DNA of 64,000 bases from an uncultured Nitrospiraceae bacterium (GTDB taxonomy: Bacteria > Nitrospirota > Thermodesulfovibrionia > Thermodesulfovibrionales > Dissulfurispiraceae), in assembly GCA_963727805.1 (NCBI GenBank), contig CAVSHF010000003.1, positions 1,856,001 to 1,920,000 on the forward strand, in the 5' to 3' direction. The number at the start of each line of letters is the position of its first letter. Positions within the stretch are counted from its first letter, which is position 1. Shown here one piece after another: positions 1-64,000 of the stretch. The translations under genes were made by a program, and so were the position numbers. The notes beneath the pieces are model-generated. The model did not search any database, was not told the origin of the DNA, and saw nothing but the letters and a program-made list of their open reading frames with translations.

Positions 1-1230
1 AGCAAAGGCAAAGAACTTCCCTGTTAAACGACTTGAATCTATCAGCTTAAGGATTTCGACACTGTTAATCTCTCTGAGGCTACCGGAGAAAAGTATCGTT
101 GACGGTCTTATTATGCTGTAACGCTTGAGGATATCCTCAATACTCTTTTCGATCAGCAACGGCAGTTCATCAGAAAAATACCTTCCCATAATCCGGTCCA
201 CAGCATCCTCTGTGTTGGCTCGGTTGGCAAGGGCGCCACCAGCAAAGGCCGGGGGAACTGGTTCCAGCATGACTTCAGTCGGCGCCATCTCCTTCAACGC
301 CTGCACGGCTTCAAAGTCAAATACGTTGAGGATTTCGGGCGTTGCCTCAGGCAATGACGGTGCTTCAGTACTCTCCACCTCGATTTGTTGCGTCGCAAGT
401 CCCTCGAGATTAAAATCAAAAGAGGATATGCTCAGATCGGCCTCTTCCATTCCACTCTGAAAGGAGGGTTGCGGTTCCTCAAGTGTCGCCAGATCATCAA
501 AAGATAACACTGGGGTCCCCTCGACCACTTCCCTTTCACCCTGAATCGAGGGCTGCGGCTCCTCAAGTGTCGCCAGATCATCAAAAGATAACACTGGGGC
601 CCCCTCACCCTCTTGTATGTCGCCGAATTCCGCTTCACGATGGATGCCGCTCTCTTCCATGGGATGGTCAAATTCGCTCAGAGCTTCAGGCATCTCAGCG
701 GGTGCCGGCATCTCAGCAACCTCACGGACTTCAGTCAATTCAGAAACTTCGTATTCGGGAACTGCTGCAGCCGCTACCTCTTCAAATGAATAGGAGGGAG
801 CCTCTTCTACAGGTTTTTCGAACGTATCAAAAACAGGTTCTTCTCCCAGCCTCTGCCTCTGCGCATTGATAATCGAGTTTACCTTTTCGACTAGCATTTC
901 GGATTTAAAAGGTTTTATAAAATAATCGTCAACAGCGAATTTTTCGGCAAACTTTTTCCCGACATCTTCACCTTTTCCAGTAATCAGGATGATCGGAATA
1001 TCTTTCAGAAGCTCGTTCTCTCGCGCAGATTTACAGAACTGATATCCGCTGATTCGCGGCATAATAAAATCGACGAGGATGACCGAGGGTCTCACTTCTT
1101 CAGATATCCGCAGCCCTTCTTCTCCGTCTTCCGCAGTATAGACCTTGTAGCCCTCTTCCTCCAGAGCCAGCTCGGCGAGTTTTCTGACAATTGGGCTGTC
1201 ATCTATGACGACAATCTTCTCTTTTGCCAT
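1..1230 (-). CDS. Response regulator: receiver domain, long acidic linker, start of a DUF4388/PATAN-like domain; runs off the left edge
   Basis: Manual translation from ATG at 1230: MAKEKIVVIDDSPIVRKLAELALEEEGY...VILVDFIMP...IILITG...YFIKPF (receiver motifs), Glu/Pro-rich linker, then FSGSLREINSVEILKLIDSSRLTGKF. No stop before base 1, so absent from the ORF track. Confidence 0.85.
   Translation of the reverse strand, partial: MAKEKIVVIDDSPIVRKLAELALEEEGYKVYTAEDGEEGLRISEEVRPSVILVDFIMPRISGYQFCKSARENELLKDIPIILITGKGEDVGKKFAEKFAVDDYFIKPFKSEMLVEKVNSIINAQRQRLGEEPVFDTFEKPVEEAPSYSFEEVAAAAVPEYEVSELTEVREVAEMPAPAEMPEALSEFDHPMEESGIHREAEFGDIQEGEGAPVLSFDDLATLEEPQPSIQGEREVVEGTPVLSFDDLATLEEPQPSFQSGMEEADLSISSFDFNLEGLATQQIEVESTEAPSLPEATPEILNVFDFEAVQALKEMAPTEVMLEPVPPAFAGGALANRANTEDAVDRIMGRYFSDELPLLIEKSIEDILKRYSIIRPSTILFSGSLREINSVEILKLIDSSRLTGKFFAFA
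457..606. repeat. Intragenic direct repeat, two copies of ~66 bp with 84-bp (28 aa) period
   Basis: 457-522 and 541-606 are nearly identical; both encode PVLSFDDLATLEEPQPS on the minus strand. Confidence 0.95.
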
Positions 1231-1433
1231 CTTCCCTCTCCTCGTTATGGGAATTTTTTACCATCTGCAACCGATTATCAACAAAAAAAGCTGCCCTCAG
1301 CCACAAAAAAAGGAGACATCTATTTCTTGTTGTAACAAAAATATATCACTGATAACAAATGATTGTCAATCATCGAACGTTTTAGTTGAAAGGCGAAGAG
1401 CCTTCTTTCAGCAAGCCAACGCCAACCCCTCCC

Positions 1434-2048
1434 TTAAATGATGACATTATACAGAAAATCTGCAACATTTGCTGTGATATCGCCCCTGAATATTCCAGAA
1501 GATGCCGCTACGCCGTCACATCCCACACTGAAAACCTGGGCTGCATTAGACGGATTAATCCCGCCTATGGCGATCACGGGTATTGCAATGGAATGCTTAA
1601 TCTCCAAAAGAGAGCCCGGACCTTTCGGGGTCCCTGCATCTTTAGTTGTCGTGGAAAAGATGGGACCGAAGCCGATATAATCAGCTCCTCCTTTTTCAGC
1701 TGCGAGCGCCTCTTTCAAATTGTGGGTGGAGACGCCGATGATCTTTCCGCTCATGATCATTCTCGCCTCACGCAGTGGCAGATCATCCTGTCCGATGTGG
1801 ACCCCGTCGGCCTCGACAGCGAGGGCTATATCGGCGAAGTCATTAACGATGAAGAGTGCTCCGAATCGTCCCGTCAGGTTGCGGAGCTTCCTTGCTTCGT
1901 GATAGAACTGCCTGCGTGTCCCGCTCTTCCTCCGGTATTGGACCCACCGGATACCCGCTTCAAGAGCGACTCTCACCGCTCCTTCGAGTCTTTCAGCATC
2001 TCCCCTGTCAGGAGTGATGAAACAAATCTGGCTAAGCTGTTTCCTCAT
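1434..2048 (-). CDS. thiE: Thiamine-phosphate synthase
   Basis: [48 protein letters not shown] motifs; likely start MRKQLSQ at 2048, overlapping the accC stop. Confidence 0.93.
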
Positions 2049-3429
2049 CACTATTAACAGGTGCAGAAGATGCGTTGACGATTTTGCCAAGGGACATCTT
2101 TTCGATAAAATCAGTGTTGAAGTTACCCTTAATAAAATCGGGATGGTTAAATATTTTTTTATGGAAGGGAATCGTGGTCTTGATTCCCTCGATTTTGAAC
2201 TCGTCAAGGGCCCTGCGCATGCGGGAGATAGCCTCATCCCGTGTCTTGCCATGAACGATGAGCTTTGCAATCATAGAATCGTAGTATGGCGGGACCCACC
2301 AACCGGCAAATGCGGCACTATCCACCCGGACGCCCGGACCACCGGGGGGAAGGAAAAAAGTTATTTGTCCGGGCGAGGGAATGAATTTCTCTGGGTCTTC
2401 AGCATTTATCCTGCATTCGATGGCATGGCCGCTCGCCTTGATCTGGTTCTGCCGATACGAAAGCGGTAGCCCGGCAGAGATCTTTATCTGTTCCTTTATG
2501 ATATCGACGCCCGTCAGTTCTTCGGTGACGGGATGCTCGACCTGAACGCGAGTATTGACCTCCATAAAATAGATATTCTGTTCCTGGTCAACTATGAACT
2601 CGATGGTCCCAACATTCCTGTATTTCATCGCCTTTGCCGCCCTAACGGCAAGCTCGCCTATTCTCTTCCTGAACGATTCCGAAGACACAGGGGATGGTGA
2701 CTCTTCAATGAGTTTTTGGTGCCTCCTTTGTATAGAACAGTCCCTTTCCCCGAGGTGTATAACATCGCCTTTAGCGTCCACGATGATTTGTACTTCTATA
2801 TGGCGTATAGAGGGCAGATATTTTTCGACATAGAGCTCTCCGTTTCCAAAGGCGGCGAGGGCTTCCCTCTGGGCCATCAGAAAAGCTTGCTGGAGTTCCT
2901 GCTCCTCGCGCACAATTCTCATTCCCCTTCCACCGCCACCAGCAGAAGCCTTGAAAATCACTGGGAATCCTATCTTTTTAACCACCTTTATGGCCATTTC
3001 GTCGGAAAGCAGAGGTCCGTCACTGCCGGGCACTACAGGGATGCCTCTTCGCTTCATAACCTGTCGTGCCTTAGCCTTATCCCCGCCGATACGGATATTC
3101 TCCGCTGTAGGGCCGATAAAGGTTATCCCCGATGTTGCGCATGCCTCAGCAAAATGGGGGTTTTCGGAGAGAAAACCATAGCCGGGATGGATGGCTTCAG
3201 AATCGGTAATGTCTGCGGCACTTAAGATCGCCGGTATATTCAGATAGCTCTGCGTCGAGTTCGCAGGTCCGATGCAGATCGACTCATCGGCATACTTGAC
3301 ATGCAGCGCATCCCTTTCGATATCGGAGAAAACGGCAACAGCTTTTATTCCGAGTTCCTTGCAGGCCCTGATAATCCTAATGGCGATCTCCCCGCGGTTG
3401 GCAATAAGTATCTTTTTGAAGAGCGCCAT
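2032..3429 (-). CDS. accC: Acetyl-CoA carboxylase biotin carboxylase subunit
   Basis: [58 protein letters not shown]. Confidence 0.97.
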
Positions 3430-3432
3430 ATG

Positions 3433-3870
3433 CTATCCCACCGGATCAACTAGAAAGAGCGGCTCGCCGTACTCGACAGGATGTCCGTTCTCGACGAGTA
3501 TCCTCGCTATAGCCCCATCCATTTCGCTTTCGATCTCGTTCATAAGTTTCATGGCCTCGATTACGCAGAGCACCTGTCCCTTCTTTACCCTCGCGCCGAC
3601 TTCGACAAAAGGTGAAGCATCCGGCGCCGGTGCCCGGTAAAAAGTACCCACGATCGGTGAGGCGACAGTGAGAAGGTTTCCTTCCACCTCAGAGATGATC
3701 ACTTCTTCCTTCACGGCTTTTCTTTCGAGCATGGACTGAGGGACCTCAATATGCCCGAAATATTTCTCCCTTTTGATCTTTATCTTGATCCCTTCTTTTT
3801 CGACCTGCAGTTCCGTGATATCAGTGTCTTTCAGCAGCCCTATCAATTCCTTTAAGTCCTCATGTTCCAT
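3433..3870 (-). CDS. accB: Biotin carboxyl carrier protein
   Basis: [11 protein letters not shown] and EAMKLMNEI biotinylation motif; start taken at MEHEDL after GGAGG. Confidence 0.96.
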
Positions 3871-3944
3871 TACTGTCCTCCGATTCGGTTGCCCGTTGTC
3901 CACTGCGCGTCACTACTAAATATCGGTAAAAAACACGGACGGAT

Positions 3945-4505
3945 TTACTTCACCTTCTCTATATATTCACAGGTCCTTGTATCGACCTTCAGGATGTCGC
4001 CCACCATGATATGGAAAGGGACCTTGACCATCGCGCCGGTTTCAAGTTTTGCCGGCTTGTTGCTGCCCGAAGCGGTATCACCTCGAAAGGCGGGTTCTGT
4101 CTCAACAACCGTAAGTTCGACGAACATCGGCGGCTCAACACTCATAGGCTGGTCGTTATAATAAAGAATGGATACCACCATATTTTCCTTGATGAATTTC
4201 TTTGCTTCACCGAGCTGTGCAACGGTCAAAGGAATCTGCTCGAAGGACTCTGTGTCCATAAAATAATGGAGATCGTCCTGCTCGTACAGATATTGCATCT
4301 TTTTTTCCTCAAGCTGCGGCGAATCAAATTTTTCTCCCGACCTGAACGTATCTTCAAGGACATTGCCGGTCCGTAGGCTCTTCAGTTTAGTCCTGATTAC
4401 AGCGCCTCCTCTTCCCATCTTCACATGCTGAAAATCAACGATCTCGCAGGGTTCCCCCTTGTATTCCAATTTTGCTCCCTTTCTGAAATCTGCAGTGCTA
4501 ATCAA
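3945..4505 (-). CDS. efp: Translation elongation factor P
   Basis: HVKMGRGGA loop, RGDTASG, KPAKLETG, VDTR; TTG start. Confidence 0.97.
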   Translation of the reverse strand: MISTADFRKGAKLEYKGEPCEIVDFQHVKMGRGGAVIRTKLKSLRTGNVLEDTFRSGEKFDSPQLEEKKMQYLYEQDDLHYFMDTESFEQIPLTVAQLGEAKKFIKENMVVSILYYNDQPMSVEPPMFVELTVVETEPAFRGDTASGSNKPAKLETGAMVKVPFHIMVGDILKVDTRTCEYIEKVK

Positions 4506-4532
4506 GCTTTCCTCCCTGATGATTGTTAGACA

Positions 4533-5609
4533 TTACCCATTTATTAATTCAAGTTTTCTGCTGAGCGTCGTCAGCGTACTGCCCTTATCGCCCTCAACAA
4601 GCACAAGATCTTCTATCCTCACGCCGCCGACACCGGGGACATAGATTCCAGGTTCTATGCTGAATACCATACCCACTGCAAGAGATTCACGACCGCTCCA
4701 AGATATCCGAGGCCCTTCATGGACGTCGAGACCGATTCCGTGGCCTGTCCCGTGACCGAAAAAATCACCATAGCCGGCGGCCTTAATAACCTGCCTCGCA
4801 GCGGTGTCGACTTCGGAGGATTGTCTACCCTCCCCGACCTCAAGGATAGCCCTTTGCCGGGCCCGGTTAACAATATCAAAAATCTTCTTTTTCCGGGCCA
4901 TGTCAGGGCCTGACATCAACAAGGTCCGAGTCATATCGGAATAATATCCGTCGGCCTCCCCGCCCCAGTCAATTATAACAAAATCTCCTTTTTCAATCTT
5001 CTTTTCGGTTTGACAAGCGTGGGGCATCGCAGAATGCTTTCCCGACGCAACAATAATATCAAAAGGTATTCTCCGGCATCCCCTTTTTTTTAGCTCTTCT
5101 TCAATCCCCAGTGCAACAGCCCTCTCGGTGATGCCAGGTTTGATCCGGGGCTTGACCTTCAAGAATGCTTCTTCAGCTCTTCTAATCGCCTCTTTAATAC
5201 TTTTCAACTCCCCCGAGTCCTTTATCATACGCAATTTTTCGATAAGGCCTCTTTGCGGTATTATAGCGATGGGTAATTTTCTCAGTTGATCATGGAAATC
5301 AAATGAAATACTCGACTCGAAACCGATGCGACGAATCCCCAGCTTTTTTACCAGTGCCCGGATGATCGGAATTCTCTTTCCTTTTTCGAGTCTCAGCTCG
5401 AAGTTCTGAACTTCTGATCCGGCCTGTTCCCTATAACGGAAATCGGTGAAAAAGAAAGCTCTGTCCTCGGTAACAAGAGCAAAGGCAGATGAACCGGTAA
5501 AGCCGGTCAGATACCTAATATTCTTGATATTGTTAACAAGGAAGGCATCGATCTTTTTCAGACTGATAGTGTGGCGGAGACCCTCAACTCTGGTCAGCAT
5601 ATTGCTCAC
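4533..5609 (-). CDS. Xaa-Pro peptidase (M24B, YqhT-like)
   Basis: Creatinase-type N-terminus (NIRYLTGFTGS, TDFRY), YYSDMTRT, HGTGHGIGLDVHE, EPGIY, GGVRIED; sits upstream of efp. Start approximate. Confidence 0.93.
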   Translation of the reverse strand: MSNMLTRVEGLRHTISLKKIDAFLVNNIKNIRYLTGFTGSSAFALVTEDRAFFFTDFRYREQAGSEVQNFELRLEKGKRIPIIRALVKKLGIRRIGFESSISFDFHDQLRKLPIAIIPQRGLIEKLRMIKDSGELKSIKEAIRRAEEAFLKVKPRIKPGITERAVALGIEEELKKRGCRRIPFDIIVASGKHSAMPHACQTEKKIEKGDFVIIDWGGEADGYYSDMTRTLLMSGPDMARKKKIFDIVNRARQRAILEVGEGRQSSEVDTAARQVIKAAGYGDFFGHGTGHGIGLDVHEGPRISWSGRESLAVGMVFSIEPGIYVPGVGGVRIEDLVLVEGDKGSTLTTLSRKLELING

Positions 5610-5636
5610 AGATTTCTCCTTGCCCCCTGCCAAAAA

Positions 5637-6059
5637 TCAGCGGTCTCCTACGGGCAGATCATCGAGAGAACCCGAAGCGAATCTTTTCTTGATAGCTTCC
5701 TGAAATCTATTCAAGCGCTCAATGGTCCTTTTGCTCGCAACATCCTTTGCTCCCCCCATTTTCGCATCGATCTCTTTGAGATAGCGGAGGGCAAACTTGT
5801 CCCCCGGGGACACTTCGAGGACAGCATAGAATTCCTTCCTAGCTTCGTCGAGCTTATCATCCTTAAGATACCAACGCCCAAGGGTGAGCCTGGCTGCAGC
5901 AAAGGCGGGGTTCTTTGCGATGCCTTCCTTAAGCACCATCCAGGCTTCTTCCTGTTCTCCCCTCTTTTTCAATTCTTCAGCAAGGGTCAGGATGAGCTTC
6001 GATCCGGGATTCTCAAGCACCCGCTCCCTGAGTTTCTCTATATAGTAATCAGCGTTCAT
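5637..6059 (-). CDS. TPR-repeat protein
   Basis: Helical TPR-like pattern (LAEELKKRG..EEA, ARLTLGRWY..LDEARKEF); embedded in the operon. Confidence 0.75.
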   Translation of the reverse strand: MNADYYIEKLRERVLENPGSKLILTLAEELKKRGEQEEAWMVLKEGIAKNPAFAAARLTLGRWYLKDDKLDEARKEFYAVLEVSPGDKFALRYLKEIDAKMGGAKDVASKRTIERLNRFQEAIKKRFASGSLDDLPVGDR

Positions 6060-7231
6060 CTTTTTCTTAGTTCGACTATCCGGTCAAAGATCGCTGAAGC
6101 AACCGCTTCTTTTGTCATCAAAGGAAGCGCCTTTTCACCCCCGACATCAAGGATCGTCACCTCATTGGTGTCCACATCGAAGCCAGCATCCTTTTTGGAC
6201 ACATTATTGAATACGATCATATCGGTTTTTTTTCTGACAAACTTTTTCCTCGCCCGGTCGATACGGTCACCTGTTTCGGCGGAAAAGCCCACCGTGAAAG
6301 GCCTTTTCTCAAGGGTTGATGTGGCGAGAAGTATATCGGGATTCATTTCCAGATTTAAAGAAAGACTTTCAGACCTCTCGATCTTCATCTCCTGGGCCTT
6401 TCCGGGTGTGAAGTCGGCGACCGCCGCGCACATAACAAAGATGGACGAATTAATAATATTTTCCATTACTGCCTTTTGCATTTCCGAAGCCGTTTCCACG
6501 CCGATCATCTTTACTTCATGCGGTGACTTCAAAGAAACGGGTCCGCTTATAAGCGTCACCTCGGCACCCCGCCTTTTTGCAATCTTCGCCAGGGCATATC
6601 CCATCCTGCCCGACGACCTGTTCGAAAGGAACCTCACCGGGTCAAGATATTCCCTCGTAGGTCCGGCGGTGACGAGGACATATTCACCTTTCAGGTCCTG
6701 TTCAACAATGGCGGTATGGACCGATTCCATAATCCTGTCAATCTCGGCCATCCGCCCTATTCCCTCCTCTCCGCAGGCAAGACTCCCCTTATCAGGACCA
6801 ACAGTCTTCACACCGAGCGAAGCGAGGTAATCGAGTTGCTTCCGAAGAATCGGGTTTTCATACATCCTCCAGTTCATGGCAGGTGCAAGGATGACGGTGC
6901 CGTTAAAAGCGAGGAGTGTCGTGCTGAGCATGTCGTCAGCGATTGCGCTCGCATATTTGCCGATGCTGTTCGCCGATGCCGGAGCAACTACAAAGAGATC
7001 GGCCCCGGCAGGCAAACTTATATGGGAAAGCGGATATTCGAACATGTCCGTATAAACTGTGTTTTGGGAAGCTATTTGCATTGACAGAGGCGTGATGAAG
7101 CGTTGTGAGGAGTCGGTCATAATCACGTTGACTGTAGCGCCATCCCGTCTCAACTCTTTGACAAGATCGAGGGTCTTATATGCAGCAACACTCCCGGTGA
7201 CACCGACAATTATTGACTTGCCTTTCAACAC
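6056..7231 (-). CDS. coaBC: Bifunctional phosphopantothenoylcysteine decarboxylase/ligase
   Basis: GVTGSVAAYK, APAMN, LACGEEGIGR, TAGPTREYLDPVRFLSNRSSGRMG, AAVADF, GFSAET. Confidence 0.97.
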   Translation of the reverse strand: MLKGKSIIVGVTGSVAAYKTLDLVKELRRDGATVNVIMTDSSQRFITPLSMQIASQNTVYTDMFEYPLSHISLPAGADLFVVAPASANSIGKYASAIADDMLSTTLLAFNGTVILAPAMNWRMYENPILRKQLDYLASLGVKTVGPDKGSLACGEEGIGRMAEIDRIMESVHTAIVEQDLKGEYVLVTAGPTREYLDPVRFLSNRSSGRMGYALAKIAKRRGAEVTLISGPVSLKSPHEVKMIGVETASEMQKAVMENIINSSIFVMCAAVADFTPGKAQEMKIERSESLSLNLEMNPDILLATSTLEKRPFTVGFSAETGDRIDRARKKFVRKKTDMIVFNNVSKKDAGFDVDTNEVTILDVGGEKALPLMTKEAVASAIFDRIVELRKR

Positions 7232-7291
7232 CGTTCTTTATCCTATGCCGGTATTTAAGCTGTCCGATACAGATTAATGAAGCCCTCTGCC

Positions 7292-7678
7292 TTATGACTC
7301 GTAATTCTCGTCGGTCTCGCTGAATAGTTCCTCCAGCACCCGCTCAGTAGTTTCTCTTTCGTGCAGATAGGTTTTAAGGTCCTTTTCGAGTTCCGAGATA
7401 TCGGTGATTGACTTTCTCTTGTCCTCGATAAGCTTTCTGAAGTCAATCTTGTCAGCCTTTTCCCGCGCTTCCGCAGCCTTTTCGCCAATCACAAATTTAA
7501 TCTCGCCCGAGATAGTCTCGAGAAGGGCGACAGTGCCGATCTTCTGCGCTTTTCTGGCAATGCGTGGCTCTGCCCCAAAAGCTAGTTCCCTAGCTCGTTG
7601 CGATGCAATCACGGCAAGACGGTATTTGCTTTCTATCTTCTTTTTATCGTATTCGATCGGAAGCGTGATTATGTCCAT
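7292..7678 (-). CDS. rpoZ: RNA polymerase omega subunit with C-terminal extension
   Basis: SKYRLAVIASQRAREL and VALLE motifs; located between gmk and coaBC. Confidence 0.92.
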   Translation of the reverse strand: MDIITLPIEYDKKKIESKYRLAVIASQRARELAFGAEPRIARKAQKIGTVALLETISGEIKFVIGEKAAEAREKADKIDFRKLIEDKRKSITDISELEKDLKTYLHERETTERVLEELFSETDENYES

Positions 7679-7679
7679 T

Positions 7680-8300
7680 CTAATCCTCCTTCAAAAATTG
7701 TTCCACTAGCCACTCATGATCGATTTTCGCGATCTTGTTCCTTTCGGCCGTAATAATGGAAGCAAAAACGCCAAAAGCCTCTTCAAAGAGGTCATTTACT
7801 ATAACATAATCGTAGTATTTATATTCGCCGATCTCTTCGCGCGCCTTTTTAAGTCGTCTTTCGATGACTTCCACCGAATCGCTCATCCGGTTGAAAAGGC
7901 GCTGCTCAAGAGCCGGCATTGAGGGCGGCAGGACGAATATCAGGATGCTGTCAGGATAATATTCCCTGATATGACGCGCTCCCTGCACGTCAATATCGAG
8001 TATAACATCAAGTCCCTCGTTAACGATGGCCTCGATGCGACCCTTTGAGGTGCCGTAAAAATTGCCGTGCACCTCAGCCCACTCGATAAATTCACCATGA
8101 GCAACCATCGTGTGGAATTTGTTATGGCCGACAAAGGTATAATGCACATCTGGTATCTCGTCCGGCCTCGGTGCCCTGGTCGTATAAGATACTGAATGCA
8201 TCAACCCCTGAAGTTCCACTCCGGCCCGCCTGCACAACGTGGTCTTCCCGGCACCCGAAGGTGCGGATACTACGAAAAGACTACCCTTCTTTATCGGCAT
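7680..8300 (-). CDS. gmk: Guanylate kinase
   Basis: [11 protein letters not shown]-loop, [24 protein letters not shown]; real start MPIKK at 8300. Confidence 0.97.
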
Positions 8301-8556
8301 TTCCACTCTCTCCCGAACCTCCAACAGGATTCGAGACGCGCTGAGCAATCGTCTCGACCTGCAGGGCCGATAGAACGACATGATCACTGTCGGTGATAAT
8401 AATAGACCGCGTCTTCCTGCCCTCAGTGGCATCGATTAGCTTGCCCCGCCCCTTTGCCTCTTCCCTCATCTTTTTGATGGGCAATGACCCCGGGCTGACG
8501 ACTGCGATGACCCGTCGCGATGAGATGACATTTCCGAAGCCGATATTAACAAGCAT
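8281..8556 (-). CDS. remA: DUF370 / RemA-family protein
   Basis: [33 protein letters not shown]; yicC-DUF370-gmk synteny. Confidence 0.93.
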
Positions 8557-8584
8557 CGCGTCCCTACCTTATTGGATTTTCCGC

Positions 8585-9433
8585 CTACTGGATATTTTGG
8601 ACCTGTTCCCTGAGCTTTTCGAGTTCCGATTTTATGTCAAGGGTCAAGTTGATAATGTCGACATCATCGACTTTCGCGGCGATGGTGTTGACCTCTCGGT
8701 TTATCTCCTGGCAGAGGAAATCGAGTCTCCTGCCGACAGAGGCATCCGATGACAAAAAAGCACCAAACTGCCGGACATGGCTCCCAAGCCGCGCAAGCTC
8801 TTCGGATATATCGCCCTTCTGTGCGATAAAGGCGATTTCCTGCGCCATCCTTGTCTCGTCAGGCGGCGCGTTCTGGATCAGCTCAGCGATCCTTTTTGAA
8901 AGTTTCTCTTTATAGCTCTGTGTCATATTCTTGGAGGCCGCCTCGATACCGTCACGCTTTCCCGCGACAGTTTCAAGGCGCTGCCGGAGTTCTTTTTCGA
9001 GGGCGGTCCCTTCGTTCTTCCTCATCCCTTCGACCCTCGAGATGGCTTCTTTCACAGCTTTGAAGAGGGCATCCGTATTGTTCTCCGACTCTTCGGTCAG
9101 AAGCAATTCCCGATACCCCGAGAAAAAACCAATATCGAGTGAGCCCGGAAGGGCCAACTCCTTCTGGATTTCCGCAAACGCTTTATACATTTCACTTGCA
9201 AAGTCGATGTTGACTTTAACCTTCTTTCGCCTTTTATCGGTAAGAGATACTGAGACGTCGATCTTGCCCCGCTCAAAAGCCTCTTTCATGAGCTTCCTGA
9301 TCGGTATGTCCTGTTCCATCAGGAAAGAAGGAATTCTTACCGAGACATCGAGATATTTGTGGTTGAGGGAACGCACCTCGACCTTGAATCCTTCATTTTC
9401 TGCGGCGCCGTACCCAGTCATGCTTCGTATCAA
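8585..9433 (-). CDS. yicC: YicC/YloC family endoribonuclease
   Basis: MIRSMTGYG, EVRSLNHKYLD, DISEELARL, GRRLDFLCQEINREVNT, REQVQNIQ. Confidence 0.95.
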   Translation of the reverse strand: MIRSMTGYGAAENEGFKVEVRSLNHKYLDVSVRIPSFLMEQDIPIRKLMKEAFERGKIDVSVSLTDKRRKKVKVNIDFASEMYKAFAEIQKELALPGSLDIGFFSGYRELLLTEESENNTDALFKAVKEAISRVEGMRKNEGTALEKELRQRLETVAGKRDGIEAASKNMTQSYKEKLSKRIAELIQNAPPDETRMAQEIAFIAQKGDISEELARLGSHVRQFGAFLSSDASVGRRLDFLCQEINREVNTIAAKVDDVDIINLTLDIKSELEKLREQVQNIQ

Positions 9434-9693
9434 AGGTTCACTCCTCGCAGTTTGATAAGTTTATGACGCGACGATTCGCCCTTCATTATGATGACATCCC
9501 TCTTCCGGATGCCGAACTTTTCCGCTAGCAACTTAATAAGCAGTGCGTTGGCGGCACCTCCTACAGGAGGTGCCGTGAGCTTGATCCTGATAATTTTGCC
9601 CCCCGCACCAATAATCTCGTTTCGCGATGAACGGGGTTCGACCTTCACCTCGATGACGACACCATCCTTGGCCTGGCTATACGGAAGATCCAT
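9430..9693 (-). CDS. yggU: DUF167 (YggU) family protein
   Basis: VKVEPRSS, LTAPPVGGAAN, GESSRHK. Confidence 0.9.
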   Translation of the reverse strand: MDLPYSQAKDGVVIEVKVEPRSSRNEIIGAGGKIIRIKLTAPPVGGAANALLIKLLAEKFGIRKRDVIIMKGESSRHKLIKLRGVNL

Positions 9694-10549
9694 GGGCCCC
9701 TTCCGTCCAGAATTTATAATATACATCACCAACTACTATTGTGACAACGCTAAGAAGGACGCCTCCGAAGACATCAACGACATAGTGATACCGACAATAC
9801 ACCGTGGCGAAAATAAGGAGGATGACCGGAATTAATAGAAGGCGGAAAATGTTTCGGGCATATTTATATGAAAGAAAAAGTACGGTTAGAGCAATGCCGG
9901 TATGACCACTCGGGAAGGCATCGCGTTTCACCCCTTCGAGAAGGTTCAGAAAATCCTGTATCGGTTTTGATACCAGAAAACCTCCCACATCTGCTGTCTG
10001 AAGATGTTGCATGGCGTAACGGGGCCCAAGGGCCGGGAAGAGCATATAGCCGACATATGACAGATAAAAACAGAAAAGAATGAGGAAGAGGGATTTTTCA
10101 AAGACACCATTCTCGCCCCGCACCTTTAAAAAAACCCCTAATGAAATGGGCATGAAGTAATACGTCGAATAGGCGATTTCAAGTATGTCAGTAAGCGGGG
10201 GATAAATAAATCTTTCAAGATAAACCGTAGGATATCCACCAAAGATTAGATAGTCGAACCGAATTAGCAGGTAATCGATATCCTGAGGATTAATACGATG
10301 CACGATCAGTCCGAGGCTATCGAAGATTATCAGCACGCTCACTACGGGAAAGATAATATCCCGTGTTATTGCGAGAAACGAATTCATACCGCCAATACGA
10401 CTGAGGATGATCTGAAATAAAATGAGAGAACTAAAAATAATCATTAGATATCCCGCTGCTGGGACCACATGGTGAAAAAGTGCCGTGATGATCAAGAGAA
10501 GAAGGCTGAAAAATATGGTAAGAGTGTCTGCCGGCCTTAATCTGCTCAC
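9677..10549 (-). CDS. PAP2-family membrane phosphatase (AUR1/IPC-synthase-like)
   Basis: Multiple TM helices; FPALGPR, DAFPSGH, RYHYVVDV. Confidence 0.88.
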   Translation of the reverse strand: MSRLRPADTLTIFFSLLLLIITALFHHVVPAAGYLMIIFSSLILFQIILSRIGGMNSFLAITRDIIFPVVSVLIIFDSLGLIVHRINPQDIDYLLIRFDYLIFGGYPTVYLERFIYPPLTDILEIAYSTYYFMPISLGVFLKVRGENGVFEKSLFLILFCFYLSYVGYMLFPALGPRYAMQHLQTADVGGFLVSKPIQDFLNLLEGVKRDAFPSGHTGIALTVLFLSYKYARNIFRLLLIPVILLIFATVYCRYHYVVDVFGGVLLSVVTIVVGDVYYKFWTEGAHGSSV

Positions 10550-11043
10550 AACTTACCTAGAATCCTTCTAAGGGTCTTCTCCTTTTTTGAGGGCCTGAAG
10601 GGATTCCCTTTCCGTTCATGTCTTTCATCCTCGTCGTCCTCCTCGACTTCCCGGACTTCATCTGCGTTTATTCTATGCGTTCTCGTTATGATGTCCATGA
10701 ATCTTTCCGGTGCTACGGCCACTGATCCGGCAGCCCACGCATGGTCGGCGATGTCCCGGTCAGCAGTGACCACGATCCATTCCCTCCGCTCCTGGGTGAC
10801 GGTTTTTTTTATGACATCGTCAGCCCGTTCGCCAAGCCGTGTAAAGATCACTTTCACGTTGTCCCTGAATGATAGCTGCTGAGTTGCCATGCCATTTTTG
10901 TATCCGTCAAAGACGACCGTGATATCGTGATCTTTCACCTTACGGTATTCAATCACGGCATCTAGCAAAGTATCCCTCGCTTTCTCCATGTCCTTGTGGA
11001 AAATGCCGATGACGTTATATCCATCGATAATGATATGCGAAAT
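10546..11043 (-). CDS. NYN domain protein (YacP/Rae1-like), probable ATT start
   Basis: IIIDGYN motif lies upstream of the first ATG (10989); VVFDG, ADDVI, VVTADR follow; GGAGG 7 nt before ATT at 11043. Confidence 0.85.
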   Translation of the reverse strand: MSHIIIDGYNVIGIFHKDMEKARDTLLDAVIEYRKVKDHDITVVFDGYKNGMATQQLSFRDNVKVIFTRLGERADDVIKKTVTQERREWIVVTADRDIADHAWAAGSVAVAPERFMDIITRTHRINADEVREVEEDDEDERHERKGNPFRPSKKEKTLRRILGKL

Positions 11044-11132
11044 AACGATACCTCCAGGCTCGTAACACCATCCTCCCCTCTCTTAGTTAAGAAGGAGAAA
11101 AGGGGGAAGTTCCGTGGGTAGGCAAAGGAGGG

Positions 11133-11300
11133 TTATGCTCTGTTTGATGGTCTCCGGCTAATCTGCTCCCACATCTCTTCATCGATTGCGTCGATATATG
11201 CTGAAACCGGGTAAGTTCTGCCGCACACCGTGCAGCACAGAATGACCGATTTTCAGCCGATCAGCAACCGGATGAGCCCCTTGCAATCCCTGCATTTCAT
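11133..11300 (-). CDS. Dual-CXXC small selenoprotein (UGA at codon 16 read as Sec)
   Basis: MKCRDCKGLIRLLIG-U-KSVILCCTVCGRTYPVSAYIDAIDEEMWEQISRRPSNRA; TGA at 11255-11253; SECIS-like hairpin follows. Alternative start at 11321 (MEARDIG-). Confidence 0.82.
11219..11237 (-). promoter_or_regulatory. Putative bacterial SECIS element
   Basis: UGCUGCAC-GGU-GUGCGGCA stem-loop; G-rich apical loop begins 23 nt after the UGA. Confidence 0.72.
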
Positions 11301-11358
11301 CCCAATATCCCTTGCTTCCATTGGAAAAACAGATATCTAATAATATACCATAACATTT

Positions 11359-11910
11359 ATGATTAGACCGCATCTGCTATTGAATAATGAACTCGTCTGG
11401 CATGACAGGAAGAAATGGGATGAGGCCGTGTCACTACTCAGAGATTTGTTCGCTCATCATAACAGTGAGCTCTCTAAAATGGGCTGTTTGGCTATGGCAC
11501 TTAGAGGTCATATTGATGCCGTCGATCACTTCATTCAGCAAAACACTGCACAGGTGTGTCCTGACTGCCAAAAAGTCTGCTGCATCAACAGGCATGGGTA
11601 CTATGACTATCAGGACTTGATCTACATAACAGCGCTCGGACTGACACCGCCACTTTACGGAGAAGGTATCGTGGACACAGCTCCTTGTCAATTCCTTTCC
11701 GAATGCGGCTGCGCGATAGAGCGCTCCATCAGGCCTTTCAGGTGCAACTGGCACTTCTGCACCGACCTGATGGTCTTCATGTCATCAGGTCCTGCAAAGC
11801 CCTTGCGTGAATTCAACCTGCAATTTAAAGAACTGCAAGCGCTGCGACAAGCGATGATCGACTATTTCTTCGATATCCTTTCAAGAGACACAGACCGTAT
11901 CCTGCCATAA
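11359..11910 (+). CDS. Cys-cluster protein (YkgJ/CxxCxxCC-like, putative Fe-S or Zn binding)
   Basis: CPDCQKVCC...CQFLSECGC..RPFRCNWHFC. Confidence 0.7.
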   Translation: MIRPHLLLNNELVWHDRKKWDEAVSLLRDLFAHHNSELSKMGCLAMALRGHIDAVDHFIQQNTAQVCPDCQKVCCINRHGYYDYQDLIYITALGLTPPLYGEGIVDTAPCQFLSECGCAIERSIRPFRCNWHFCTDLMVFMSSGPAKPLREFNLQFKELQALRQAMIDYFFDILSRDTDRILP

Positions 11911-12159
11911 GTGTACGCAGCAGACGCTGCTGCTATTCGGAATTCTTAGACAATAGTGCTCTCACAAAAGAAGTCTGAATGGGTTTTGACGTGGGTCTTT
12001 TGCTTATTGATTAATAACTCGATATACTATAACGGGCAAATGAGATGGCTGCCCTCAACGACTTCTATATGAAGACTTAATTTCTCATAAGGTCGGAAAT
12101 ATCATCATAACAAATGCCCGCGGGCCACTGTGTCCCGTAAGGCGAAGGAGGAGGAAACT

Positions 12160-12366
12160 ATGGCAGTGTACAAGTTCATTGAATTAGTCGGGACTAGTGA
12201 GGAATCCTGGGAGAAAGCAGCAGCGTCGGCTGTCGAGCTGGCAGCAAAATCATTGCGTGAACTTCGGGTGGCCGAGGTCATTCAGACGGATATGACAATC
12301 GAAAATGGCAAGGTCGCCTTGTACCGCACAAAGGTCAGGCTTTCGTTTAAATACGAGGGTGCCTAA
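12160..12366 (+). CDS. Dodecin (flavin-binding)
   Basis: MAVYKFIELVGTSEESWEKAA...LRELRVAEV...YRTKVRLSFKYE; GGAGG RBS. Confidence 0.93.
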   Translation: MAVYKFIELVGTSEESWEKAAASAVELAAKSLRELRVAEVIQTDMTIENGKVALYRTKVRLSFKYEGA

Positions 12367-12458
12367 GCTTCGACTGTGGCATCATGCCAGAATGTTTGTC
12401 TGATGCATGGTCTTCAGCTGTAAGGGGAAACCGTTTTTGACTACGTCCACTGACTCGA

Positions 12459-12527
12459 TGCAGTAGATAACGAATCGGGAAAGAGTAATAACTCTTATTT
12501 GCTCTTTCCCGATTCCCCTCTATTGCA
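12459..12527. repeat. Long inverted repeat / hairpin between convergent genes
   Basis: GAATCGGGAAAGAGTAA pairs with TTGCTCTTTCCCGATTC (17 bp), extended by TGCAGTAGA/TCTATTGCA. Confidence 0.7.
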
Positions 12528-12831
12528 GTGGGCGCCAGCTCGGACCGTAACAGTTCAGGAAATATTCGCCGCTATTTTCACAGCCTTTTGTGATCATTAT
12601 CCCCAAATGAATAGATCTCTCGTTTATAGGTCTTGCCAGTCATGATTATGAGACCAATTTCATCTATAATATAAAATATAAGCATAAAGATAGCATAGAG
12701 CTGCGATCAAGATGAAGTCATTTGTCTCTTCAGTTGATCGCATTTAGGACGCGGTAAGTATGCTGTATATTTAAGGGAAAATATCTGCCTAAGCATAACG
12801 GGACATTTCATGCCAGCACATTTCGGCTCCC

Positions 12832-14094
12832 TCAGGTTTTTTCCTCTTTCTTCATATACCTTATCCTCTCCAGCATCGGCGGATGTGAGTAATATAGAAG
12901 AACATACAGCGGATGAGGATGGAGGTTGGACAGATTTTCTTTAGCAAGCTTTAAAAATGCACTTATCGCATCGCCTGCATCGCCCGTCAACTCTAGGCAA
13001 TCACTGTCGGCCTGTCTTTCGTAGCGTCTCGCGAAATAAGTCAAGACGGGTTTCATGGGAAATGCGACGATGCCGGCAAGAAATCCGATGATGACGATCT
13101 TTGCGTATACTGTTGCAGTCTCAACCTGAAAGAGCTTCGTCAACGTATCGCCCTCCATGAGCCGGAAAGCGATGTAGAGCCCTATGAGCGAAAGGGTTTC
13201 CATCGCGACAATCGATTTCAGGACATGCTTTCGCTTCCAGTGGCCGATTTCATGCGCGAGCACGGCAACGATTTCTCCCTGCGTCATTCCTTCGACGAGT
13301 GTATCGAAAAGGATAATCCTCTTCGTCTTCCCGATGCCCGTGAAATAGGCGTTGGAATGTCTGCTCCTCTTGGATGCGTCAATCTTCATGACCTTAGTTA
13401 CCTTAATATCGGCCCTCCGGGCCAATCCGACGATCTTTTCTTTAAGGGATTCATCTTCCACGAGAGAGAATTTATTGAAGAGTGGCTCTATGATATACGG
13501 TGAAATATACAAAATGATAATGCCATACGCGAGCATGACTCCCCATAACCACAGCCACCAATGTGCATCACTCCATTGCATGAGCCAAAATGCCGCAAAA
13601 AGGAGCACTGATATGAGTATCACAGAAAGGATCAGTGACTTTATGAAATCGGACAACCAAAGTCGTGGCGTCATGGTGTTGAAGCCGTATTTATTCTCGA
13701 TCTTGAAGTTTTCATAGAGATGGAAAGGGACATCCACCATGTCGCTCACTAAAAAGAGGACCAAGAAAAAGAGCCAACCGGATATGGCAAACGAGAAGTT
13801 GAGCGAGACAATCCATGAATTAAGAACGTTCAGAAGACCGCCGAATATGAAGACGATGGTGATAATGTTTCCGGAAAGAGATGAGACAAAACCGAAACGC
13901 GTCTTATCTGCTTCGTAATCACGCATCTTTCTCATCACACCTTCATCCATTACCAGTTTGAATTCAGGCGGCACCGTGGTGCCGAATCTCCCCATGTACC
14001 TGAGATTCAGGTACCGGACAATATATTCAAAGCCCTCCCGGACAAGATACGCAAGGAGGATGAATGCGAGAGTATGCCTCAAACCCGCCTCCAA
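12832..14094 (-). CDS. M48 family (Ste24-like) membrane zinc metallopeptidase
   Basis: SKRSRHSNAYFTG, KRIILFD, LAHEIGH, ERQAD, YSHPP; multiple TM helices. Confidence 0.93.
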   Translation of the reverse strand: MEAGLRHTLAFILLAYLVREGFEYIVRYLNLRYMGRFGTTVPPEFKLVMDEGVMRKMRDYEADKTRFGFVSSLSGNIITIVFIFGGLLNVLNSWIVSLNFSFAISGWLFFLVLFLVSDMVDVPFHLYENFKIENKYGFNTMTPRLWLSDFIKSLILSVILISVLLFAAFWLMQWSDAHWWLWLWGVMLAYGIIILYISPYIIEPLFNKFSLVEDESLKEKIVGLARRADIKVTKVMKIDASKRSRHSNAYFTGIGKTKRIILFDTLVEGMTQGEIVAVLAHEIGHWKRKHVLKSIVAMETLSLIGLYIAFRLMEGDTLTKLFQVETATVYAKIVIIGFLAGIVAFPMKPVLTYFARRYERQADSDCLELTGDAGDAISAFLKLAKENLSNLHPHPLYVLLYYSHPPMLERIRYMKKEEKT

Positions 14095-14103
14095 GATAGT
14101 GCC

Positions 14104-14724
14104 TTATCTGGCAAGGGCGTTAATCTCCTGATAGATGAACAGAGTAAAGTCATAGCACATCCGGTCGTGCCGCAGGGACACATACGGTGAAAGATTCCGT
14201 ACCGCAAAGGAGAACACTTCTTCGGGCGAAGTGTAGTGTAACTCGAAATCTTTTTTAGGATTGTGGGCCGAAAGGGCGTTGAAGGCCAGGCCGATGCGGC
14301 AGCGGGCAAAGAGCTTTATCAGTGTATCCTTAATAACCTCATCAAGTCCCTCTACCCTGAGATTGAAAACACCACAGAGGAAAATGAAATCAAAATCTTC
14401 ATCCAGAACATCTCTGTCGATATCGAGGACCCTGAAATCCACGCCAGGGTATTTTTTTTGTGCAACAGTGATGAGCTTCCCGTTGATATCGCAGCCCGTG
14501 TACTCGACAGGAACCTCTCTCTCTTGCAGAAACTGATACAGGTCCCCCTTGCCGCACCCGAAATCGAGTATCTTCTTGCCTGCTGTATCCCCAATATCGA
14601 GCATGCTCTGGTAGTGTGCTCGCTGTCCGACCGTCGTCCATCTCACCGCCTCCGGCCTGTCACCGTGCAGCATGAGATTCGTATCGAAAAAAGAGATTAC
14701 GTATTCCTTGGAGAGTTCATCCAT
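14104..14724 (-). CDS. Class I SAM-dependent methyltransferase
   Basis: ILDFGCGKG, YTGCDIN, DFIFLCGVFN. Confidence 0.88.
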   Translation of the reverse strand: MDELSKEYVISFFDTNLMLHGDRPEAVRWTTVGQRAHYQSMLDIGDTAGKKILDFGCGKGDLYQFLQEREVPVEYTGCDINGKLITVAQKKYPGVDFRVLDIDRDVLDEDFDFIFLCGVFNLRVEGLDEVIKDTLIKLFARCRIGLAFNALSAHNPKKDFELHYTSPEEVFSFAVRNLSPYVSLRHDRMCYDFTLFIYQEINALAR

Positions 14725-14893
14725 CGTCAGTATATTATCTTAACCCACTTTATCCGTAAAGTCATCTGCTGGCTCTTACGCTTAAGGCCATCACATGCGC
14801 GCACATGACGGGAGTGATATAGCTCTCTCAAAACTCTTACTCATCTCAAGTACCCCTTCGACGGACAATGAAAATTGTTGTAGAATATAACCC

Positions 14894-16012
14894 ATGACAG
14901 ACATATCTCTCATCAATAAACAAAGACTCATCGACACCTTTGTCGATCTGATCAGAATTAATTCACCGTCGTTCGACGAGAAGGACATCGGTGAATTCCT
15001 AGCGCGAAGACTTTCGGCGGCTGGCTGCAGTGTCAAGTTCCAACGGTATGAAAAATCCTTCAATCTGACAGCTGTTAAGAAAGGTAGAAAGAAAACCGCT
15101 CCTATTCTGCTGAGCGCTCATATGGATACGATCGAACCAACTACAGGAATCACCTTCACGATCGACAAAGACCGCATTAGATCAACCGGAACCACCGTGC
15201 TCGGCGCCGACGACAAGAGCGCCCTCGCACAGATTTTAGAAGCATTGACAGTACTTCACGAGAACGGGATACCCCATGCAAATCTCGAAATTGTCTTAAC
15301 GTCAGCGGAAGAAAGGGGACTTCTAGGCGCCAGGAACCTAAATTTTCAAAACATCAGGAGTCGCCATGCCCTTGTGCTCGACTCAGCAGGCAGTGTCGGC
15401 AACCTCGTCATTGGCGCCCCTACTCATCTGCGATATACATTGACCATAACCGGAAAGGCTGCCCACGCAGGCATCGAACCCGAAAAGGGAATTAATGCCA
15501 TCAGGGTCGCAGCCGAGATCATCACTAAAATACCCGACGGCAGGATCGATGAAGATACGACAGCCAATATTGGTATCATAGACGGAGGAACAGCGACCAA
15601 TGTTGTGTCAAGAGAGGTCATTATCCGCGGCGAATTGAGGAGCCATAGCATGAAGACTCTCGAAACGGTAAGAAAGATGATTTTGGAAACGGTCCGTCAG
15701 ACCGCCCACAAACATCATGCAAAGGTCAGCATTACTCAGGATGTGGCATACAAGGCATTCAGGATAGGGAAAAACGAGCCATTTCTGAAGTTCATGAAGG
15801 GCGTCTTCAGGGAATGCGGGATAGAGCCTCGTCTCACGAAAACCGGCGGTGGGTCCGATGCCAATATCTTTCACCAAAGGAGAATAATGGCTATCAATAT
15901 CTCCAACGGAATGCAGAAGGTGCATTCACCTGATGAGTTTATCCTGATTGATGATCTCTGTAAAGGCTGCTCAGTTGTATTGAAGACAGTGACTAACTTC
16001 GGGAAGTTATGA
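14894..16012 (+). CDS. M20 family peptidase T-like metallohydrolase
   Basis: SAHMDT, LGADDK, AEERG, AHAGIEPEKG, GGGSDAN, VHSPDE. Confidence 0.92.
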   Translation: MTDISLINKQRLIDTFVDLIRINSPSFDEKDIGEFLARRLSAAGCSVKFQRYEKSFNLTAVKKGRKKTAPILLSAHMDTIEPTTGITFTIDKDRIRSTGTTVLGADDKSALAQILEALTVLHENGIPHANLEIVLTSAEERGLLGARNLNFQNIRSRHALVLDSAGSVGNLVIGAPTHLRYTLTITGKAAHAGIEPEKGINAIRVAAEIITKIPDGRIDEDTTANIGIIDGGTATNVVSREVIIRGELRSHSMKTLETVRKMILETVRQTAHKHHAKVSITQDVAYKAFRIGKNEPFLKFMKGVFRECGIEPRLTKTGGGSDANIFHQRRIMAINISNGMQKVHSPDEFILIDDLCKGCSVVLKTVTNFGKL

Positions 16013-16036
16013 GTGACAGGCACAGTGCAACATTAG

Positions 16037-16354
16037 TTATTGTACGGCTTCTGCCCGGTCCCTGCCCTCAGCCTGCCCATCCCCGCCAAACGCCTCCGCC
16101 TTTTCGGCAGCCTCTTTATGCATCAGGTAGATAGCCTCACTCAGACGGATGTCGGGATATTTTACCGTCGCTTCTATCGCTTCGGTGAGCGGATAATCGA
16201 CAAAATGTCCCTCGGGCAATACAATCCGTATGAATCTCCTTTTAAGCAAAAAACAGCGCTTCTTCCTCCCGTCCTTGCTGATGAAAGGAATTATGACATA
16301 CTCGATGTCTTCCTGGAGATGATAGTAGCTGATCAGCTCGTTTATCTCTTCCAT
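16037..16354 (-). CDS. Hypothetical protein
   Basis: 105-aa ORF with protein-like composition; no motif recognised. Confidence 0.6.
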   Translation of the reverse strand: MEEINELISYYHLQEDIEYVIIPFISKDGRKKRCFLLKRRFIRIVLPEGHFVDYPLTEAIEATVKYPDIRLSEAIYLMHKEAAEKAEAFGGDGQAEGRDRAEAVQ

Positions 16355-16552
16355 AGATCGCCCGCTCGAAAGGATTACTTACCTTATTATATACTTTATT
16401 ACACGGGCCGAAAACTGATGACGGCTCAGCGAGAGCATTAAACGCCACAATAAATAGGTAATGACCCCGGTCGCCTATGACGGGGGATGGCCCTGCAAGG
16501 GCTTCACAGTATCGATATCAGCCTGTTACTGCCCGCTTTCCCTATTGCCATG

Positions 16553-18286
16553 TTACAGATCTATAGACTTGCTGAGCGGTATGGTTATCAGAAGGGTTGT
16601 GCCCTTTGAGGGCCGTCCCTCAATGTGAAGATTGCCGTTCCAGAAACGGACTCTTTCCCTTATCCCGAGAATACCGAATGATTTAGAACCATGGATATTT
16701 TTCTTAGCGATCCCTTTGCCATTGTCGCTTATCCGAAAGGAGAAGAAATTCTTTGCGCTCTCCATAGTGACGATCACCTCTGTAGCTCCTGAATGGCGGA
16801 TTATATTGGTAAGCGCTTCCTGCATGATCCGGAAGACCGATATGGACAAGTCCCTGCTGATCTTCATTTCACGGGGATGTATTAGTACGATGCACTTGAT
16901 CCCAGTCCTCTTCCTGAATTCCTCTATCTGCCACTCAACCGCAGCGGTAATGCCGAGATGATCGAGGATATCGGGTCTGAGTTCAGTACAAATCCGCCTG
17001 ACCGACTTGATAGTCGAATCGACAAGAGCCAAGCTATCTTCGGCCTTTGCGATAAGGGCAGTTTCATCCTCGGATAGCCTGTTCCTGATCCAGAATATAT
17101 CCATCTTCAGTGCTGTAAGCGCCTGCCCCAGCTCGTCATGGACTTCTCTCGCGAACTCGGTCCTTTCGTCTTCTCGGGAGGATTGCAGGTGGGCTGCTAG
17201 CCGGCGGAGTTGTTCGCTCGAATTCTTCAGTTTCTCTTCCGCCTCCTTGCGTATAATAATGCTAGCAAGGACGTTCGCGATCGACGAGAGAAACTCTTTA
17301 TGTTGAGGATTAAGTTGTTGTTCTTCCTTCAAATAGAAATTCACAACCCCGAGCACCCGGTCAGAACTGAAAAGGGGAAGACAGTAGTGGCGGTGAGAAA
17401 GTTCTTCTTCATGGTTATGCCTCGGTTGTTGTGAAAAGACCGGGGCCCGTTCCGATGTAGCTTTACCACAGAAACATTTTACAAAAGACACCTCGGTACA
17501 CTGCTGCAACTGGGCCTGCGATATCCCCTTGTGGACCGTACACTCAAGCACTCCTGGCCTGTCCTTCACAAGAAATATGCAGCCCTTCTGCTCCAAAGGC
17601 AGCCAGGGCATCGAAAAGACCTTTTCGAGGGCCTGGCTGAGTATCTCTTCCAGATTCGAATTATTGAGGGACATGTGCAGGAGTGAATTCACGACGCGCT
17701 GCATCACGTAATGCTTCTTCAGCTTGTCCTCGATTCCGAAGCGTTGGATCGCCTCGCCGATTATTGGGGTTAACAATTCGAAGGCAGTGATCTTTTCGAT
17801 AGGGAGCATCCCTTCTTTTTCGTCGGCAATGTGGATCGCGGCGATTACTGCCGGGCCGTAGCGGATAGGAATTATTGCGAGAGACATAAAGCCATGTTTG
17901 ACGCAAACACCACGATATCGGGCCTTTCCCTTCTCGTTGAGACCTCGGATGAATGCACCTACGTTATCGTTGAGAAAGGAGCCAAAAGGGGTCATAAAAG
18001 AAATGTCCTGCGGTTCGGGTTTCGCGGTAATAACCCGGATGCAGGCACACTGCGCCTCTTTTATTGAAAGCCAGTTCTCGCTCTTCCGGAAATCATCACT
18101 GAACCCTGTATAGGCTTCGTAAGGGATTGTTCCATCCTCGTTTAAGACCCTTATCCCAACGCACCGACAATCACTCCATTCCCTGAAGAGGTCGACGACA
18201 TGGCCAAGATATTTTTTTCTCGATATCCGCTTAGTCAGCAGCTTGAGGAGGGCACTGCCTGATACTGGTCGATTTCCCGTCTCCAT
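16553..18286 (-). CDS. Soluble tandem-GAF sensor histidine kinase (HisKA_3, NarX/UhpB type)
   Basis: AREVHDELGQAL H-box, QEALTNIIRH, DNGKG, FGILGIRER; two Cys-containing GAF domains; no TM helix. Confidence 0.9.
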   Translation of the reverse strand: METGNRPVSGSALLKLLTKRISRKKYLGHVVDLFREWSDCRCVGIRVLNEDGTIPYEAYTGFSDDFRKSENWLSIKEAQCACIRVITAKPEPQDISFMTPFGSFLNDNVGAFIRGLNEKGKARYRGVCVKHGFMSLAIIPIRYGPAVIAAIHIADEKEGMLPIEKITAFELLTPIIGEAIQRFGIEDKLKKHYVMQRVVNSLLHMSLNNSNLEEILSQALEKVFSMPWLPLEQKGCIFLVKDRPGVLECTVHKGISQAQLQQCTEVSFVKCFCGKATSERAPVFSQQPRHNHEEELSHRHYCLPLFSSDRVLGVVNFYLKEEQQLNPQHKEFLSSIANVLASIIIRKEAEEKLKNSSEQLRRLAAHLQSSREDERTEFAREVHDELGQALTALKMDIFWIRNRLSEDETALIAKAEDSLALVDSTIKSVRRICTELRPDILDHLGITAAVEWQIEEFRKRTGIKCIVLIHPREMKISRDLSISVFRIMQEALTNIIRHSGATEVIVTMESAKNFFSFRISDNGKGIAKKNIHGSKSFGILGIRERVRFWNGNLHIEGRPSKGTTLLITIPLSKSIDL

Positions 18287-18540
18287 TTCCTACCACACAT
18301 TGAAACCCCGGACGGTCCCGGACTTTCTTGACTCAAACAGCATGGCATATCAATTCAATCTCTTTTTCTGCTGCTTACCATGCCGGCATCCCCCTGCAGG
18401 TCATCATTCCAGGATGTCTCAATAGATGCAATAATGTACCATATCCCCGCAATTAATTGAATATTGGCTGAATCGCATGAACTTTCAATGGAGATGGAAG
18501 AACCATTATAATATAAAAACGACAAGGAGGCGACGATACT

Positions 18541-18873
18541 ATGTCAAACCGGTTTCGATCTAAAAGACCTCAGACCATGAAAAAGATAACCGCCAAGCCG
18601 ATTTCTGAAATCGTGGCTGAACTCAAGCAGGCGTCCGGCCCACCCTCCGGCTACCGAGAACAATCGTTGCGTATCCACGGGCTGATTTGTGCCAAATGTG
18701 GCAGGGAATTCGACCATACTAACAGGCATCTGCTTACCGTCCATCACAAAGACAGCAACTCAAACAATAATCCACCCAACGGCTCAAATTGGGAAAATCT
18801 CTGCGTTTATTGTCATGACGACGAGCACAGCAGGGGCATGCTTGGGGATTATCTTTCCGGAGCTAAGCACTAA
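18541..18873 (+). CDS. yajD: YajD-family HNH nuclease
   Basis: YREQSL, ICAKCGREF, LTVHHKD, NNPPNGSNWENLCVYCHDDEHSR. Confidence 0.88.
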   Translation: MSNRFRSKRPQTMKKITAKPISEIVAELKQASGPPSGYREQSLRIHGLICAKCGREFDHTNRHLLTVHHKDSNSNNNPPNGSNWENLCVYCHDDEHSRGMLGDYLSGAKH

Positions 18874-19307
18874 TGATTCGAAAGCTCGTTCTTTTATTGC
18901 TCCCCTTTTTTATCTTCGGATGTGCCCAGGACCTTCGCTTCCATAATCTCGACAAAACAGAACAGGTCCCGGCCATAAGCTATGAAGCCTATTTTTTTGT
19001 CGCGGGTATCTCAGAAAGATCGCGAGCAGTCTTTCTGAAAAAACCTGATGTGGAAATCGCAATCGAACCGGCTTCCCCTGAGATCATAAGTACGACCGCC
19101 ACCTATGTCGAAGCAATGGCTTTTATGATAGAGAAGCGACTTATGCGGTCGATCACAACACAGACAGTTACATACGAAGACAAGCCATTAGGCTATTTGC
19201 TCACTTATGATCAAGCAGGCGTGAATGGAGAAAAAGTCATCACCAATCTATATGAACGAGGCGGCAAGATTTATTTTAGTGCGCAGGAGGGAGGCGAGAT
19301 CCAATGA
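18873..19307 (+). CDS. Putative lipoprotein
   Basis: Signal peptide with lipobox IFGC; adjoins neighbouring genes. Confidence 0.65.
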   Translation: MIRKLVLLLLPFFIFGCAQDLRFHNLDKTEQVPAISYEAYFFVAGISERSRAVFLKKPDVEIAIEPASPEIISTTATYVEAMAFMIEKRLMRSITTQTVTYEDKPLGYLLTYDQAGVNGEKVITNLYERGGKIYFSAQEGGEIQ

Positions 19308-20152
19308 TTGACGGATTAAAATGCCTTGCCCTCAGCTTCCTTGCAATTTTTTTTTCCTCCAGCTTAGCGCTAGCTCTGCAGGTGGAGGTCTCACCGGGGG
19401 AACTCTTTCCCGGTGATCCCTTTTTACTCAAGGTATCGGGAGTGGACGCCTCCCAAAGGATAGCCGCCTCGATTGGAGGCAAAGAAATCCCTTTAAGCAG
19501 CTGCGGCGAAGATTGCGTTATCGGCATCGGCGTTGTCGACCCAGACACAAAACCGGGGGATTATGTTGTCTCCACCCAATTCGGCCTACAACAGCTGTCT
19601 ACCACCCTGTCTGTTAAAAAGGCGGAGTATCCTGAGCAGCACCTCACGCTTCCTGAAAAACAGGTGACTCTCAGCCTTGAAGACTTGGAGCGGACTAAAA
19701 AGGAGGCTGAGAAGCTGAAAGAACTCTGGCTGCTAAACACCGAGCGACTCTTCCGGGGAGGGTTCATTATCCCTCTTTCGAACCCTGTCTCTGCCGTATA
19801 TGGCGCGCGGCGCATCTTCAACAATAAAACCATCAGTATTCACGGAGGCATAGATATCAAAGGATCGAAGGGAGAAGAGGTCAGAGCATCCAACCGCGGC
19901 CGGATTGTTCTGGCTGAAAACCTCTTTTTCGGTGGAAATACCGTTATTATTGATCACGGACTCGGCATTTATACTATATATATGCACCTCGATCGGTTTA
20001 AGGCTCTGCATGGACAGATCGTTTCCAAGGGCGATGTCATCGGATTTGTCGGCTCGTCAGGCCGATCAACGGGCCCCCATCTCCATTTCGGCGCAAAGAT
20101 AATGGACGCTAATGCAAACCCTCTTTCGTTAACAAAACTCAAACTCGAATAG
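19304..20152 (+). CDS. M23 family metallopeptidase
   Basis: HGGID, GNTVIIDHG, YMHL, GRSTGPHLHF; signal peptide. Confidence 0.93.
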   Translation: MIDGLKCLALSFLAIFFSSSLALALQVEVSPGELFPGDPFLLKVSGVDASQRIAASIGGKEIPLSSCGEDCVIGIGVVDPDTKPGDYVVSTQFGLQQLSTTLSVKKAEYPEQHLTLPEKQVTLSLEDLERTKKEAEKLKELWLLNTERLFRGGFIIPLSNPVSAVYGARRIFNNKTISIHGGIDIKGSKGEEVRASNRGRIVLAENLFFGGNTVIIDHGLGIYTIYMHLDRFKALHGQIVSKGDVIGFVGSSGRSTGPHLHFGAKIMDANANPLSLTKLKLE

Positions 20153-20230
20153 GCAAGCTCGCTTCATCCATCTCAGGAGAGAGCAGGAAGTGTCGGATTG
20201 CTTCTGCCCTCTGACTCCTGTTTTGTCATT

Positions 20231-20293
20231 TGTAGGACAAATGCCTACACTGGTACGTGTAATATCCTACAACAGTAACAAGAAAATCCTACA
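20231..20293. promoter_or_regulatory. Phased CCTACA boxes and TGTAGG-N7-CCTACA palindrome upstream of the sigma factor
   Basis: CCTACA at 20244, 20266 and 20288 (22-bp period); TGTAGG at 20231. Confidence 0.6.
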
Positions 20294-20399
20294 AAAAAAA
20301 GAGTTTCCTTCCGATATTATTCCTTTTTGCCATCATGTATAGTTTTAGTTACCACATCAATTGCAAATCTACCAAAAATTAATATGAAAGGGAGCAAAC

Positions 20400-22001
20400 A
20401 TGTTCGAACCCGAAATCGCAAAAACCAGCAAGAGGGAAGCACTACCGTTTTCGGTCCGGGAGAAGATAACGAGCATCGAAGATTATGAAGAGATAGAACA
20501 TTTAGAGCTCCTTCAGGAGCGTCGACCTGAAAATGAGGAAGTATTATGGGAGCAGCCATCTGAGATAAGCGAAGAGCATATTGAGATAGCCGAGGAGAAG
20601 AAAGTGCCAGAAGGGGGGAGCGAGTTTGATTCGATGAAGATGTACCTCAAGGCTATTGGGCGAATCCCGCTTTTGACAAAAAAAGAGGAAATTGAGCTTG
20701 CCATGAGGATAGAAAAAGGGAGGGCGAAGATGACCGCCCTCGTCTTTTCACTCCCTTTTTCGTTGCGGAGACTCATATCGTTGGGGAGTAAAGTGGAAAA
20801 AGGCGAAGTTCCCCTCGTCGATGTAATACAAAGCAGTGGAAATGGAGAATCTATAGGACTCGATGAGATGAGAGACTTCTTCGTAGTAACCGAATCTATC
20901 AAGGCGCTTCACCGGCGGAGACGGATCACTAGAAACGGCCAAAGCAGGAAGCCGTTGTACGGATTTTCAGTGTCGAATGGCGTACAGGAACTGATGATAC
21001 CCTGCAGGGAAACTTATGGGAACACTCACCGGCGTATCATCGAAAAGGTACTGGGACTTGGACTTAAAGACGAATTCGTGCACAAATTCTATGATGAGCT
21101 TGTCAAGACTTCAGACGCGATCGAGGAGATCATACGCGAATCTTCCGGGAAGCAGAAATCGCATAGAATCCCTTTAGCCGCGCGCAAATTGATAACAGAA
21201 TACGAAGACAAAATCGGCATCTCCTACCATGAAATGAAGAAATTCATGGGATATTTCGGCGGAATTCTTCGGGAGATCGATGACGCGAAGAATGCGATGA
21301 GCGAAGGGAACCTGAGACTTGTCGTAAGTGTTGCGAAACGTTTTATCGGCAAAGGCTTGAGCTTCGCCGACCTCGTCCAGGAAGGCAACATCGGATTAAT
21401 GAAGGCGATCGACAAATTCGACTACCGGAGAGGCTTCAGATTCAGCACTTATGCGATCTGGTGGATACGTCAGGCGATCAAAAGAGCCCTCGATGATAAG
21501 TCAAGAATGATCAGGGTGCCTGTTACGATCCTTGAAATGACAAAGCACGTATCCAGAATGAAACGGGAAATGACACAGGAATTGTGCGGTGAACCCTCGC
21601 TGGTCGACATCTCATCACGGCTGAAAGTACCTATGGCCAAGCTGGTTTCGACCATGAGGCTTACACGCGAACCACTTTCTCTTGAAACCCCTATAGGAGA
21701 TGACGACGGACACCTGAGCGATTTCATCGAGGACGGCGGCGCCTACAGCCCGCTCAAGGGAATTGTGAGCAAGGATTTGAAACGGCAGATCGAAAAACTG
21801 CTCGTAACGCTCAATCCCAAGGAAGAGCGGATATTGAGGTTAAGGTTCGGAATCGGTAGCGACCACCCATGTTCACTCGAGGAAATCGCTCAGGAATATG
21901 AAGTAACTAGGGAGAGGATCCGCCAGATCGAAACAAAGGCGATCCAGAAATTAAGGGAACCCGCGGTAAGCTGCTGCCTCGAACAGTTTATAGAGAATTA
22001 G
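20400..22001 (+). CDS. RpoD/SigA-family sigma-70 factor (divergent paralog)
   Basis: Region 1.2 MYLKAIGRIPLLT, NLRLVVSVAK, DLVQEGNIGL, FSTYAIWWIRQ, SLETPIG, VTRERIRQIE; no dnaG upstream. Confidence 0.92.
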   Translation: MFEPEIAKTSKREALPFSVREKITSIEDYEEIEHLELLQERRPENEEVLWEQPSEISEEHIEIAEEKKVPEGGSEFDSMKMYLKAIGRIPLLTKKEEIELAMRIEKGRAKMTALVFSLPFSLRRLISLGSKVEKGEVPLVDVIQSSGNGESIGLDEMRDFFVVTESIKALHRRRRITRNGQSRKPLYGFSVSNGVQELMIPCRETYGNTHRRIIEKVLGLGLKDEFVHKFYDELVKTSDAIEEIIRESSGKQKSHRIPLAARKLITEYEDKIGISYHEMKKFMGYFGGILREIDDAKNAMSEGNLRLVVSVAKRFIGKGLSFADLVQEGNIGLMKAIDKFDYRRGFRFSTYAIWWIRQAIKRALDDKSRMIRVPVTILEMTKHVSRMKREMTQELCGEPSLVDISSRLKVPMAKLVSTMRLTREPLSLETPIGDDDGHLSDFIEDGGAYSPLKGIVSKDLKRQIEKLLVTLNPKEERILRLRFGIGSDHPCSLEEIAQEYEVTRERIRQIETKAIQKLREPAVSCCLEQFIEN

Positions 22002-22034
22002 CTGCAGTGATTAGCGAGTCAAAATTAGATCATT

Positions 22035-22059
22035 GAGGGGCGATATGCCCCTCTTTTTT
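22035..22059 (+). terminator. Rho-independent terminator
   Basis: GAGGGGC-GATAT-GCCCCTC followed by a T-run, between convergent genes. Confidence 0.8.
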
Positions 22060-22076
22060 GCCACAGTACGTTTATC

Positions 22077-23027
22077 TTATTCCAGCGGTGTTCCGTCCTT
22101 GAGGTCTTCGTAGAACCTTCTGAGGTCAGGGAGTTTCTTTGAGGACATTGCCTTTATTCCGCTCCTTGGGTGTTCGTTCAGAATGCCGGTAATCAAATAT
22201 GGTATATGGTAACCCCATTCCGTGTCAGCCTTAAGCGGGATAAAGATTTCCTGTATTACTTCCAAAATTGGTCTGATGTCAAACTTGGGGTTTTTTAGAA
22301 AGGAAAGTAGAAGCTCAAGGGGGCAATTGCCGGCCCCCCTGCCCATGCCATAAATGGTTGCGTCCAAACGGTTTATGCCAGCGATGATCCCCTCGATAGT
22401 GTTAGCAAAGGCCAATTGCTGATTGTTGTGTGTATGAATGCCAATTTCTTTCCCGGGAAGTGCCTCAAAATATTTCTTTGCGAGGAACTGTATCTGTTCA
22501 GAGTACATTGCACCAAAGCTGTCGACAAGATAGACGACTGGCACTTCGCTCTTGGAGAGGTCTTCCAAAGCCTCGTCAAGATCTCTTTCCAAAACTTTGG
22601 ATACTGCCATAAGATTGATAGTCGTGTCGTATCCCTTTTCCATGCAGTGATGCGCAAGACTTATTCCTTTATCAACCTCTTTTACATAGCAGGCCACCCT
22701 GATCATGTCAAGCACGCTACCACTTTTTGGCGGGACATCATGGTAATCGACACGACCTATATCAGCCATGGCAGATAGTTTCATGCTAGTTTCACAGTCC
22801 CCGATGATCTTCTTCAGATCGTCTTCGGTGCAAAACTTCCAAGCTCCGTTTTCCTCTCTCGAAAAATATTTTTCAGAGGATTTATACCCTATCTCCATAT
22901 AGTCGACGCCCGAATGAGAAAGGGCAAGAAAGACTTTTCGGACAAGATCATTATTGAATTTCCATTTATTTATCAGGCCACCATCCCTGATGGTGCAATC
23001 CAAAACCTTAATCTGAGGCCGATACAT
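22077..23027 (-). CDS. DRE-TIM (HMGL-like) aldolase, 4-hydroxy-2-oxovalerate-aldolase-like
   Basis: LDCTIRDGG, YLVDSFG, GIHTHNNQQLAFAN, GMGRGAGN. Confidence 0.85.
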   Translation of the reverse strand: MYRPQIKVLDCTIRDGGLINKWKFNNDLVRKVFLALSHSGVDYMEIGYKSSEKYFSREENGAWKFCTEDDLKKIIGDCETSMKLSAMADIGRVDYHDVPPKSGSVLDMIRVACYVKEVDKGISLAHHCMEKGYDTTINLMAVSKVLERDLDEALEDLSKSEVPVVYLVDSFGAMYSEQIQFLAKKYFEALPGKEIGIHTHNNQQLAFANTIEGIIAGINRLDATIYGMGRGAGNCPLELLLSFLKNPKFDIRPILEVIQEIFIPLKADTEWGYHIPYLITGILNEHPRSGIKAMSSKKLPDLRRFYEDLKDGTPLE

Positions 23028-23175
23028 ATGTTATTCCCTCCCGATTTGATTTTTCGCAAGCAATGGGTAACGTGAAATTATACACAATTTAAGCACATTT
23101 TGGCGAAGCCGAACAGCCTCACAATGCGCTTTTTCCACCGGAGAACGGAATGCTTCAGGTTATAGAATCTGAGTT

Positions 23176-23823
23176 TTACGACTTCAGTTCGGCTGTTTTT
23201 TGGACAAAGCTTTTTGCAAGATCGGCAATAGATTGCCACTGCCCGCTTTGCACAAATTCACGCTTAATAATGGCGGAACCAATCAGTATACAGGATGCCC
23301 CAGCTGCCAAATAATCAGAGAGATTGTCGAGATTAACGCCACCGGCCAGCATGTATTTTATAAAAGGCAGAGGGCCCCTTACTTCCCTGAGGAAGCCGAG
23401 ACCTCCCATCTGGACAAAGGGAAATATCTTTATTATGTCGCCTCCGGCCCTATACGCTCTGTATATCTCTGTCGGCGTGCATGCCCCAGGGATAGACACG
23501 AGCCCCTCCCCTTTGGTGAATTTAATCAATTCCTCATCACAATTGGGGCTGACGAGATATGACGCTCCGGCATGAATTGCTTTTTGCGCGTCTGAAAGTG
23601 TCAGCACAGTGCCTGCACCGACAGTTACCCTGCTATCGGCACTCAATTCCCTGATAACGGATTCCGCTTCAGGGACAGAAAAGGTGATCTCTATATATTT
23701 GATGCCGCCTTCAATACACGCAAGGGCTGCACTATATGCATCCCGGGGTGTAGTCGTGCGCACCGCTACCATCAATTGATGCTTCCCGATATCCTCTAGC
23801 AACGCCAGACATTTTCCCGTCAC
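23176..23823 (-). CDS. eda: KDPG/KHG aldolase
   Basis: IEIT, VGAGTV, LVSP, PGACTPTEI, KIFP, GGV. Confidence 0.88.
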   Translation of the reverse strand: MTGKCLALLEDIGKHQLMVAVRTTTPRDAYSAALACIEGGIKYIEITFSVPEAESVIRELSADSRVTVGAGTVLTLSDAQKAIHAGASYLVSPNCDEELIKFTKGEGLVSIPGACTPTEIYRAYRAGGDIIKIFPFVQMGGLGFLREVRGPLPFIKYMLAGGVNLDNLSDYLAAGASCILIGSAIIKREFVQSGQWQSIADLAKSFVQKTAELKS

Positions 23824-23890
23824 GTCGAGGCCTCTACGTTTAAAAAGCGTTCTATTTTCATATCATGCAGCCCTCTGCCGGATGTAACCT

Positions 23891-25795
23891 TTAAAATCTT
23901 TTCTCCGTCCACATGTCGGAGGTAAATCTTACGGCCTTATTTCGTCCGGTCTCCTTGGCTTTGTAAAGTGCAACATCGGCGAACTTGATCGCCTCCCAGA
24001 AACCTTGCGTATCCATGGGGAATTCGCTAATTCCGATACTGATGGTCTTCTGGATAAAGCCTCCTGTAGTATGTATCTTGTTCTGTTCTACTGTGATCCT
24101 TATTTTCTCAGCTATCTCCATGGAGTATTCGTTTTCTATGTCCATAAGCAATACCAAGAACTCTTCACCGCCGAATCGAATGACTAGATCGGAACTGCGG
24201 ACGCACCTTTTGATACAAGCAGCGGTCTCTTTCAAGACGATATCTCCGACATCGTGACCGTATCTGTCATTTACCTCTTTAAAGAAGTCCAAATCGCACA
24301 TCAAGAGTGCTAAGCGTGTTGCCCTCCTCAGAATACCCGAAACCACATTATCGGCGGTTTCCTCAAGGAATCTTCTATTATACAGGTCAGTCAAAGCATC
24401 TTTGATGGAAAAATCCTTGAAGGCCTTCATGATTGTTTTTGTACCGAGTACAGGTTGTGCCTCAGAGATATATTCCCGTGCCTTGCTCAATCTTCTCATC
24501 AGTTCGGGTGACGCGGCATCCTTTGTATCGGCAATGATTTGTACTACTCCCCCTACCTGTCCGGCAATAATAATCGGGATACAGAAGTACACATTTTCTT
24601 GCTTGCTTTTGAAGTATTTGCAGATTCCATCGTATTCCATCGAAGAGACACTATGACCTGTTCTTTTTACCCTGCATAAATCGCTGTTAAGAAGGATATC
24701 GGCACCGCAGTGCAAGGCTGCTGTATCTGCACCGGGAGGGTAGACAGGTTTAATTGTATTGTTATACGTCGATATTTCATAAATAATACACTTGTGAAAT
24801 CCTATTTCCTCAGTCATGATAGTCCCGAGGCGAATGTAAATGTCTTCGACGTTCTCATCCTCTTCAATGACCCGTTTAAAAGAGGTCACTACCTTGAACG
24901 CATTCAGGAATCGATTATACTGCTCGGCGAGTTCACCAATCTCATCTTTTGAGATCACCTCTATCTCCCTGGCAAATTCGAGGTCTCTGGCAGAGAAGGC
25001 TTTGAATCTGGAAATTATCGCCCTAATCGGTTTCACAATGTTCTGGGCTATTAAATAGCCGAAGATAATCGAAAGCATTGCCCCGGCGATGAAAGTTAGC
25101 GAAATAAGCAAAAGGGCAACTCTGAACTTATCCTTTATGATGTCTGAAACACTGCCCCATTCCTTGCTCAACCCGACAGAAAGTTTATTAAGAACTCCCA
25201 CAGTGCTTTGAGTAATGGTATCGCATTCTGATAACCGTCCCCTCAGATCACTTGTCATCGCCCCGATTCTTTCCCTTGAATTTACGAATTCGTTCAACAG
25301 ACCTTCCGCGTTTCTTATGCTTGAAATGGCCTGTTCGATTACCTTCCTTTTTGCGGGATCTTCGATAGAGACAAGAGCGAACTCATCGTATAGCTCACCA
25401 GAAGATCGGGAATAGTCCTTTATCTGGCCTCCTGTAAGCAATGTGATCAGAAATGAGCGGCAATCCTCTAACCGAGTTTTGCCCAAATGGTAATACTCAT
25501 TGATTTCCTCGGTGCTGCCGGCGATGGCTATTTTGTGCATCGAAATGTTTGCACCCCCCAATTTTCTCACGCAGCTATTCAAAACCTTCTGTTCAGGAGT
25601 GATTATATCAACCAATTTGGCAGTCTCAGCACCCAGACTGAATATCATCACAAAACCCACAGCCGATGTTGCAACCAGCCAGAAAAGTGTCCCTGCAGAG
25701 AAGAAAAAAAACTTCTTGGTGATTGATACATTGATAAACGCCAAGGTATTGAAGAAATGTCTCAAAAGTAGTTTTATGGTCATTTTGTTCAGCAT
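23891..25795 (-). CDS. Membrane sensor diguanylate cyclase (periplasmic-HAMP-GAF-like-GGDEF)
   Basis: Two TM segments, DEIGELA HAMP, DALTDLYNRR, RSSD I-site, RFGGEEF. Confidence 0.92.
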   Translation of the reverse strand: MLNKMTIKLLLRHFFNTLAFINVSITKKFFFFSAGTLFWLVATSAVGFVMIFSLGAETAKLVDIITPEQKVLNSCVRKLGGANISMHKIAIAGSTEEINEYYHLGKTRLEDCRSFLITLLTGGQIKDYSRSSGELYDEFALVSIEDPAKRKVIEQAISSIRNAEGLLNEFVNSRERIGAMTSDLRGRLSECDTITQSTVGVLNKLSVGLSKEWGSVSDIIKDKFRVALLLISLTFIAGAMLSIIFGYLIAQNIVKPIRAIISRFKAFSARDLEFAREIEVISKDEIGELAEQYNRFLNAFKVVTSFKRVIEEDENVEDIYIRLGTIMTEEIGFHKCIIYEISTYNNTIKPVYPPGADTAALHCGADILLNSDLCRVKRTGHSVSSMEYDGICKYFKSKQENVYFCIPIIIAGQVGGVVQIIADTKDAASPELMRRLSKAREYISEAQPVLGTKTIMKAFKDFSIKDALTDLYNRRFLEETADNVVSGILRRATRLALLMCDLDFFKEVNDRYGHDVGDIVLKETAACIKRCVRSSDLVIRFGGEEFLVLLMDIENEYSMEIAEKIRITVEQNKIHTTGGFIQKTISIGISEFPMDTQGFWEAIKFADVALYKAKETGRNKAVRFTSDMWTEKRF

Positions 25796-25938
25796 TGCTC
25801 CATCAAACCCGACTTATGTGTATCCATTAGTTCCGTTTCGTATCGAGCGGTCTTGATTAATATAGCCTAAAACAGACTCCATCGTAAGCATTCTGAGCAG
25901 GTAGCTTACCTCGAATTGCGTACCTCAGTGAATGATCT

Positions 25939-27237
25939 TCATGGAAATTGAGATAAAGCCCCGACGGACACATCCTCCCATTCATATTTTGTAAAGGAGA
26001 CCCACAGTCTGTTTATAATTCCACTCCCCTTGAAACATACAAGCGTGGGGTCGAGATAGATTATATCCGATTTATTATTATTCTCATTAGACTCATCAAT
26101 GAGATGCTGGGGGTTTACAACCGCCCGAAAAGGATGCGGGACTACCTTGGTCATATGGGCTGGATCTTCATTCAAGTAATATACTGGAATTACAACCGTC
26201 TGTTTCCCGCCGGGTGGGATCGCATTTAATCCCACCGTGTTACCCCAGCCAGTACCATGAAGATCCACCACCTGCACGACTGCCTTATTCTGTGCTGGAG
26301 ATGCGATTGATCCGATATTTGAGACGGTCACCTCAAAGGTAAAAATGGGACTGTTCAGTTCGCATTTCCCCCACCCTTTGAAGCTGAATTTCTCTATAAT
26401 GAGGTCCGGCTTGCCCGCTCCCCCCATAATTTTGATCAGGCAGCATGAACAATTATTTGCTTCATTACTCTCTTTTGTCTTATCGCCGGCATCGATTACA
26501 GCGCACAGGAAGTAGTCTCCCGTCGCGATATCTGACGGTATGGTGTTAGGTCCGTCGAGTTTAACCTCCTGCCTTTGCCCCCCGCCCAAAGAGACCTGGC
26601 CGCGTCCGCCCTTCAGAAGGACTCCGCTCGAATAATGAGGCGAATAGACTGCGGTGGGGGTGGGGACCGGACAGGAAAGCTCTTTTTTTAGAACAAGATT
26701 GACCTCGACGTCCTTAACCGCAAGCTCAGAACGATTGACAGCCTCCACCTTGACGAATGAGCCTAGTTCGTGTCCAGGCTTTATTGCCTTGGGACAGTGT
26801 TTAATTTTTACAGTTAGATCAGGAGTAGTCTGATCGCAGGTCACGCTAAAATCCACCTTATTCGACTCGCGTTCCTGTGGATAGACTATGTGTATTGACT
26901 GCCATCCTTCGCATCTTATCTTGCCGGAGGCACATGATATCCCTGTAGCAATAACTTCTTTTATGCCGGGCGTATTGAATTCAAGCGTTTCAACGGGCTG
27001 TATCACTCCGTCGCTCCGGACGAACTTATATTGGACCTTACCTGGTTTGTCCGTCGTTATCGTCCCTTTAAAAGTAATATCGGCGGGGCATGCACCAGAA
27101 TAGGAAGATTTATCAGCATTCAGTGTTGTGGTTATCCCTGCGAGTACCACCCCGGCAGGCAACAAAAAAAACAAGGCACTCATCACGAACATCAACGATC
27201 TTTTCCCCTTAGCAAACATCTCCCCTCCGACCGCCAT
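25939..27237 (-). CDS. Secreted Ig-like / CARDB-domain protein
   Basis: Signal peptide; PDLTV/PDLII motifs and ESNEANN/ESNENNN CARDB ends; start uncertain. Confidence 0.75.
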   Translation of the reverse strand: MAVGGEMFAKGKRSLMFVMSALFFLLPAGVVLAGITTTLNADKSSYSGACPADITFKGTITTDKPGKVQYKFVRSDGVIQPVETLEFNTPGIKEVIATGISCASGKIRCEGWQSIHIVYPQERESNKVDFSVTCDQTTPDLTVKIKHCPKAIKPGHELGSFVKVEAVNRSELAVKDVEVNLVLKKELSCPVPTPTAVYSPHYSSGVLLKGGRGQVSLGGGQRQEVKLDGPNTIPSDIATGDYFLCAVIDAGDKTKESNEANNCSCCLIKIMGGAGKPDLIIEKFSFKGWGKCELNSPIFTFEVTVSNIGSIASPAQNKAVVQVVDLHGTGWGNTVGLNAIPPGGKQTVVIPVYYLNEDPAHMTKVVPHPFRAVVNPQHLIDESNENNNKSDIIYLDPTLVCFKGSGIINRLWVSFTKYEWEDVSVGALSQFP

Positions 27238-27288
27238 CTACAGTTATCTATTTTACACTATCCGTTGCTACAGGGGGTAGAAGACAGA

Positions 27289-27310
27289 AGGGCCGGGAAA
27301 TCCCGGCCCT
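27289..27310 (-). terminator. Terminator-like hairpin downstream of glnA
   Basis: AGGGCCGGGA-AA-TCCCGGCCCT; followed on the minus strand by a short pyrimidine tail. Confidence 0.75.
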
Positions 27311-27333
27311 GTGCGTATTTGTGACAACTACTA

Positions 27334-28746
27334 TTAGATATCGTAGTAGAGAAAGAATTCGAAAGGATGCGGCCTGAGTCTCAGGGCATCAACCTCTTTC
27401 GTTCTCTTGTAACTGATCCAAGTATCGATAGCATCCTGGGTGAAGACGTTGCCTTTCAGGAGATACTCGTGGTCTTCCTCGAGATTGTCGAGCGCCTCGT
27501 CAAGGCTGCCAGGCATGGTCGGGACTGCTGCAAGCTCCTCGGGACCAAGCTCGTAGATGTCCTTATCAAGCGGCTCTCCGGGGTCCAGCTTATTCTCAAT
27601 ACCATCAAGGCCAGCCATAAGCATTGCGGCAAAAGCAAGGTAGCCGTTGCATGACGGATCAGGGAACCTTACCTCAACCCTCTTGGCCTTGGGGCTCGGC
27701 GAATATGTCGGGATTCTCATTGATGCAGAGCGGTTCCTTGCAGAATATGCGAGATTGACAGGCGCTTCAAAGCCCGGTGTAAGTCTCTTGTAGGAGTTGG
27801 TGGTCGGGTTGGTAATGGCAGCGAGGGATTTTGCATGCTTCAAGATACCGCCGATGTAGTAAAGGGCGATCTCGCTAAGACCTGCATATCCGTTGCCTGC
27901 GAATGTAGGCTTTCCGTTCTTCCAGATGCTCTGGTGACAGTGCATTCCCGAACCGTTGTCGCCGAAAAGGGGCTTAGGCATGAAGGTAACTGTCTTGTCA
28001 TGCCTTCTTGCCACATTCTTTATGATGTACTTAAACATCATAAGCTTATCGGCCATCGTGACGAGAGAGTCGTATCTCATATCGATTTCTGCCTGCCCTG
28101 CAGTGGCGACTTCGTGGTGCTCTCGTTCGACATAGATGCCGCACTTCTGCATCTCCATTACCATCTCGGTCCTGATGTTGACCAGGCTGTCTGTCGGGGG
28201 GACCGGGAAGTATCCCTCTTTGTGTCTCGGCTTGTAGCCGAGATTCGGCCCCTCATCGCGGCCCGAATTCCAGATGCCTTCTTTGGAATCAATGAAGTAG
28301 TAGCCACTGTGCGCGGTCTGATCAAACATGACATCATCAAAGATAAAAAACTCCGCTTCGGGTCCGAAGTATGCAGTATCTCCGATGCCGGTCGACTTAA
28401 GATATGCCTCTGCTTTCTGGGCTATGTATCTGGGGTCTCTCGAATAAAACTCCCTTGTGATCGGATCGACGATGTTACAGATGAGGCTGATGGTGGGATA
28501 CTCCATGAAGGGATCCATAAAAGCGGTCTTTGGATCTGGGATAATCAGCATGTCCGAAGTATGAATCGCCTGCCAACCCCTGATCGAGGAACCATCGAAG
28601 CCGAGTCCTTCCTCGAAAACCTCTTCCTTTAATTCTGCGATGGGTACAGCAAAATGTTGCCAGATTCCAGGGAAATCAAGGAACTTGAAGTTCGCCATGA
28701 CTGCCTTGTTTTCCTGGGCCAATTTAATTACATCTTTTGGTGTCAT
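27334..28746 (-). CDS. glnA: Glutamine synthetase type I
   Basis: [49 protein letters not shown] adenylylation-type loop; start MTPKD after GGAGG. Confidence 0.98.
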
Positions 28747-28861
28747 TGCCTCTCCTCCTTCTTGTGTTTGTTTATTGCTCATTGCCGGTTCATTTGGCAA
28801 TTGCAGAACGATGAATATAGCCTGTCAGTTTATAAATCATCAATCGTCATTCAGAACAATC

Positions 28862-29203
<342 letters not shown>

Positions 29204-29213
29204 TCACCTCCTG

Positions 29214-29909
29214 TTAAGTAGTATGCGTGTTAAAAAATTTTTGATAAAATGCGAAAGCCCTTTTACGATAATCATCGTAGTACCGCCGTGTCTCGGCCCT
29301 CAGATTGTTCATATCAGTTTTCTCGCCGGACATCCAATCATATATTATCTGTTCGGTAACTTCAATATGGAACTGGAAGGCATAGCCCCTCCCATACTTG
29401 AATGCCTGATTAGGATAGAGATCGGAAAAGGCGAGACGTGAGGCCCCTTGGGGAATGTCAAAGGTCTCCCCATGCCAATGGAACACCTTGGACTTCTTCC
29501 ATATTGCGCCGGAATCGGGATGGCTGGCCATCATAATCATCAGTGAGTCACGCAATCCTTGTTCACACAGGGTGATATCAAGCCACCCAACTTCAGGCCC
29601 TGGACCCTTGTAGACCTTCGCACCAAAAGCCTTGGCCATTATCTGCGCTCCCAAGCAAACACCCAGCATTTTCTTTCCGACCAAGGCGAAGTCCCTCACC
29701 AGTTCCTCTTCTTTCCTGATGTAAGATATATCGTCGTTAACGCTCATTGGACCGCCGAGCATTATAAGCGTGTCAAAGGAGGTCGCATCGGGCAGAGACG
29801 CTCCCTTGCAGAGATCGATAATAGTATAGGGAATTTCCTTCAGACGAAGGTAATCCTCAATGGTACCGGGACCCTCGGTGCTTATATTCTTGCAGATGAG
29901 AACAGACAT
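29214..29909 (-). CDS. Class I glutamine amidotransferase-like protein
   Basis: GGPMSVND, GVCLGAQ nucleophile, WHGETF, QFHIE. Confidence 0.9.
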   Translation of the reverse strand: MSVLICKNISTEGPGTIEDYLRLKEIPYTIIDLCKGASLPDATSFDTLIMLGGPMSVNDDISYIRKEEELVRDFALVGKKMLGVCLGAQIMAKAFGAKVYKGPGPEVGWLDITLCEQGLRDSLMIMMASHPDSGAIWKKSKVFHWHGETFDIPQGASRLAFSDLYPNQAFKYGRGYAFQFHIEVTEQIIYDWMSGEKTDMNNLRAETRRYYDDYRKRAFAFYQKFFNTHTT

Positions 29910-29923
29910 AGATATATCATAGC

Positions 29924-29939
29924 AGCAACTACTGTACCA
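29924..29939 (-). promoter_or_regulatory. sigma54 promoter of GAT1-glnB-glnA
   Basis: TGGTAC-AGTAG-TTGCT (GG-N10-GC). Confidence 0.75.
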
Positions 29940-29981
29940 GAAAAGGGGGTGTTGAAAAGTAAGGTTATTTTAGAAAGAACA

Positions 29982-30016
29982 GACAGCCACTGCCTGTTTT
30001 TATGGCAGCGGCTGCC
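29982..30016 (-). terminator. Terminator downstream of amt
   Basis: GGCAGCCGCTGCC/GGCAGTGGCTGTC stem followed by TGTTCTTTCT on the minus strand. Confidence 0.7.
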
Positions 30017-30057
30017 CACAAAATAATCACTCATTAGTAATCGCTGAACAGATCAAT

Positions 30058-31359
30058 CTATGAGGAATAGCCACGCTCTCCGTGCTGGGAGATGTCGAGG
30101 CCCTTATGCTCATCATCTTCGTTGATCCTTAAGCCGACAATCATGTCAATAACTTTGAGCAGTATTATCGTTATGACAAAGGAATAAACAACACTAACAC
30201 CGACAGCTATGAATTGGGTGATAAGAAGGCCAGGATTACCGAAAAAAAGGCCGTTGCTTCCGGCGGGGTTGACGAGGGTCTGGGCAAAGAGACCCGTTGC
30301 AAGGGTACCAATAATTCCTCCCACCCCGTGAACACCGAATGCGTCAAGGGAGTCATCATATCCGAACTTAACTTTCATATTCAGTGCAACATAGCAGACA
30401 GCACCTGCTGAGAGACCTATGATTAAGGCCGACATGGGGCTGATGAAGCCCGACGCGGGGGTTACGGTGGCTAGTCCGGCAATTGAGCCTGTTGCTGCAC
30501 CGAACATGGTCGGTTTCCCCCTGTGCAACCATTCGATAATGACCCAGATGAGAGTTGCGGCAACTGCAGAAGTATGGGTCGCAACAAATGCCCATGTACT
30601 TAGGACTCCCGATGAAAGAGCGCTTCCGGCATTGAAGCCGAACCAGCCGAACCAGAGCAGGCCCGCGCCAAGAACTGTCATCGGGAGGTTATGGGGATAC
30701 ATGGCATCATGTGGAAATCCTTTTCGTCTGCCAATAACAAGAGCCGCGGCAAGTGCCGAGATACCCGATGAAATATGAACCACGACACCACCGGCAAAAT
30801 CCAGAGCGCCCATATTCTTGAGCCATCCGCCGGTTCCCCACAGCCAGTGGGCGATGGGATCATAGACAATCGTCGACCAGAGGACAACGAAAAGAAGAAA
30901 GGCTGAGAACTTCATGCGTTCGGCTACAGCACCCGTTATCAGCGCCGGTGTGATAACCGCGAACATCGCCTGGTAAATCATGAAGGCGAGATGCGGGACT
31001 GTCGGTGCATAGTCGGGATTCGGATTGGCACCGACGCCACATAGCCCAGCCCAGTCGAGGTTCCCGATGAAACCGTGGAAGTCCGGTCCGAAAGCAAGAC
31101 TATAGCCGAAAACTATCCATTGCACACTTATTATGGCAATGGCGATGAAACTCTGCATGAGCGTACCAAGTACATTCTTCCCCCTGACCATGCCGCCATA
31201 AAAAAGGGCAAGGCCGGGGGTCATCAACATCACGAGTGCCGCGGACAAGAGAACAAAGGCCGTATCACCCGAGTCGATCTTTGCCGGTGTGTCAGCAAAC
31301 GCGCAGACAGGGCTTGCCGTGAGCAGTAGGAAAACCGCAAAGAGCATCTTTGCTTTCAT
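30058..31359 (-). CDS. amt: Ammonium transporter (copy 1)
   Basis: [48 protein letters not shown]; start MKAK after GGAGG. Confidence 0.97.
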   Translation of the reverse strand: MKAKMLFAVFLLLTASPVCAFADTPAKIDSGDTAFVLLSAALVMLMTPGLALFYGGMVRGKNVLGTLMQSFIAIAIISVQWIVFGYSLAFGPDFHGFIGNLDWAGLCGVGANPNPDYAPTVPHLAFMIYQAMFAVITPALITGAVAERMKFSAFLLFVVLWSTIVYDPIAHWLWGTGGWLKNMGALDFAGGVVVHISSGISALAAALVIGRRKGFPHDAMYPHNLPMTVLGAGLLWFGWFGFNAGSALSSGVLSTWAFVATHTSAVAATLIWVIIEWLHRGKPTMFGAATGSIAGLATVTPASGFISPMSALIIGLSAGAVCYVALNMKVKFGYDDSLDAFGVHGVGGIIGTLATGLFAQTLVNPAGSNGLFFGNPGLLITQFIAVGVSVVYSFVITIILLKVIDMIVGLRINEDDEHKGLDISQHGERGYSS

Positions 31360-31416
31360 GAAAACCTCCATGGTACCGTTATCTAAGTTAATTCCGTATA
31401 GTAAGCAGTATTGCAA

Positions 31417-31432
31417 AGCCAGAATTGTACCA
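31417..31432 (-). promoter_or_regulatory. sigma54 promoter of amt copy 1
   Basis: TGGTAC-AATTC-TGGCT (GG-N10-GC). Confidence 0.7.
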
Positions 31433-31486
31433 GAATCGATATTGTTGTTTTTAAAGAAGATTTAAGAGAATAGCTCGCTGTCAAAG

Positions 31487-31595
31487 CTACATTTTTGTAG
31501 GATATTTTAGGCAATAACTTGTTTTTTTATAGAGCACGCAATAGTTTACCACAATAAGCTGCAATTTTGTATGAACTACATTTTTGTAGGATATT
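31487..31595. promoter_or_regulatory. Putative enhancer boxes (ACA-N4-TGT) upstream of amt
   Basis: Exact 20-bp direct repeat CTACATTTTTGTAGGATATT at 31487 and 31576, plus GCAATTTTGT at 31561. Confidence 0.7.
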
Positions 31596-31609
31596 AAAGC
31601 AGAGCAGTA

Positions 31610-31827
31610 CTGTCTATTCAGTCGCTCAATGCAATTGCCCGGAGGGATCAGACAATTCGAAAGTCTTTGATAACACTAAGTTCCATACACAGTTAGGGAA
31701 ATCCCAAAGATTTCTGCCGCCTCTTTCATCATGTAAATTACATTGCACGTTTGATGCCTGTTGCAACGGGCCGAGCCGGTATCCCTGCTCGGCCGCCGCA
31801 TTGGAGGGGTTGGAAGTCATCTTCCAT
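31610..31827 (-). ncRNA. Candidate sigma54-dependent sRNA (or structured long leader of amt)
   Basis: Own sigma54 promoter and boxes; three hairpins; two CCCUCC anti-SD motifs; no RBS-led ORF. 3' end uncertain. Confidence 0.5.
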
Positions 31828-31837
31828 TTTTCTATAT

Positions 31838-31853
31838 AGCCAGTTTCGTGCCA
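31838..31853 (-). promoter_or_regulatory. sigma54 promoter for the candidate sRNA
   Basis: TGGCAC-GAAAC-TGGCT; ACA-N4-TGT boxes at 31901 and 31919. Confidence 0.7.
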
Positions 31854-32081
31854 GAACGAAATCGCCTGTCTTCCAAGGCGTTAGACGATGTTCCATTCGC
31901 ACAATTCTGTAGAACAATACATATTTGTTGATTGCTGGTTTGTACGACTCTCGCCGTTTTTAAATGTCTTCTCTCTCTTACTTGCTTCTTCGCGGGCTGG
32001 GGTTTATATTAGGAGAAGGCACTTCTAAATTAAAAAAACTCCAAGATTCTGGAGATAATATGTTAGGCTGGAGGTCGTAAA

Positions 32082-33668
32082 ATGTCCCTAAAAACCAAGA
32101 TAGGACTCAGTTTTTTCCTCAGCGCCTCCATAATTGCAATCCTATCCTTATTTGAATACGTTAATTTCATGGAAATCATGGAACAGATAAAATACCTTGA
32201 AGTAACCGATACGATACGGAGTGACTCGCTGCAGATCCGTAGACACGAAAAAAATTTCTTCCTTTACCCCCTCCAGGAGAAAGAGGAGTCCGAAGCCATT
32301 CAGCAATATATCGTTCAGCTTAACAGCGTATTGAAGGAGAACTCAAAACTAGAGAAATCACATGAACTCACAAGGATGCAGCTTCTCATAAACGACTATG
32401 GGAAAAGGATGGAGAGAATTAAGCAGCTACTTGATAATGCGCGGGCCGGCTTTCGGCAGCTACAGCCATCCCATGCGAGGTATTCTAACTTTTTCCCATT
32501 AATTGAAACGGCATTAAATGATCAGCCGCTGAGAGCGGCAGAACTTTTAAAAAAGTCTTTTGGGGTGCCTCAATCCCATTCGCTGATAGAAACACTGCAG
32601 GAACTTGACTCTGAGATAAACCTCATCAGGAAGACCGGCGAGGACCTCATTTCTTCATCAAGAGATCTCGATAAGGTGGCCCGCAGCGAAGTCGACACCC
32701 TGATCCGCATATCACGAACTGAAATCATCGTATTCATGCTCCTGTTCTTCGTAAGTGGCATCACAACACTTTATCTGATCAACAGAAATGTAGTAAAGAG
32801 GCTGAAGTTGCTAATCGGCATTGTCGAGGGGACTGGACAGGGCCAGTTCCGACAGGTTGACGTCTCTTTGGGCAAATGGGACAACGATGAGGTCGGCATG
32901 CTGATCCGTGAATTCAACAACATGGAAAGGGAACTCCTTCAAAGAGAATCGGAGATTAATAGGAAGAACATGGAGCTGCTGCAGAGCAAGAAGCTCGCTG
33001 CCATCGGGACACTGGCCGCAGGAGTCGCTCATGAGCTGAACAACCCCCTCAACAATATCTACCTGTCCGTTCAAGTGCTAAAAAGAATGGCCGGAGATAA
33101 TTGTCCCGAATCGATAAATGAGATTGTTGAAGACATTACCACCCAGTCGACGCGTGTCAAGCACATCGTCGGGGAGCTCCTCGAATTTGCGAGAGGCAAG
33201 GAACCTAATCTTGCTCAGATCGGACTGAAAGACCTTATTGCGAAGGCCTATAAATCAGTAAGCGCCATAACGAACACCAATTCCGTCCGCTTCTCTGTTA
33301 AATCGGACTTGGATGAAATATCAATCGAAGCTGATCCCGATCAACTGGAGCAGGTATTTATCAATCTGTTTCATAACGCTGTCGAAGCCATGTCGGGAAC
33401 CGGGAATCTAAAGGTGGACATAGATTCCCAGGCGGCTAACGTAAGGATCAGGGTTTCGGATACCGGCCCTGGAATACCGCCCGATACCATTGAACGGCTC
33501 TTCGAACCTTTCTTCACTACAAAAGACAAAGGCACCGGCCTCGGCCTCGCTATTGTTTTCAATTTAATACTTAAACATGAAGGTGACATTCGAGTGGAAA
33601 GCGAAGAGGGAAAAGGGACCACATTTATCATAACTCTGCCGAAAGGAAAAGACAGACATGGCATTTAG
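32082..33668 (+). CDS. Membrane sensor histidine kinase (NtrB/AtoS type)
   Basis: Two TM, HAMP, AAGVAHELNNPL, QVFINL, DTGPGI, FEPFFTTK, GTGLGL. Confidence 0.94.
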   Translation: MSLKTKIGLSFFLSASIIAILSLFEYVNFMEIMEQIKYLEVTDTIRSDSLQIRRHEKNFFLYPLQEKEESEAIQQYIVQLNSVLKENSKLEKSHELTRMQLLINDYGKRMERIKQLLDNARAGFRQLQPSHARYSNFFPLIETALNDQPLRAAELLKKSFGVPQSHSLIETLQELDSEINLIRKTGEDLISSSRDLDKVARSEVDTLIRISRTEIIVFMLLFFVSGITTLYLINRNVVKRLKLLIGIVEGTGQGQFRQVDVSLGKWDNDEVGMLIREFNNMERELLQRESEINRKNMELLQSKKLAAIGTLAAGVAHELNNPLNNIYLSVQVLKRMAGDNCPESINEIVEDITTQSTRVKHIVGELLEFARGKEPNLAQIGLKDLIAKAYKSVSAITNTNSVRFSVKSDLDEISIEADPDQLEQVFINLFHNAVEAMSGTGNLKVDIDSQAANVRIRVSDTGPGIPPDTIERLFEPFFTTKDKGTGLGLAIVFNLILKHEGDIRVESEEGKGTTFIITLPKGKDRHGI

Positions 33669-34989
33669 GATTCTCATAGCCGAAGACGAAGAAATCACGC
33701 TGAAACATCTCATCAACACCCTTAAAAAAGAAGGGTACAATGTTTCGGGCATGCAAAATGGACTAGATGCTTTGCGGATGATTGAAAAGGAAGATTTCGA
33801 TCTACTTATTACCGACATAAAAATGCCTGGCATGACAGGTATGGAGCTGTTGCCAATCGTCAAATCCAAATACCCTGATACCGAAGTGATTGTGATTACC
33901 GGTTTCGGGACTATTGGATCGGCTGTGGATGCGGTAAAAAAGGGGGCTGTCGACTATATAACCAAGCCTTTCGACCTCGACGAATTGATCATCAAGGTTA
34001 AAAAAATCTTCAACCAGAAACAGCTAAAGAAAGAGAATACGGCGTTAAAGGCCTTTATCGAGAGGGACAAGCACACGCATGTCGTATCGAAAAGCGAGAG
34101 CATCAAAAAGATACTCGATAGCATAGAGGGCCTGCGGGATTCCGACTGCAACGTCTTACTCACGGGGGAAAGCGGCGTTGGAAAAAACCTCTTCGCAAAG
34201 ATGATCCATTACACGGGAAGAAGGCAGCAGAAGCCTTTCCTGTCTATAAACTGTGCTACGCTTACCGAAAACCTCCTGGCCAGCGAGCTGTTCGGATACG
34301 AGAGGGGGGCATTCACCGGGGCGGTAAAGACAAAGCCGGGCCTTGTCGAAATCGCCGACACAGGCACCCTCTTCCTCGATGAAATAGCGGAGATGACAAC
34401 AAACTTACAGGCAAAACTTCTGAAAGTGATCGAAGAAGGGGAATTTTTCCGAGTGGGCGGAACAAAACCTCTTAAGGTAGATGTCAGGGTCATTGCGGCA
34501 ACCAACAGGAATATAAAGGAGTTCATTTCAGAGGGTAAATTCAGAGAAGACCTCTATTACCGCCTGAATATAATGGAGATCTTCATCCCTCCCTTGAGGG
34601 ACCACCGTGAAGACATCGAACCACTGAGCCTCTTTTTCCTCGAAAAGCATCTGCCTAAGTACAACAACAAGGTCAAGGGCTTCACAAAAGAGGCGATGGA
34701 TATCCTGAAGCACTACAGCTTTCCCGGTAATGTGAGGGAGCTTGAGAATATCATCGAAAGAGCGATAATCCTGGAAAAATCCCAGTTTATCACTCCCGGT
34801 AGCCTTCCACAGAGCCTGACAATGTTCCAGATCGAGACCATTGGTCCCAGCAATATCATATCCATCGAGGAAATGAGTAAGCGATATGCCGAAAAAGTGA
34901 TAGATATGGTCGGCGGGAACAGATCGAAGGCTGCCGAACTTTTAGGGATATCAAGAACCAGTCTCTGGAGAATACTCAAGGGAGAGTAG
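33658..34989 (+). CDS. sigma54-dependent response regulator (NtrC family)
   Basis: Receiver, GESGVGK, ELFGYERGAFTGA, LFLDE, FPGNVREL, Fis-type HTH. Confidence 0.96.
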   Translation: MAFRILIAEDEEITLKHLINTLKKEGYNVSGMQNGLDALRMIEKEDFDLLITDIKMPGMTGMELLPIVKSKYPDTEVIVITGFGTIGSAVDAVKKGAVDYITKPFDLDELIIKVKKIFNQKQLKKENTALKAFIERDKHTHVVSKSESIKKILDSIEGLRDSDCNVLLTGESGVGKNLFAKMIHYTGRRQQKPFLSINCATLTENLLASELFGYERGAFTGAVKTKPGLVEIADTGTLFLDEIAEMTTNLQAKLLKVIEEGEFFRVGGTKPLKVDVRVIAATNRNIKEFISEGKFREDLYYRLNIMEIFIPPLRDHREDIEPLSLFFLEKHLPKYNNKVKGFTKEAMDILKHYSFPGNVRELENIIERAIILEKSQFITPGSLPQSLTMFQIETIGPSNIISIEEMSKRYAEKVIDMVGGNRSKAAELLGISRTSLWRILKGE

Positions 34990-34993
34990 ATCA

Positions 34994-35216
34994 GTTCCAA
35001 ATTGAAACAGCCCCGCTTTTTTTTCTAATTTAGACGCTCTACCTGTGAAGTCCGCGAATCCTTGATTGCAAACATGCACCAGTAAAGTTATGTCTTTAAG
35101 GCTCCCCATTTTTGTACGCCTGGTCAGAGCCGTTCATATTTGAAACAGCCCCCAATTCCTTCAAGTCATAATTATCATTTATTATCAATAGCTTATATTT
35201 AGGCACCATTATTGCT
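34994..35216 (+). promoter_or_regulatory. sigma54 promoter with enhancer boxes and IHF site for the TSUP operon
   Basis: GTTCCAAATTGAAAC (34994) and GTTCATATTTGAAAC (35132); TATCAATAGCTTA IHF consensus (35183); AGGCAC-CATTA-TTGCT (35201). Confidence 0.75.
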
Positions 35217-35285
35217 ATCCTCATTATGACTTCTAAAATTGCCCCTTAATTTACAATGGGCAGAGGATGTAAGGAGGGAATTGGA

Positions 35286-35780
35286 TTGAGACAGATTTTG
35301 TTTGTGACTTATGATGATGAGCGTTTTGAGGAAGGACTACCCTACGCCATCGACCTTTCCAAGACCATGAAGGGAAACCTGAATGTCGTCCTGGTATATA
35401 AGAACGGCAAGCCGAACAAATTTGAGGATTTTATGTCTGCAATTACATTTGCCGAAGCCGGCGAACCAGACACAGCCAAGCAGATAATCGCCGAAGGTGA
35501 TGAAAAGTCTCGGGAATTCGAGATGAAATACCGGACGGTTGTAGAAAAGTGCGGAGTAGCCGGTGTCAGCGTAAATGTCACGACTGTAGAAGCAGATGTC
35601 TATCCGGCACTAAGGAGCCTGCTCAAACAGGGTTCAAACCTTGATATGGTGCTGCTGGCCCCTAATGTCACCGACAAGGAACATCTTTCGCCGAGGGAAT
35701 TAAAGAAGCTCCTCAGCACGCCATCCACACGGATAGTAACAATGGGGCGACACGCTTTTTCGGGCGCCGAGACAGCTTAA
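35286..35780 (+). CDS. Hypothetical protein, degenerate USP-like fold
   Basis: ILFVTYD..LPYAIDL..LDMVLL pattern; TTG start after AAGGAGG. Confidence 0.7.
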
Positions 35781-35807
35781 GGAATAAAAATAGTTAAGGA
35801 GGATTAG

Positions 35808-36725
35808 ATGTATCTCTATTTGCCGGTAGCACTCACAAGCATCAATATATTAGTACCGATAGGCCTCGGCCTTGCTGTGGGCCTGTTATCAGGTCTGTTC
35901 GGCGTAGGCGGCGGTTTCCTAATGACACCTCTGCTGATCATGTTCGGCATACCGTCGACAGTTGCCGCTGCCACGGACTCGAACCAGATAGTCGCTGCCT
36001 CTACGTCAGGCACGTATGCTCATTGGAGGGTCGGCAACGTAGACTTCAAGATGGGCCTCTATCTTCTTGCGGGCGGGTTTGTCGGTGGACTTCTGGGTGT
36101 AGAGGGCATTAAGATGCTCAGGGCAACCGGCAATGCGGGATTCGTTATCAAGATAACCTATGTGCTGATGCTTGGGATAGTGGGGACTTATATGTTCATA
36201 GAAAGCATCCAGAGCATGAGAAAAAAGAAGACGGAAGAAGTGGTTGTCGAAAAGGAAACCCGTATAGGCACATTTTTGAAGTCGCTTCCGCTTCAGACGC
36301 GCTTTGAGAAGTCGGGCGTGACCCATTCGGTCATAGTCCCAATCTTTCTCGGCTGTGTTGTTGGGATACTCGCCGCCATAATGGGCGTGGGCGGTGGATT
36401 CCTGATGGTGCCCATAATGTTCTACATCCTGCGCATGCCCATGCATGTCATCGTTGGCACGAGTCTTTTCCAGATTCTGTTTACATGTATAGAGGTCACG
36501 TTTCTCCAGTCGTACACAAACCATACGGTCGATTTCACACTCGCCGTGTTGCTGCTGCTTGGCTCTACCATTGGCGCCCAGGTCGGCGCGATCTTTGGTC
36601 GTAAGCTAAAAGGGGAGCAGCTTAAGATACTCTTGGCCGTAATTGTGCTTGTTGTAACTGTAAAAATAGTCTTCGAGCTCACTTTGAGCCCCTCACTCCT
36701 TTTATCACAGGCAGGAGGCCACTAA
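35808..36725 (+). CDS. TSUP / TauE-SafE family permease
   Basis: Two GLFGVGGGFL / IMGVGGGFL repeats; about 8 TM helices. Confidence 0.93.
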   Translation: MYLYLPVALTSINILVPIGLGLAVGLLSGLFGVGGGFLMTPLLIMFGIPSTVAAATDSNQIVAASTSGTYAHWRVGNVDFKMGLYLLAGGFVGGLLGVEGIKMLRATGNAGFVIKITYVLMLGIVGTYMFIESIQSMRKKKTEEVVVEKETRIGTFLKSLPLQTRFEKSGVTHSVIVPIFLGCVVGILAAIMGVGGGFLMVPIMFYILRMPMHVIVGTSLFQILFTCIEVTFLQSYTNHTVDFTLAVLLLLGSTIGAQVGAIFGRKLKGEQLKILLAVIVLVVTVKIVFELTLSPSLLLSQAGGH

Positions 36726-37513
36726 TGCAATACTTAAGACACTCCAAAAAGGTACTCTTGCTTATCAAACTTGTCCTGCTCACATTTTTGTGTCCTTTTG
36801 CTGACGATGCTTATGCTAATCTGACTGCCAAGGCCAACCACGACCATATTACGATCGACTCTTTCTATCATGGCAGCACGGTCAGCATCAGGGGAACAGC
36901 CGAACCGGGGATGGACCTGATCATCAAAGTAAGCTCTGAAGATACCCGCCAGTCATTGCGCCAGAAGGGCAAGGTGGCAGGATTGCTGTGGATGACGGTC
37001 GGAGAGCTCGAACTAGATCACGTTCCTAATGTATATGAAGTATACAGCACGAAAAATATCGACGACATCCTGAACAAGGATGAAATTGACCGGTACGGCC
37101 TCGGGTATCAGGCGATCGAAAGACGTGCATCTATGAATGTATCCGGCGAGGAGAGAACAAAGTGGTTTAACGAATTCGTAAAGTTCAAGGAAGCTTCAAG
37201 CCTTTATTCCACTTCTACGGGGAAGATATCAGTTGCGGATAAAGATGGAAAGCAATCTTATTACATATTGACGCAATGGCCCTATCAGGCGCCTCCCAAT
37301 AACTATACTGTAACGGTTTATGCTGTGAAAAATGGAAAGGTCATCGAAACCGCCTTGGACCATGTCCTTGTGGAACAGGTCGGAGTTGTTAAATCTCTCG
37401 CTGCAATGGCGCACAATAACGGTGCCGTCTATGGTCTTATATCGATCATCGCGGCGCTCGGAGCCGGCTTTGGAGTGGGGTTGGTATTCACAAAGCAGGG
37501 AGGAGCTCATTAA
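36725..37513 (+). CDS. TIGR02186-family membrane-anchored protein
   Basis: Signal peptide, ITIDSFYHG, KGKVAGLLW, C-terminal TM; usual partner of this TSUP type. Confidence 0.82.
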   Translation: MQYLRHSKKVLLLIKLVLLTFLCPFADDAYANLTAKANHDHITIDSFYHGSTVSIRGTAEPGMDLIIKVSSEDTRQSLRQKGKVAGLLWMTVGELELDHVPNVYEVYSTKNIDDILNKDEIDRYGLGYQAIERRASMNVSGEERTKWFNEFVKFKEASSLYSTSTGKISVADKDGKQSYYILTQWPYQAPPNNYTVTVYAVKNGKVIETALDHVLVEQVGVVKSLAAMAHNNGAVYGLISIIAALGAGFGVGLVFTKQGGAH

Positions 37514-37514
37514 C

Positions 37515-38375
37515 ATGTATGAAAACATAGTAATCGCATTCGACGGATCTGAATTCAGCCGGGCCGCCCTCCTGGAGTCTGCGAAATGGGTCCGGAGACA
37601 CGGCGGCAAAGCTGTCCTAGTACACGCCGTATTCTTCGATGAGCAGGAATACGCCATCGCCCCTGAACAGAGGGAAATGCGTTTTGAAGTCGGGAAGAAG
37701 GTATGCTTCCAGACAAAGGACACGGCCTCTGCCGAATTCGGGCTGAACGGCAACATGGAAGCATTGGTATGCGAAGGCGAGCCTCACGAAGTAATTGTAG
37801 ACATCGCAGGCTCCAAGAATGCCGACCTGATAGCAATGGGGACCCACGGAAGCAAGGGGTTAAAGAAGCTCTTCATGGGCAGCGTGGCATCGAGGGTAAT
37901 CCAGAGTTCTCCATGCGATGTCTTAGTCGTAAAACCATCACACGATGGTCCTGAGAAATACGGATCGGTCCTCCTCTCCTACGACAGCACGAAATTCAGC
38001 CAAAAAGCCCTTGGACGGGCCTGTGAACTGGCAAAGACTGAAGGTGCCGAAATAACCGCGCTATACGTTATCCCGAGATATGAGGAGATGATCGAGTTTT
38101 TTTTGTCGAACGTCATCAGGGAGAATCTCCTGCAGGATGCTCGCAGAATCATGAAGAGCGCGGTCGAGATGGCATCAAAGTTGGGTGTAACTATCAAAAC
38201 CGAAATAACAGAGGGAAATGAATCCGACCGGATCGCCGAAACCGCTCGGAGACTGAATAGCGATCTGATCATCAGAGGAACCCACGGTTGGAGCGGCATC
38301 AACAAGGCTATAATCGGCAGTGTAATCGAGAATGTCATTGTTAGCTCTCCATGTCCTGTGCTGGTTGTGAGGTGA
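37515..38375 (+). CDS. Tandem universal stress protein
   Basis: IVIAFDGS, DLIAMGTHG, MGSVA, PCDVLVV, then a second USP domain. Confidence 0.92.
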   Translation: MYENIVIAFDGSEFSRAALLESAKWVRRHGGKAVLVHAVFFDEQEYAIAPEQREMRFEVGKKVCFQTKDTASAEFGLNGNMEALVCEGEPHEVIVDIAGSKNADLIAMGTHGSKGLKKLFMGSVASRVIQSSPCDVLVVKPSHDGPEKYGSVLLSYDSTKFSQKALGRACELAKTEGAEITALYVIPRYEEMIEFFLSNVIRENLLQDARRIMKSAVEMASKLGVTIKTEITEGNESDRIAETARRLNSDLIIRGTHGWSGINKAIIGSVIENVIVSSPCPVLVVR

Positions 38376-38379
38376 AGAA

Positions 38380-38799
38380 ATGAAAGGGTATAGAAAAGTG
38401 CTTGTTGCGGTAAACGGAAACAAAGGTGTGCTGAACTACGGGATAAATCTTGCCGGGGATGAAAAGACCTGGCTTACTGTCGTCAAGGTCATTCCGGCCT
38501 ATGAAGGAGATATCAACCTGACGGGTATCAAAAAAATTGAAGATGTATTGGACAGTGGCGGCAGGCAGGCCATAAAGGAAATCGAGGCCATCGCGCAGAC
38601 AACTGGAGCATTGATCAAGACAAGACTTGAAGAAGGCGATGTATCCGGCAGGATTGTAGAGGTTGCCCAAGAGGAACGTTGCGACCTGATCGTAATGGGC
38701 GCACCGAAGAAAAAGTGGTACAGGAAGATATTGGGAGACAATGCGGTCGAAAAAGTCATCGCCGGGGCATCATGCCCCGTCCTTGTAGTGGGCGTTTAG
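38380..38799 (+). CDS. Universal stress protein
   Basis: KVLVAV, DLIVMG, CPVLVV. Confidence 0.9.
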   Translation: MKGYRKVLVAVNGNKGVLNYGINLAGDEKTWLTVVKVIPAYEGDINLTGIKKIEDVLDSGGRQAIKEIEAIAQTTGALIKTRLEEGDVSGRIVEVAQEERCDLIVMGAPKKKWYRKILGDNAVEKVIAGASCPVLVVGV

Positions 38800-39206
38800 T
38801 CGAAGTCCAAAGCTGTAATTAAGGGAAGCTCCGAACGGTAGCCTAAAAATATAACCAGTGCATTACAAACAACAGCGGCGATAATAGCCGGCTTGTACTC
38901 ACCTTTCCCTCCTGATAGTCATGCTGGGGTTGTCCGACAGCAATTTGCGCTGTCGCTGCAACCGCGTCTGCAGCATGTACAGAGAAAGCCACCTCCGCAG
39001 GCGGTTGTTTTTAGCGCCCAGCATCCTTTCGACCAGATTCCAGGCGTGGTGTTGGTGACAGTCGGGTATACCGGTAGCCAGAAACTTAACCCCACTTAGG
39101 TTTTACAGCATTAACGGAAAAAAATAAAAAAGCAATAACGGTAATGCTAAAATAAACCATGGACCAAAAGGCGATATCAAAGTTCGCCGGGGCATGAGGA
39201 GAAACG

Positions 39207-40064
39207 ATGAAGGTATATATCGATGGGAAATATTATGAACGCGGTGAGGCTATGATATCGGTATTCGATCATGGCCTGCTTTACGGCGACGGTGTATTTG
39301 AAGGGATACGCATCTATAAAGGGAAGGTCTTCAAGCTTAAGGAGCATATAGAAAGGCTTTATCAGAGTGCAAAGACTATTTTGCTCGACATCCCGATCAG
39401 TCGTGCTGAGATGGAAAATGCGACCATTGAAGCAGTGCATGAAAACGCAAAGGAAGACGGCTACATCCGTCTTGTCGTAACACGCGGAGAAGGCCCTCTC
39501 GGGCTTGATCCGGCCCAGTGTGCAAAGCCGAAGATCATTATCATCGTGGGCGACATTCAGCTCTATGCGCAGGAATATTATGAAAAGGGCATCGCTGTCG
39601 TTACGGCGGCATCCCGCCGCATGCCCGCGGACAGCCTCGACCCAAGGGTAAAATCCCTCAATTATCTGAATAACGTCATGGCCAAAATCGAGGCAAAGCA
39701 GGCAGGATGTCTCGAAGCCGTCTTGCTGAATCACGAAGGTTATGTTACGGAATGTACGGCTGACAATATCTTCATCGTGAAGGATGGGACGCTGCTCACG
39801 CCTGCTGCACACTACGGTGCGCTTGACGGGATCACAAGGATGACGGTGATGAATCTAGCGCCATCCTGCGGCATTGCCTCGCGCGAAACAGCCCTGACTC
39901 GCTACGATCTCTACACCGCCGATGAATGTTTCATGACCGGCACCGGGGCTGAAATCATGCCGGTTACCAAGATAGACGGAAGAGTAGTAGGAAACGGCAA
40001 TCCAGGACCTGCGACAAAAAGGCTTATCGAAGGATTCAAAAAACACATTTCAATGCAAAAATAA
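39207..40064 (+). CDS. ilvE: Branched-chain amino acid aminotransferase
   Basis: DHGLLYGDGVFEGIR, KSLNY, LDGITR, ADECFMTGTGAE. Confidence 0.94.
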   Translation: MKVYIDGKYYERGEAMISVFDHGLLYGDGVFEGIRIYKGKVFKLKEHIERLYQSAKTILLDIPISRAEMENATIEAVHENAKEDGYIRLVVTRGEGPLGLDPAQCAKPKIIIIVGDIQLYAQEYYEKGIAVVTAASRRMPADSLDPRVKSLNYLNNVMAKIEAKQAGCLEAVLLNHEGYVTECTADNIFIVKDGTLLTPAAHYGALDGITRMTVMNLAPSCGIASRETALTRYDLYTADECFMTGTGAEIMPVTKIDGRVVGNGNPGPATKRLIEGFKKHISMQK

Positions 40065-40076
40065 CGCTGGTAGGCC

Positions 40077-40985
40077 TTATCCTTCAAAATATCTCAGCTC
40101 AACCTTCTTGCGCCCGGCAACGGTCTCGTACGATTCGCTGGGATATCCGAGCGCGATTACCGCATAAACAGTCTCATCGGCTGGAATACCTATCGACAGC
40201 TTGATCTGCGGCGCCTCCTTTATTGCAGAAACCGCGAAGCCGATGAGGCATGAGCCTAGCCCCATGCTGTGAGCGGCTAGCAAGATGTTCTGCGTAGCCA
40301 GAAGGGAGTCTTCAGCCGGACAGGTAGCTCCGGGCTTTGAGCCTATAATTATCGCGGCTGCGGCGCCGTGAAACAACTTGTCTTTTCCGGAACCTTCCCA
40401 TTGTTCAATCGCTTTTCTAACTATCGGATAATGGTCCCGATAATACTTTTCCAACTCACCCTTGCCTATTAGTTTAAGCACCGTGCGAAGAAATGTTTTC
40501 TCAGCCATGGCATTCAGTTTCTTAAAGAAGGAGGAAATATGATTCGCAAAAACCATGACGGCTGTTCTTGTCGGCACTATGGTGAAGGTCCATTTTTGGC
40601 TGTTTGTTCCGGACGGTGCTGTGATACCTATCTTCGCTAGGTCTGTAAGTATCGAACGGTCAACCGGCCGGTCAACAAAGTTCCGGCACGAGCGGCGGGA
40701 AGCCATGAGCCTGACCAGGTTGACGATATCATATTGTCCGCGCGGCAGCCATGTTCTGTCAGCGGCGAAGGTTGTATACTCTCCCATCCCTTCGTCGAGA
40801 GCTGGAATTCGAATCGCAGCCTGCGGACAGGCCGCCGCACAATGTCCACAGGAGATGCAAGTCTCTCCCTTGAACTCGACCTGACCACCGATCAACAAAA
40901 TGTTCTCAAACGGACAGACATCACTGCATACACCACAGCCAGAGCAGCGGTCTAAATCTATCATTACAGGCATATTTTCAGCCAT
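40077..40985 (-). CDS. Nitroreductase fused to 2x[4Fe-4S] ferredoxin
   Basis: CSGCGVCSDVCP, CISCGHCAAACP, RRSCR, APSGTN, GLGSC. Confidence 0.92.
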   Translation of the reverse strand: MAENMPVMIDLDRCSGCGVCSDVCPFENILLIGGQVEFKGETCISCGHCAAACPQAAIRIPALDEGMGEYTTFAADRTWLPRGQYDIVNLVRLMASRRSCRNFVDRPVDRSILTDLAKIGITAPSGTNSQKWTFTIVPTRTAVMVFANHISSFFKKLNAMAEKTFLRTVLKLIGKGELEKYYRDHYPIVRKAIEQWEGSGKDKLFHGAAAAIIIGSKPGATCPAEDSLLATQNILLAAHSMGLGSCLIGFAVSAIKEAPQIKLSIGIPADETVYAVIALGYPSESYETVAGRKKVELRYFEG

Positions 40986-41044
40986 CTTTCAATCCCGACT
41001 TCTACTACGGAGATGGCCCTGGCGAGTCATCTCCGTCCTACTCA

Positions 41045-41953
41045 TTAAGGCGGACATTTGCCGCATACAGAAGTAAATAGGGCCGTTGAGAGATATCTGT
41101 CTCCGCGATCAGGCAGAACTACTACGATAACCCCTTCACTCATTTCGCTCGACCTCTTCAACGCAACTTGCATGGCTGCGCCGCTCGACATTCCCATAAA
41201 GAGGCCTTCTTTGATGGCAAGCATCCTGGTGGTATCGAAAGCAGCCTCGTCGGTGACAATATGACATTCATCCAGCCTGGAAGGATCGAATATCTTCGGG
41301 ATGATGCTCTCGGTCATGTTTTTCAAACCCTGGATCCTGTGACCTTTTACCGGCTCGACTCCGATAATATATACCTTTGCGTTGAACTCTTTCAGCCTCT
41401 TGCTGACACCCATAAGCGTTCCGGTGGTACCCATCCCTGCGATGAAATGAGTGACCTTCCCCTGGGTTTGCTCGATGATTTCGCGCCCCGTAGTTTCATA
41501 GTGGGCCAGAACATTTGCTGGATTATCGAATTGATTGGGCATAAAGTAGCGATCGGGACTTTCGGCCATAATCCTGTGTGCTAGGCGTATTGCCCCATCG
41601 GTGCCCTCGTTGGCAGGGCTCAGTATGAGTTCCGCACCGAAGGCCTCGAGTACCTTTCTTCTTTCAACGCTCACGCAGGCGGGCATGGTTAGTTTTACAC
41701 GGTATTTCTTCGCAGCACCGATCATTGCAAGCCCGATTCCCGTATTGCCTGACGTGGCTTCAAGGATGATCTTGTCACGTGTAAGAAGGCCCTCCTGTTC
41801 AGCGCTGCGAAGCATATAAAAAGCGATACGGTCCTTTATTGAGCCGCCCGGATTATTGCCTTCGAGCTTTGCCAGAATCCGGACATTGGGGTTGGGATTG
41901 ATATTATCGATACTGACTAGAGGGGTATTTCCAACGCAGTCAAAAACTCCCAT
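41045..41953 (-). CDS. cysM: Cysteine synthase (CysM/CysK family)
   Basis: GNTPLV, NPGGSIKDR, ATSGNTG, GMGTTGT, DRGDRYLS. Confidence 0.9.
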   Translation of the reverse strand: MGVFDCVGNTPLVSIDNINPNPNVRILAKLEGNNPGGSIKDRIAFYMLRSAEQEGLLTRDKIILEATSGNTGIGLAMIGAAKKYRVKLTMPACVSVERRKVLEAFGAELILSPANEGTDGAIRLAHRIMAESPDRYFMPNQFDNPANVLAHYETTGREIIEQTQGKVTHFIAGMGTTGTLMGVSKRLKEFNAKVYIIGVEPVKGHRIQGLKNMTESIIPKIFDPSRLDECHIVTDEAAFDTTRMLAIKEGLFMGMSSGAAMQVALKRSSEMSEGVIVVVLPDRGDRYLSTALFTSVCGKCPP

Positions 41954-41974
41954 TTATCGCTCCTCCATAACATT

Positions 41975-42748
41975 CTATGGCTCCATTGTACCACAGGCGT
42001 TGAATCCGGCGACAACACTCTCGCACGCCCGGGCGCAAAGGCGCTTTCTCACTTCTGCCAAAGAGACCGCGTCGGATGATTCAAAAATAGGCGGGCTGAA
42101 GTACACAACCGCTTCGATCCTCCGGAAGCCGATAATTTTCCAAAAGTGAGGGGCCATTTTCATGCCCCCATGCCAGACCAACTCATCCTGCATTTCAGGC
42201 GCGTACCTGATGCTGACCGGCGCAACCGGAATGTTCCTGCCTGCAGGGACTTTAAAAAAGGTGCTTTTGAATGGCTTTATCGATCTGCCGTCTGAGGTCG
42301 TTCCTTCGGGAAAAATGATAACAGCGATGCCCGAGTCGATCTTCTGCTCTATCTCAAACATCGCATCAAGGGCAGCTCTCTTCGATTTTCTGTTGACAAA
42401 TACTGTCCCCCCAAGCGAGGCGAGCCATCCCACAAGGGGCCACCCTTTCACTTCATGATTTGACAAGAAAGCCGAAGGGCGGATGCTCCCCACCGCGAAA
42501 ACATCAAGATAGCTCATATGATTACAGACGGTAAAACCGCCGGTGCCCATTCCCGTGCCTCTTTTGACCACGTGGATGCCGAGGATTCGGCACATGGCCC
42601 GTGCCCATAACATCGTGGAGACGGCGTTGGCCCTTGTCCTCTCATGAACGCTTCCGGCAAACACAAGATTAACTCCCAGTCCCGCAAGAAGAAACACCAG
42701 GCTCGCCGGCATGAGGAGACAGATTCTGCATATTTTAAACAGCGTCAT
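41975..42748 (-). CDS. Lysophospholipid acyltransferase (PlsC family)
   Basis: NHMSYLD, FVNR, FPEGT. Confidence 0.9.
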   Translation of the reverse strand: MTLFKICRICLLMPASLVFLLAGLGVNLVFAGSVHERTRANAVSTMLWARAMCRILGIHVVKRGTGMGTGGFTVCNHMSYLDVFAVGSIRPSAFLSNHEVKGWPLVGWLASLGGTVFVNRKSKRAALDAMFEIEQKIDSGIAVIIFPEGTTSDGRSIKPFKSTFFKVPAGRNIPVAPVSIRYAPEMQDELVWHGGMKMAPHFWKIIGFRRIEAVVYFSPPIFESSDAVSLAEVRKRLCARACESVVAGFNACGTMEP

Positions 42749-42819
42749 AGGATTCTTAGTACCAGTATCAGGAATGGTGCAGTAGTTTGAGTCTTGATCA
42801 ACCTGAAACAGCAGGTCGG

Positions 42820-43227
42820 TTATGTCTTATAATGTATTGCATTTACGAGTAGGTATTTTATAAGCTTCTGGAGGCTGTATTTGGCAGAAGGATGCAAGTC
42901 GTCGAAATTCACTGCAATCTCGATTACATCCTGCTTCTCAATATCTTTGGGGACCTGGATCCTAACAATGCTCCCCTGCACTTCGAGAATATTATCCATG
43001 CCGCCCGCTTCGAGGTGTACAGCTACCTTCTCGGAAATACCGGGCAGGAGACTACTGCTCGCAAAATCTGCCAGCAAGCCCGACACGCTTAAATTGACCA
43101 GATTCCCCGTGGCCGTCTGCCCGCGAAAAGCGACTGAAATAGCGCCTTCCTTTATAAAACGCTTGTAGTGCCTTCCCTCCGACAGGACCTCAAGGGTCTT
43201 TATGTGGTTGTTGAATAATTCACCCAT
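42820..43227 (-). CDS. PilZ domain protein
   Basis: RHYKR (RxxxR) and NLSVSG. Confidence 0.8.
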   Translation of the reverse strand: MGELFNNHIKTLEVLSEGRHYKRFIKEGAISVAFRGQTATGNLVNLSVSGLLADFASSSLLPGISEKVAVHLEAGGMDNILEVQGSIVRIQVPKDIEKQDVIEIAVNFDDLHPSAKYSLQKLIKYLLVNAIHYKT

Positions 43228-43344
43228 GGCTTATCTTAGCTTCTATAAACAATTACTTCTTTAATATACCTCACCTTTTTCCCCATATGCAATTCAACAT
43301 GCCTCTCCTTGAAGCGAGGAAACCGAAACTGATAGCATACCTGC

Positions 43345-44454
43345 ATGCCGACGGTAATCGTAAAGCAGTCGTCGTATGATTACGGAGTGCTCAGGCCTCA
43401 TGTCTTTGAGATTCTTGACCGATATATCGGCTCATCCATCCATAAGAACAGCCTTGTCGTGATCAAACCAAACCTTCTGGCTCCGGCGCCTCCCGAAATG
43501 CCGGTGCTTACCCACCCACTCCTCGTGCGGGCAGTTGCGGAATATGTGATCGGGAAGGGAGCCAAGCCGCGGATCTCCGACAGCCATGCTATGGGCACTT
43601 TCAAAATGGTACTCCGAACCGGTGGCTTTCTGGACGCTCTCAATGGGCTCGATGTCGAGTTCGAAGAGTTTAAGAAATCAGTCTTCGTCGATGTTGGGAA
43701 ACCGTTCGGCAAGATAGAGATAGCCGAAGACGCCATCACCGCAGACGTGCTTATCAATCTTCCCAAGCTGAAGACCCATGCGCAGATGCTCCTCACCCTG
43801 GGAGTTAAAAACCTTTTCGGCTGCATCATCGGTCTCAGAAAGCCTGAATGGCATTTCAGGACCGGCGTAGATCGGGAGATGTTCGCGGGCCTGCTGGTAA
43901 AAATCCACACAGTCATCAATCCGTCTGTGACGCTTCTTGATGGCATACTCGCCATGGAAGGCCAAGGGCCCGGAAAGGGCGGCTTGCCGCGGCAACTTGG
44001 CGTTGTGATGGGGAGCGACAGTGCAATTGCGCTCGATATAACCGTCTGTCGAATGCTGGGAATAGCACCCGATAGCCTGTTTACCAATCGTGCCGCGCGC
44101 GAGATGGGCTTCGACGGTCCGATCGATATAGTGGGCGATCTGCCATCAATTAAGGATTTCAAATTCCCTTCCATCTCCCCCATCGTCTTTGGACCTCCAC
44201 AATTTCACGGATTCATGAGAAGACATCTCGTACAAAGACCCGCCGTCGACATGCACCTGTGCAAAGCATGCGGCGAATGCTGGCAATACTGCCCTGCAAA
44301 AGCGATCTCTCTCAAAAAAGAAGGACTTGCATTCGATTATGAGAAATGTATTCGCTGCTATTGCTGCATAGAGGTCTGTCCTCATGCAGCACTCAAGTCA
44401 AAAGAGACAGTAACGGGTAAAATCGCCAGAAAGTTTCTCAAACGGAAATCGTGA
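43345..44454 (+). CDS. DUF362 protein with C-terminal 2x[4Fe-4S] domain
   Basis: IKPNLL, THP, NLPKLKTH, GVKNLFG, MEGQGP, two CxxCxxCxxxCP motifs. Confidence 0.92.
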   Translation: MPTVIVKQSSYDYGVLRPHVFEILDRYIGSSIHKNSLVVIKPNLLAPAPPEMPVLTHPLLVRAVAEYVIGKGAKPRISDSHAMGTFKMVLRTGGFLDALNGLDVEFEEFKKSVFVDVGKPFGKIEIAEDAITADVLINLPKLKTHAQMLLTLGVKNLFGCIIGLRKPEWHFRTGVDREMFAGLLVKIHTVINPSVTLLDGILAMEGQGPGKGGLPRQLGVVMGSDSAIALDITVCRMLGIAPDSLFTNRAAREMGFDGPIDIVGDLPSIKDFKFPSISPIVFGPPQFHGFMRRHLVQRPAVDMHLCKACGECWQYCPAKAISLKKEGLAFDYEKCIRCYCCIEVCPHAALKSKETVTGKIARKFLKRKS

Positions 44455-44690
44455 TTTTTATTCCAGCAGCCTTTTATTCTCGACGCTTATTTTTAAAAAC
44501 TCTTGGAGATGCTCGATAATTACGACATATACCTATAAAAATGTTATCATGCTAAAGAACCGAGCATCTTAGAGAGAGGGGAGAAGTAGGCGCATTTCGA
44601 GAAATGATGATCCAAGCTCAGCGGAAGTCCTACCATGTTTGATACTAATAATAAGGATAATCGGAAACCATCTCAGATTAAAGGAACTCC

Positions 44691-45083
44691 ATGCGAAACG
44701 TATTGTTGGCATTAATAATCTTTTTTGGCATTGTCTCATGCAGCCATAACCTTCGCGGAGAGTTTGAACAAGATCTTGACAAATATAATACCCTGCTGCG
44801 CTGGAATGAACTTGAAACTGCAAGCCTGTTTGCAGCACGACCGCTGCAGGAGGAGTTCCTCGCGCGATCAAAAGCATCTAAAGTAAGGATTTTTGATTAT
44901 CGTATTGTTAACACCAAGTATGATGAGCAGAAGAGTAAGGCGAGCGTGGAAGTGCAGATTGATTACTATCTCCTGTCTACGAGCAGAGCAAAGACACTTC
45001 AGGATGTGGAGGAATGGGCTTATATAGAGGAAAAGGGAATCAAATCCTGGAGGCTGATGAGCCCGTTGCCGGCATTCAAATAA
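44691..45083 (+). CDS. Putative lipoprotein
   Basis: Lipobox IVSC; AAGGA RBS. Confidence 0.7.
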   Translation: MRNVLLALIIFFGIVSCSHNLRGEFEQDLDKYNTLLRWNELETASLFAARPLQEEFLARSKASKVRIFDYRIVNTKYDEQKSKASVEVQIDYYLLSTSRAKTLQDVEEWAYIEEKGIKSWRLMSPLPAFK

Positions 45084-45491
45084 ATTCTCATTTTTTACAA
45101 TCCTTCCTCACGTCCACCCGTAGAAATTTCTATCCCTGCACGCCATCAACATCCCCTCGACAATGTTGTAAAACGGCAGGCGGTTGCCACCTCTGTTTTT
45201 ATAGCCGAAGATTTATTACAACACACCCGCAGTGTGGAAAGCATGCGGATGGAGAATGATCCGACAGGCGCAAAGCTGCAATGATTGCTACGAGGGTAAA
45301 CGCTGTACATCTGAAACGTTTCGAAGCGTTTCTTCTCATTGTTTACCAAGAGTCATCGTTTTTTGATTTTTAGACAATGCGTTACCCCCTCCCTCCCTTT
45401 AATTCTGTTATTGCAATATATGAATATTCTTGATAAAATTATGGTAATATGATGTCTGAGCTAAGTTCAGTTCATCTGGAGGGGCGACGCC

Positions 45492-45716
45492 ATGACTATG
45501 CGAGTCGTATATAACGATAATACTCACGATATGATTTCTGCGTATACTCTTGATCCACTTATTGAGAGCAAAAAAATCAAAATGTTTTATCGTCCATCCG
45601 AAGATAGATGGATTACTGTTGGAGTAGATTCGGTAAGGAAGAATACTCAGGAATTAGGCCATTATGACGGCCATGAACGGCGATTGGCAAATTTAATAGC
45701 AGCGCAACTTGTTTGA
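45492..45716 (+). CDS. GSU3473-like small protein
   Basis: MRVVY..DMI..LD.LI..KI..FYR..WITVGVD..Y.G.ERR pattern; GGAGG RBS. Confidence 0.75.
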   Translation: MTMRVVYNDNTHDMISAYTLDPLIESKKIKMFYRPSEDRWITVGVDSVRKNTQELGHYDGHERRLANLIAAQLV

Positions 45717-45822
45717 GTCCCTTACTCGATAGGGGACTGTTAAAACAGACAGAAACTAGTCAAATATTCAGATTTATTGATATAATTAACATATAGACTT
45801 ATAAAGAGGAGGACATTATACC

Positions 45823-46092
45823 ATGTGTGCTTTCGAAAGTCATGTCAAGGATAAATCCCCCAATGAATCAAGAACTTTGCAGAGGCGGAAATGTGATTTA
45901 GCAACCGAATTAATGGTCCCCTGGGGAGACAGATGGAGTTGTAAAATAGTTGATATGAGTGAACGAGGGTTCGGTATTGTCACCAGTGTGAAGTTGAGGA
46001 AGGGCGATATGGTGAACATTGCAACTCCCGAGGCAAAAGCCAAAGTGGTTTGGATGGATAAGAACAGGGTAGGTCTCAGGGTCTGTAATTAG
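45823..46092 (+). CDS. PilZ domain protein
   Basis: RTLQR, DMSERG, KVVW..RVGL. Confidence 0.85.
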   Translation: MCAFESHVKDKSPNESRTLQRRKCDLATELMVPWGDRWSCKIVDMSERGFGIVTSVKLRKGDMVNIATPEAKAKVVWMDKNRVGLRVCN

Positions 46093-46114
46093 AAGTCATT
46101 GAGAGCTCTCTTCT

Positions 46115-46339
46115 CTATCGCTGCAGGCGTGGCTTCAGCCCGAGCTTATAGAGGACGTTCGCCATCAGGCAGAATCCGGTGGCACCGAAAATGATGAGAT
46201 TTATGCCGATGAGGACAGTGAAGATTAACCAATATGGACTATAGAGCCAAGCGAGCAAAGCGCTCGCAAGAGTAAATATTCCCGCAACGAGAAAAGCCGC
46301 GCGTTCAAGGTACCAGCTGTCGGTACTTGCAATATACAT
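46115..46339 (-). CDS. DUF2892 (YgaP-like TM) protein
   Basis: ER..FLVAG, two TM helices, TGFCLM. Confidence 0.85.
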   Translation of the reverse strand: MYIASTDSWYLERAAFLVAGIFTLASALLAWLYSPYWLIFTVLIGINLIIFGATGFCLMANVLYKLGLKPRLQR

Positions 46340-46371
46340 GGTAATGACCTCCCCTATTTTTCTTCCGTCGC

Positions 46372-49300
46372 TTATTCACCCTTTTTCATCGGGCGGGGAC
46401 GGTTCTTGTAAACTTCATAATAAAGTAATGGCACCGCTACAAGGGTAAGCACGGTCGCCGCAACCGCGCCGCACATCATAGCGATGGCCAGTCCCTGAAA
46501 AATCGGGTCAAAGAGCATGACAAAGGACCCGACCACGACTGCCGCTGCTGTCAGCATAATCGGCCTGAAGCGCACCGCGCCGGCACCGATAACAGCCTCC
46601 TTGAGATCCCCGCCTGCTCTCCATTCCATCTGGATAAAGTCGACAAGCAGGATCGAATTCCTGACGATGATACCCGACAGCGCGATAAATCCGATCATCG
46701 ATGTTGCAGTAAAGAAAGCGCCGAATATCCAGTGTCCCGGTAGGATTCCCACAAGCGTTAGCGGGATCGGGGCCATGATGATCAGCGGTACGACAAAACT
46801 CCTAAACCACGCAACGACAAGAATGTAGATTAGGACGAGCACGGCAGCAAAGGCGATGCCCAGATCCCGGAATACTTCATACGTGATGTGCCACTCACCG
46901 TCCCACTTCATCGAATATCTCTGTTCGAGCGGTGGCTGAATGGTAGAGTATTGTTTCAGCTCATACCCTTCAGTCAGATGCAGATTCCTGATCTTTTCCT
47001 TCATCTTGAGGATAACATAGACCGGACTCTCTTCTGCCCCTGCCACATCGCCGATCACATAGGTCACGCGCTTGAGGTTCTTGTGATAAATCGTCTTTTC
47101 CTGGATACTTTCTTTCATCGCCACAAGTTCGGAGAGAGAAACGAGAGAGCCGGAGGCAGACGGCACAGCGACTTCCTTCAGCGATGACAGGTCTGCGCGC
47201 TCTGCGATAGGCATGCGCATGAACAGTTCGACTGGCTCCTTGTCACGCTCGAAATGGACAGGACCGGCTACTATGCCGTTCAATGCAGTCTTCAGAGTCT
47301 GTGCGGCTGCCTCAGTGCTTACCCCATTGAGTGCCGCTTTGTCTCGATCGACGTCAAAGGTGATCTTTTTCTGGTCGGCTTCAACGTACCAGTCGACGTC
47401 CACCACACCGTCTGTGTTCTGGAAAATGTCCTTGACAGACTTTGCGATCTCGACCTGCCTTTTGGGATCAGGGCCATAGACCTCTGCAACCAGCGTATCG
47501 AGTACTGGCGGGCCCGGCGGGATCTCGGCGATCTTGATCCTTGCGCCGTACCGGTCACCGATTGTCTTGAGTCCAGGACGGATCCTCTTCGCAATATCGT
47601 GACTTTGCGCAGTCCGTTCGTCCTTGCCGACAAAATTCACTTGGATGTCCGCTACATTGCTGCCCGAGCGCAGGAAATAGTGGCGCACCAAACCGTTAAA
47701 ATTGTAAGGTGCTGCCGTGCCGATGTAAGACTGATAATCGGTCACTTCGGGGATTGTCTTAAGGTATTCACCCATCTCGCGAGCTAGAGCAGCCGTATGC
47801 TCGAGCGCCGCCCCCTCCGGCATATCGATGATAACCTGCAGTTCGCTCTTGTTGTCAAACGGCAGCATTTTGACCGTGACCATCTTCAGAGGCACGAGCA
47901 GTACTGCCAGACCAAGCAGGAGACCAACCAGCCAGAGGGCAACCATTCGTTTGTTACGCTTTTCAATCAGAGGTCGAAGTACCTTCCCGTAGAATGCATG
48001 GAGCTTTTGTCCCTCGTCTCCATTTCCTGTATGGCGAGTATTACGTAGCACCTTATAGCCAAGCCACGGGCTCACGATAAATGCGACAAGAAGTGAAAAG
48101 AGCATCGCGGCCGATGCGCCGACCGGAATTGGCCGCATATAAGGTCCCATGAGTCCGGATACAAAGGCCATAGGCAGGAGCGCGGCGATGACCGTAAAGG
48201 TGGCAAGGATCGTTGGGTTGCCGACTTCATCGACAGCACGCACGGCGGTCATGGTCGAAGCCCCGTGCATTTTAAAGTGGCGATGCATATTCTCAACAAC
48301 AACGATAGCATCATCGACCAAGATGCCTATTGAAAATATGAGTGCGAAGAGTGTGACCCTGTTAAGGGTATACCCGTACAGATAGGTGATGAGTAGCGTG
48401 AGGGCGAGCGTTACCGGGACTGCAACTGCCACGATGACTGATTCACGCCATCCGAGCGCCAGTGCGATAAGGATGACGACGGCAATGGTTGCAATCATCA
48501 TGTGCTCCAACAATTCGTCCGATTTTTCTTTTGCAGTATCGCCGTAGTTTCGCGTCACGGTAACCTGCACATCCGAAGGCAGGAGCGCCCCACGCAGGGC
48601 TTCTACCTTTTTCAAGGTCTCCTTGGCGACGATGCTGGCATTGGCACCTTTTTTCTTCGCGATAGTAATCGTAACGGCCTCGTGCTCGCCTGCGGCATCA
48701 GCAATCCCTTTTTTAGATGCCGACGGACCAAGTCCCATGAATACGTAATCAGCTGGTTCCTCAGGACCGTCGCTAATCCGCGCGACATCACGCAAATAGA
48801 CAGGCCTTCCGTTATATGCCGCCACAACGACGTTGCCGACCTCATCGGCATTTTTCAGAAATGAACCTGTTTCAACAAGCATTTCTTTATTGCCGCTCGG
48901 AAATGCGCCGGATGGTAGGATGAAATTCGCCTTTTGCAAACTTCCGATGATCTGTTGTGATGACATCTGATAAGCCTTAAGCCTTGACGGATCAATGCTG
49001 ATCAGCACTTGCCGATGCTGTCCGCCGATGAGATTAAACTCAGAAACATCCTGATCCTTCTTCAGCTCACTCGATAGTTCGGCGGCTATGCGACGGAGTT
49101 CGTATCCCGAATACCGGCCATCCTTGCTCCACAGAGTGAGCGTCAGGATTGAGACATCATCGATCGACTTCGGTTTGACGAGCGGCTGAGAAATGCCGGG
49201 AGGGATAATATCGTAATGCGACATAAGCTTGTTGTAGACCTTCACGATGCTTTCTTCCATGTTCTCCCCGACGTAGAACCGAACTATCGTGAGATTCGAG

Positions 49301-49578
49301 CCGGGTTTCGCGATGGAATAGACGTATTCGACCCCCTTGATCTCCCATAGAAGCTGCTCCATTGGGCGGGTAACACGCGCCTCAACTTCTTTAGATGTGG
49401 CGCCCGGATAGCTGATTAGCACATCAATCATCGGTACGACAATCTGCGGCTCCTCCTCACGGGGTGTGACGATTACCGCAAAAACACCGAGCAGAACCGA
49501 AGCAATCACCGCAAGCGGCGTCAGCTTTGAATTGATGAATGCTTGGGCTATTCTGCCCGAAATGCCGACTCCGGTCAT
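46372..49578 (-). CDS. RND efflux permease
   Basis: [39 protein letters not shown]; 1068 aa. Confidence 0.95.
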
Positions 49579-49582
49579 AGTG

Positions 49583-50734
49583 TCATTTACCCTTATTCAA
49601 AATCGAGGTCTCGGCATTTGGTTCAGCAATAATGCCACCATCCACAGCCTTGTCCGTTCCAGCGATAATGGTTTTTTCTCCTGGGTTGAGTCCTGAGAGG
49701 ATTTCGATGTTACTGCCGAAGCGTTTGCCGAGACGCACGAGCCGATACGAGATGACCCCTTTCGGGTCAATAATGTAGACGCCAGTGAGCTGGCCCTTTT
49801 CAACAACAGCGGTGGCGGGGATAGTAAGAACGTCCCGCGACCCAGTCGGTATTCTTACTTTTGCATACAGGCCGGTCTTGAGCCCTGTGCTGCTTAATGC
49901 TATTTTTACAATGAAAGTCCTCGACATTGGATCGACCGAGGGTACGACCTCCGAAACTTTCCCATTAATCGTTTGATTCAGCGCATCAATAACCAGAACA
50001 ACAGGATTTCCTGTCTTAATACCTGCGGAAAGCTTTTCATCAACTGCGGCTTCGACGAGAAATGAGGACGTATCCTCGATAGTCAGAAGCTGCATGCCCG
50101 GCATTGCCATGCTTCCGACGTCGATCTTCTTCCCCGTAACAACCCCAGCAAAAGGCGCCCTGATATGCGAATAGCCCTGGAACGTCTGCGCTTCCTTAAG
50201 CAACGCTCTTGCCCGCTCATGTTCGCTCTCAGCAATCTTCTTCTGTGTCTCTACCTGATCGAATTCCTGTCGGGATAGCGCTTTTTCTTCATAAAGCTTT
50301 GCATACCGTGAAAAGGTCACCTCGGCCAATTGCTTCTGCTGATTAGCGGACTCGACAGCACTCCTAGCTGCGCTTATCTTCTGCACTAAGTCGCTATCAT
50401 CGATTGTCAGAAGGGCTTGCCCCTGGCCCACCCGCTGGCCCTCTTGCACAACCACGGAGGTGACACTCCCCATGATTTTGCTCGCAATAACACCAACGTT
50501 CTTCGCCTTGACCGTACCAAAGGTCTCATAATAATCATGGACCCTTGATAGTTGAAGTTCAGCAACAGTGACTCCAGAAACCGATACATGCTTCACCTCG
50601 GCGGTCCCGGGAGAGACCTTGTCGCGGCACCCGACGATGAGCAGTACAACTGCTATACATAACACAGTCGTTACAGTAAGTACACGTTTTTTTGTCCGTT
50701 GCTTTACTTTGTCTGCACACATAAAATTATTCAT
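49583..50734 (-). CDS. RND periplasmic adaptor (MFP)
   Basis: Lipobox IVGC, lipoyl-like halves ([16 protein letters not shown]), coiled coil. Confidence 0.92.
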
Positions 50735-50748
50735 TCCACCCCCGGCTT

Positions 50749-52131
50749 CTATCGTTCAATCGCGAAGTCCATGAGCAGTGATCCGCCCTGGAAACTTAAA
50801 TTGGCTCGCGCGAGCCTATGGTCGTTTGTGCGCGCGATATATGTCGCCCTCTGATGGTCAAGGTTCGTCTGGGCATCAAGAAGGTCGACCATCGGGGCGA
50901 GCGAATTCTGATACCTGAGTTCCACAAGCCGCTTTCCCTCTTCTGCGGTCTTGAGTGCTGAGGCAGCAAGTTCCTCGTTCTTGCGTGCTTCATCCGCATT
51001 GAGAGATGCTTCGTAAACCCTAAATGAAACTTCATTTTTCAGGGATACCAGATGCTCTTCCGATTCCGAAACCTTGAATTTGGCTTTTGCACGTTCATGT
51101 TCGCGCCTGAACCCGTCAAAGAGCTCCCAACGGAGAAAGGCCTGCACGGTCCAGCTTTCTCCTTCTGTGCCGAAAGGCTGTCGGTGATCATTAAGCTGAT
51201 ATGAGCCGCCCACTCCTATCGTCGGTAGATACCCTGCTTCAGCAAATCTGACACTCTCACGCGCGTTCTCCAGATAACGTTCCATGGCCCTCACATCACC
51301 CCGCACCGACGAATTTTGCACATAGAAATCGAGATCTCTCTGTTGAATCTCAAGCAGTTCATCGGAAACATCCACTGACTCTGACAAGCCGAGGAGAAGA
51401 CCGAGAGACCTCTTTGCAACGCTGAGATTAGTCTGTGTACTAATGAGCCCCTGGTTTGCCTCAGCCAATGCTGTTGATGCCCTTAACACGTCTGAGTAAA
51501 GTCCGAGCCCCGCGTCATAGCGCAGTTGAGCAATTCGACGATGTTCCTCTGCGTCTTTTACTCCCTGGATTGCAACCTGAACATACTGCCGCGCCGTTTG
51601 TACGGACAAGAAAGATTTTATAACCTGAAAGGCGATCTCCTGCTTTTTTCGCGTTAGCTCCTCTCCCATGGCATCTCGCTTGATATTAGCCATGTCGAGA
51701 CCAAGCATTGCTTTGCTTGAAAAGATGATCTGTTCGAGACCAAAAGATGACTGAAAGTCATTTAGGGGATGGGGTTTATTTAAAGCATCTATAGCAAAGT
51801 CCTGCTGAGAAAAGCGCTGTTGGTTGAGCTTAGCGGAAAACACCGCAGTCGGATTGTTCGTCCGCATGGAACGCTCTTCAAAAAAGAGGTGAGGGAACAA
51901 AGCGCTGCGAGCTATGCCGACATCCGCACCTTCTGCTCCGAGTGCATAGCCGAAAGCCTTCAGTTCGTGATTATCACTGAGCGCAATCACAACAGCTTCC
52001 TTGATAGATAGTGTCCGCTCACTACCGAAGACGCTCGTTCCCGCAAGAAGGACGAGCAGGGACGACAGAGCGACAATCCTGGTGTATCCATGCGCCTTCC
52101 GGATAAGATGCCGATTGTAAAAAGTGCTCAT
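50749..52131 (-). CDS. TolC-family outer membrane protein
   Basis: OEP repeats (ALFPHL, YLPTI, WELFDG, DLLDAQ). Confidence 0.92.
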   Translation of the reverse strand: MSTFYNRHLIRKAHGYTRIVALSSLLVLLAGTSVFGSERTLSIKEAVVIALSDNHELKAFGYALGAEGADVGIARSALFPHLFFEERSMRTNNPTAVFSAKLNQQRFSQQDFAIDALNKPHPLNDFQSSFGLEQIIFSSKAMLGLDMANIKRDAMGEELTRKKQEIAFQVIKSFLSVQTARQYVQVAIQGVKDAEEHRRIAQLRYDAGLGLYSDVLRASTALAEANQGLISTQTNLSVAKRSLGLLLGLSESVDVSDELLEIQQRDLDFYVQNSSVRGDVRAMERYLENARESVRFAEAGYLPTIGVGGSYQLNDHRQPFGTEGESWTVQAFLRWELFDGFRREHERAKAKFKVSESEEHLVSLKNEVSFRVYEASLNADEARKNEELAASALKTAEEGKRLVELRYQNSLAPMVDLLDAQTNLDHQRATYIARTNDHRLARANLSFQGGSLLMDFAIER

Positions 52132-52538
52132 GATGCAAGCCTTGATTTACTTCTTTGTCTCTTTTGCATATAGGCAAGATATGTTTCCATCCCGCATTTC
52201 CCTGTCTTTTTCTGAAATTCCCGGCACTCCCCGAGCGACTTAACATCGTCGGCTAGAATAAGGTTACCTTTGAGAACATCGACGACTACGCCAAGAAGGA
52301 GACGCTGCATTTTACGGGGCTTCTTTTTGATAGTATAAAAGATCATTTTCCCATCGCGTCGGCCATCAAGAAACCCTCCCTTATGAAGCAGTGAAAGGTT
52401 ATGCGAGACAAGCGGCTGCGACATCCCAAGCACCCCCATTATCTGGCAAACACAAAGTTCTCGCCCCGTAAGAAGCATGAGTATCCTCAATCGCGACCGG
52501 TCTGAAAGCAGTTTCATAGATTCCACGATATCAAACAT
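52128..52538 (-). CDS. ArsR/SmtB family repressor
   Basis: LSDRSRLRIL, ELCVCQI, SQPLVSHNL, RRDGKMIFY; start uncertain. Confidence 0.9.
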   Translation of the reverse strand: MFDIVESMKLLSDRSRLRILMLLTGRELCVCQIMGVLGMSQPLVSHNLSLLHKGGFLDGRRDGKMIFYTIKKKPRKMQRLLLGVVVDVLKGNLILADDVKSLGECREFQKKTGKCGMETYLAYMQKRQRSKSRLAS

Positions 52539-52630
52539 AAATATATTTATATTCATTTATATATAAAATGTCAAGAGATGGAAGAATAGAAGCTGCTCAT
52601 CGACAATGGCAAGGGGAGATGAACGACCGG

Positions 52631-53659
52631 CTACGGACGAAACTTCTGCTCAGCGGTCTTCTGTTTATACATCTGCATATCCGCTTCTTTGAGCATCTGA
52701 TCAACGGACCAGGTTTTGACATAACTGCACACGACCGCTCCCGTACTGATCGTCAGGAGACAGGGTCGCTTCTCCTTCCGGTTGAATTTCGCTATATTAT
52801 CATGGAGCCTTTTCATACACATATCTTTTGTACCATCTTGGAACTCAGTAATAAGAACGGCAAATTCATCTCCGCCGATGCGGGCGATAATATCGGATTC
52901 GCGGAATGTCTTCTTCAGAAGCTTCGCAAGGTCCTTTAGTGCAATATCGCCCTGAGCATGCCCATAGGTATCATTAACCCGCTTGAGTTCATTCATGTCA
53001 GCAAATATTAGCAGCACATCCTTTTTCATTCGCCTGGCGAACTTGATCGGCTGTTTAGCAAGCGTCAGGAAGCCCCGGCGATTATACAGCCCAGTCAGAT
53101 CATCCGACAATGAAAGAGCATACAGCGCGGATTCCATGTCCTTCAGTGAAGTAATGTTCTTCGAAACTACAGTCACTGCCTTGATGTTGCCCTTCAGATC
53201 TACAACAGGACTCATTGTCCACAGGAAATAGCCGCCATCACGATTGCTTCTGTGCTCGTACTGGGCGGAGCCTCCAGTTTTGATTACCTTGTCGACATAA
53301 CCGACAAATTCTGATGTTTCTTCGGGCGTGTGGAAATCGCTATAGGCCTTTCCCAAAACTTCATCCCGCGCAAGCCCTAGCCGGGACATATGCTTCTTGT
53401 TCATGAAGAGATACCGGCTTTTCTTGTCGACAAGATAGATGGAATCGTCGGTCGATTCGACCAGGGCTCGATACTTCTCTTCGCTTTCACGCAGTTCTTC
53501 CTCGATCCGCTTCCTGTCTGCAATCTCCTTTTCGAAATCCTTGATAAGCTTACGAATCCTGCTTGAATCTGGGACGGTAATGCGCAGTGCATCAAGTTCC
53601 CTGCGAAGTTCTGACAACTCCACAAGAAGCAGTTCCCTCGTCTTTTTATTGTCTTCCAT
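52631..53659 (-). CDS. PAS-GGDEF diguanylate cyclase
   Basis: Coiled coil, PAS, DDLTGLYNRR, RESD, RIGGDEF. Confidence 0.93.
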   Translation of the reverse strand: MEDNKKTRELLLVELSELRRELDALRITVPDSSRIRKLIKDFEKEIADRKRIEEELRESEEKYRALVESTDDSIYLVDKKSRYLFMNKKHMSRLGLARDEVLGKAYSDFHTPEETSEFVGYVDKVIKTGGSAQYEHRSNRDGGYFLWTMSPVVDLKGNIKAVTVVSKNITSLKDMESALYALSLSDDLTGLYNRRGFLTLAKQPIKFARRMKKDVLLIFADMNELKRVNDTYGHAQGDIALKDLAKLLKKTFRESDIIARIGGDEFAVLITEFQDGTKDMCMKRLHDNIAKFNRKEKRPCLLTISTGAVVCSYVKTWSVDQMLKEADMQMYKQKTAEQKFRP

Positions 53660-53760
53660 CTCGGATTCCCGAACCTGGGTGCTCTCCGTATATTATCACA
53701 ATTACAACCAAAAACGGCTCGGGACAGACGTGGATGAAAAAAGGGGGGAGGTAAAGTAAA

Positions 53761-53792
53761 AAGGAGAAGAAGCGTGCTGCTCCTTCTCCTTC
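53761..53792 (-). terminator. Terminator after glnK
   Basis: AAGGAGAAG..CTTCTCCTT inverted repeat with a T-tract on the minus strand. Confidence 0.7.
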
Positions 53793-53795
53793 TTG

Positions 53796-54191
<396 letters not shown>

Positions 54192-54207
54192 CTATAATTA
54201 AACGCGC

Positions 54208-55587
54208 TTATGATAAGTTATATGCCTTTTCACCGTGCTGTGTTTCATCAAGACCGGTAACTTCTTCCTCAAGATCAACCCTGATGCCGACGATCGCTTT
54301 GATGACCATGAAAATAACGAAGGTCGTGACGGCGGTATATGCTATAGTTGTCCCGACGGCAATCAACTGTGTCATAAACTGGCCGGGATTACCGTAAAGA
54401 AGGCCCTTGCCAGCATCATTGATTGCGGGGTCCGCAAAGATTCCTGTAAGAAGCGCACCCAGTGTACCTCCGACTCCGTGAACACCAAAAGCATCGAGGG
54501 CGTCATCATAGCCAAGCCTCGGCTTAAGAAACGCGACGGCAAGGTAAGGGATTACTCCTGCTGCCAGACCGATAACTATTGCCCCGGTAATATTCACAAA
54601 ACCGGCAGCCGGGGTTATTGCAACGAGTCCTGCAACTGCGCCAGAGGCAAGGCCGAGGACAGTAGGCTTCTTGGCATGCATCCATTCAGTAACCATCCAC
54701 GCCACTGTTGCTACTGCCGTTGCCGTGTTTGTATTGATAAATGCTGCCCCCGCCAGGCCGTTGGCCGCCAAGGCAGAGCCGGCATTAAACCCGAACCATC
54801 CAAACCATAGGAGTCCCGCGCCGATCACTACAAAAGGAAGATTGTTCGGTTTGTACGTTGGATCTTTCCTCTTTCCAAGCATGATCGCGCCGACCAGACC
54901 CGCTACACCGGCATTAATATGAACGACTGTACCGCCCGCGAAATCAAGGGCACCGAGTTGGGCGAGGAATCCGTTGCCCCAAACCCAATGTGCTATCGGC
55001 AGATAGGTAAAGGTAAGCCAGAGTATTGAGAAAAGCACCCACGCCGAGAACTTCATTCTTTCAACATATGAACCGCTTGCCAGCGCAACAGTGATCGCGG
55101 CAAAGGTCAGCTGATATACTATAAATATAAATTCGGGGATTGTCTTTGCTGCGTCGGATATGCTATTGGTGCCGACACCCGAAAGGAACAGCTTATCGGC
55201 AGCTCCGATAATTCCGCTCACATCCGTGCTGAAGGCGAAAGTATAACCATAAAGTACCCACAGAACGCTGACGATAGCATAGGTCACAAAGGACATCGCC
55301 AAGGTATTTAATACATTTTTACCCTTTGACATACCACCATAGAATAGAGCGAGTCCTGGCAGCGTCATGAGCATGACAAGAGCTGTTGCAACAATCATCC
55401 ACGCCGTATCACCTGTGTCTATTTTGTTCGGCGCGGGTGCTGGTGCAGTTGCGGCTGCAGCGGGTGCCGCAGAGGCAGCAACTGCCGCGGGAGCCGGCGC
55501 GGTGGCAGGCTTGTCCTCGGCAAAGAGAATAGCCGAGAAGGAGAGGCACAATATACTTATTAGTACGCCTATCAGTAACCTTTTCAT
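54208..55587 (-). CDS. amtB: Ammonium transporter (copy 2)
   Basis: [23 protein letters not shown]; signal peptide with Ala/Pro linker. Confidence 0.97.
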
Positions 55588-55611
55588 TTTTGACCTCCGT
55601 GTTTAGTTCTA

Positions 55612-56520
55612 TTAAAAGGACATTGTAAGATTTATACCGTACACAAATGTCTCGTCAAGCTTTCCGTTGGGGTTGTATGAAACACCGTCGACGGTCTTTT
55701 TAGCCTTACTCGAAAGCGGGAACCAATACTGAGTAATCGGCTGCAATACAAAGTTCTTGCCGAGAGGTACACTCAGCCCAGCCTTTACATTGCCGTCATG
55801 AAGGGCGCTGTATTTAGCTCCTGTGTATGCGTTGGTCGAGCTCTGAAAGGTATCCCAATAGTTACTGCTCCCGACGAAATAGCCGAAACCAGCGCCCAGA
55901 TCAACCGTCATGTCGCCCGTAGGCAGTTTAAAGACAGGTATAGACTGGCTGAAGGACAGATTGAAGTAAGTGCCGGGATAGCCATCAACGTCGCGGTTAA
56001 CCGCCAGTGAAGGATGGGATATTATGTCATACGTAGCGCTGACGAAGAGCTCCTGTGTTTGCTTTGCATACGCCGTCCCGTAATATATATATCCTCCGGA
56101 AAGAGCCAGCTTATCAATATTGTAGGTATAGCTGAGAGTGAGGTCGGTCTCATTCCAGCTCTTCTGGCCAACACCCACACCCTTGCCGTTAGCATCGGTA
56201 GTTTTACCGGGAATAAACGACTGGGTCTGGTGCTGGTCGGTGTCGAGGTTGCCCCAAACGGTAGCGGAAAAGCCTTTATAATTTAGAGTTATTGTCGGTT
56301 CTATTACAACGCTCTTTGTGCCGAGCTCATATCCTCTGAATATATATCTGTTGAGAACTGCGACACCTGCACTTCCCGTAACCTTCGCCTCTTCAACCTT
56401 CGGCGCTTCGGCGGCAGTTGCCGGTGACACGGCTGCTGGAGCCGCTTCTTCTGCATGAACATTTGCAGTAAAAAGGAATAAAGCCATTATGATTGGCAAT
56501 GCTAATCTTAGACCCTTCAT
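55612..56520 (-). CDS. TorF/Gcw_chp-like outer membrane beta-barrel
   Basis: Signal peptide, RYIFRG, ETDLTLSY, C-terminal F; upstream of amtB-glnK. Confidence 0.75.
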   Translation of the reverse strand: MKGLRLALPIIMALFLFTANVHAEEAAPAAVSPATAAEAPKVEEAKVTGSAGVAVLNRYIFRGYELGTKSVVIEPTITLNYKGFSATVWGNLDTDQHQTQSFIPGKTTDANGKGVGVGQKSWNETDLTLSYTYNIDKLALSGGYIYYGTAYAKQTQELFVSATYDIISHPSLAVNRDVDGYPGTYFNLSFSQSIPVFKLPTGDMTVDLGAGFGYFVGSSNYWDTFQSSTNAYTGAKYSALHDGNVKAGLSVPLGKNFVLQPITQYWFPLSSKAKKTVDGVSYNPNGKLDETFVYGINLTMSF

Positions 56521-56567
56521 TTTGAAACATCCTCCCTTAATTTTTGGGGGCTTATGCCCGCTCTTTT

Positions 56568-56771
56568 CTAGAGAACCCCGTTGCTCAACTCCCTTGCTTC
56601 CCCTTCTCCCTCCTCCTTTCGTATCTCGTATTTCTTGATCTTGTAGCCGATTATCCTTTCAGTAATGCCGAGCGTTCGCGCCGCCTTCGCCCTTACCCAG
56701 TTGCTCTCCTTGAGTGCCTTTGTGATCTCCTCTTTTTCTATCTCGGTCACCTTCGTCTTGAGCGAACCCAT
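56568..56771 (-). CDS. Stand-alone Fis-type (NifA-like) helix-turn-helix protein
   Basis: EKEEITKALKESNWVRAKAARTLGITERIIGYKIKKY; GAGGAGG RBS; 67 aa. Confidence 0.85.
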   Translation of the reverse strand: MGSLKTKVTEIEKEEITKALKESNWVRAKAARTLGITERIIGYKIKKYEIRKEEGEGEARELSNGVL

Positions 56772-56807
56772 TCAATCCTCCTCTTTCAGTACTACACGTT
56801 ACTCAAT

Positions 56808-56913
56808 AGCCAGAAACATGCCAGAGCATAACTTATTGTTTTTAAGGCATTTTAGAAATATTTTACCGAACAATTTTGTAATATCCAACAAAATTGTAGA
56901 GTACCAATATTGT
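56808..56913 (-). promoter_or_regulatory. sigma54 promoter, IHF-like site and ACA-N4-TGT boxes of the HTH-porin-amtB-glnK operon
   Basis: TGGCAT-GTTTC-TGGCT (56823-56808); AAACAATAAGTTA; boxes at 56870, 56888 and 56904 (last with one mismatch). Confidence 0.75.
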
Positions 56914-57006
56914 CGGAATTAGTTGCAGAAGCTGCTCAGCCTTTGCAGTTGGTTGGATCCGGACCTCTGTTGAAGTATCATATTGAGGGCCGGTATAATA
57001 GTCGAA

Positions 57007-57544
57007 ATGCCCGAAGAGAAAAAAGAGACCTGGATCACCTGGCTTGCCCTTACAACCGCATTTCTCGCCGTCTCTGCAGCAGTGACTACCATAGTATATG
57101 GGAAAGTTTGCCAACCGGGCCATACTCATCCAGGGGCAGGAGACTGACCATTGGGCCTATTACCAGGCAAAAAGCATAAAGGAGCATACTTATGAAATAC
57201 AGTGACAGACGCTCGAACTGGATTTCCTGTCGCAACAGGCGAGGATGCCCGTTGCAGTGATCGAAAAATATAAAAATACCATGGCGGACTACGAAGCCAA
57301 TATCACCCGCTATGACAAGGAAAAGTCCGAAATCAAGGCAGATGCCGAGAAACTGGCCAGACAGAAGGCGCTCTTTCAGAACATGTCTGCCAATTTCAGC
57401 TATAGTCTAATTTTTCTCCAGATCGCCATCGTAATGTCGTCGGTAGCGGCCATTACGAAGAAAAAGCCGCTCTGGTATCTCGGCCTTGCTACTGTGATCG
57501 GATGGATATTTTACTTCTCAAACGCATTTCTGCTCTTTTATTAG
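57007..57544 (+). pseudogene. DUF4337-family membrane protein pseudogene
   Basis: MPEEKKETWITWLALTTAFLAV, frameshift near 57092, then TDHWAYYQAKSIK, TGA at 57203, then RYDKEK..FLQIAI. Confidence 0.8.
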
Positions 57545-57603
57545 ACGCCCTTCCCTTATTTTCAGCACTTTGAAATCGGCACTCTTTCCGATAAACTAGT
57601 CAT

Positions 57604-59214
57604 ATGGAAAAAGAACCGATTAGCGAAGATATAAAGAAAATCCTGCGCGATACTTTAAAACAACTGAAGGAAGAAGTAGTCATTGAGGTGTTCACAGAAA
57701 AGGGGGTGAACGAGGCATTCAATGAGGCCACCGTAAGCCTCGTCAAAGCCCTTGCAGAAATATCACCCCAGATCAAATCTTCGTTCCATGATGTCGGAGA
57801 CGACTTCTCTCGGATGCGGGGGGTTACGAGATCGCCAACGGTACTGTTGACCCCTGATAAATATACTATTCGATACACCGGGTCACCCCTCGGAGAAGAG
57901 GGGCGTTCGTTCATCGTCGCCATTATCATGGTTTCGACGGCAAGTGTCGTGCTGAAAGAAGAATCGCTACAGCGGCTCGGAGATCTTAAAGAAAAACGGG
58001 CCATTCAGATATTTGTAAGCCCGACATGCCCCTACTGCCCCCAAGAGGTCATATACGCCATCTCCGCCGCTGTCGCGAGGAACGACCTGGTGTCGGCCGA
58101 GGTTATTGAGATTTTTGAAAATCAGGACCTTGCCTTGGAAAAGGGGATCGTCTCTGTCCCTCACACATTCATAAACGGAACGCTCACCTCACCGGGAGTC
58201 GAACCCGAGGAACGTTTCATAGAGTCGCTTCTCACCCTGAAAATACCAGAAATCATGCCGGAAGTCATCTCTGACGCACCCATGGAAAGCGACCTAGTTA
58301 TACTGGGTGCCGGACCAGCAGGTATGACAGCAGCGATCTACGCCGAGCGGGCGGGATTGAAGTCCGTCGTCATCGAAAAGGCGAATATCGGAGGACAGAT
58401 TGCGATAACGCCGGTCGTAGAAAATTACCCAGGGTTCACGAAGATCGCCGGCAAATCTCTCGTAGACCTTATCACGCAGCAGGCCCTTCAATACGTGAAT
58501 ATTCACATCTCAGAGGAAATTAGGGAACTGGTCAATAAAGAAGACCGTTTTCATGTTAAGACGAACCGGGCGTACTACATCGCAAGGGGGATTGTCATCG
58601 CTACCGGAGTCAGCAGCAGGGAACTCAATGTGCCGGGGGAAAAGATGTTCTGGGGACGTGGGGTAAGCTATTGCGCCGAGTGTGACGGCTACTTTTTTAA
58701 AGACGGCAAAACAGTCCTGATTGTAGGCGGTGGAAATACTGCTGCCACTGATGCTCTGTATCTCCATACCCTCGGTGCGAAAGTCAGTATGGTCCACCGC
58801 GGGGAACAGCTGAGGGCCGAAAAGAGACTGCAGGATAGTATTTCCAGGGCGGACATACCAGTGATGTGGGATAGCGAGGTCAAGGAGATCACCGGCGACC
58901 GGGTCGTTACAGCAGTAAAGATCAGGGACAACAAAAGTGGCACGATTACCGAAATGCCTGTTGACGGCATCTTCGTCGCCATTGGATACAAGCCCAACAA
59001 CGAGATCGCCAAAACGCTCGGTCTCGAACTCGATGGATACGGTTATATAAAGACCGATAGTGAGCAGAGAACGTCTATGCCGATGGTGTATGCCGCTGGC
59101 GATATAACAGGAGGAGTGAAACAGATCGTTGTCGCTGTCGGACAAGCATCGGTTGCCGCCCTCACCGCCTTCGAGGACCTTTCGGGCCCATACTGGAAGA
59201 ACTCCAAGGTATGA
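57604..59214 (+). CDS. Thioredoxin reductase fused to N-terminal double thioredoxin fold (AhpF-like architecture)
   Basis: CPYC; GAGPAG, ENYPG, GVSYCAECDG, GGGNTA, AAGD. Confidence 0.92.
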   Translation: MEKEPISEDIKKILRDTLKQLKEEVVIEVFTEKGVNEAFNEATVSLVKALAEISPQIKSSFHDVGDDFSRMRGVTRSPTVLLTPDKYTIRYTGSPLGEEGRSFIVAIIMVSTASVVLKEESLQRLGDLKEKRAIQIFVSPTCPYCPQEVIYAISAAVARNDLVSAEVIEIFENQDLALEKGIVSVPHTFINGTLTSPGVEPEERFIESLLTLKIPEIMPEVISDAPMESDLVILGAGPAGMTAAIYAERAGLKSVVIEKANIGGQIAITPVVENYPGFTKIAGKSLVDLITQQALQYVNIHISEEIRELVNKEDRFHVKTNRAYYIARGIVIATGVSSRELNVPGEKMFWGRGVSYCAECDGYFFKDGKTVLIVGGGNTAATDALYLHTLGAKVSMVHRGEQLRAEKRLQDSISRADIPVMWDSEVKEITGDRVVTAVKIRDNKSGTITEMPVDGIFVAIGYKPNNEIAKTLGLELDGYGYIKTDSEQRTSMPMVYAAGDITGGVKQIVVAVGQASVAALTAFEDLSGPYWKNSKV

Positions 59215-59226
59215 TATCCGCGTCTG

Positions 59227-60603
59227 CTATCGCCTGTGCTCCTCAGCTGGGAAAACGACGATGAATTCGCTCCCAGTTCCAAGTTTACTCTTCACATAGA
59301 TTTTTCCGTCATTGGCATTAATGATCCATTGAGTTATGGAAAGTCCCAGTCCGGTCCCGGCCGCACGTGTATGTTCCCTCTCGACACGATAAAATCTGTT
59401 GAATATATGCGGTATTTCCTCTTCCGGTATTCCTATGCCGGTATCGCTTATTGCTACCCGGATTTCGGCATCCTCCTTGCTTGATTTGACAGTCACTCGG
59501 CCGCCGCGGGGGGTATATTTCAGGGCGTTGTCGATCAGGTTTGAAAAAGCCTGCTCAAGGAGATTCATATCTCCGTAAAGTTCAAGGTGGCGGTGCTCAT
59601 ATTGTGAGGTCAGGGTGATGCCGCTTCGGTCCGCTTTGAACTGGGACCGCTCAACTATATTTTCAAGAAATTGATCAAGGTCGAACCTTTGCTTTCTGAG
59701 CTCGAGGATCTGATTATCTACCTTCGTCAGAAAGAGAATATTATCGGTAATCCGCGACAGTCTCACCATATCTGCGAGATTATTCCTTAGCAGCTCCTCA
59801 TACTCTTCTGAGGTCCTCTTCTTCCTGAGCGTCACTTCGGTATTGCCTATAAGGGAGGTAAGCGGAGAGCGGATTTCATGGGCAACATCAGAGGTGAAGC
59901 GCCTGTAGGCCTCAACCGAATTCCGGATACTTTCAATCATGCTGTTGAATATCATCACAAGTCCCGAAATCTCCTTCCCTTGTGCTCCAAGGTCGATCTT
60001 CTCTATGGACTTGTCCTTCATTGCCTCTTCGGCACGTATCCTGAGCTTTACTGCGGGTGCGACGGCAAGGCCCGCCAGAAACCAGCTCATCAGGAAGGAG
60101 ATGCCGATTATGAAGGCCGGGAAGAGAATGGCTAGACGCTTAAGGTCTGTCAGATGCCTTTCGATGTCCTCAAGGGTTACGCCGGTACGCAGCACCTCAT
60201 TCTTACTAGCGGGATAATAAAGGAGTCGAAATTTTTCCCCTTGATAGTTGATTGTGTCGTAAGCCAACTTCCCTTTGAAGGCTGTCTGCAGCTTCTCCTT
60301 GCTGACCGGCCACCGTTGTGCGACACCACTCAAAGAACCAACTATCGCTGTGCCGTTGCGCTGGCTGATTTGATGTAAATCATCACCGTACCGTGTGATA
60401 ATTTCTTGGTCTCTATCGAGATGGTTAGCGTCTATTTTGCCTTCAGCCACCGTCTTCGACGCCCGTATCAACGTCCAGTCGACGGTTTCGTAGAGACGAT
60501 GTTGGTATTCGGTATAAACAGCAAGAATTGAAGCCATAAACAGAACCGAAAAACATACACTAAAAACAAGTGCAAGCCTCATGCGGTGCGTTTTGATGAT
60601 CAT
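59227..60603 (-). CDS. Membrane sensor histidine kinase (CusS/OmpR-partner type), orphan
   Basis: Two TM, DVAHEIRSPL, NLIDNALKY, DTGIGI, FNRFYR, GTGLGL. Confidence 0.92.
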   Translation of the reverse strand: MIIKTHRMRLALVFSVCFSVLFMASILAVYTEYQHRLYETVDWTLIRASKTVAEGKIDANHLDRDQEIITRYGDDLHQISQRNGTAIVGSLSGVAQRWPVSKEKLQTAFKGKLAYDTINYQGEKFRLLYYPASKNEVLRTGVTLEDIERHLTDLKRLAILFPAFIIGISFLMSWFLAGLAVAPAVKLRIRAEEAMKDKSIEKIDLGAQGKEISGLVMIFNSMIESIRNSVEAYRRFTSDVAHEIRSPLTSLIGNTEVTLRKKRTSEEYEELLRNNLADMVRLSRITDNILFLTKVDNQILELRKQRFDLDQFLENIVERSQFKADRSGITLTSQYEHRHLELYGDMNLLEQAFSNLIDNALKYTPRGGRVTVKSSKEDAEIRVAISDTGIGIPEEEIPHIFNRFYRVEREHTRAAGTGLGLSITQWIINANDGKIYVKSKLGTGSEFIVVFPAEEHRR

Positions 60604-60734
60604 GCTGTCTCCCGCTAACAGATTTGTTTATATATATAATGGATACATTTGGTCAGCGTCACGATATATTCTTTATTATAACTTCCAACGGTGGAATTGC
60701 AATCATTGCCTACCGGAATTTATAACGATATACT

Positions 60735-61436
60735 ATGAAGATAAATATGGATAAGCTATCGAGAAAGAGGGCAATCGAACTCGCCGTTACGAATGACCTT
60801 TCGGGATATGATCTTTCGGGGACAGATCTGAGTGTACTCGATTTCAGCGCTGTGCAGCTGAAGGGTTCGCTACTTGATCGGACAAACTTAGGCAAAACTA
60901 TTCTAATAGGGGCCGATCTCTCGTCCTCCAGTTTAGTAAGGGCAAACCTGAGCGTTTCTAATCTCACAAGAGCAATCCTTAAAAAATCGGACCTTACCGA
61001 AGCCGACCTCAATTTTTCAGTCCTTATTGGCGCAAATTTTGACGGCGCAGTACTTGCACGGTCGAATCTTAGCCTCTCTAACCTGTCTTGTTCCCTCCTC
61101 CGTAATGCCGATTTAACGGAGGCGAACCTTCAGCAAGTCGAGGCAAGCGGTGCGGATTTCTCCGGGTCGCGAATGACGAAGGCCAACGCATATGGAGCAA
61201 ATATGGCGGGATCAAATCTGGCAGGTGCAGACATGGAAGGCTGCATACTCACCAAGGCCGACTTGACCTCTGCCGACCTTTCCGGGGCGAATCTGAAAAA
61301 CAGCGAATTGCTCAATGTGAATTTCACAGCCGCCAATCTTACCCATGCTGATCTAAGGGGATCCAAACTTACCGGTTCCACTTTTTCACGCGCTCAGCTC
61401 GAAGGGGCACAAACAGACGAGGCCGTGCACGGATAG
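60735..61436 (+). CDS. Pentapeptide repeat protein
   Basis: Continuous A(D/N)Lxx repeats. Confidence 0.92.
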   Translation: MKINMDKLSRKRAIELAVTNDLSGYDLSGTDLSVLDFSAVQLKGSLLDRTNLGKTILIGADLSSSSLVRANLSVSNLTRAILKKSDLTEADLNFSVLIGANFDGAVLARSNLSLSNLSCSLLRNADLTEANLQQVEASGADFSGSRMTKANAYGANMAGSNLAGADMEGCILTKADLTSADLSGANLKNSELLNVNFTAANLTHADLRGSKLTGSTFSRAQLEGAQTDEAVHG

Positions 61437-61520
61437 CAAGAGCGCTTAATCAAGTTCACAATTCAGCTTGATAATTCATATAAAATAGACTATATCTCAC
61501 TGCGATATCGTGAACTGATA

Positions 61521-61817
61521 ATGATACGAGATTTCTTTCTTGGTTTCATAAAGTTGCACATACTTTATCATGCTTCTAAAGAGCCGATATACGGTCTGTG
61601 GCTGATAGAAGAATTATACCCCCATGGGTACAAGCTGAGTCCGGGCACACTTTATCCAACACTCCATAAGCTTGAAGAAGAGAATCTCTTAAAATCGCAT
61701 ACAGAGAATCATGATGGCAAAATTCGAAAGTATTACAAAACTACCCCGAAAGGCAACAGGACTTTGGAAGAAGCCAAAAAGAAAATAAATACCCTTGTCG
61801 AAGAAACAATGAAGTGA
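61521..61817 (+). CDS. PadR family transcriptional regulator
   Basis: YGLWLIEEL, SPGTLYPTL, RKYY.T.KG. Confidence 0.92.
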   Translation: MIRDFFLGFIKLHILYHASKEPIYGLWLIEELYPHGYKLSPGTLYPTLHKLEEENLLKSHTENHDGKIRKYYKTTPKGNRTLEEAKKKINTLVEETMK

Positions 61818-61949
61818 TTGGCGACTTCCATAATTATATGTAATATCAACTTGTTCGCGATATATCTCACCTGGCAATCGCCTAAAGAAAAATAAGTATT
61901 GAACTTGAAATCGGGCAACTTATTATAGCCTATGAGTACTGAATAACAA

Positions 61950-62822
61950 ATGGGAGCAGGTATGGAATTGAACGGATTGAAAAACCGAAGCACGGACGGA
62001 GGTTATGTAGGGAGACATAGTGTAGCTGGCAGCATTTTAAATCTTAAGAACATCAAGTTATGGATGCTTTTTGTGTCAATATCAATTCTCTGTCCTTCTT
62101 CAGCATGGGCGGGACCGCCTTTTGTTACAGATGACCCTGAACCGGTCGAATACAAGCACGGAGAATTCTATGTTGCCTCGGTAACTAATCACAATACGGA
62201 TGGAACATCGGGGACGTTACCTCATTTTGAATTCAACTATGGTCCATTACCTGACGTTCAGCTGCACTTAATAGCGCCATTCGCGTACAACAAGCCTCGT
62301 CATGAATCGATGAAATGGGGGTATGGCATGACAGAGCTTGGAGTCAAATATCGTTTTGTCCACGAGACTGATGTAATCCCTATGGTCGGTACATTCCCCA
62401 TAGTCGAATTGCCTACTGGCGACAGTACAAAAGGTCTGGGCGAAAGGGGCGTAAAGGTATTTATTCCTATTTGGTTGCAAAAGAGCTTTGGCCCATGGAC
62501 CGTTTATGGAGGAGGCGGCTATTGGAACAATCCCGGGGCTGAAGATAACAAAAATTTCTGGCAAACAGGTCTTGTAGTGATGAGAGAGCTTTGTAAAACA
62601 ATCTCTGTCGGAGCCGAAATATTCAATTTTACGGCTCGCACGAAAGGTGATAAAAATGAGACGGGATTCAACCTTGGTACTGTGATCAATGTGACTGAGG
62701 ATCATCATATATTACTTTCGGCAGGCCGTGATTTCACTGGAACAAACAAGAACACATTTAACATGTATGTTGCATATCAATTGACCTTTGCACCACATGA
62801 GGAGAAAGAAGAAGAGAAATAA
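61950..62822 (+). CDS. Putative outer membrane transporter/porin (phenol MetA-degradation-like)
   Basis: Signal peptide ending AWA, GPPFVTDDPEP, ELGVKYRF, LPTGD; start may be 62064. Confidence 0.7.
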   Translation: MGAGMELNGLKNRSTDGGYVGRHSVAGSILNLKNIKLWMLFVSISILCPSSAWAGPPFVTDDPEPVEYKHGEFYVASVTNHNTDGTSGTLPHFEFNYGPLPDVQLHLIAPFAYNKPRHESMKWGYGMTELGVKYRFVHETDVIPMVGTFPIVELPTGDSTKGLGERGVKVFIPIWLQKSFGPWTVYGGGGYWNNPGAEDNKNFWQTGLVVMRELCKTISVGAEIFNFTARTKGDKNETGFNLGTVINVTEDHHILLSAGRDFTGTNKNTFNMYVAYQLTFAPHEEKEEEK

Positions 62823-62998
62823 AATGCCCTCGTGGCATAAAGCGTAACGGGTACAACCAACGAATCTTTGCCTCTAGAGGCCATTTAGCATTACGGTGGA
62901 TGTGAAAAAAGAAAGGAACACATGCAGCAAATCGGAAGTGGTAGACTGGAATTGCCAGTTTGTATGAATAATGACATCAAATGTAATCGGAGGTACGC

Positions 62999-63499
62999 AT
63001 GTTTCAAAGAGTTGCAGTTATGGTTGTGATCGTCAGCTTGTTTTTGGTTGGAGTTGCCGCGGTCCCGTATGCAGCAGATGATCTTCAGCAACAGATTACC
63101 GATGTGAAAAACGTCCTACCCAAATTCGCAATACCCATGCGTGAAGTCGGCGACAGGTTCCAGAATATGTATTTCGCGGCAAAAGGTGAAAACTGGGGAC
63201 TGGCTTATTATATGTCGAGGTATATGAATGGCGCTATGACCCCCACGAAACTTACAAAACCGGCTGAGTTCCCTGTATGGAAGGCTTTCTACGATGAGAC
63301 ATTTACACCGGTTAACAAAGCCATCTATGCCCAGAATTTCAAGGATTTCGAAAAGGAATACACTGAAGTGATTCAAAAATGCAACGACTGCCACGCCAGC
63401 ATGGGATACGGCTTCATCAAGGTTATCAAAATGGCTGCGCCAGCTGACAACGGAATTACCTATACCGTAAAATCCAAAGCGGAAGACGTTCCAAAATAA
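62999..63499 (+). CDS. Periplasmic monoheme cytochrome c (helical-bundle type)
   Basis: Signal peptide; single C-terminal CNDCH. Confidence 0.8.
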   Translation: MFQRVAVMVVIVSLFLVGVAAVPYAADDLQQQITDVKNVLPKFAIPMREVGDRFQNMYFAAKGENWGLAYYMSRYMNGAMTPTKLTKPAEFPVWKAFYDETFTPVNKAIYAQNFKDFEKEYTEVIQKCNDCHASMGYGFIKVIKMAAPADNGITYTVKSKAEDVPK

Positions 63500-64000
63500 G
63501 GCATAAAAAAGGTTTTTGAATCTAATTTAGGGAGCCGCAAATTTCCCTTGAGAGAGGGGAGTTTATGGTCTTCAATTAGCGAGATATTCGATAAGCACAA
63601 TGCTTTCCGTGCGGCGAATTGATCCACGTTCCAGTCCTCACCTCAGGCATCTCGCCAATATTTGTGATGTGACCTGTCCACTCCTATGGCAATCTCCTTA
63701 TTGCTTGTGGCGTAGCCGCCACTAAACGAAATTGTAAAGAGACGACAATAGCTTCAATCACATGTAATACGATAAAGACGTGAGAAGACTTTAAGTCCCC
63801 GCGGATAATCAAGTTGCAGGAACTCAAAGGCCAAGCCAGAGTTCGGTGGTGAATTGAACAAACTGTTTCTGAAGCTTGGCACAATATGAGAGTACATCCG
63901 TATATTGACATAGGATGCCGCCTGCCAGTACTGCAAATTCAGTGCGTCAGCAGTCAATAAGGTTTCACTGAATTTCAAAAAGGGCGCCTTTGTCTATGCA

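Follow-up and report, generated by a model that had tools for sequence, protein, structure and literature searches.

What does the DNA between amtB and a divergent histidine kinase/regulator pair do in this genome? Within the window, the 64,000-nt stretch analysed here, a sigma54-type promoter opens onto a candidate RNA element lying between these genes, on the same strand as amtB and 470 nt upstream of it. The first-pass annotation had read it as a nitrogen-regulated small RNA (sRNA) with two exposed anti-Shine-Dalgarno (anti-SD) motifs, and every sequence feature it named is present where it was placed. Its central proposal, that sigma54 drives a non-coding RNA whose anti-SD seed is exposed, and not a protein gene, agrees with what we see in relatives, where the RNA features appear to be kept and the reading frame is not. 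Our preferred reading, to which we give a probability of roughly 0.6, is that an RNA of about 88 nt would act in trans, be made from its own sigma54 promoter under nitrogen shortage, and repress argJ and a porin gene by pairing of CCCUCCAA over their ribosome-binding sites. What the analysis shows directly is sequence conservation, folding potential, a match to a promoter, synteny and complementarity. The features are as follows.

27334..31359, minus strand: amtB (ATG at 31359) and, downstream of it, genes for a glutamine amidotransferase, glnK/PII and glnA
31417..31587, minus strand: separate amtB control region, with CTACA-AAAA-TGTAG boxes at 31587-31578 and 31498-31489 and its own sigma54 promoter at 31432-31417
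31633..31657, minus strand: second hairpin of the first-pass annotation, with an AUCCCUC loop, in this genome only and outside the conserved RNA
31740..31827, minus strand: core of the predicted sRNA as kept in relatives, roughly 88 nt up to a provisional 3' end
31740..31761, minus strand: P3, a small hairpin (GCA(U)-loop-(A)UGC) with AU-rich sequence after it, a possible weak 3' end
31762..31800, minus strand: P2, a long GC-rich hairpin
31798..31815, minus strand: predicted pairing region, with ACCCCUCCAA at 31810-31801 and the invariant seed CCCUCCAA at 31808-31801
31811..31826, minus strand: P1, the hairpin UGGAAG-AUGA-CUUCCA at the predicted 5' end; stem kept, loop length variable
31838..31853, minus strand: sigma54-type -24/-12 promoter TGGCACGAAACTGGCT, predicted +1 at 31827
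31928-31919 and 31910-31901, minus strand: two ACA-N4-TGT boxes, likely sigma54-activator sites, weaker than the amt boxes and partly conserved
31982..32010, plus strand: sigma70-like promoter (TTGCTT-17-TATATT), conserved and directed towards the divergent pair of kinase and regulator genes
32082..34989, plus strand: divergent histidine kinase and sigma54 response regulator

A structured, non-coding core restricted to the genus

The element sits at the same locus, always between the kinase gene and amtB, in six of the seven same-genus relatives of the window's genome (G000). A DNA search of 41 genomes matched the promoter and first 110 nt in five of seven same-genus genomes, and G002 also holds the element. 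A model, R1, was built from the seven RNA-bearing genomes, in each of which it picks out a single copy at 87-104 bits; it found no copy in G006 (same genus, 100% complete), and among 60 family genomes of other genera it gave only weak matches (E 0.03-0.84) in five, none in an amt context. All seven metagenome matches lie before amtB and most are nearly identical to genome copies; one, L118, is a new variant with its stems kept. A promoter-plus-P1 pattern run over 317 genomes of the order yielded nothing convincing in the 26 matching genomes outside the genus: nearly all of the 24 loci inspected fall inside ORFs, and 0 of 21 score with R1. The seed pattern, run over 68 family genomes, revealed no new RNA gene among 30 loci inspected, blastn against plasmids found no match to the element, and no paralogue within G000 appeared beyond E about 5. 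Rfam 15 produced no match reaching a family's gathering threshold, either in the window or in the loci L010, L012 and L013; two chance-level matches (E 1.8 and 6.6) fall on the opposite strand. Because the model, pattern, metagenome and Rfam searches added no convincing outside copy, we regard the element as confined to the genus within the set of genomes searched.

Folding of the 86-nt core gives -38.1 kcal/mol (z = -4.05), which none of 200 shuffles equals, and the orthologues fold better than most of their shuffles, with z from -2.3 to -6.2. Over the 12 pairs of P2, 93.8% of cells are paired (the figure is also given for P2 and P3 together), with one two-sided change; stem covariation does not exceed that of shuffles (40 of 500). 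P1, the linker and P2 recur in six of the seven relatives and the 64-aa ORF does not: no reading frame is conserved, that ORF included, the candidate ORFs differing in frame and length between genomes. A functional RNA at this locus is, in our estimation, very likely.

Conservation also sets the extent of the element. A six-genome alignment has 46 of 86 invariant columns in the core, 10 of 84 in the spacer that follows and 0 of 25 in the second hairpin. The first-pass view of a unit of about 200 nt is not borne out, as conservation stops at about 88 nt. Of the two proposed anti-SD motifs, the linker seed is conserved, whereas the loop of the second hairpin is not. In the six relatives the interval from the core to the amt promoter contains no other CCTCC or CCCTC, and since the second hairpin is unconserved as well, we count one conserved anti-SD motif, not two.

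Promoter and a proposed nitrogen regulon

The promoter is recognisable in all six RNA-bearing relatives, each time 11-12 nt ahead of the first hairpin, with the -12 GC or the -24 GG changed in some of them. RpoN is encoded in the genome of the window. In seven genomes a match to the sigma54 consensus keeps its distance from P1, which points to an independent promoter, as in the class of trans-acting sRNAs.

The boxes upstream had been described as laid out like those before both amt loci. ACA-N4-TGT boxes do stand there, but they are weaker and less conserved than the amt boxes. Scored with a matrix trained on 22 amt boxes from relatives, the two boxes in G000 reach 14.9 and 5.7 (67 sites genome-wide reach 12), and the best box at the RNA promoter scores 10.5, 10.2, 7.6, 4.9 and 1.8 in five relatives. 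Weaker boxes keep their spacing in four relatives; almost none is left in G003, and boxes are weak or absent in G001, G003 and G007. Sigma54 enhancers tolerate changes of position, so the RNA promoter might also make use of the strong amt boxes that lie 250 bp downstream. G001 has lost about 80 bp of the region with the activator boxes (L011 1150-1230) and its -12 element is degenerate; the RNA core and the best porin match are intact.

Box clusters accompany a sigma54 promoter at only three loci in G000, all of them likely nitrogen-uptake genes: amtB, a further amt operon (at 56.8 kb) and, on contig C5, an operon with an amino-acid-permease-like gene. A further box pair precedes the own gene of a NifA-like GAF-AAA-HTH activator (C3:1933220-1934785, gene 1933220-1934659), close relatives of which occur in 23 of the 30 family genomes searched. 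Nitrogen regulation of the RNA, which we infer, is plausible, and its induction by nitrogen shortage seems likely to us.

The divergent kinase and regulator were considered as NtrBC and rejected on gene context. Among the matches listed, the pair in other genera often adjoins usp genes, not amt, and for this reason it is probably not the nitrogen regulator. The best full-length named relative of the kinase is from a Nitrospirae MAG.

Two predicted targets recur across genomes

The genes argJ and porin were first spotted by eye in G000 and then tested in relatives. When duplex energy is averaged over the seven RNA orthologues, the porin ranks first and argJ second of 3443 G000 start regions (gene calls are from a simple caller, and some starts are wrong). 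Cofolding within G000 ranks them 89 and 24, respectively. A single-genome structure-aware ranking, in which 2213 of the 3443 genes were scored, is non-specific, with argJ at 26 and the porin at 258, and single-genome energies are unexceptional: of 78 shuffled linkers, 2 equal the top value and 7 the next one down.

It is recurrence that singles out the pair. Sites with the 8-mer TTGGAGGG before a start were inspected in G001, G002, G004, G005 and G007, and only argJ and porin recur; G003, whose 48 sites were sampled, has both (three sites of G002/G005 and ORFs shorter than 40 aa were left out of this screen). The predicted fold leaves the seed mostly unpaired in four of the seven genomes (G000, G001, G004 and G005), partly paired in two (G002 and G007) and paired in one (G003). 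A conserved seed, accessible to this predicted extent, would face conserved complementary sites in distant mRNAs. That at least one of argJ and porin is a real target is, in our estimation, rather probable.

Two ribosome-binding sites in the window had been offered earlier as possible partners, and neither is supported. Among the 3443 start regions, duplex energy puts the site before 35286 at 43-138 and cofolding puts it at 149, and the one before 45492 reaches a cofolding rank of 12 only through an extra C in G000. The latter precedes a small protein of the GSU3473 family (45492-45716, plus strand), which has 8 copies in G000 and 11 in G003, many with G-rich leaders; the family was rejected as a target class, with TTGGAGGG in 0 of 29 leaders. 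Also rejected were thiG, ilvB, the gene at C3:1081791 and sdhC, none of which recurs at the 8-mer level. The sdhC-like start region of G002 alone (L201, C100:22287-22303) has a long seed match.

The argJ site

The argJ gene scores above the NCBIfam cut-off. Its start overlaps the end of argC, behind rpsI, the junction lying at C3:1476524 of G000 on the minus strand, and the site is present in all seven RNA-bearing genomes versus none of 28 other argJ loci. It consists of the last argC codons, GCA TTG GAG GGW TTG in all seven, and would form a duplex of about 15 bp with the RNA. With neighbouring argC/argJ codons as the null, four-fold columns are identical in 1 of 115 cases, Ala codons in 0 of 23 and Leu codons are all TTG in 0 of 13. 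G006 ends argC with the same ALEG, using the codons GCG CTG, and the site is found at 0 of 12 argC ends in genomes that lack the RNA. GGAGG within the site is also argJ's own SD; this role accounts for GGAGG, but not easily for GCA and the first TTG. A/T-rich codon choice near the argJ start could instead have been selected for translation.

Several results temper the case. The RNA of G002 and G007 carries CCAAGGC while their argJ site stays GCAUUGG, a seed-flank change unmatched in the target, so that compensatory RNA-target covariation is not seen here. These two RNAs cofold with the G006 argJ as well as or better than with their own (own versus G006, -12.9 versus -13.0 and -12.3 versus -16.1 for the G002 and G007 RNAs). 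The ArgJ tree (22 rows, without G005 and G041) gives G006 no firm placement (support 66/25), and because G006 is unplaced and the RNA-bearing genomes may be one clade, the shared sites may be due to descent.

The porin site

The second predicted target encodes a porin of the alginate-export family (Pfam Alginate_exp), with a weak partial match to DESULF_POR1 and with nearest atlas clusters mostly from Nitrospirota; it may resemble Geobacter OmpJ. In G000 its leader lies at C3:1738899 on the plus strand. All six RNA-bearing genomes with a porin 5' end carry its site, CCATTGGAGGGTTAGGAAGTG, and none of 26 other loci has the 8-mer. The predicted duplex, lengthened by UUCC of the P1 3' strand, reaches up to 18 bp in G001, where the RNA pairing region and the porin ribosome site match at 18 of 19 positions. 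Cofolding of the RNAs with their own porin leaders gives -11.2 to -13.8 kcal/mol, and 21 of 22 leaders from RNA-less genomes bind more weakly; the G045 leader binds at -16.0. A near-identical site occurs in three g35 genomes without the RNA, and most of the seed target falls within the loop of a hairpin that the porin leader itself forms. Codon adaptation places the porin at rank 318 of 2566, which does not single it out as highly expressed.

The porin leader has features of its own. In G000 (L207, C3:1738500-1738900) it forms a CCGCC-loop-GGCGG hairpin, CTGAACTAACC...GGTTAGGAAGTG, and could itself regulate in cis as an RNA; upstream of it are sigma54-like as well as sigma70-like promoters. 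A second porin copy with the same leader is found near a contig end (C5:1239350-1240784), its frame stopping after 73 aa, possibly through an assembly error.

Broad action as an alternative

A real anti-SD sRNA need not be selective. It could act broadly on GGAGGG-type sites, or on other targets, with the argJ and porin matches kept for the sake of the SD, descent or leader structure. GGAGGG is present in 182 of 3443 G000 start regions, structure-aware rankings place other genes first, and the missing compensatory change in G002 and G007, like the family-wide conservation of the porin leader, is what such an RNA might show. However, the 8-mer is kept across genomes only at argJ and porin, and the synonymous positions fixed at argJ extend outside the SD core, against the 1/115 background. 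Moreover, the control 8-mers ATGGAGGG and CTGGAGGG gave, by eye, no motif-to-start string recurring in at least four of five genomes, whereas TTGGAGGG gave two. We regard broad action as unlikely, and selective repression of argJ and porin remains our preferred reading.

Extent of the transcript and further alternatives

The first-pass annotation had itself considered a long regulatory leader for amt, and the element could be the structured 5' end of a leader running into amtB-glnK-glnA, attenuating in cis or sequestering the amt ribosome site. The shared strand and the 470-nt distance to amtB allow this, several amtB start regions contain TGGAGG, and no clear terminator is seen: a terminator scan lists none at P3, and no clear U-tract, which would be a U-tail for Hfq, follows it. 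One 151-nt contig from a metatranscriptome library covers 31656-31806 with four differences and so extends past P3; it could stem from a single molecule or from DNA, and it gives no proof of transcription or of the strand. The read data comprise four runs, all contigs, of which the three RNA runs hold 5-9% of words and may stem from one campaign. For runs X2 and X3, depth is 3.48 and 2.83 in the bin 31658-31931 and 0-0.04 in the flanking bins, where the uncovered parts are uninformative. Against a leader, amtB's own conserved promoter (31432-31417) and box cluster intervene and the spacer is unconserved. The amtB start ranks only 506-1323 by duplex energy and 1119 by cofolding, and G006 retains amt and its boxes without the element. 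A leader function is quite improbable on this balance.

Even less probable is an RNA that binds protein instead of pairing, whether as a decoy for CsrA or as a two-hairpin site of ANTAR type. The conserved hairpins, two or three in number, would fit such a role, but the loops differ in length and sequence and it is the single-stranded linker that is invariant. CsrB/RsmY-type decoys combine multiple GGA loops with a CsrA partner; here no GGA loop is conserved, and CsrA was found in none of five genomes by a search whose control was positive. ANTAR-target attenuators combine twin hexaloops and a terminator with an ANTAR protein; the loops here lack the A1/G4 pattern of the ANTAR hexaloop, and a search for ANTAR proteins, which gave no match even in a control genome, carries no weight either way. 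Finally, conserved DNA (an operator or promoter-proximal sites) or a short peptide gene without functional RNA is barely credible: TGGAA..TTCCA is an inverted repeat and an AUG stands at the predicted +1 in five of seven genomes, but the spacing inside the repeat varies, ORF frames and lengths differ, and the stems, whose fold energies stand out from shuffles, survive G-U and one-sided changes.

Relation to known nitrogen-stress RNAs

The candidate shares traits with several known sRNAs, and it lacks the motifs that define NfeR1 and NrsZ. NfeR1 (alpha-r14) of Sinorhizobium meliloti is a nitrogen-stress-induced trans sRNA of three hairpins that blocks ribosome-binding sites with an unpaired anti-SD; it has CCUCCUCCC motifs in three loops, is switched on by LsrB and held down by NtrC, acts independently of Hfq and targets ntrB and ABC-transporter mRNAs (PMC10746234). 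Our candidate would likewise be a nitrogen-linked, three-hairpin RNA with predicted anti-SD blocking. Unlike NfeR1, it has a single linker seed, CCCUCCAA, with none further in the six relatives, where the alpha-r14 family has three hairpins each with an unpaired CCUCCUCCC; its promoter is of sigma54 type, and its predicted targets are argJ and porin.

NrsZ of Pseudomonas aeruginosa is RpoN-dependent, requires NtrB/C, responds to nitrogen limitation and activates rhlA through three repeated stem-loops with ACAGGCAG loops (PMC4253122). An RpoN-type promoter and, as we infer here, nitrogen limitation would be common to both. In contrast, repression is predicted for our RNA, and ACAGGCA occurs in some orthologues only, unrepeated and at the base of P3 rather than in a loop, so that the repeated stem-loops described for NrsZ are not seen.

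GlnZ of Enterobacteriaceae, an Hfq-dependent RNA cut by RNase E from the glnA 3' UTR, pairs far upstream of the sucA start and rebalances metabolism under nitrogen limitation (PMC9731577). Both RNAs are tied to a glnA locus and nitrogen limitation, but ours would start from a separate promoter ahead of amtB, and its predicted pairing is with the SD. In Synechocystis, NsiR4, under NtcA, affects arginine synthesis indirectly by lowering the inhibitor PirA through pairing near the ribosome-binding site (PMC9196836). Our candidate would similarly be a nitrogen-limitation sRNA that touches arginine synthesis by pairing near a ribosome-binding site; its predicted target is the enzyme gene argJ itself, however, and the effect would be of opposite sign.

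We found no description of direct sRNA repression of argJ in the literature, nor of an Hfq sRNA in Nitrospirota (Thermodesulfovibrionia, Nitrospirae), though supplements and subscription journals could hold either. The element is a real, conserved sRNA candidate, undescribed as far as these searches reach, with one seed, not two, and two well-supported predicted targets.

A model for nitrogen-dependent repression

We propose a model where a NifA-like GAF activator would bind the CTACA-N4-TGTAG boxes common to both amt operons and switch on the RNA, which sigma54 polymerase would transcribe under nitrogen limitation. The seed would nucleate on UUGGAGGG; on argJ the duplex would span about 15 bp, and on the porin mRNA P1 would open to allow up to 18 bp, reaching the GUG start. 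Ribosome access would then be blocked, probably with Hfq, which is encoded in all eight genomes of the genus. The predicted result is less flux into nitrogen-costly arginine and a lower output of the general porin, at the same time as amt, glnK, glnA and outer-membrane genes specific to the regulon would be induced. ArgR was found in none of five genomes, and with argJ overlapping argC behind rpsI, the RNA would give argJ a control apart from its operon.

It is tempting to speculate that the sRNA is young and arose within the genus. In this tentative scenario, which we think possible though doubtful, the pairing region began as an almost exact copy, in antisense, of the porin ribosome site and was wired into the NifA-like sigma54 nitrogen regulon. 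It then recruited argJ by the fixing of synonymous codons at the argC end, and would let nitrogen shortage hold back arginine synthesis in a lineage that gave no ArgR match. Such an origin, if true, would offer a readable case of sRNA birth and of target gain inside coding sequence.

Were the model itself correct, it would define a new nitrogen-responsive sRNA family in a likely member of the Nitrospirota, with two named predicted targets, and would explain ArgR-independent control of an arginine gene lying behind rpsI and argC. The synonymous-codon signature may provide a general route to sRNA target sites in uncultured lineages.

Further observations at nitrogen loci

A conserved sigma54 promoter (29939-29924, minus strand) precedes the amidotransferase-glnK-glnA genes, with no strong boxes near. 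The amtB gene of G006 has the full TTGGAGGG at its ribosome site (L336 1500-1530) and amtB of RNA-bearing genomes is without it, a difference that might reflect avoidance of self-repression. The second amt operon is led by a 67-aa NifA-like gene that encodes a helix-turn-helix only (56568-56771, minus strand), and a paralogue leads another box-controlled operon in G000 (C5:1137763-1137954); the protein might act on the activator, either as a decoy or by feedback repression. Also ahead of amt2 is a gene for a 302-aa signal-peptide protein, possibly a porin of the nitrogen regulon (55612-56520, minus strand; weak Gcw_chp match, E 0.003), with a paralogue at C5:1136750-1137691.
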